DNA of 26,083 bases, taken from a virus. Lineage: Duplodnaviria; Caudoviricetes. The stretch spans positions 1 through 26,083 of IMG/VR virus record IMGVR_UViG_3300021082_000087; one strand, given 5' to 3'. Both the position numbers and the translations under genes were made by a program. A model generated the notes under the pieces. It was not told the origin of the DNA and did no database searches. It saw nothing but the letters and a program-made list of their open reading frames with translations. Shown one piece after another: positions 1 through 26,083 of this stretch (its first letter is position 1; each line of letters starts with the position of its first letter).

Positions 1-57
1 GTCAGGGGCAAATCGGCCAGTTTCGGCCCCCTCCCCCCGCGCCACCATGCACCCCCG
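1..57 (-). other. Putative cos-proximal region (genome end downstream of HNH)
   Basis: Minus strand reads GGGGGGAGGGGGCCGAAACT...CCCTGAC up to the window edge. G-rich tracts of this kind typically precede cosN in HNH/terS-type cos phages. Confidence 0.55.
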
Positions 58-96
58 GTGCAATAATATTTGGTGTGGTTTCATTGAACATCGACG

Positions 97-525
97 CTAA
101 CCCCTGTTTTTTGCCCGTAGATAAGATTTGGTATCGAGCTGGTAGGGTGCAGCCTTCGTACCCCTGTTTGCTGTCAGGCGGGCCTGTGCGGGCGCAGTAG
201 CGGGCATGTTCCAGGGATGGGCAGGGTCGAGCGGCCACCCATCAGGGGTACTGCCACCAGCCAGCACGTCGCCTGCCTTGCGCTCATGGTGCTGCTTGGC
301 CTGGCCATGGCACTGACTGCACAGGGTTTGCAGATTGGCAGGATCAAGCGCCAGGTCAGGGCGCACCGAGCGTGGGGTGACGTGGTCGACGGTCATGCCC
401 TTTGGCCCCTTGGCATGGCACATGACGCAGTGTGGATGGCGCTTCAGGTGCCTTGCCCTCGCAATGGCCCATGCCCTGCTGATGAGGAAAGCGCGACCCG
501 CACCGACTGGTAGCCTCATGGTCAT
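97..525 (-). CDS. HNH endonuclease, HK97 gp74-like terminase cofactor
   Basis: CVMC...TVDHVTP...NLQTLCSQCH motif; located next to the cos/terS junction; ATGA overlap with the upstream gene. Confidence 0.9.
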   Translation of the reverse strand: MTMRLPVGAGRAFLISRAWAIARARHLKRHPHCVMCHAKGPKGMTVDHVTPRSVRPDLALDPANLQTLCSQCHGQAKQHHERKAGDVLAGGSTPDGWPLDPAHPWNMPATAPAQARLTANRGTKAAPYQLDTKSYLRAKNRG

Positions 526-1079
526 GCCTCGCCCTTCCGCAAAAGCTTCAGCCGGCTATCCATGGCCAGGCGTGCCAGGCGTTCTTTGCTGGTTTCGGCC
601 CGGCGTGCGCGCGGCCCGGAACCCCCGTTCAGTGCAGGGTCGCGCGCGGCATCAGTAAGATTCTCTGATTCTGAATCATGATTAATGTGACTGTGACTGT
701 GATTGCTATGCTCGACTATTGCTTGGTCTATGCTTGCTCTATGACCCCAGCGTGTAGCTGCACCGTTTTTGCCGCGCTTGATGGCTGCGTCTTTTCTGTC
801 AAATGCCTCAGATAGTTCGCGCTCGATCCTCTCGTGATACCAGCGCCCGTTTTCGATCTTGAAGAAGGCCGAAAGAGTCGGTTTTAGGCGTGCCCACACT
901 ACCCCCTGCGCGCGCACGATTTTAGAGAGGCGCGCGTCGTCATCCGGCAGAGCTTTTCCCGTCACCCAATAGTGCGCGATCAGCAGCAGATAGGCGCCGT
1001 GCTGGCCCGTCGTCAGATGGCCGGTGTCGCGCAGATAGTCGCCCCAATACATCGGCATCCAGGCGGTCGGCTTGGCCAT
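522..1079 (-). CDS. YdaU/DUF1376-family phage replication initiator (O-like)
   Basis: WMPMYWGDYLRDTGHLT..HGAYLLLI..YW..G..LP.D...L N-terminus and W.HERIE.E motif; lies downstream of cro. Confidence 0.88.
   Translation of the reverse strand: MAKPTAWMPMYWGDYLRDTGHLTTGQHGAYLLLIAHYWVTGKALPDDDARLSKIVRAQGVVWARLKPTLSAFFKIENGRWYHERIERELSEAFDRKDAAIKRGKNGAATRWGHRASIDQAIVEHSNHSHSHINHDSESENLTDAARDPALNGGSGPRARRAETSKERLARLAMDSRLKLLRKGEA
660..745. repeat. Candidate replication origin: short repeats in an AT-richer tract inside the initiator gene
   Basis: TGTGAC-TGTGAC-TGTGAT and repeated CTATGCT/CTATTGCT words; AT-rich stretch at 655-690. Lambdoid origins lie inside the O-like gene. Confidence 0.45.
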
Positions 1080-1091
1080 GAGGTCGCCCCT

Positions 1092-1328
1092 CTAGGCTTT
1101 GCGCCGCGTGCCCTTGCTTGGCGGATCGCCAAAGACGTCCGGCCGCAGCTCGTAGCGCGTGACCTTGCCGCCGGTGACCCGTTCGATGGCAAGGCACATA
1201 TCGGCGGGAACCTTCTTGTCGCGGTGCAGCCATTTGCCGACGTGGCCTTGCTGCTTGCCGAGGAGCGCGGCGAGCCTGCCCTGGGTGCCGATTTCGCAAA
1301 TTGCTTTTTGAAGTGCCTCGATGCTCAT
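1092..1328 (-). CDS. cro: Cro-like (YdaS-family) HTH regulator
   Basis: GTQGRLAALLG..Q..V.KW...VPA..C.AIE..TGGKVTRYELRPDVF signature; divergent from the repressor. Confidence 0.9.
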   Translation of the reverse strand: MSIEALQKAICEIGTQGRLAALLGKQQGHVGKWLHRDKKVPADMCLAIERVTGGKVTRYELRPDVFGDPPSKGTRRKA

Positions 1329-1334
1329 GCTGCA

Positions 1335-1363
1335 CTTATACCGTTAGGTATTGCCGCGCTCAA
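1335..1363 (-). promoter_or_regulatory. PR-like sigma70 promoter for cro (leaderless)
   Basis: Minus strand: TTGAGC, 17 nt, TATAAG, 6 nt, then ATG (1328). Confidence 0.7.
1336..1353. promoter_or_regulatory. Operator (OR-type) TTATAC-CGTTAG-GTATTG
   Basis: Matches CAATAC-N6-GTATTG; overlaps the cro -10 and spacer. Confidence 0.7.
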
Positions 1364-1378
1364 TACCCTAGTGTATTG
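1361..1378. promoter_or_regulatory. Operator (OR-type) CAATAC-CCTAGT-GTATTG
   Basis: Perfect 6-bp inverted half sites; overlaps the cro -35 and the cI -35 region. Confidence 0.8.
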
Positions 1379-1388
1379 CAGGACGAAA

Positions 1389-1394
1389 TATCAT
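1389..1394 (+). promoter_or_regulatory. PRM-like -10 element for the repressor (leaderless)
   Basis: TATCAT 6 nt before ATG 1401; no SD; poor -35 covered by an operator. Confidence 0.55.
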
Positions 1395-1400
1395 GCGCCA

Positions 1401-1796
1401 ATGGCGACTTTGGGCGACCGGGTTAAGCAGAAAAGGATCAGCCTGGGTTGGTCACAGGCCGAGCTGGCGGCCCGCGTGTCAAAAATCCTGCGCCGCAAGG
1501 TTAGCCAGGTCGCCATCCACCACATCGAAAGCCGCGGCAATGTCAGCCCGCGTTTCGTCGTTGAATTGGCGCACGTCCTGGGCGTCAGCCTGTCCTGGCT
1601 ACAGCACGGCCGCGAGGATCAGCCGCCGGCGGCCGGAAAAGACGCGCCGGCCGGGTTCATAGGCCATTCAAGCGAGCCGTCACAGGCGTTGCTCGACATG
1701 CTTATGGAACAAATCTATCAGATGCCCGAAGGTTCAGCCGAGGAGAAAGCCGTGCTGACCATTATGCGACACTTGAAGAAGCAGCCGAAGCCCTGA
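1401..1796 (+). CDS. CI-like XRE-family HTH repressor (131 aa, no S24 peptidase domain)
   Basis: LGDRVKQKRISLGWSQAELAA...SQVAIHHIE.RG...ELAHVLGVSLSWL; divergent from cro and flanked by operators. Start moved from ORF-track 972 to ATG 1401. Confidence 0.88.
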   Translation: MATLGDRVKQKRISLGWSQAELAARVSKILRRKVSQVAIHHIESRGNVSPRFVVELAHVLGVSLSWLQHGREDQPPAAGKDAPAGFIGHSSEPSQALLDMLMEQIYQMPEGSAEEKAVLTIMRHLKKQPKP

Positions 1797-1805
1797 AGGT
1801 TTCGA

Positions 1806-1823
1806 CAATACCTAGTTGTATTG
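1806..1823. promoter_or_regulatory. Operator (OL-type) CAATAC-CTAGTT-GTATTG
   Basis: Perfect half sites, same consensus as the OR sites. Confidence 0.8.
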
Positions 1824-1837
1824 ACGCTCGATCTGGA

Positions 1838-1855
1838 CGATACCTAGTGGTATTG
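1838..1855. promoter_or_regulatory. Operator (OL-type) CGATAC-CTAGTG-GTATTG
   Basis: One mismatch to the consensus; overlaps the -35 of the early promoter. Confidence 0.75.
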
Positions 1856-1880
1856 ACTCATATATAACGATTGGTATTGT
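1853..1880 (+). promoter_or_regulatory. PL-like early promoter, with a weak third operator at 1862-1879
   Basis: TTGACT, 16 nt, TATTGT; ATATAA-CGATTG-GTATTG overlaps the -10. Confidence 0.6.
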
Positions 1881-1946
1881 AGTTCCAGGCTGGTCACGCC
1901 GCCGCGGGAATTGTCCCAGAGCGAAGCGCAGCCCTGGAGACCTGTC

Positions 1947-2918
1947 ATGACGTTTACACCGCACTTCAAGCTCGACCTGACGACCGCCTCATCGCAGGCG
2001 TTCAACAACCTCCTCGAGGAGTTCGAGGCCTGGCGGGCCGAGCAGCCGCCGCGGCCGCTGAACCTCACCAACGGCTGGACGACGATCGATCAGGAGGCCG
2101 CCGAAGGCCTGCTGCTGCGCAGTCCGATCGGCGGCAACCGCAAGCCGGCCCTGCCGACCATCAAGTACTACGCCCGCCAGATGCTCGCTGGCGAGTGGAA
2201 GAAGACCGGACAGCCGGTCCTGGTCAATGCAAGCGGCAAGGTGGAAGACGCCAGCCATCGCCTGTGGGCGTCATACCTCTCGGGCGCGTCGTTCCCGACC
2301 TACGTCATCACCGACGTTCCCGACGATCCGACGCTGTTCGCCTACATCGACAACGGCAGGGCGCGGTCGGCCGCGGATGCCCTGTCGACCGCCGGTCTGA
2401 ACGGCGTGGCCAAGCAGATGTCGGCCGTCGTCTCGATGGCGCTGCAGTACGAGCACAACTGCTTCACCGCGACGACCAAGAAGCCGATGGACAAGCTCCC
2501 GCCCATCAAGTTCGTGGAGTACGTCCAGACGCATCCCAACCTCAAGCTCGGCACCCGCCTGATGAACGGCGAGTACCAGGCGGCAGCCACGGTCATCGGG
2601 CACAAGGATGTGGCTGGCTTCGCGGCCTACCAGATCATCGAGCTGCACGGTGAGGATGTCCTCGACTCGTTCGCCAACGAGCTCGGCACGATCGTTGACG
2701 ATCCGGCCGAGGGCGATCCGCTCGAGGCGCTGCGCAAGGTGATGGCGGACGATGAGCGCTCGCTCACGCCGATGAAGAAGCACCAGGTGCTGGGCCACGT
2801 CATCAAGGCCTTCAACGCCTGGCTGCGTCACGAGTCGGTCAAGCGCATCCAGCTCCGCGTCAACGAGGTCTTTCCGCACTTCGTGAGGCCGGCGCCGCTG
2901 CAGCAGGCGGCGGAGTAG
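1947..2918 (+). CDS. ParB/Srx-fold (DGQHR-like) phage protein
   Basis: NRK...YARQM.AGEW...G.P......G.VEDASHRLWA...IDNGRARS pattern; GGAGA SD before ATG 1947. Confidence 0.65.
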   Translation: MTFTPHFKLDLTTASSQAFNNLLEEFEAWRAEQPPRPLNLTNGWTTIDQEAAEGLLLRSPIGGNRKPALPTIKYYARQMLAGEWKKTGQPVLVNASGKVEDASHRLWASYLSGASFPTYVITDVPDDPTLFAYIDNGRARSAADALSTAGLNGVAKQMSAVVSMALQYEHNCFTATTKKPMDKLPPIKFVEYVQTHPNLKLGTRLMNGEYQAAATVIGHKDVAGFAAYQIIELHGEDVLDSFANELGTIVDDPAEGDPLEALRKVMADDERSLTPMKKHQVLGHVIKAFNAWLRHESVKRIQLRVNEVFPHFVRPAPLQQAAE

Positions 2919-2939
2919 ATCCGTCGAGGGGACGAACCT

Positions 2940-2977
2940 GTGGGGGCGCTCGGCTTTGGGGCGCCCCCATCTTTCTC
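2940..2977 (+). terminator. Probable intrinsic terminator after the ParB-like gene
   Basis: Stem of about 11 bp (TGGGGGCGCTC / GGGCGCCCCCA, one G-U) followed by TCTTTCT. Confidence 0.65.
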
Positions 2978-2991
2978 GGAGGGATGTGACG

Positions 2992-3864
2992 ATGACGAAC
3001 GAAATGCCGGTGCCGACACACAGCACCAACCAGGCCGATCCGCTGGCCGAGCGCTGGCGCGCCGCCTATGACAGGGCCGCCAACGCCCAGAAGCGATCCG
3101 AGGGCGCCCGTGAGGAATGGATAGATGCGACGCTCGAACTCGGCGAGGTCGTTCTGCAGGCCCGCAGGCAGTACCCGGACAATAATGCATTCGGCGGCTG
3201 GCTCGTGCGAAACGGCCTGCGGATCTTGTCTGCAAATGAGGTCATGGCCCTGATGGGCTTCGCCCGCGACCCTGAGGCGGGGCGCAAGCTTCTCCAGGCA
3301 AGCAGGGGGTGGGCTTGGCGCACCGTCTGGGAAAACAAGCAGACCCGCGAGCGGCGGCCTCTTACCGAAACGGGGAAGAGGCCACCAGCGCCCCATTCAC
3401 GTAGATCCGGCTCCGCCAGGGCCAAGCGAGCCCAGCGCATCCCCGACGTCATGCAGGACCAGCCGCCCCGCCCGCAGCCGGCGGCGGTGAGGATCAAGGG
3501 CCTGACCCGCGAGGAGGTCGACCCCGACTTCAAGGGAAACGCGATCGAGTTCTCCGCCAAGTACGGCCCCGTCAACATCCACACCAAGGACGAGCTCGAG
3601 CGCAGCAAGCGGCAGGATGCGCTGCAGAAGTGGCTGGGTGCCGCGACAAGCTTGGGGGCTCTCGCCCGACCCGATCCGGCAACCCTGGCGGAATGGGCGG
3701 CCAAGCCCGGCAGGGCCGCCAGGGTGAGCGATTTGCAGGCCGCACTCAGGCAAGCGGCAGATCTGCTGGAGACGGTTTGTCCGAAGCCCAGGGAGCAAAT
3801 TGCCCCGGTAGAGATTTGCTCTCCGCCGAATGTCCAGAGCGTCATCCCGCCATGCCCATCGTAA
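2992..3864 (+). CDS. Hypothetical protein with a DUF3102-like N-terminal region
   Basis: LELGEVVLQARRQYP....FGGWL resembles the DUF3102 pattern; GGAGG SD before ATG 2992. Confidence 0.55.
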   Translation: MTNEMPVPTHSTNQADPLAERWRAAYDRAANAQKRSEGAREEWIDATLELGEVVLQARRQYPDNNAFGGWLVRNGLRILSANEVMALMGFARDPEAGRKLLQASRGWAWRTVWENKQTRERRPLTETGKRPPAPHSRRSGSARAKRAQRIPDVMQDQPPRPQPAAVRIKGLTREEVDPDFKGNAIEFSAKYGPVNIHTKDELERSKRQDALQKWLGAATSLGALARPDPATLAEWAAKPGRAARVSDLQAALRQAADLLETVCPKPREQIAPVEICSPPNVQSVIPPCPS

Positions 3865-4052
3865 AAATCCTGACTGTGGCCGCCGTCGCGCTGGCGCTGA
3901 CCGCCTGCGGTGATCCCGAGCGCGCCCAGGCGATTGGCGCCAGTTTTAACAAAGGCTTTTCCAACGGCCTGCGTTACCCGTCGTCGTCCACGACTCGTTG
4001 CACGACGATCAGCCGCAAGGGTTTTTCTGAAACAACCTGTCATCGCCGGTGA
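3852..4052 (+). CDS. Small lipoprotein (66 aa)
   Basis: MPIVKILTVAAVALALTA-C lipobox signal peptide; two further Cys in the mature part. Confidence 0.65.
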   Translation: MPIVKILTVAAVALALTACGDPERAQAIGASFNKGFSNGLRYPSSSTTRCTTISRKGFSETTCHRR

Positions 4053-4056
4053 ACCA

Positions 4057-4263
4057 ATGACCCCCCGCCTCAAAGTGAACGATACCGTCATTCACCGCAT
4101 CTACGGCCGCGCAGTGCTCCAGGGTTACTACTTCAACCCAGGAGACCAGCCGCAGGCCCGGATACGGGTTTTCGGTGAGCGCGCGCCGCGCCGCGTCTGG
4201 CTGCACGATCTGGAAAAGGAGCCGTCGCCGCTGGCGAGGCCTGAACTGTACGTCGTGACATGA
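4057..4263 (+). CDS. Small SH3/Tudor-like protein (68 aa)
   Basis: LKVNDTVIHRIYGRAVL...ARIRVFGE resembles the UvrD/PcrA C-terminal Tudor pattern; ATGA-coupled to the next gene. Confidence 0.55.
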   Translation: MTPRLKVNDTVIHRIYGRAVLQGYYFNPGDQPQARIRVFGERAPRRVWLHDLEKEPSPLARPELYVVT

Positions 4264-4550
4264 ACCTGCCCGTGCGCGCGCTTCTGCTCGGCGCGGTGGC
4301 GTGGCTGGTGCTGGTCGCCGTCATCTTCTGCGCTTTGCGGGCCTTTGCGGCCGACTATGAGATCATGGCCGAGCGGCCCGGCGCCGAGCTGCGCGTCGAC
4401 GAGCCGAACGTGCGGCGGATGGGCGGGACCTTCCCGAGCCGCGTCGATTGCCTGGAGGCAATCAGCCTGTCGCGCGCCGAGGCTGGATGGCGCCTGCGGT
4501 GCCGGCCCGTCCAGCGCGCGCCCGTGCCCTTGCTGAAAGCCGACAAGTGA
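4260..4550 (+). CDS. Hypothetical membrane-anchored or secreted protein
   Basis: N-terminal hydrophobic helix ending AFA; 4-nt overlaps at both ends. Confidence 0.6.
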   Translation: MNLPVRALLLGAVAWLVLVAVIFCALRAFAADYEIMAERPGAELRVDEPNVRRMGGTFPSRVDCLEAISLSRAEAGWRLRCRPVQRAPVPLLKADK

Positions 4551-4903
4551 CCGCGCCCGTTCCCATCTGGCCGCCGACGCCTGGCTATTACCGGATGCGC
4601 CTGGTCAGGCACGGCCCGCGCGTCGCGGTGCATATCTGGTTTGGCCAGCCGGTGATGGACGGCGAAACGCTCGACCGCAGCCCGCGCTGGTGCGTCGCCA
4701 TCGACGGCCGCACGACCGACGACGCCGGCGAGCTGTTTCACGTGGAACAGGCCTGGCCATACTGCGCAAAAGAGCCGATTCCGGCCGGCGTCTATCACTA
4801 CATGGTGGCGCACGCCGGCTGGGCGCGCTTGCATGATGCCGAGCACCCCAAGGCACGGCCGCGCCGGCCGATTGATTTCCACAAGCTGCCGTTGAGGTTC
4901 TGA
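4547..4903 (+). CDS. Conserved-looking phage hypothetical protein (118 aa)
   Basis: GTGA overlap start; PGYYRMRLVRHGP.V.V.IW...DRSPRW...AWPYCA.EPI pattern recalled from proteobacterial phages. Confidence 0.7.
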   Translation: MTAPVPIWPPTPGYYRMRLVRHGPRVAVHIWFGQPVMDGETLDRSPRWCVAIDGRTTDDAGELFHVEQAWPYCAKEPIPAGVYHYMVAHAGWARLHDAEHPKARPRRPIDFHKLPLRF

Positions 4904-4904
4904 A

Positions 4905-5762
4905 ATGGACGTGATCCCGCCGACGATTGGCCACAACAGGCCGCCGGATGCGGTCGAGCTGTTGCGCTCGCACCTGGTCGACACGCACACCGCGCTGATG
5001 GAACGCGCCGACGAGCTTTTAGGCCTGGCCGAGCGCTTGCCGCCGGTCGAGCAAATGAACGACGACTGGGCAGACAAGATTGCCGAGGCCGTCAAGAGCT
5101 GTACCAAGTTCATCAAGCACGCCGAGGCCGCGAGGCTCGCCGCCAACGATCCGCACCGCCAGTTGATTGCGGCCTGCGATGCTTTCTTCAAGAGCATGAG
5201 CGAGCCGATTCGGGTTCTGAAAACCCGCATGGAGGCACGCCACCTCACGCCCTGGCAGAAGAAGAAAGCCGCCGACGAGCTGCACCGCCGGATGGCCGCC
5301 GCCGCCGAGGCGCACCGGATAGCCGAGGAAGAACGCGCACGCGCACGCGCCGAGGCCGAGGCGCTGGCCGAGCTGAAGCGCGCCGAGGCCGCGGCCAGGC
5401 AAGCCGACGATGCCGCCGAGCTGGAGCGCGTGGCCGCCGAGCGCGCCGAGCAGGAAAAGCAGGCCGCCGCTGCACGCGAGCGCGCCAGGGTCGCCGCCCA
5501 GGAACGCAACGTCACCGAGCGCGCCGCCCAGGCAAACGCCGCCGACCTGTCGCGCTCGCGCTCCGATCTTGGCGCACTGGCCAGCCTGCGAACGACCTAC
5601 GGATATCACATCGTCAATCCCGACAGGATTCCGCGGGCCTACCTGTCGGTGAACGAACCGGCGATCCGCGCCGCCATCCGCGCCGCCACCAGGGACGGCG
5701 TTTGCCAGCTCGATATTCCAGGCGTCGATATTTTTCCGATAACCAATACCGTGGTGCGATGA
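4905..5762 (+). CDS. Coiled-coil phage protein upstream of recT (IGHN.PP N-terminus)
   Basis: Long Ala/Glu/Arg helix; C-terminal beta region ending IPGV.I, as in Gp157/Gam-like recombination neighbours. Confidence 0.7.
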   Translation: MDVIPPTIGHNRPPDAVELLRSHLVDTHTALMERADELLGLAERLPPVEQMNDDWADKIAEAVKSCTKFIKHAEAARLAANDPHRQLIAACDAFFKSMSEPIRVLKTRMEARHLTPWQKKKAADELHRRMAAAAEAHRIAEEERARARAEAEALAELKRAEAAARQADDAAELERVAAERAEQEKQAAAARERARVAAQERNVTERAAQANAADLSRSRSDLGALASLRTTYGYHIVNPDRIPRAYLSVNEPAIRAAIRAATRDGVCQLDIPGVDIFPITNTVVR

Positions 5763-6433
5763 TGGCTGAAGTAACCCCGCTGCCCGTTCCCAAGCCGCCG
5801 CTGGTCGCCGGCAACAGCGTGTTGGCAATCGTGCCCAAGGATTTCGAGTCGGCCTATCGGCTGGCCAACGTCGTGTTTACCGCCGGCATGGCGCCCAGGA
5901 GCCTCGACAGCGTCGAGAAATGCACGGTCGCAATCATGCACGGCCTCGAGCTGGGCTTGACGCCCATGGCCGCCCTCCAATCCATCGCCATCATCAACGG
6001 CCAGCCGGCGTTGTTTGGCGATGGCCTGATGGCCCTGGTCCGCGGCAGCGGGTTGCTGGAGGACATGACCGAGACTTGCGAGCACGACGCCAACGGCCCG
6101 ACCATCGCCGTCTGCCAGGTCAAGCGGCGCGATCAGCCGACATGGATAGGCCATTCCTTCACGCGCGCCGAGGCCCAGCGCGCCGGCCTCTGGAAAAAGC
6201 AGGGACCATGGACGCAATACCCGCAGCGCATGATGCAAATGAGAGCGCGTAGCTGGGCCTTGCGCGACGCCTTTGCCGACGTGCTGCGCGGCATCAGGTC
6301 GGCCGAGGAAATGCTGGACGTTACCGCGGCCGGGTCCAGCTCGACGGCGCCGCCACCGGAACCGCGCCGGGCGGATTTCACCGACGCGGAGGCCGATCCC
6401 GCGGCCGACAACAAGGTCGAGGCCAAGCCATGA
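5759..6433 (+). CDS. recT: RecT-family single-strand annealing protein
   Basis: GLELGLTPMAALQSIAIINGQP...A.RAGLW.K.GPW.QYP.RM...RA...ALRDAFADVL.G. Confidence 0.88.
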   Translation: MMAEVTPLPVPKPPLVAGNSVLAIVPKDFESAYRLANVVFTAGMAPRSLDSVEKCTVAIMHGLELGLTPMAALQSIAIINGQPALFGDGLMALVRGSGLLEDMTETCEHDANGPTIAVCQVKRRDQPTWIGHSFTRAEAQRAGLWKKQGPWTQYPQRMMQMRARSWALRDAFADVLRGIRSAEEMLDVTAAGSSSTAPPPEPRRADFTDAEADPAADNKVEAKP

Positions 6434-6612
6434 CCGACATTGTGGAGCGGCTACGCGAAATCGACACTGACCAGAAATATCTAATGGAAGATGTGCTGGA
6501 AGCCGCGGCCGAAATCGAGCGGCTGCGCGCTTTGGCACACGCCTTGGAGCTTTCACTGCAAGAGATCGGGCGCGTCCTTGGAGCCTACGTCACCACCACG
6601 AGCGAACCATGA
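6430..6612 (+). CDS. Small phage hypothetical protein
   Basis: MTDIVERLR...AAAEIERLR motif common in phage early regions; ATGA overlaps. Confidence 0.7.
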   Translation: MTDIVERLREIDTDQKYLMEDVLEAAAEIERLRALAHALELSLQEIGRVLGAYVTTTSEP

Positions 6613-7013
6613 GCGACCAGAACGGCCGGAGCTGGCTGCACAGGCGAACGCGCCCGCGGCTGGTACGCGAGGACAGGGTGAGCCTTGAAGGCCTCCCCAC
6701 GGCCGAGGAACTGGCCCAGCAGCCCCACCAGGGCGACGATGCCGACAGGTTTACGCTCTACACGCCGGCCCAGGTCGAGGCCGAATCGAAAGACGTGAAG
6801 ATTTGCCTTACGTTTGGCGAGCCGATCAGGATACGCGACCAGGCGGAAATGGTCATTGCGGCGATGCGGGCGATTATCGAAAAGACGCGGGCGCACGATC
6901 TCGGGTCCATCAGACAAAGAATCGAGTGCCGCGCCGAAGCCGCCTCTTGCGGTCGTGCCCTCAGTCGGTTCAATGGGCGCACGCCGCACGGCGATTCCCG
7001 GCGCAAGCGTTGA
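6609..7013 (+). CDS. Hypothetical protein, last gene of the early arm
   Basis: ATGA-coupled 134-aa ORF ending 35 nt before the dif-like site. Confidence 0.65.
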   Translation: MSDQNGRSWLHRRTRPRLVREDRVSLEGLPTAEELAQQPHQGDDADRFTLYTPAQVEAESKDVKICLTFGEPIRIRDQAEMVIAAMRAIIEKTRAHDLGSIRQRIECRAEAASCGRALSRFNGRTPHGDSRRKR

Positions 7014-7048
7014 TCTGGAATCCATCGCAGCCTTGGTAGGCCCGGCGT

Positions 7049-7077
7049 ATTTGGCGTAACTATATATTATACGGCAA
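7049..7077 (-). other. dif-like XerC/XerD recombination site (candidate attP or resolution site)
   Basis: Minus strand TTGCCGTATAA-TATATAG-TTACGCCAAAT versus E. coli dif GGTGCGCATAA-TGTATA-TTATGTTAAAT; XerD arm matches 8/11; 7-bp centre; AT-rich island at the convergence of both arms. Confidence 0.7.
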
Positions 7078-7213
7078 TCGGACAGGCCGCTTCACGCCGG
7101 CCCGTTGATTCCAAATCAATATCCGGCCCCGTCCCCGCTTTCCCCGCAATCCACCGCGATTATCGTTCGCGCCCGTTCTCACAACATCTGGCGGGCCGCG
7201 CCCTTTCCATAAC

Positions 7214-7357
7214 TCAGTAGATCAGCACCAGCAGCACCGCCTGCAAGAACAGGTGCATTGCCGCCAGCGTCAGCGCCAGGCCCCACGCCGATTGCGGCCG
7301 GATCAGCACCAGCACAATCGCCACCGAGAAGCAGACGAAGATCAGCCAGCGCAGCAC
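7214..7357 (-). CDS. Small two-TM membrane protein (47 aa), holin-like candidate
   Basis: MLRWLIFVCFSVAIVLVLIRPQSAWGLALTLAAMHLFLQAVLLVLIY; GTG start 4 nt after the fibre stop; last gene of the late arm. Confidence 0.55.
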   Translation of the reverse strand: MLRWLIFVCFSVAIVLVLIRPQSAWGLALTLAAMHLFLQAVLLVLIY

Positions 7358-7361
7358 CGCA

Positions 7362-8561
7362 TTACGCCGCCACTTCGCGAATGACGATGCTCGACACGCA
7401 GACGCCGCCGAAAATGCGCCCGCTGGCAACGCCGTTGACCGTCGTGGTGCCAGCCCCGTTGTAGCCCGCGCGAACCTTGAACGTGGTCGAGCTGGTCGTG
7501 CCGCTGGTCATGACGTGGCGGAAATTAACGGTCGTGATGTTGTTGGTTCCGGCACTGCCCTGCGCCACGGCCGCCAGCGCGTTCGCCGTGGCGTCCTGGA
7601 ACAGCGCCGCCATGCACGTCGTCGCCGTGCCGCTTGAACTCAGGCTGATGACGACCTCTACCACCAGCTTGCTGGTCGCGCTCCTGGGCGTGATGGTCAC
7701 TTGCAAATACTGGTCGCCCTGGCCGCTCGTCGGGATGCTGTCAGTCGCCGACACGCTCGTCGTGCCGGTCGCCACCGCGCCGCTTTGAAACGACGCCATC
7801 TGGATTTGTGCCCCGGCCGCACCGACAGCCGTTTTGACAAAGGCCGTCGTGGCAACAGTCGTGTCATTGCTGGTGGGCGCAATCGCCGTGCTCATCGTCG
7901 CCGTCGTACCGGCGAGCGCCCCGGTCATGGTGTCGCCGGCCTTGTTGACCGGCACAAAGCCCAGGCCCGCGATCACCTGGTCGTAGCCCAACGTCTGCGG
8001 CACGCGCTGCCAGCTCACGCCGTTGAACACGACGGTATCACCGACTGCCCAGGTCGATATGCCGTCGAGCGTCGTCGTGCCGGCAACACTCACGATGTAG
8101 AAATCGCCGCGCGCGGGCGTCGGCACACCCATGCCGCCGCTGGCCAGCGCCGGCGTGTTGGTCGCGGCGTTCCACGACCCCTTGATGGTAAGCCCGCTGA
8201 TAACGCCGCCGATCTGCTGCTGTACCCAATGCGTGGTGGCCACACTGGTATCGTCGTCGGAGCCGCTGACCGGGTTGGCCGCCGTCGCGTTGGCGCCCAG
8301 GTTGGCGGCGCCCGTCACCGACAGTTCCGGCACGATCAATGGCCCGGTCATGGTGTCGCCGGCCTTCAGCACATAGGCAAATATCCCCGGATCGAAGAAC
8401 GGCAACTGGCTGTAGCGCGAGACGCCGTCGCCCAGCTTCATACGGCCCGAGCCGCCGCTGGTTTCAAGGGCGAATTCGCCCATGCCGATAATCAGGTCGT
8501 TTGCCGCCCACTCGGCCGGCGAGCCGATCAGTTGCCTCATGCGGTAGAATTGGTCGGCCAT
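7362..8561 (-). CDS. Tail fibre / receptor-binding protein with an Mtd_N (hyaluronidase-N)-like N-terminus
   Basis: EWAAND.I...GE.ALET....MKLGDGVSRYSQLP N-domain, KAGDTMTG repeats, ATT.(W/F)V fibre motifs, Thr/Ser-rich beta C-terminus. Confidence 0.8.
   Translation of the reverse strand: MADQFYRMRQLIGSPAEWAANDLIIGMGEFALETSGGSGRMKLGDGVSRYSQLPFFDPGIFAYVLKAGDTMTGPLIVPELSVTGAANLGANATAANPVSGSDDDTSVATTHWVQQQIGGVISGLTIKGSWNAATNTPALASGGMGVPTPARGDFYIVSVAGTTTLDGISTWAVGDTVVFNGVSWQRVPQTLGYDQVIAGLGFVPVNKAGDTMTGALAGTTATMSTAIAPTSNDTTVATTAFVKTAVGAAGAQIQMASFQSGAVATGTTSVSATDSIPTSGQGDQYLQVTITPRSATSKLVVEVVISLSSSGTATTCMAALFQDATANALAAVAQGSAGTNNITTVNFRHVMTSGTTSSTTFKVRAGYNGAGTTTVNGVASGRIFGGVCVSSIVIREVAA
7920..8366. 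repeat. Identical 24-nt direct repeat (7920-7943 and 8343-8366) encoding KAGDTMTG
   Basis: CCCGGTCATGGTGTCGCCGGCCTT occurs twice, 423 nt apart (in frame). Confidence 0.9.
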
Positions 8562-8573
8562 GGTCGGGCCTCC

Positions 8574-9464
8574 TTATGCGCTGGTCGTCAGGTTGGCCCA
8601 CGTCGTCGAACCACTGGTGTTGACATAGAGCCGGGTGGTCGTCGTGGTCGCTGCGGTGTTGCTGTAGAGCGAACCCTTTGCCGCCGCGAACGTCGGCGCG
8701 CCGGTGCCGTAGTAAATGCCGAGGTCGGCCGTGCTCGATGCCTTGACGAAGGCCTGCGTTGCCGCGCCTGCGCCGACCGCCGTGGCAGAGAGTGCTTTGA
8801 CAGCACCGGAAAACGTCGCCGTCGTGCCGGTCAGCGGGACCGACAGCACGGCGCCGCTAGAGGCAAATGCGGCAAATGTCGGTGTGCCGCCGGCACCCTG
8901 AAAAGTATGGACCGGGCAATGGTGGTAAATGTTATCCGCGCTGACATGCAAACCGCCGACGCCATTGACCGGATCGCCGATCCCGGTGAAGCCAGCGAAA
9001 TACTGCTTCACCACAGGCACATTGTTGAATTGGTATTCCGTCGCGGAAACATCAGCCGAGAACGTCGCCGTCGTGCCGGTCAGTGCGCCACTAAGAGCGA
9101 CGCTAGGACTGATAATCGCCAGCGCACCGACAGAGTTGATTTGTGAGTCCGTGCCGTCAGTCAGCAGGCGCAAATCAAAATCATCCGACGATGGTGATTT
9201 TAGATCAATCAGCGCGCCGGTTGTTCCGCTGATCTCCAGGTCTGCAATTCCTGTCGATGCAATTTCGACCAGACCCGAGAACGTCGCCGTCGTGCCGGTC
9301 AGCGCACCGGTCAGCGTTCCGCCGGCGAGCGGCAGAAAGTCGGTGCCAATCGTCGCCGCCACCTGGGCAACGGTGATTCGGTGGCTGACACCGGCCTGGT
9401 TGGCCTCGAGCTGGTCGGTCGGAAAGACGGCGCCGGCCGGCGGCAATTCGGAAATCTTTGGCAT
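8574..9464 (-). CDS. Tail fibre / spike protein
   Basis: MPKISELP N-terminus, LPLAGGTLTGAL fibre motif, G.GAP......GSLY C-terminal module; GGAGG SD. Confidence 0.78.
   Translation of the reverse strand: MPKISELPPAGAVFPTDQLEANQAGVSHRITVAQVAATIGTDFLPLAGGTLTGALTGTTATFSGLVEIASTGIADLEISGTTGALIDLKSPSSDDFDLRLLTDGTDSQINSVGALAIISPSVALSGALTGTTATFSADVSATEYQFNNVPVVKQYFAGFTGIGDPVNGVGGLHVSADNIYHHCPVHTFQGAGGTPTFAAFASSGAVLSVPLTGTTATFSGAVKALSATAVGAGAATQAFVKASSTADLGIYYGTGAPTFAAAKGSLYSNTAATTTTTRLYVNTSGSTTWANLTTSA
8812..9302. repeat. Three identical 23-nt direct repeats (8812-8834, 9061-9083, 9280-9302) encoding LTGTTATF
   Basis: AACGTCGCCGTCGTGCCGGTCAG x3, at spacings of 249 and 219 nt (both multiples of 3). 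Confidence 0.9.
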
Positions 9465-9473
9465 TCTGCCCTC

Positions 9474-10064
9474 CTACTCGATGAACCGAATCTGGTCGGC
9501 CTCGGTCAGCCGCTCGTCGCCGGTCAGAACGTAGGGCGGCACGATGGCGGCCGGATATGCCGGCGAGCCGGCAATTGCCCAATCGGGCGACGGCGCGGCC
9601 GGCGTGCCGCCGATCATCCAGTCGGGCGACGGCTCATCCGGCGTGCCGGCAACAATCCAGTTGTTGGTCGGCGTCGTCGGCCCCCCGGTCGGCTGCACCG
9701 GGTTAAGCTCGGCCGGCACCTTGACGCGCACCCAGCCGTAAACCGGGTTGTCCATCTCGAGGTCGCCAATGAAGCGCAGGCTGTGCGGCGAGGAAATCTC
9801 GCCCAGCTTGCCGGCGTACATGCTTTCGATCTTCTTCATGGTGAAAAAGTCATAGGCGTTGACGTTGACCCACTCCTGCCAGTCGCCCAGCTCGGGAATG
9901 GTCATCACGAATTCCAGCTGGAGCTGCGTCGGCATGGTGCGATAGAGCCGGCGCTGGCGGGCCGCGCCCGATTCCATCGGCGTGCGGAGCAGGCCCATGT
10001 CGACGCTGATGCGATACGGCATGATCTGCGCGCAGCGGAATTCGTCGGGATAGATGACCGTCAT
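9474..10064 (-). CDS. Distal tail (gpM-like) protein with a Pro/Gly-rich C-terminal extension
   Basis: LLRTPMESGAARQRR.Y...P motif typical of gpM-like tail-tip proteins. Confidence 0.7.
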   Translation of the reverse strand: MTVIYPDEFRCAQIMPYRISVDMGLLRTPMESGAARQRRLYRTMPTQLQLEFVMTIPELGDWQEWVNVNAYDFFTMKKIESMYAGKLGEISSPHSLRFIGDLEMDNPVYGWVRVKVPAELNPVQPTGGPTTPTNNWIVAGTPDEPSPDWMIGGTPAAPSPDWAIAGSPAYPAAIVPPYVLTGDERLTEADQIRFIE

Positions 10065-12316
10065 ATCGGCACCGGATTGACCAGAAAAGCCAGGGTCGAA
10101 TCGTAAACCGCAGGGTCATAGATCACGCCGGACACCGACACGATGGCGCCGCCCTTGTGCGCCAATACGGTCAGCGTGAAATCCTTGACCACGCGCTCTC
10201 CGTCGCCCCAGGTGAAATGCGTGCGCTCCTGGGTGCCCAGCGTGCGCCAGTCCTGGCCGAACGCCCACGGGTTCGCGCTGAGTATCACCCAGTCCGCGGT
10301 GCTGCCTTGCGTGACCTGGACGAGGTCGGAGGCACCGCCGAATTCGTCGCGGAACATCATGTAATGCGGACCGGGCACCTCGTCCCACGGCAGGCCGCGG
10401 TCGAGCTGTACCGTGATGCCGTCGTTATGGACGCTGGCGACCTGGCCGCTCACGCCCCAGCGCGGCAGGGTATGGGCTACGGCAATGCGCTCGCCGGGAT
10501 ACGGGATGAGGCCTTCCATCTCGGTGTCGAAGTTGACCAGCCGGCGCAGCCGTTGCCGGCGTTGCCATTGCAGCCGCGCGAACTGCGAGGCCTGCACATA
10601 GTCCGAACAGCCGAACAGGTGCAGCGACTCGGGGTTCTGACTGCCGACCGGCCAGCGCACATAGGCCGGCGACCAGGTATCAGGGTCGACAAACGCGATC
10701 TCGATGCCATCGGGCGCGCCGGTCTGCTCAAAGTGATAGTCGAGCCTGAACGTGCTTTTGACGATGTTCTGTTCGCTGAACATCATCGAGCGCACCGGGC
10801 GCGTGCCGTCCTGGACAATCGACATGAGGCCGCCGACCGGCATCGGCGCCGCCGCGACGCCCTGCACCGATTGCGAAAGCGCCTCCCACACCGACGATTT
10901 CTGCGTGTAAACGCCGTTAAAGCTGTACTGGCCCGCCCAATAGGCCCGCAGCGCACCCAGGTTGCCCGTGTCGACCTCGGACAGCGGCCGGCGCGCGCCG
11001 TAAACCTGGTTGCAATAGATGTCGATGAAAGCGTCGTCGGGCGAGGTCGTCGCCGCGAGCGGCCCGCTCCCCGCCGTGGGCAGTTTGCGCGTGCAGCGGA
11101 CACGCACCAGGCGCTCGACGCCGGCCGACACCTCCTCGGCCTTGAGCCGCACCATCAACAGCGTCGTGTTGCCATAGGCCGCCGCCGTCGGCGTTTCGTA
11201 AATCTCCAGCATGAGCGAGCGCCAGTACCACTCGTTCATTTCCTCGCCGTTTGGATATTGCGTGGTGAGCCGCCGCATCTTGACCAGCCAGGCGCCCGTA
11301 TAGCCGCAATCAATCGCCAGGGTCAGGCGCAGCGGATCGCGGTTGCCGCCGAACCATGTCTGGCTATGAACCTGCTCGGTGCCGGGAATCGGGTCGCCGT
11401 TGATGTCGGCCTGGCGAACGATGACCTGCCATTCCACGCCGGTCGAGGTCACGTCGCCCCACTCTGTCATCTGATAGAAGCCGCGTGGGAATTCGACGCT
11501 GTAGTAGATGTAGCGGCCATGCGCCTGGCCGACGCGTCCGACGCGATAGAAGCCCGATTCGTCGTCAATGTTGGTGAACCGCTGCTCGGCCACTTCGAGG
11601 CTGACCCACATATTCTCAAAGAATATCGGCGACCAGCCATTGGCCAGCGACACCGCGGCCAGGTTGCCAAAGATGCCGCCATGCGCCGCCGGCGGGACGA
11701 CAATGTATTGCGCCGCGCCGCCCTCGATGGAGAGCATTTCGGTCTCGCCGATCAGCACCTCATGCACGTCGAATTCGCCTTGCCCGAGGCACATGAGAAG
11801 ATCGACCCACATGCCGCGCACGCCGTCGAACATATGATAAGGCTGGGCGCAGAGGTCCGGTGTCATCAGCACGCGGCCGTAAACCACCGGCACGGGTTCG
11901 CCCAGGCGCGCGAGGTTCTGCCGGCTCCTGACATTGTAGACCGGCGACGGGTTGCCGAGGCCTCCCGGCGTCGCCGCGGCTGGCGCCTGCGGATCAGGAA
12001 ACAGCAGCGACAGGCCAATCGACACCGCGGCCGAAACGACGGCGGTAACAATGGCCGTAATGACGATCACGCCGATCTCGATGCCGGCCGGCGGCACCGC
12101 CAGGAGGGCAACGTCACCCGCCATCAGCGGCCGGTCGAGGTATTCGTCGTCGCCAGCCAACAGCCGCTCGCCGTTGTGGTAGTGCAACACCGGGCCGCCG
12201 GCGCCGTGAGGGTAATGCTCCAAAAGCCATTCAATCGGCCGCGAACCGTCCGGCACCTGGAAATATTCCAGATCGTGCCGCGACAGCAGGTTGCGGGTAA
12301 ATACTAGCGTTGCCAT
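10061..12316 (-). CDS. Host-specificity / central tail hub protein (gpJ/TipJ-like, with a gpI-like N-terminus)
   Basis: N.ARLGEPVPVVYG...PD motif, LCLGQGE.D, C-terminal F.TE.EG....PG..I.V. Start moved to ATG 12316. Confidence 0.85.
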   Translation of the reverse strand: MATLVFTRNLLSRHDLEYFQVPDGSRPIEWLLEHYPHGAGGPVLHYHNGERLLAGDDEYLDRPLMAGDVALLAVPPAGIEIGVIVITAIVTAVVSAAVSIGLSLLFPDPQAPAAATPGGLGNPSPVYNVRSRQNLARLGEPVPVVYGRVLMTPDLCAQPYHMFDGVRGMWVDLLMCLGQGEFDVHEVLIGETEMLSIEGGAAQYIVVPPAAHGGIFGNLAAVSLANGWSPIFFENMWVSLEVAEQRFTNIDDESGFYRVGRVGQAHGRYIYYSVEFPRGFYQMTEWGDVTSTGVEWQVIVRQADINGDPIPGTEQVHSQTWFGGNRDPLRLTLAIDCGYTGAWLVKMRRLTTQYPNGEEMNEWYWRSLMLEIYETPTAAAYGNTTLLMVRLKAEEVSAGVERLVRVRCTRKLPTAGSGPLAATTSPDDAFIDIYCNQVYGARRPLSEVDTGNLGALRAYWAGQYSFNGVYTQKSSVWEALSQSVQGVAAAPMPVGGLMSIVQDGTRPVRSMMFSEQNIVKSTFRLDYHFEQTGAPDGIEIAFVDPDTWSPAYVRWPVGSQNPESLHLFGCSDYVQASQFARLQWQRRQRLRRLVNFDTEMEGLIPYPGERIAVAHTLPRWGVSGQVASVHNDGITVQLDRGLPWDEVPGPHYMMFRDEFGGASDLVQVTQGSTADWVILSANPWAFGQDWRTLGTQERTHFTWGDGERVVKDFTLTVLAHKGGAIVSVSGVIYDPAVYDSTLAFLVNPVPI

Positions 12317-12726
12317 TGCCACCAGCTCGTCGGCGGGTAGCGCGACAGGAAACGCGCAAACGGGTCGTATGTCGTGCCGCCATAGGGCGCGGCACAATGA
12401 AGGATACCGCCGCCGACCACGACGCCTACGTGGTGCGGCGAGAAATGGCGAACGACCAGGGCGATGGCGAACGGCTCGGGCGCGTCGATTTCCGTCGCCA
12501 GGCCGCCCTCCTTCACCTCGTTCCACGCCTTGCCGAACGCGCGAATCTGCTGGGCGATGCCAAACGGCTCGTCGCGCTGCCAATCCGGCAGCTCGACGCC
12601 CAGCCTCTCGCGGTAGACCGCCAGCACCAGGCCCCAGCAGTCCCAGCCGTTGCGGTCGCGGCCGTTCACCATGTACGGCACGCCGACATAGTCGTTAACC
12701 CAGCTCAGGTCCCCGGCGTAGCTCAC
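12304..12726 (-). CDS. NlpC/P60 tail assembly protein (gpK-like)
   Basis: YVGVPY..NGRD..GWDCWGLV...HVGV......LHC, with catalytic Cys/His/His; GTGA overlap start. Confidence 0.88.
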   Translation of the reverse strand: MSYAGDLSWVNDYVGVPYMVNGRDRNGWDCWGLVLAVYRERLGVELPDWQRDEPFGIAQQIRAFGKAWNEVKEGGLATEIDAPEPFAIALVVRHFSPHHVGVVVGGGILHCAAPYGGTTYDPFARFLSRYPPTSWWQWQR

Positions 12727-12938
12727 CCGAAGCGCGGCAGCGCCGTACCGCCTCCCAGCACCGTGGCCACGAACCACAGAATCACCAGCAGGAATATTAT
12801 TGCGCCGACGATCTTTAAAATGTGCATTGGTATCGCGATGCCGAGAACGTCGCGCAGTACCCACACGACCAGGGCCAGGACCAGGCCGATCACCAGGCAA
12901 TAGATCAGCAGCCAGACAACAGCGGCGAGTAGCGACAT
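12723..12938 (-). CDS. Small two-TM membrane protein (Thivi_2564-like)
   Basis: Two long hydrophobic helices around a Pro-containing loop; strong AGGAGG SD. Confidence 0.8.
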   Translation of the reverse strand: MSLLAAVVWLLIYCLVIGLVLALVVWVLRDVLGIAIPMHILKIVGAIIFLLVILWFVATVLGGGTALPRFG

Positions 12939-12950
12939 GGCAGGCCTCCT

Positions 12951-13457
12951 TCATCTGTTAAGGCCGGGAAACGTATCGGTGCGATAAAGCTCGGTCGGAA
13001 ACGGACGGTTGAGCACGTCGGCGCGCGTCGCCGTGCCGACGATGGCGCCGGCGGTGATGGTTATGCTCTGCATGGTCAGCATCATCGGCGGCTCGTTCTG
13101 CGGCGGCGTGTTGTGCTGGTCGACATAGAGCCGCAGGGTCGCGGTGATGTTGATGTTAGGGTTGTGCGAAGCCGCCTCGATTGCGTCCATCGCCTCGCGG
13201 CCGACGTTGTCGATCTGGATTTCCATATCCTGCTGGCCCTTGCCGTCCGAGGTCGGCTGGCGAACGTAGAACGGCACCGGCAGGAACGGCGTCGGGCTGG
13301 TCGAGGCGGCGGTCAGCAGGAATTGCCACATCTGCACGTCGTTGGTCAGGAAGTATCGTTGCGGGAACAGTGGATGCCACAGCTCCAGCGTCTGGATGGA
13401 GCGCCGGTCGGACGGCGCGCTGGCGTAGATGCGGCGGAGGTCGGGGGAAATCGGCAT
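12951..13457 (-). CDS. Minor tail protein, DUF1833 (gpL position)
   Basis: IYASAP....IQTLEL.HP.F...IDNV...N.PFP...Y....FPGL. Confidence 0.85.
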   Translation of the reverse strand: MPISPDLRRIYASAPSDRRSIQTLELWHPLFPQRYFLTNDVQMWQFLLTAASTSPTPFLPVPFYVRQPTSDGKGQQDMEIQIDNVGREAMDAIEAASHNPNINITATLRLYVDQHNTPPQNEPPMMLTMQSITITAGAIVGTATRADVLNRPFPTELYRTDTFPGLNR

Positions 13458-15610
13458 CAGCGCCCCCGCCCCAGGCCGTAGGCCGACTCAAGCGAGCGCG
13501 AGAACGGATTGCCGCCCCGGATCACGTCCTGACTCAGCATCGAGCGCATCTTCTCGACAATCACCTCGAGGCCGCCGTCGTCGCGCGTGCGGGTCGACAC
13601 GCCGACGTTGGGCGCGTTGTTGTTGATGGTGACGTTCCATGGCCCACCGCCGGTGCCGGTCGCCCCGGCGCCGCCGGTCACGGCCGCCGGTTCGCCGGCG
13701 CGCGTGCTCGGGCCGGCCAGGCTCGCCGCAGCGTTGAACGTCGGGCGCTGCGCCAGCATGAGCGAGCTTTTGCCAAGGTCGGGGTTTGCAGTAAGGCCGC
13801 CGATACCGCCGCCCATCAGGCTCCTGATGATTTGCGTCGCGGCAAATTCAGCGACCAGCTTGGCGATGTCGGAGATGATTGATTTCACCATTTTGTTGAA
13901 GGCCTCGGCCGCCGTCATGCTGCCGTTTATCATGTCGCTGAAGAATTCGCCGATGCCGCTGCCGACTGCCTTCGCCGCCGCCTCCTCGAGCGCCTCCAGT
14001 TGTTTCTGGAAGTCGGTTTTTCCGTCGCCGGTTTTCTTTTTCAGTTCGTCGTCGGCCTCCTTGATGAGCTTAAGCCAATGCTCGATTTCGATGGTCCCGT
14101 CGCGGTAAGCCTTGTTGATGTTGTCGACGGCGAGCTTGTGGGCAAAGAACGGGTCGACGCTTGCCTTGAGCGCGTCGCCCTGCGCGGTCAGTTCCTTTTG
14201 CGCCGCCGCCACGGCCTTCTCGAAAATGCCCTGGGTGATGGCGCCCTTGCCCAACAACTCATCGTATTCGCGGAGCTTCTGGTTGTAGGCCTCTTGCGAG
14301 TCGACGGCCGCGGCCAGCGCCTCGCCGCGCTTCTTCAGCGCCTCGGCCTCCTTCTCGGCGTCGCTCTTTCCCTTGCTGCCGCCGCCGCCGCCTGCTGGTG
14401 GCTTGAGCGGCGTCGACTGCGGTTTGGCGGCGCCGCGCGACTGGATGCCCGCCGCGGCGGAGAATTGTTCCGCCAGCGGTATCAGGCCGACCAGCCGTTG
14501 CTGGTATTCATCGAGCGCGGCGCGGGCCAGGCGCGAGGCGCTTTCCGAATCGCGCCACGCATTGCCCAGCGCCGACCAGTTGCCGGACAGCAGGTTATAG
14601 GCTTCGACGCCGGCCGCCGCGAGCGAGCGGGCGATCACCTCGGCCGTGAACGCCACGTCGGAGAAAATGACGAGCACTGCTTCCATCAACAGCCGCAGCG
14701 CCTTGGCCCCCAACGCGATGGCAGAAAACTGGTTGTTGGAGCTTTCCAGCTCGGCCGTCCATCGCTTCAGGTTGGTGGCGATGAAATCCGTCGACGTGAC
14801 CAGGGTTTGCGTGATGCCGGCTGACTTGTCGAACGCCGCGGCCGCAAGGTCGGCTTGGGCGTTCAGGCGGTTCGTCGCCTGCTCGAAACTCTGCGGCAGC
14901 TTGGCGAACGCCGCCGCGGCCTTGTCGCTCGCGGCAATCAGCGCGTTGGCGACAACGTCGCTGGTCAGCTTGCCATCCTCGCCCAATTGCTTGAGCTGGC
15001 CGCTGGTGACGCCGATTGCGCTGGCGATGGCCTCGGCCACCAGCGGCGCATTCTCGCGAATAGATTTCAGCTCGTCGCCGCCCAGCTTGCCAGAGGCGAG
15101 CGCCTGGCCGAGCTGTTGCAGCGCCGCCGCCGTCTCGGCCGCGCTCGACCCGCCGACCTTGCCCAACTGGATAAAAGTCTCGGCAACCTTTTCAATCTGG
15201 GCATTGCTGGCGCCCATGCTGCCCATGGCAATCGTGAGCCGCTGCATAGACGCGCCCACGGCGTCGAGCGGCGCGCCGGTGCGCTCGACCACGCCAAAGA
15301 CGCGGCCCATCATGTCGCCCGCCCGGCCGGCGTCGCCCAGCAGAGCGTTGAAGCTGCCTTGCAGGTTCTTGAGCGCGTCGGAGGCCTTGACGATGGACTC
15401 GACGCCCTTCATTGCCGCGAACGCTGCGCCCACGGCAGCCGCCGCCTGCGCCATTCCCTTCATCGAATTTTGTAGGCCGGCGAATGTGTTTTGCGCCCGC
15501 TTGCTCGCCGCCTCGGCCTTGGCCAATGCGCGGGCGGCCTGGTCCATGCCCTTCTGGAATTGCTCTTGCTGTAGCTCCAGCGAGACGACGAGCGAACCCA
15601 TCTTTGCCAT
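13457..15610 (-). CDS. Tape measure protein (717 aa)
   Basis: MGSLVVSL N-terminus, QLGQALASGKL.GDELKSI.ENAP domain, Ala-rich helices, C-terminal ..LES.YGL.R. Confidence 0.92.
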   Translation of the reverse strand: MAKMGSLVVSLELQQEQFQKGMDQAARALAKAEAASKRAQNTFAGLQNSMKGMAQAAAAVGAAFAAMKGVESIVKASDALKNLQGSFNALLGDAGRAGDMMGRVFGVVERTGAPLDAVGASMQRLTIAMGSMGASNAQIEKVAETFIQLGKVGGSSAAETAAALQQLGQALASGKLGGDELKSIRENAPLVAEAIASAIGVTSGQLKQLGEDGKLTSDVVANALIAASDKAAAAFAKLPQSFEQATNRLNAQADLAAAAFDKSAGITQTLVTSTDFIATNLKRWTAELESSNNQFSAIALGAKALRLLMEAVLVIFSDVAFTAEVIARSLAAAGVEAYNLLSGNWSALGNAWRDSESASRLARAALDEYQQRLVGLIPLAEQFSAAAGIQSRGAAKPQSTPLKPPAGGGGGSKGKSDAEKEAEALKKRGEALAAAVDSQEAYNQKLREYDELLGKGAITQGIFEKAVAAAQKELTAQGDALKASVDPFFAHKLAVDNINKAYRDGTIEIEHWLKLIKEADDELKKKTGDGKTDFQKQLEALEEAAAKAVGSGIGEFFSDMINGSMTAAEAFNKMVKSIISDIAKLVAEFAATQIIRSLMGGGIGGLTANPDLGKSSLMLAQRPTFNAAASLAGPSTRAGEPAAVTGGAGATGTGGGPWNVTINNNAPNVGVSTRTRDDGGLEVIVEKMRSMLSQDVIRGGNPFSRSLESAYGLGRGR

Positions 15611-16101
15611 TAGCGCCCGCCTTTCGAGCGGCCGTAGGCCTTGCCGGCCTCGTAGGCGATGGCCTTGAGTGTCTCGACCACGAGGATATCGGCAATGCGT
15701 GCGTTGTTGGCGGCCACCGCCTTGGCCCAGAACGGCCGCATCGGTGGCGAGCCGGCATAGTTGCCGCCGCCGTGCCGCCGCTGGTAGGGCTTACGTCCGA
15801 TTTCCAGCACGTTGTAGTAATGCCGCGTCCGCTTCTCGCCGGGCACCTCCTTGAGCGCGACCCACGCCTTGCCCTTGTACTGTTGGCGCTTGCCTACCAC
15901 GCTGCGGATGGCCTGGCGCAGCCGGTTGGTGCGCTTGTAGCCCGTGGCAACCTTGGCGTAGGCCGCCTGGCGCAGCGCGGTTCGCAATTTGGCCGAGGCC
16001 TTGCGAACGCCGGTTTGCGCGGCGCGCTCCTGCACCGCCGCGGGAAACTTCTTCAGCTCGGCCCGAAGCGCCGCCAGTCCCTTGATTTCGAGCTTTGCCA
16101 T
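15610..16101 (-). CDS. HK97 gp10-like tail completion protein
   Basis: I.GL..L...L..., basic, with LE.G and PP.RPF motifs. Confidence 0.75.
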   Translation of the reverse strand: MAKLEIKGLAALRAELKKFPAAVQERAAQTGVRKASAKLRTALRQAAYAKVATGYKRTNRLRQAIRSVVGKRQQYKGKAWVALKEVPGEKRTRHYYNVLEIGRKPYQRRHGGGNYAGSPPMRPFWAKAVAANNARIADILVVETLKAIAYEAGKAYGRSKGGR

Positions 16102-16337
16102 CAGCGCCCCCGCAGCGCCATGGCGACGCCGGCCGGACCCATCGCCCCCAGCTCGGGCAACTCGTCGGGCGGTGTCGGGCGCGGCGTGTTGGCCTCGCGC
16201 GCCTTGGCCTTGGCGTAGGACTGCCAGGAAAGGAATTCAGCCAGCGTCATGGTCGCGCGTAACTCCCCTACAGTTCGCCCCAGCAACTCCGCCAGGCTGT
16301 GTTGCGCCAGACGCCAGGAGCGCCTTAGCCTTTTGGG
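16101..16337 (-). CDS. Tail assembly chaperone gpT portion, reached by -1 frameshift
   Basis: The -1 frame after C CCA AAA reads ...LAELLGRTVGELRATMTLAEFLSWQSY, a classic gpGT motif. Confidence 0.82.
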   Translation of the reverse strand, partial: PKRLRRSWRLAQHSLAELLGRTVGELRATMTLAEFLSWQSYAKAKAREANTPRPTPPDELPELGAMGPAGVAMALRGR

Positions 16338-16726
16338 TCCGCCGCGCCCTGCCCGCCGTCGCCGGTGTCGTCGGCGTCCTGCATGAATCCTTCCATGCCG
16401 TTGGCGCGCATCACGGCCGGCACCAGCTTCTGCGCCAGCGACACCGGCAGCCGCGCCACGTTGGATTCGCCCATCGGCCGACCGTTGACGTAGACACTGT
16501 GCGACAACAGATAGCGTTGCAGATCGGCGCCCTTCAGTTCGCCGGAATAGAGCCGGTCGGCCTGGGCCAGCAGCAGCGGCCGGATTTCCACAAACTTGCC
16601 GGCCGTGATTTCAAACGGCGTCGGCTCGAAAGTGCCGGCCAGCAGCGCGTCGAATTCCTCCGGCGTGACCGGCGCGTCGAGCACCGCCGGCTGGAATGGC
16701 GGCGCGTGTCCGTTGGCTTCTGCCAT
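16325..16726 (-). CDS. Tail assembly chaperone gpG
   Basis: Lies between the major tail and tape measure genes and ends in a slippery heptamer. Confidence 0.8.
   Translation of the reverse strand: MAEANGHAPPFQPAVLDAPVTPEEFDALLAGTFEPTPFEITAGKFVEIRPLLLAQADRLYSGELKGADLQRYLLSHSVYVNGRPMGESNVARLPVSLAQKLVPAVMRANGMEGFMQDADDTGDGGQGAADPKG
16331..16337 (-). other. -1 programmed frameshift site C CCA AAA (gpG/gpGT)
   Basis: X XXY YYZ heptamer near the gpG stop that opens the gpT frame. Confidence 0.82.
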
Positions 16727-16738
16727 GGGCTTTCCTTC

Positions 16739-17395
16739 CTAGAAACGGTGAACGGGTTTGGAACCGCACGTCATCGTCGCGCTGAAGCCTTGCACCCCGT
16801 CCACTGGGAGGTCCCACGTCACCATCGACACGACGGCCGGCGCAACGATGTCGCCCTGGGCGAACGGCAGGACGATGTCGAACGGCCGCTCCGCCCCGTC
16901 TTGTTCTGCTTTCAGCAGCGCGGGATAGGCGGGATCGGCAATGTTGATGTTGCCGCCAAACTCAATCGTCGTCGGCGGAATGATGGGCGACGTTATCGCC
17001 AGCGACGGGTCGCAGTAGGTGCCGGCCTGGATGGCCGCCGGCGCGTCGCTGTTGAACGTGATGGTCTTGGCCAGGCACGACAAATCGAACATGGCGGTCT
17101 GCGCGTAAAGCTGGAGCGCCGGCGTCGCGGCCAGTGTGCCGGTCGACAGCGTCGTGTCCGAACCGACCAGCAGGAAATTGGTCACGGTCGGCGTGCCGAC
17201 TGTAAACCACTTGCCGTCAATCTCGGGAAAGCCCGATGTCGAGACGTAGACCATGTCGCCCGCTTTCGCGGTATTGGCGACAGTGACCATTGCGGGTTTC
17301 GCCTTGCTGATGGCGGTTGGCACCAGCGCAACCGGCGCCGTCGCGCCGCCCAGCCACATCTTGAGGCCCTTGGTCGAGTAGGCTTTTGCCGGCAT
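16739..17395 (-). CDS. Major tail tube protein
   Basis: AISKAKPA.VT Ig/ubiquitin-like insertion, beta-rich tube fold; AGGAGG SD; position in the operon. Confidence 0.8.
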   Translation of the reverse strand: MPAKAYSTKGLKMWLGGATAPVALVPTAISKAKPAMVTVANTAKAGDMVYVSTSGFPEIDGKWFTVGTPTVTNFLLVGSDTTLSTGTLAATPALQLYAQTAMFDLSCLAKTITFNSDAPAAIQAGTYCDPSLAITSPIIPPTTIEFGGNINIADPAYPALLKAEQDGAERPFDIVLPFAQGDIVAPAVVSMVTWDLPVDGVQGFSATMTCGSKPVHRF

Positions 17396-17396
17396 G

Positions 17397-17801
17397 TCAC
17401 GGCCCTCCTGTTATGTATCGGTAAGTCAGCGGCGTATTCAGTCTGTACCAGCGGTCCGCCGTCCCCGCTGAATGCTCGGCCGTGCCGGATGCGCGCTCCA
17501 GAACGAGCTGGCCTTCCGGGTCGACCCGCGCCAGCAGCTCGGCCACGACGGCATCGCTCGCCGCGGCCACGATGGCGTCGCCGGCGTTAGGCTCGCCGCC
17601 AACAATCACGTTGAGCGAGCCGGTCTCCTGGACGATGCCGCAGAATGCAATCGGCTCGACCGTGTCGGACTCCCACACGACGGTGAACCAGGCGCTGGAA
17701 TCGGCCGGCCGGTCGTTGTCGTTGATGGTCGCGACGAACGCGGCGCCCAGCACCTCGTCGCACCAGCCGCGCACCAGGGCGCGCTTATAGGCCTCGCTCA
17801 T
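17397..17801 (-). CDS. Tail terminator-like protein
   Basis: 134 aa, ATGA overlap; ETG...V.V and C-terminal WYRLN...Y; lies just before the tail tube gene. Confidence 0.65.
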   Translation of the reverse strand: MSEAYKRALVRGWCDEVLGAAFVATINDNDRPADSSAWFTVVWESDTVEPIAFCGIVQETGSLNVIVGGEPNAGDAIVAAASDAVVAELLARVDPEGQLVLERASGTAEHSAGTADRWYRLNTPLTYRYITGGP

Positions 17802-18133
17802 GGCCCCGCCTCGCCGCCGGCACAGGTGCAGCGCCAGCCGTACAGCTCGCCGGCGAACAGCACCGGCACGATGCCGTCGATGGTCAGGGACTCGCCCGCG
17901 ACCTGGATTCGGTCGAGCACACGCGGCGTGCCGCCAGCGGTATCCATGGCGCGGATCGTCACCTTGCGAACCCCGAAGCCCAGCGCGTTCGCCACTGCCA
18001 CGTCGGTTTCGCGGCCGACCGCAAAACCGGCGCGCAGCTCGACTGCCACGCCGCCCTGAATCCAGGTCGCCGGCGCCGACAGGAACGCCACGTTGGTTTC
18101 CCAGGCGGTGCGGTGAGCGGCGGGCGAGAACAT
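17798..18133 (-). CDS. Head closure / head-tail joining protein
   Basis: 111 aa, beta-rich, P...DRI.V.GE...I; TGATG-coupled to the connector gene. Confidence 0.65.
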   Translation of the reverse strand: MFSPAAHRTAWETNVAFLSAPATWIQGGVAVELRAGFAVGRETDVAVANALGFGVRKVTIRAMDTAGGTPRVLDRIQVAGESLTIDGIVPVLFAGELYGWRCTCAGGEAGP

Positions 18134-18729
18134 CAGGCACCCCCCACGACGGATTCGGCGCGATAGCGCGACAGCAGGCCGGCCACCTGGGGCGAGACCG
18201 TGCCGCCCAGCAGCTCGTCGGCCGTGGTCTCGCCGGCAGCGCCGACGCTGTATTCGACCGTCCCCACGTCCGGCGTCGTGACCCGCCGCACCGTCTGGCC
18301 CATGTCGGCGCCGGCGGCCGACAGGGTCGACGGGTAGAGCTGCGCGGCAACCATCCATAGCGCCAGCTCAAGGTCGGGCGGCATGGGATCGAAACCGCCG
18401 GTATAGGTCGTCGTCACCGAGACGTAATAGCAGCCCGGCGCCACCAGGTGGCCGGTGCGCTTGTCGAGCTTCACCCAGGTCAGCTCCAGCGCCTCGCCGT
18501 TCACCGTGATCGCGGTCAGCGATTCGACCGGCCAGGCGCGCAGGCGAATTACGCCATGCACCGGCGCGTCGTCTTGTATCCGCTCGATCAGCTCCAGTTC
18601 GCGGTCAAGCCACGTCTCGACGGTCGCCAGCGCCAGGGTCAAGGCACGGGTCGCCTGGTCGTCGGTCGGCGGCGTCGTGCCGCCCAGCCAGGCAATCCAT
18701 GCGGCGCGCGTGTCGTCTACCCAGCTCAC
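18133..18729 (-). CDS. Head-tail connector (gp6-like adaptor)
   Basis: VE.WLDR.L...WPVES..., TYTGGF..MP.DL, LL.RYR. Confidence 0.8.
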   Translation of the reverse strand: MSWVDDTRAAWIAWLGGTTPPTDDQATRALTLALATVETWLDRELELIERIQDDAPVHGVIRLRAWPVESLTAITVNGEALELTWVKLDKRTGHLVAPGCYYVSVTTTYTGGFDPMPPDLELALWMVAAQLYPSTLSAAGADMGQTVRRVTTPDVGTVEYSVGAAGETTADELLGGTVSPQVAGLLSRYRAESVVGGA

Positions 18730-19358
18730 GGCACGGCCTCCAGCGCCATCGGCGCGCGCTTGCCATCCGACCAGACGGCGAACAGCACGCCGGCCTCGGC
18801 CTCCAGCTTGACCAGGTTGGCGCCATCGGCGCCGCGCTTGCCGGCCTCGCCCTGCTTGCCAGCTTCGCCTGGTGCCCCCGTCTCGCCTGGCCGACCCCGG
18901 CGCCCACGCACCGCAAGCCAGACGAGTCCGCCGCCGGCGGTCTGCAATTGCATCGACCCGTCGCGCGCGACCAGGTCGCCGGCCTCATACTCGGCGCCGT
19001 CGATGTGCAGCCCGCGATAGCGGAAGCCGTGCAGGCCCAGGCGGCGCCATGTAACGCCGTCGCCGGGCTCGGCCGCGGTATCGGCCACGGCCTCGAAATA
19101 CTGACCGTGAAAATGCTGCACGACGACGCCCTGGCGATAGACGCCGACCGCCCATGCCGGCGCGTCGATGCGCCCTTTCAGGCTGGCCACCTCGGCGCGC
19201 GAGGCCTCCAGCACCTCGCGCATGGCGTCTAGTTCCATCACCAGCGGTTCAAGGTCGGGCGCCTCGGCCTTCAGCGTCGCCACCTCGCGGCGCAGCGCCT
19301 CCAGCTCCAGCACCAGCGGCTCGACGGCCTGTTGCAATTGGTACTCCAGGTCAGGCAT
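18726..19358 (-). CDS. Coiled-coil plus collagen-like head-associated protein
   Basis: Duplicated EPLV.EL.A.R helix, YRG.....EY.AGD.V...GS module, and about 10 Gly-X-Y triplets. Confidence 0.7.
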   Translation of the reverse strand: MPDLEYQLQQAVEPLVLELEALRREVATLKAEAPDLEPLVMELDAMREVLEASRAEVASLKGRIDAPAWAVGVYRQGVVVQHFHGQYFEAVADTAAEPGDGVTWRRLGLHGFRYRGLHIDGAEYEAGDLVARDGSMQLQTAGGGLVWLAVRGRRGRPGETGAPGEAGKQGEAGKRGADGANLVKLEAEAGVLFAVWSDGKRAPMALEAVP

Positions 19359-20730
19359 GGGCGCGCCTTTCCAATCTGGCGCGCAACAGCGAGGCGGCGC
19401 GTGCCGGGTCGAAATCCTTTGCGGTGTTTTCGTTGGACGCCGGCGCCGGGGTAGCGGCCACCGGCGCCGGCGTTGGCGCCGCGTTCTTTTCGGCAATCTT
19501 TGCCAGCATGGGCAGCGGCGTCATTTGCGCTTGCATGAACGGCGTGTCGCCGGCGGCCTGCGGGTTGAGGCCTTCCAGCTCGCGCGCTTCGTTGGGCGAG
19601 TACAGGCCGCCCTGCACGCCCTTGGTCAGCGCGTCGATGCGGGCGGCGAGGTCGGAGCGTAGCAGCGCGTTGGTGTCCAGCTCGACGTAGTCGGAGCGCG
19701 CAAAGCCGAAAGCGCGGTCCATCATGCGCTCGATATTTTCGATCAGGCTTCCCAGCGATACCGCCAGCCAGTGATTGATGAGCTGTTCCACATTGTTGTA
19801 GGTCGCGCCCTGGAGCACGCCGATCACTGGCAGCGGCACGCCCATGACGCGGGCGATTTCCTCAATGCTCATGCGCTGCGATTCGATGAGCTGCGAGTCG
19901 ACGGACGACACCGCGAGCTGCTGGAACTTGAGGCCGTTGCCCAATATCGGCAATTTTCCCTGCGCCATGCCGGCCGATTGTTCCTCAAACGCCGTACGAA
20001 GCCTTGTCATCTGGTCGCGTGATAGCGTCTGGTCGGTCGCCAGGATGCCGCTTGGCCGCGCCATGTTCTCAAAGAACGCCGCCTGGCTTGCCGACAATGC
20101 CACGTTGATGCCGGTGGCCAGCGCCGCCGCCGCCAGCGCCGTCTCGCCGACCAGCGGGTGACGCGGCGTGTACTGCCTGAAATGGATAACGTCGCGCGCC
20201 GGCACCAGCGTATCGGTCAGCCGCGGGTAGAGGCCCTGCGCCGATTCGTTGACCTGGTAGAATATGGCGCCGTCGTCGGCCACGAACGGCGACCACGAAC
20301 GGCGCGGCACCTGATGCAATTCGATGGGCGCCAGGCGGCCGTCGCGCACGATCAGCGCCATCGCCTCGCCGTCGAATCCCATGCCGGCGATGATATTGAA
20401 AAGCCACTGGTCCCAGGTCTGGTAGGAATTGGGATAGCGCAACAAGCGCGCCGCCGGCGAATCCTCGACCACCTCATGCTTGCCGCTGGTGCTGATGCGC
20501 TTGTGAACCGGGTAGCATTGCGACGCGGCGCGACTGAAAGACATTACGCACGCGAACGCCGCCGGCACGCCGCGGCCGTCAATCGGGCCGCCGCCCAGGC
20601 GCAAGCCGCGCTCGAAACCGTTGCCGAACGGGATTTCAAATAGCCGGCCGCTTTCGATGCTCGACCCATACGCCATGCGCCACGCGCCCTCCGCGACGGC
20701 GCGGCGTATCCATTGCGTAATGGCGCCCAC
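19351..20730 (-). CDS. HK97-family portal protein
   Basis: LL..PN.YQT, DVIHFR......L.G, FF.N.ARPSGIL, EEIARV.GVP, SPNEAR..EGL.P. Confidence 0.95.
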   Translation of the reverse strand: MGAITQWIRRAVAEGAWRMAYGSSIESGRLFEIPFGNGFERGLRLGGGPIDGRGVPAAFACVMSFSRAASQCYPVHKRISTSGKHEVVEDSPAARLLRYPNSYQTWDQWLFNIIAGMGFDGEAMALIVRDGRLAPIELHQVPRRSWSPFVADDGAIFYQVNESAQGLYPRLTDTLVPARDVIHFRQYTPRHPLVGETALAAAALATGINVALSASQAAFFENMARPSGILATDQTLSRDQMTRLRTAFEEQSAGMAQGKLPILGNGLKFQQLAVSSVDSQLIESQRMSIEEIARVMGVPLPVIGVLQGATYNNVEQLINHWLAVSLGSLIENIERMMDRAFGFARSDYVELDTNALLRSDLAARIDALTKGVQGGLYSPNEARELEGLNPQAAGDTPFMQAQMTPLPMLAKIAEKNAAPTPAPVAATPAPASNENTAKDFDPARAASLLRARLERRAHA

Positions 20731-20733
20731 GCG

Positions 20734-20991
20734 CTAGCCCTCGGCCTCGGGTTCGGCCTCGGGTTTGGCCTTGCCGCGTGTCCTCGGCGGCGCCGGCGGC
20801 GCATCGAGGCCGGCAATGTAGAGCGGCGAAATCCATTTCAGTTTGTGGGCGCCGACCATCGGGTCCTGCATCCGGCCGGACGCGATGCCGGCGTCGCGCT
20901 GCGCCTTGGTCATCTCTACGAATCCGGTGCGCTTGTCGGATTGCAAGCCCTGCACGACCCACGCGACGATCCGGTTAGCCAGCATGGCCAT
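20734..20991 (-). CDS. Small protein downstream of the capsid gene
   Basis: AAGGAG SD; 85 aa with a basic/acidic tail. Confidence 0.7.
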   Translation of the reverse strand: MAMLANRIVAWVVQGLQSDKRTGFVEMTKAQRDAGIASGRMQDPMVGAHKLKWISPLYIAGLDAPPAPPRTRGKAKPEAEPEAEG

Positions 20992-21004
20992 GGCAGCTCC
21001 TTGC

Positions 21005-21048
21005 GAAAAAGAGAGAGGCGCGGCGGGGGAAATAGTCGCCGCGCCCCT
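21005..21048 (-). terminator. Intrinsic terminator after the major capsid gene
   Basis: 9-bp GC stem (GGCGCGGCG / CGCCGCGCC) followed by TCTCTCTTTTT on the minus strand. Confidence 0.75.
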
Positions 21049-21068
21049 CCAGTTACCCCTCTAACCAA

Positions 21069-22481
21069 CTACCAGGCGACGGCCGTAAGCTGCTGGACGG
21101 CGCCGTCGCGCAGGTCATCCCACGATACCTCGCGGATCATCCGCAGCGCCGCGCTGTTGGTCTGGTAGAGCGAGCGAACCGGCGCGGCGACGACGGCCGG
21201 CGTGCCGGTCGTGCCGATTGGCAGCGGCGTGGTGTTTTCCTCGTGCAGCGTCGCCTCGGTGCTCATCTCGAATTCCGGCGCACCGCCGGCCATAAAGACG
21301 GCATCGCCGTCGACCAGCAGCACCTCGGTCGTCGGGAAGAAGTGCGACACCGCGACGGAGTAGCCCTTGAGCGTGCCGCCGGCCGCCGACAGGCCGGGAT
21401 AGACGGCGCCGCCGGTGGCGAACATGAGCGAGGCCAGCTTGGCCGCGTTGGCCTTGTTCATCACCCACGACGTATTCGGCCCGCCGAGGCGGCGAACGGC
21501 GACGAGCTGCGTAACCATCTTTTGCAGATCGCTGTCGATGTCGGCCACGGTCGGCGTCGCCGTCGCAACGCGGGTATCCTGGGCGGCAATGCCGTTGGTC
21601 AGGCCGGCCGGTCGGGTCGACGAGCTTGCGGCGTTGCCGAAAACGTAACCGTCCATGATTTCCGCCGTGTCGTCGATCATCGCCTGGCGGATCATTTCCT
21701 CGATGGACGGCGTCGAGCGGCGCAACAGCTCGCGGGTGAACGTGCCGATCACGCCCATGCTGTAGGGCAGCAGGGTCTTGCTTCCCGTGGTCAACCGGCC
21801 GACGCGAATCGGCGCACCCTCGGCGCGGAACGCCGCGTCGAAATTGTCGGGAAATGCCGCGCGCGCCACGCGGTACGGCACGACAATCGGCGCGCCGTCA
21901 TCGAATGTCCCACTGCGGAAATTGACCTGGCTTACCGCCGACACGCCCTTGAGCGATTCCATGAACGCGGCGTAGGTCTGATGCACAAGCTCCTGGGCGT
22001 AGCCGGGAACATTGGTCATCGCCGGATTCTGCGCCGCACGGGTCAGCAGCTCGCCGCGCAGCACCTCATAGCCGCGCACCGCGTTGCCGCGGTTGAGCGA
22101 CAGCGTGCAGAGGTCGCGGGTCAGGTCGGAATCGCCATAGCGCTCGCGCATCACCTCCTCGACCGGCTGGCGCGAGAAATAGCTAACCGCGGCCACGACG
22201 CCGGCGCGCCAGATATGGTCCGGTTTCACTTCCTCGCGCTTGCGGAGCTGCACGATGGTTGGCGCCACCGGCAACGCGGAATTCATCAGGGCGCGTTCGG
22301 CGCGCTGCAAGGTCGCCAGGGTTTCGGAATCGCGAGTGACGGTCGCGGCGAGCTGGTCGGCCTGGGCGCGAACGGTCGTGTTGTCGGCGTCGCCGTCTAG
22401 TGACTTCAACAGGGTTTCAAGGTTGGCGCGGTCGGTCGCGCCCTTCTGTGCAATCGTTGCAATCTGGTCGGAAACGGACAT
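21069..22481 (-). CDS. HK97-fold major capsid protein (470 aa including a delta-like domain)
   Basis: AEG.PI.V, FTRELLRRSTPSIE..IR, RPAGL.NG, WVMN, SLYQTNS.ALR......W. Start moved to ATG 22481. Confidence 0.93.
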   Translation of the reverse strand: MSVSDQIATIAQKGATDRANLETLLKSLDGDADNTTVRAQADQLAATVTRDSETLATLQRAERALMNSALPVAPTIVQLRKREEVKPDHIWRAGVVAAVSYFSRQPVEEVMRERYGDSDLTRDLCTLSLNRGNAVRGYEVLRGELLTRAAQNPAMTNVPGYAQELVHQTYAAFMESLKGVSAVSQVNFRSGTFDDGAPIVVPYRVARAAFPDNFDAAFRAEGAPIRVGRLTTGSKTLLPYSMGVIGTFTRELLRRSTPSIEEMIRQAMIDDTAEIMDGYVFGNAASSSTRPAGLTNGIAAQDTRVATATPTVADIDSDLQKMVTQLVAVRRLGGPNTSWVMNKANAAKLASLMFATGGAVYPGLSAAGGTLKGYSVAVSHFFPTTEVLLVDGDAVFMAGGAPEFEMSTEATLHEENTTPLPIGTTGTPAVVAAPVRSLYQTNSAALRMIREVSWDDLRDGAVQQLTAVAW

Positions 22482-22483
22482 GG

Positions 22484-23107
22484 CTATGGCTTTCGGTAGA
22501 GCGCGCGCGCGTTGGCGTTGAGTGCTGCAATCACGCGGGCGCGGGTTGCTTCGTAGCCTTGGCGCTCGCTTTCGGCGCCCTCCATGTCGGCCAGCGGGTC
22601 GCGGCGCGTGAACACCTGGGCGCCCCACGGGTCGAACATTCGGACAATTTCGATGGTGGCTTTCTGGTTCATCGGCAGCGTGACGGCCGACAGCTCCAGC
22701 CAGCGCCAGGCGGTATAGCGCACGCCGGTCATGGCGCCGCCGCGGTCCAGGATCGGCTCGCCCTTGAGCGGCTGGGCGCCAATCGACAGGCCGCCAACCA
22801 GGCCGGCCTTGATCTGTTTCCATGCCTGCTCGACGTAATCGAGGCCGGAATCCCTGGCCAGTTCGGCGCGTACCTGGATGTCCGAATCTGACACCCTGGC
22901 CAGCGTAACCTGGCCGATTGGCCGGTCGCGGTCGTGCTGGATCAGGAGCGGCAGCGGCAGCTTGTAGGCGGCGCCCTTTGGTTCGATCACGTCGCCGGCG
23001 AGGTCGGGCGCGGCGTGCGAGGCGATGCCTTCCAGCACGCGGGCCTCGTCGTCCACAGCCTTCCAGATTACGGTCGAAACGGCCCGAAACGGCGACAGGC
23101 TCGGCAT
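22484..23107 (-). CDS. HK97-family prohead protease
   Basis: EGIAS....D..GDVIEP.GA..LPLPLL.QHD...PIG, GLSIG, ELSAVT.P.N..A.I. Confidence 0.93.
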   Translation of the reverse strand: MPSLSPFRAVSTVIWKAVDDEARVLEGIASHAAPDLAGDVIEPKGAAYKLPLPLLIQHDRDRPIGQVTLARVSDSDIQVRAELARDSGLDYVEQAWKQIKAGLVGGLSIGAQPLKGEPILDRGGAMTGVRYTAWRWLELSAVTLPMNQKATIEIVRMFDPWGAQVFTRRDPLADMEGAESERQGYEATRARVIAALNANARALYRKP

Positions 23108-23170
23108 ATTGCCCCCACGGCTAGTGCGCCTGGGCGATACCCCTACACCATTCGTGGTGGCTTTGACTAG

Positions 23171-23878
23171 TTATGGAAAATAAACGGCCGCGATATGCCG
23201 GCTCAACGGCAGCGGAATCTTGGCGATCATCGCGCTGGCGGCTTTTCGGGCTTTGCTCTTGCCACCCATCGTTGCCAGGCTGTCCTTGCTGCGCGGCCCG
23301 TCGTTGAACCACTGCGTGCCGTTTGGTGCCTTGCGCCCCTGATGCACTGCTGTGTCGTTGAAAGCTCGGGCTACGTATCCCGCCTTATCGGAGCCGGACC
23401 AATTCAGCCCCGCCACCTTGGCTCGAGGTTTCGTCGTCGGCATCAGCGCCGGCACGTCGCCCCAGAGATAGAACGACCCGAAATTCCACCGTGCGCGGCC
23501 GACCCAAGGCTGCGCGCCGCGCACGTTCTCGACCACCAGCGGGATGCGCCGGCCGGCCGCCTCGCTGGCCTCGCGTTGAATACGAAAGCACGCATCAAAC
23601 AGCGTGTTATCCGGCGGCGGCAGCGCCTTTGCGCGCTTCCATGGCATCGCCCGGTAGCTGTAGGCCTGGCAGGGCGGCGAGGCGACGATCAGCGCGGCGT
23701 TGCGGAACTGCGAACCATGCAGCGTCAGCACGTCCTGAATGACAAGCTGCGCCGGGTAGCGGTGGTCGCCGTACTCGTGCCGCTCGATGTCGAAGCCGAC
23801 CACGTCATAGCCCTCGGCCAGCAGCCCCTCGGTCCAGCCGCCCAGCCCGCAAAACAGGTCGATGGCGAGAGGCTTCAT
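23171..23878 (-). CDS. Orphan C5-cytosine DNA methyltransferase-like protein (short form)
   Basis: Motif I DLFCGLGG, motif IV ASPPCQ, motif VI ENV; ATGA overlap with the terL stop. Confidence 0.85.
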   Translation of the reverse strand: MKPLAIDLFCGLGGWTEGLLAEGYDVVGFDIERHEYGDHRYPAQLVIQDVLTLHGSQFRNAALIVASPPCQAYSYRAMPWKRAKALPPPDNTLFDACFRIQREASEAAGRRIPLVVENVRGAQPWVGRARWNFGSFYLWGDVPALMPTTKPRAKVAGLNWSGSDKAGYVARAFNDTAVHQGRKAPNGTQWFNDGPRSKDSLATMGGKSKARKAASAMIAKIPLPLSRHIAAVYFP

Positions 23879-25410
23879 CCTATCCATGCCCGCTCGTCGA
23901 ACGTCTGCGCCGCGCCGTCATAGACGCAGAAGGCCGCCATCACGGCCGCCACCAACGGGTCGATCCGCAGCCGGCCCTTTTCCTTGTTCAACATCCGGTT
24001 GCCGGCCGGGTCGAGCTTCACGACGGCATTGGACGCCGCCATGGTCAGCAGCGGATGGCCGCCATGGCGCAGTCGCTTTTGCAGCAGCAGCGCCTCGAAG
24101 GCCTCCAGCTTTGGCGACATGCCGGAATAGGTCTGCGGCACCGCCTCCCAGGTGGCCGAGCCGCCGAAACCCACGTCGACCGCGCTCCTTTGGAAATCCT
24201 TGATCCTCCACCTGTCGAACGCCACGACGCCCGGCTCGATGCCCAGCGCCTCCAGCTCGCGCACCAGGTAGCCGGCGACGTAGTCGTATTCGATCACGCT
24301 GCCGGGCACCGGAATCAGGTAGCCATCCCTTGCCCACTGTTCATAGGGCGCACGGTCGCGTCGTGATCGCTCGCCCAGCGAGTCCAGCGGCGTGAATACG
24401 AACGGCAACAGGTGGACGGCGCCGCCGTCGTCATCCTCTGCTCGAGCAGCCAGCACCGCCGCCGTCAAGTCACCGCGGGCCGACAGGTCGAGGCCTATGG
24501 CCACGCTGTTGGAGCGAAAAACATCGAGGTCAGGCGCGCCGGCATTGTCGCGCCAAAGCGCCGGCGCGATAAAGAGGCTTTCCAAAGCAATTCGTTGATT
24601 CAGGAAAAGGTTTCTAAAGCTCGCCTCCTCGCTCGGCAGACGCTTTGCGCGCTCGGCCATCTGCGCGAGGTCGCCGGCGTCCCTGAAGATTCCAAGCGCC
24701 GGATTCGCCGCCGCCCACGCCGCCGGATCGTCCAGGGCGCAACCATTGGCGGCGCGGTACTCATGCACGACGATGGACGGGTCGCCGGAGCGCACGGCGT
24801 CGTCAATCCATATCGAAAACATCGACTGGTCGCTGCGCGCGCTGGTCGATATGCCGAACAGCAGCGGATGCGAGTAGGCACCTTGCGCCGTCGTGATGGC
24901 CTCGACGAACGGCGAGGTCTCGGCGTCGATCTGGCCAATCTCGTCGAGGATGGCGACCACCGGCGACAGGCCATGCGCGGCGCCGGCCTGGGCGCTTAAG
25001 GCCCTATACTCGGTATTGAGCGCGAGGCCTTTGATGCGCTTGCTCGATTCGACGATGTGCACCTCGCGCACCAGGCGCGGATTGAGCCGGATCATCTTCA
25101 CCGCGAGGTCGAACACCAGCGCCGCCTGCGCGCGCGTGAGGCCGCCGCTCACAATCTGCGAATTGCGCGCCGCCACCGGGCCTATCAGATGCGCCAGCAC
25201 CAGCATGGCGATCAACGTGGTCTTGGCGTTCTTGCGCGCCATCGACAGCAGCGCGCGCCGTGTGCCGTGCGGGTTGTCGTACACGTCGAGGATGAACTTG
25301 ACCTGGAACGGCGCCAGCTCGACCGGGCGGCCGACATGCTCGCCCTCCGGCACGCGGAGGTAGGTCGTGCAGAAGCGGACAACCTTTTCGCCGCGGGTTT
25401 CAGTCGTCAT
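23875..25410 (-). CDS. terL: Terminase large subunit
   Basis: L.PFQ, Walker A ARKNAKT, Walker B ILDE, coupling motif IST, nuclease GLDLS...D and IDPLVA. Confidence 0.96.
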   Translation of the reverse strand: MTTETRGEKVVRFCTTYLRVPEGEHVGRPVELAPFQVKFILDVYDNPHGTRRALLSMARKNAKTTLIAMLVLAHLIGPVAARNSQIVSGGLTRAQAALVFDLAVKMIRLNPRLVREVHIVESSKRIKGLALNTEYRALSAQAGAAHGLSPVVAILDEIGQIDAETSPFVEAITTAQGAYSHPLLFGISTSARSDQSMFSIWIDDAVRSGDPSIVVHEYRAANGCALDDPAAWAAANPALGIFRDAGDLAQMAERAKRLPSEEASFRNLFLNQRIALESLFIAPALWRDNAGAPDLDVFRSNSVAIGLDLSARGDLTAAVLAARAEDDDGGAVHLLPFVFTPLDSLGERSRRDRAPYEQWARDGYLIPVPGSVIEYDYVAGYLVRELEALGIEPGVVAFDRWRIKDFQRSAVDVGFGGSATWEAVPQTYSGMSPKLEAFEALLLQKRLRHGGHPLLTMAASNAVVKLDPAGNRMLNKEKGRLRIDPLVAAVMAAFCVYDGAAQTFDERAWIG

Positions 25411-25502
25411 CGCAGCCACCGCATCACCAGCCACGCCGCGAGGCCGGCCACGACGGCCGCAGTCGGCGGAATCCACCATGAACCGCCCAGGGCCGAGTCC
25501 AT
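25407..25502 (-). CDS. 31-aa single-TM micro-protein between terS and terL (not in the ORF track)
   Basis: MDSALGGSWWIPPTAAVVAGLAAWLVMRWLR; TGATG overlap with the terS stop and ATGA overlap with the terL start. Confidence 0.65.
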   Translation of the reverse strand: MDSALGGSWWIPPTAAVVAGLAAWLVMRWLR

Positions 25503-25966
25503 CAGTTCACGACCGCCCCGGCCAGCAGGTCGTCGGCTTTCGGCTCGACCTGTTGCAGCTCTGCGCGGACCTGGGCGTCGTTGGCGATGATCTTGGAATC
25601 GGCAATCACGCGACTCAATCCCAGGTGGCGCGATAGCTGGCCAATGGCAGCGTGCAGCCTGTCGGCCAGCGCCGCGTCGCCGCCCTGCCCTTCCATGAGG
25701 CGCTGCGATTCGCGCTCCCAGCCCATCAGCGCACGCGCCAACAGGGCGATCCGGCCGGCGTCGGTCGCCTGCCAGCCTTCCGGCGTGCGGTGCCTGGCGA
25801 TGCCGTCATACCAAACCAGCGCGCGCCGCCGGTCGCGGGTCAATCCAGGCAAATCAACCAGGTCGCGCGGCCACGCCGGATAGCGGGTCGATGCCGCCGC
25901 GGTCAGCGCCATTGCCTTGCCGGTCGCGGTCTGACTCTGAGGCTTGCGAGGTCGTCTGGCGGTCAT
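25502..25966 (-). CDS. terS: Terminase small subunit (putative)
   Basis: First gene after the genome end and upstream of terL; AGGAGA SD; basic N-terminus and L.R.LGL motif. Confidence 0.75.
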   Translation of the reverse strand: MTARRPRKPQSQTATGKAMALTAAASTRYPAWPRDLVDLPGLTRDRRRALVWYDGIARHRTPEGWQATDAGRIALLARALMGWERESQRLMEGQGGDAALADRLHAAIGQLSRHLGLSRVIADSKIIANDAQVRAELQQVEPKADDLLAGAVVN

Positions 25967-25997
25967 CTGAAATCTCCTGTTTTCGTGTCAAGCGCCA

Positions 25998-26033
25998 AGA
26001 TGGTCGGATATTCGGTCAGATGGTCGGATATTC
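25998..26033. repeat. Perfect 16-bp direct repeat AGATGGTCGGATATTC (25998-26013 and 26018-26033)
   Basis: Seen directly; period 20 bp, between the genome end and terS. Confidence 0.9.
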
Positions 26034-26083
26034 ATAAAACGCACGCCGGCCTGCATTTTGTGGCCTGAAGTTTCTGCGATTGG

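Follow-up and report, generated by a model that had tools for sequence, protein, structure and literature searches.

What is a dif-like sequence doing in a tailed phage that carries a repressor and encodes no recognizable recombinase? The question arises at positions 7049 to 7077 of the 26,083-nt stretch of viral DNA analyzed here (the window), where the initial annotation placed a candidate XerC/XerD site in the position expected of an integrase and its attP.

Gene content and completeness of the phage genome

Pfam and PHROG scans of the 38 ORFs gave a siphovirus-type layout. Minus-strand genes encode HNH, small and large terminase, protease, capsid, portal, and tail proteins, and also include cro and a DUF1376 replication gene; the plus strand carries the HTH repressor, a ParB-like ORF, recT, and small ORFs. 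The large terminase subunit (TerL; 23875 to 25410, minus strand) is ∼49 to 50% identical to HK97-like phage terminases. The DUF1376 protein (522 to 1079, minus strand; PF07120, PHROG "primosomal protein") is a probable replication initiator, and a RecT-like single-strand annealing protein (PF03837, phrog_561) is encoded at 5762 to 6433 on the plus strand. The last late ORF (7214 to 7357, minus strand) encodes a hydrophobic protein of 47 aa, possibly holin-like, which matches no family and is 94% identical in the related contig L213 and 64% in L214. No endolysin was recognized in the window, and that of L214 has no homolog there. The opposite strand carries, between the genes for large terminase and protease, an ORF (23177 to 23887, plus) that matches no family and is 51% identical in the relative G002; its motifs recall those of cytosine DNA methyltransferases.

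Lambdoid temperate phages have divergent cI and cro genes with operators, and the window shares this arrangement: a cI-like HTH repressor of 131 aa (1401 to 1796, plus strand; PF01381, phrog_4), a Cro-like protein (1092 to 1328, minus strand; PF15943, PF14549, phrog_35), and, between them, operator-like repeats (1347 to 1379) made up of 7-bp inverted arms at 1347 and 1361 and a 7-bp direct repeat at 1348 and 1373. The repressor has no self-cleavage domain (no match to peptidase S24), and no excisionase was found in the window. The "full cI/cro switch" described initially thus stands as to the Cro-like ORF, the divergent repressor, and the repeats, but not as to an S24 domain or excisionase.

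Directly after cI lies a ParB/sulfiredoxin-like ORF (1947 to 2918, plus strand), named from the annotation of distant homologs. Its family is tight (147 proteins) and common to integrase-bearing soil phages; a solved-structure match by sequence was not found, and fold matches to Noc/ParB were weak (E 0.14 or worse). Pfam, PHROG, and further family scans recognized no ParA partner, plasmid replicase, or toxin-antitoxin pair. Of features that might mark a phage-plasmid, the window has the ParB-like ORF only, with neither a partition ATPase nor a plasmid-type replicase.

Only 9 nt separate the record from a complete genome, and no gene is missing. Contig L004, 95 to 96% identical near both ends, links the last base of the window to the first with 9 nt between (L004:1713-1721); CheckV completeness is 100%, and the record has no end repeat. 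The contig ends fall between the HNH and small terminase genes, and a contig from sediment run X1 ends at the identical first base; the missing 9 nt are probably a trimmed 3′ cohesive end (cos). No recombinase was found in the window, either by Pfam and PHROG on the 38 ORFs or by six-frame searches with PF00589, PF00239, and PF07508, for which 14, 13, and 4 of 14 control genomes, respectively, were positive. The integrase and excisionase of L214, used as queries, revealed no remnant in the window. These searches bear out the earlier statement that the phage lacks a recombinase, with a small margin left by unannotated ORFs. The genome has what IMEXs of any type have: a dif-like site and no recognized recombinase gene.

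The 29-mer and Acetobacteraceae dif

Read on the minus strand from 7077 to 7049, the 29-mer is TTGCCGTATAA TATATAG TTACGCCAAAT, a 29-bp sequence of 11-7-11 layout; the sequence and 7-bp center reported initially are confirmed, in a single copy. It is the sole occurrence of TAA-N7-TTA in the window and the single instance there of ATAA-N6-8-TTAYG. Two details of the earlier description needed tempering. The 29-mer does lie inside the 200-nt gap separating the convergent ORFs 6609-7013 (plus) and 7214-7357 (minus), but off center, 35 nt from the stop of the former and 136 nt from that of the latter, rather than at the "exact convergence" of the early and late arms. It is A/T rich (20 of 29), but "conspicuous AT island" is a little strong, since 44 of 26,055 29-base segments are equally rich.

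The predicted XerC-binding arm (7067 to 7077, 11 bp, minus strand) is identical at 10 of 11 positions to the XerC-side dif arm of two Acetobacteraceae loci, L225 and L231, and its inner 7 bases are common to the dif rows for Gluconacetobacter diazotrophicus and Gluconobacter oxydans in the published tables, as far as available. The 7-bp central region (7060 to 7066, minus strand) is the hexamer found most often among the Acetobacteraceae dif loci, lengthened by one base next to the XerD arm. The predicted XerD-binding arm (7049 to 7059, 11 bp, minus strand) differs from the Acetobacteraceae arm at two positions; one of these lies within the conserved inner five bases and is conserved across the available published dif rows.

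Taken together, the best dif matches (L225 and L231) agree with the 29-mer at 25 of 28 bases, apart from the extra base in the phage center; by part, agreement with Acetobacteraceae dif reaches 10/11 in the XerC arm, 6/6 in the center, and 9/11 in the XerD arm. In 200 dinucleotide shuffles of the window, the top score against Acetobacteraceae dif was 19/28, and the analytic zero-order expectation for at least 25/28 is ∼1e-9 per dif sequence tried. The match survives choice among hundreds of dif variants. It is close to certain that the 29-mer derives from or mimics a dif; the "dif-like" label is upheld beyond chance and is tied to one family.

Published tables point to the same family. In the available part of the dif table of Carnoy and Roten (PMC2731167), the XerD-arm type TTATGCC occurs in one row, that of G. 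oxydans, which by hand count agrees with the 29-mer at 22 of 28 bases. The table of Kono et al. (PMC3025954), to the same extent, has four rows with such an XerD-arm type, all Acetobacteraceae, and the central hexamer of the G. diazotrophicus dif is identical to that of the phage.

A scan motif was drawn from the 29-mer and the published dif rows and applied to 185,579 species genomes. Of the 41 matches obtained, 26 come from Acetobacteraceae judging by record titles, where we took the named genera to belong to that family; the remaining 15 fall in scattered taxa and have varied centers. Because the motif was picked after the published rows had been seen, this enrichment is no independent test of the host. 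Ten positions of the site are not fixed by the motif, and seven of these agree in L225 and L231. KOPS motifs (GGGNAGGG, taken from PMC5357621) point toward the Acetobacteraceae sites in 90 of 92 cases, counted in 19 of the 26 loci, those whose flanks are long; the matched loci are true chromosomal dif. Relative to these sites (L223 to L263), the phage 29-mer has similar arms and the same central hexamer at best, but one added central base, and no KOPS polarity around it: the whole phage genome has four KOPS, unpolarized. A looser motif matched 105 of 401 Acetobacteraceae genomes, some through chance, and in a less constrained set, 14 dif-like family loci picked out of 30, agreement with the 29-mer was 18 to 23 of 28.

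Searches of wider collections added no counterpart. The exact 29-mer had no match in IMG/VR. We set aside the matches there to a loose XerD-arm motif (at least 120) as chance, most being low-GC contigs with unrelated flanks, as well as 54 matches to a tighter motif, among which one locus had a weak TerL match and several looked by eye like coding or promoter-like sequence. Both arms with up to three mismatches occurred in 3 of 351 Alphaproteobacteria genomes, not above a reversed-pattern control, and a 39-nt BLAST query found nothing in phages or plasmids at an E value of 1 or below.

Around the 29-mer, a 13-nt inverted repeat is placed near-symmetrically (7010 to 7022 and 7107 to 7119, 12 of 13 complementary), with its right arm kept in L213; it is one of nine inverted pairs in 501 nt at a loose setting and is possibly due to chance. 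No promoter or terminator was predicted in 6800 to 7500. The site region has no stable fold, as shuffles fold equally well (z −0.3 to 0.8). CTX-type elements use two inverted sites that fold in ssDNA; the window has a single site and no second, inverted one.

The integration slot in relatives and the search for a host

The closest early-gene relative, G006 (contig L214), is 85% identical over window positions 1884 to 3845. Its order is early genes, xis, int, a repeat-rich gap, endolysin, and a homolog of the window's last late ORF. Because this relative shares the early genes and the last late ORF and keeps xis-int-attP in the slot between them, the 29-mer occupies the position of a sister's integration cassette. 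The gap beside the G006 integrase (L214:7951-8254) holds several direct and inverted repeats resembling arm-type sites. Both G006 and G002 encode an M15 peptidase; that of G006 sits between the last late ORF and attP, and the equivalent position in the window holds only 136 nt plus the 29-mer.

Two observations named beforehand as counting against a Xer site, integrases at this place in relatives and a 29-mer that is not conserved, were in part made. The ParB-like gene is common to six records, of which four carry a tyrosine integrase (G006, G008, G010, and G415) and the other two are fragments. No counterpart of the 29-mer was found in any relative examined (G001, G003, L213, L214 to L219, and L374 to L377), and four records with homologs of ORF 4905-5762 have no dif-like site in the flanks retrieved. 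Since Vibrio harbors integrase and dif types within a single phage group (PMC12715192, in the part available), integrase-bearing relatives weaken the Xer idea and do not refute it.

Relatives by terminase differ among themselves at this slot. G001 (TerL 85% identical, 99% complete) differs in its early region and lacks both an integrase and a dif-like site; in this 26-kb genome, a Cro-like gene and an HTH replication gene come right after the tail fiber gene (L204:10415-12081), and no cI or recombination genes were recognized. G002 (TerL 80%, 24.8 kb, complete, with direct terminal repeats) lacks an integrase and any homolog of the repressor seen in the window. It does carry an intergenic 11-6-11 dif look-alike, CCCTCGCATAA GGGTCA TTATGGAAATC (L205:13887-13914), which fills a 32-nt gap just upstream of the M15 endolysin gene. 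At all 16 inner arm positions, this site agrees with Rhizobiales dif rows, Bradyrhizobium among them, in the published tables, as far as available; the probability of such agreement by chance, estimated post hoc, is ∼1e-6. In G003 (TerL 57%, 62% complete), a dif-like site was not found, and a metagenome scan gave no further lineage of relatives.

Contig L213 matches window 7093 to 7356 at 92%, and the match stops 16 nt short of the 29-mer. At L213:11297-11302, the sequence jumps into the middle of an early gene matching window 2956 to 3864 in opposite orientation. The joint is present in run X3 too, a run of uncertain independence, and may be an inversion, a loss or deletion, or an assembly fault or chimera.

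We found no prophage split at the site, no attL/attR junction, and no host link, and the check proposed at the outset, for related prophages flanked by dif in bacterial genomes, likewise returned none; the genomes searched hold no close relative. The ParB-like protein had no homolog in 185,579 genomes. Among 401 Acetobacteraceae genomes, none had a close TerL, with distant profile matches in 7 (best E 2e-95). In 201 genomes of the family, phage DNA gave only short, weak matches (in 55), and no homolog of ORF 6609-7013 was present. A perfect match of 29 nt in G048 was not accepted as a CRISPR spacer, because the window sequence involved is short, repeated, and coding.

Two sediment runs, X1 and X2, contain the phage, and X1 may be the record's own source; runs X3 and X4 hold small shares of phage and were left out of the habitat reading. 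An X1 contig crosses the site unbroken (6224 to 10525), and the X2 contigs have a gap at 7030 with no overlap. No loose end at the 29-mer occurs among the contig ends listed for X1, in contigs that drop rare forms.

The host is likely an alphaproteobacterium, and its family is most likely Acetobacteraceae, judging from the resemblance of the site. Named protein homologs belong to Mesorhizobium (47%) and Dongiaceae (30%), not Acetobacteraceae. Since these homologs point elsewhere and the G002 site is Bradyrhizobium-like, the 29-mer is the one observation from which the family is drawn.

Proposed Xer-dependent attachment and its alternatives

We give an even chance to the 29-mer being an attachment site for insertion at host dif via host XerC and XerD, a reading for which no inserted copy was found. 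The proposal that the phage lysogenizes through host XerCD has on its side the dif mimic, a layout of 11-7-11 as in the VGJ-phi attP, the complete genome without a recombinase, and the integrase slot; against it, neither a prophage nor a junction nor a host link came to light. VGJ-phi has a single 29-bp attP (11-7-11 in record AY242528) at which XerC does the first exchange; XerD is then halted because the center lacks homology on its side, and the junction is resolved by replication (PMC4246890 and PMC5357621, in the parts available). The present site shares this layout and, relative to Acetobacteraceae dif, this asymmetry, from which we infer the same route. The cos ends would join, and XerC and XerD would pair the phage 29-mer with dif. 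XerC would exchange strands first, because the bases adjoining its arm match dif. The second exchange would be prevented by the added base near the XerD arm, leaving the junction for passing replication to resolve. This would give a prophage, opened at 7049 to 7077 and with its late genes on the leading strand, bounded by a restored dif with a 6-bp center at the distal end and a hybrid with a 7-bp center at the proximal end. FtsK-activated XerD should not excise such a prophage, with its 7-bp hybrid, at each division, and the HTH repressor would keep it silent.

The likeness to VGJ-phi extends to one 29-bp dif-like site in dsDNA form, no integrase, and a center that matches dif on the XerC side and departs from it on the XerD side, the comparison here being with Acetobacteraceae dif and so dependent on the host guess. 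VGJ-phi, in contrast, is a 7.5-kb ssDNA inovirus of Vibrio whose attP has four central differences and adjoins an activator gene (orf136/XafV), whereas the present phage, known from sequence alone, is a 26-kb cos-type tailed phage with one inserted base, a changed inner XerD arm, and no activator homolog. VGJ-type elements are filamentous ssDNA phages with rolling-circle replication; the window has terminase, portal, capsid, and tail genes, and no homolog of a XafV-like activator was detected beside the site. With these two features different, we file it as working like a VGJ-type IMEX, not as a member. TLC-type IMEXs have a largely degenerate XerD arm, a 6-bp center, and XafT; here, the XerD arm agrees at 9 of 11 positions, the center is 7 bp, and DUF3653, which we take to be the family carried by XafT, is absent from the phage.

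VGJ-type elements encode, and need, an activator beside attP, and a bare VGJ-type site is ∼1000 times less efficient than attP-CTX (bioRxiv 10.64898/2026.06.12.731946, in the part available). The last early ORF (6609 to 7013, plus strand), which ends 35 nt from the 29-mer, is comparable to VGJ orf136 in place and size (134 versus 136 aa), though without sequence likeness. It belongs to a conserved family with 22 representatives but to none in Pfam, NCBIfam, or PHROG. The protein models as a helical hairpin; a fold search with either model gave nothing at E 0.001 in PDB and one uncharacterized phage protein in BFVD, and ESM Atlas matches (score 0.77) fell under lead level and were dropped. That this ORF is a Xer activator is speculation.

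Among known Xer-exploiting elements, the statement that these are mostly ssDNA phages or islands is dated, as dsDNA non-tailed phages with dif-like att sites have been published (PMC12715192; PMC10589892; parts of each available). Vibrio double jelly-roll (DJR) phages are dsDNA, with coexisting integrase-type and dif-type variants of similar core genomes (PMC12715192), and Jorvik-like phages of Alphaproteobacteria (Rhodobacter) are dsDNA phages that integrate at dif-like sites away from the terminus (PMC10589892). Like the present phage, the dif-type DJR and Jorvik-like phages have no integrase and an att that mimics dif, and the integrase/dif pairs resemble the window and G006 in their early module; they differ in being non-tailed and in being known as prophages with mapped junctions, whereas ours is known from the phage genome only. 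Phages of acetic acid bacteria such as phiAP1 are tailed and temperate and infect the suspected host family, but are myovirus-type and nearly all have their own tyrosine integrase, with phiAP1 at tRNA-Ser (PMC8566455); "dif" is absent from the text of that article so far as available. A tailed phage using dif does not appear in the available parts of PMC12482185, PMC3603311, or 10.1101/633727, and no tailed case was found in the literature on Xer-exploiting elements, of which the portion available includes few subscription papers. The IMEXs described there comprise inoviruses, satellites, islands, and non-tailed dsDNA phages.

Other explanations would leave the 29-mer without a role in insertion. 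It could be a relic, in that an ancestor acquired or used a host dif that has since decayed (one insertion, three substitutions) and is inactive, in a phage that is lytic or defective. The 29-mer is kept in no relative, L213 lacks it beside otherwise 92% identical DNA, G001 has neither integrase nor site, and the window has an inner XerD-arm change and no activator, excisionase, or recognizable endolysin, all of which decay would account for. We nevertheless think a relic fairly unlikely: the changes sit where working IMEX sites depart from dif (a 7-bp center altered on the XerD side, and the XerD arm), with the XerC side spared; the repressor, Cro, and operator-like repeats are intact; and the phage was found in two sediment runs, one perhaps the source of the record. 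Unlikely, too, is a dimer-resolution site (cer/psi/pdif-like) of a plasmid-like prophage or replicating circle, at which XerCD would make monomers and there would be no integration. Sites of the cer/psi kind are host XerCD sites on extrachromosomal circles whose center length may depart from 6 (PMC5357621, in part); the phage differs from them in having no identified sites for the accessory proteins of cer/psi, PepA with ArgR or ArcA, a copied chromosomal center, and no partition ATPase or replicase. The copied hexamer favors recombination with dif, the four KOPS are unpolarized, and BLAST of 72,556 plasmid records found no similar site, at the low sensitivity that 39 nt allows. The ParB-like gene after cI would suit a plasmid-like state but occurs in integrase-bearing phages as well and is accompanied by no recognized ParA, plasmid replicase, or toxin-antitoxin pair. 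Dimer resolution would also suit RecT, which would produce dimers, the near-symmetric inverted repeat round the 29-mer, the G002 site, which has an altered 6-bp center in a phage with no cI homolog, and the extra dif-like sites of several Acetobacteraceae genomes, some on minor contigs. Finally, cer requires ∼180 bp of accessory DNA (PMC5357621, in part), and 136 nt are free beside the 29-mer.

The slot itself raises another candidate, a core site for a phage-type tyrosine integrase that was lost or is borrowed from a helper, with the likeness to dif reflecting shared tyrosine-recombinase geometry. Lambda-type integrases usually have 7-bp overlaps, which the 7-bp center fits, and in the xis-int-attP that fills the slot in L214, a TAA-N7-TTA lies 56 nt upstream of int. 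We rejected that element as a dif homolog: its score against Acetobacteraceae dif, 16/28, does not exceed that of shuffled DNA, and it overlaps motifs repeated in L214 itself. The L214 attP region gives no local alignment with window 6991 to 7360, the window has no integrase remnant, and 25/28 identity to the dif of one family far exceeds shared geometry; we regard this origin as very unlikely. Hardly credible, finally, is that the resemblance arose by chance or in an antisense promoter or terminator element. The XerC arm does include a −10 hexamer without mismatch, a terminator is usually required between convergent genes, and chance readily produces loose versions of the motif, but neither promoter nor terminator was predicted in the region, its folding is no better than that of shuffles, and the match statistics (25/28 against at most 19/28 in shuffles; ∼1e-9) speak against coincidence.

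If the Xer-dependent attachment site is taken further, the window may represent a tailed IMEX using the XerC-first, replication-resolved route so far known from filamentous phages only, with the conserved 134-aa ORF a new kind of activator, within a compact (25- to 26-kb) clade of cos-type tailed phages of soil and sediment Alphaproteobacteria that dropped xis-int for a dif mimic tuned to each host (Acetobacteraceae here, Bradyrhizobium in G002). This broader proposal is tentative, and we think it improbable in its entirety. The integrase is what temperate tailed phages are recognized by and what their boundaries are drawn from; should a 29-bp mimic be able to take its place, metagenomic tailed phages that lack one are being misclassified as lytic. 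Were it true, the dif type would be a clue to the host, and Caudoviricetes would join the small non-tailed phages among the Xer hijackers. Testing would cost little, since the acetic acid bacteria that own the matching dif are harmless and amenable to genetics.

Some Acetobacteraceae genomes carry at least two dif-like sites with differing centers, some on small contigs (L230 and G013:C15:504-522; also G211, G349, and G402). L230 is a 6-kb contig without chromosomal-looking genes, and the extra sites are possibly plasmid dif sites or elements at dif.
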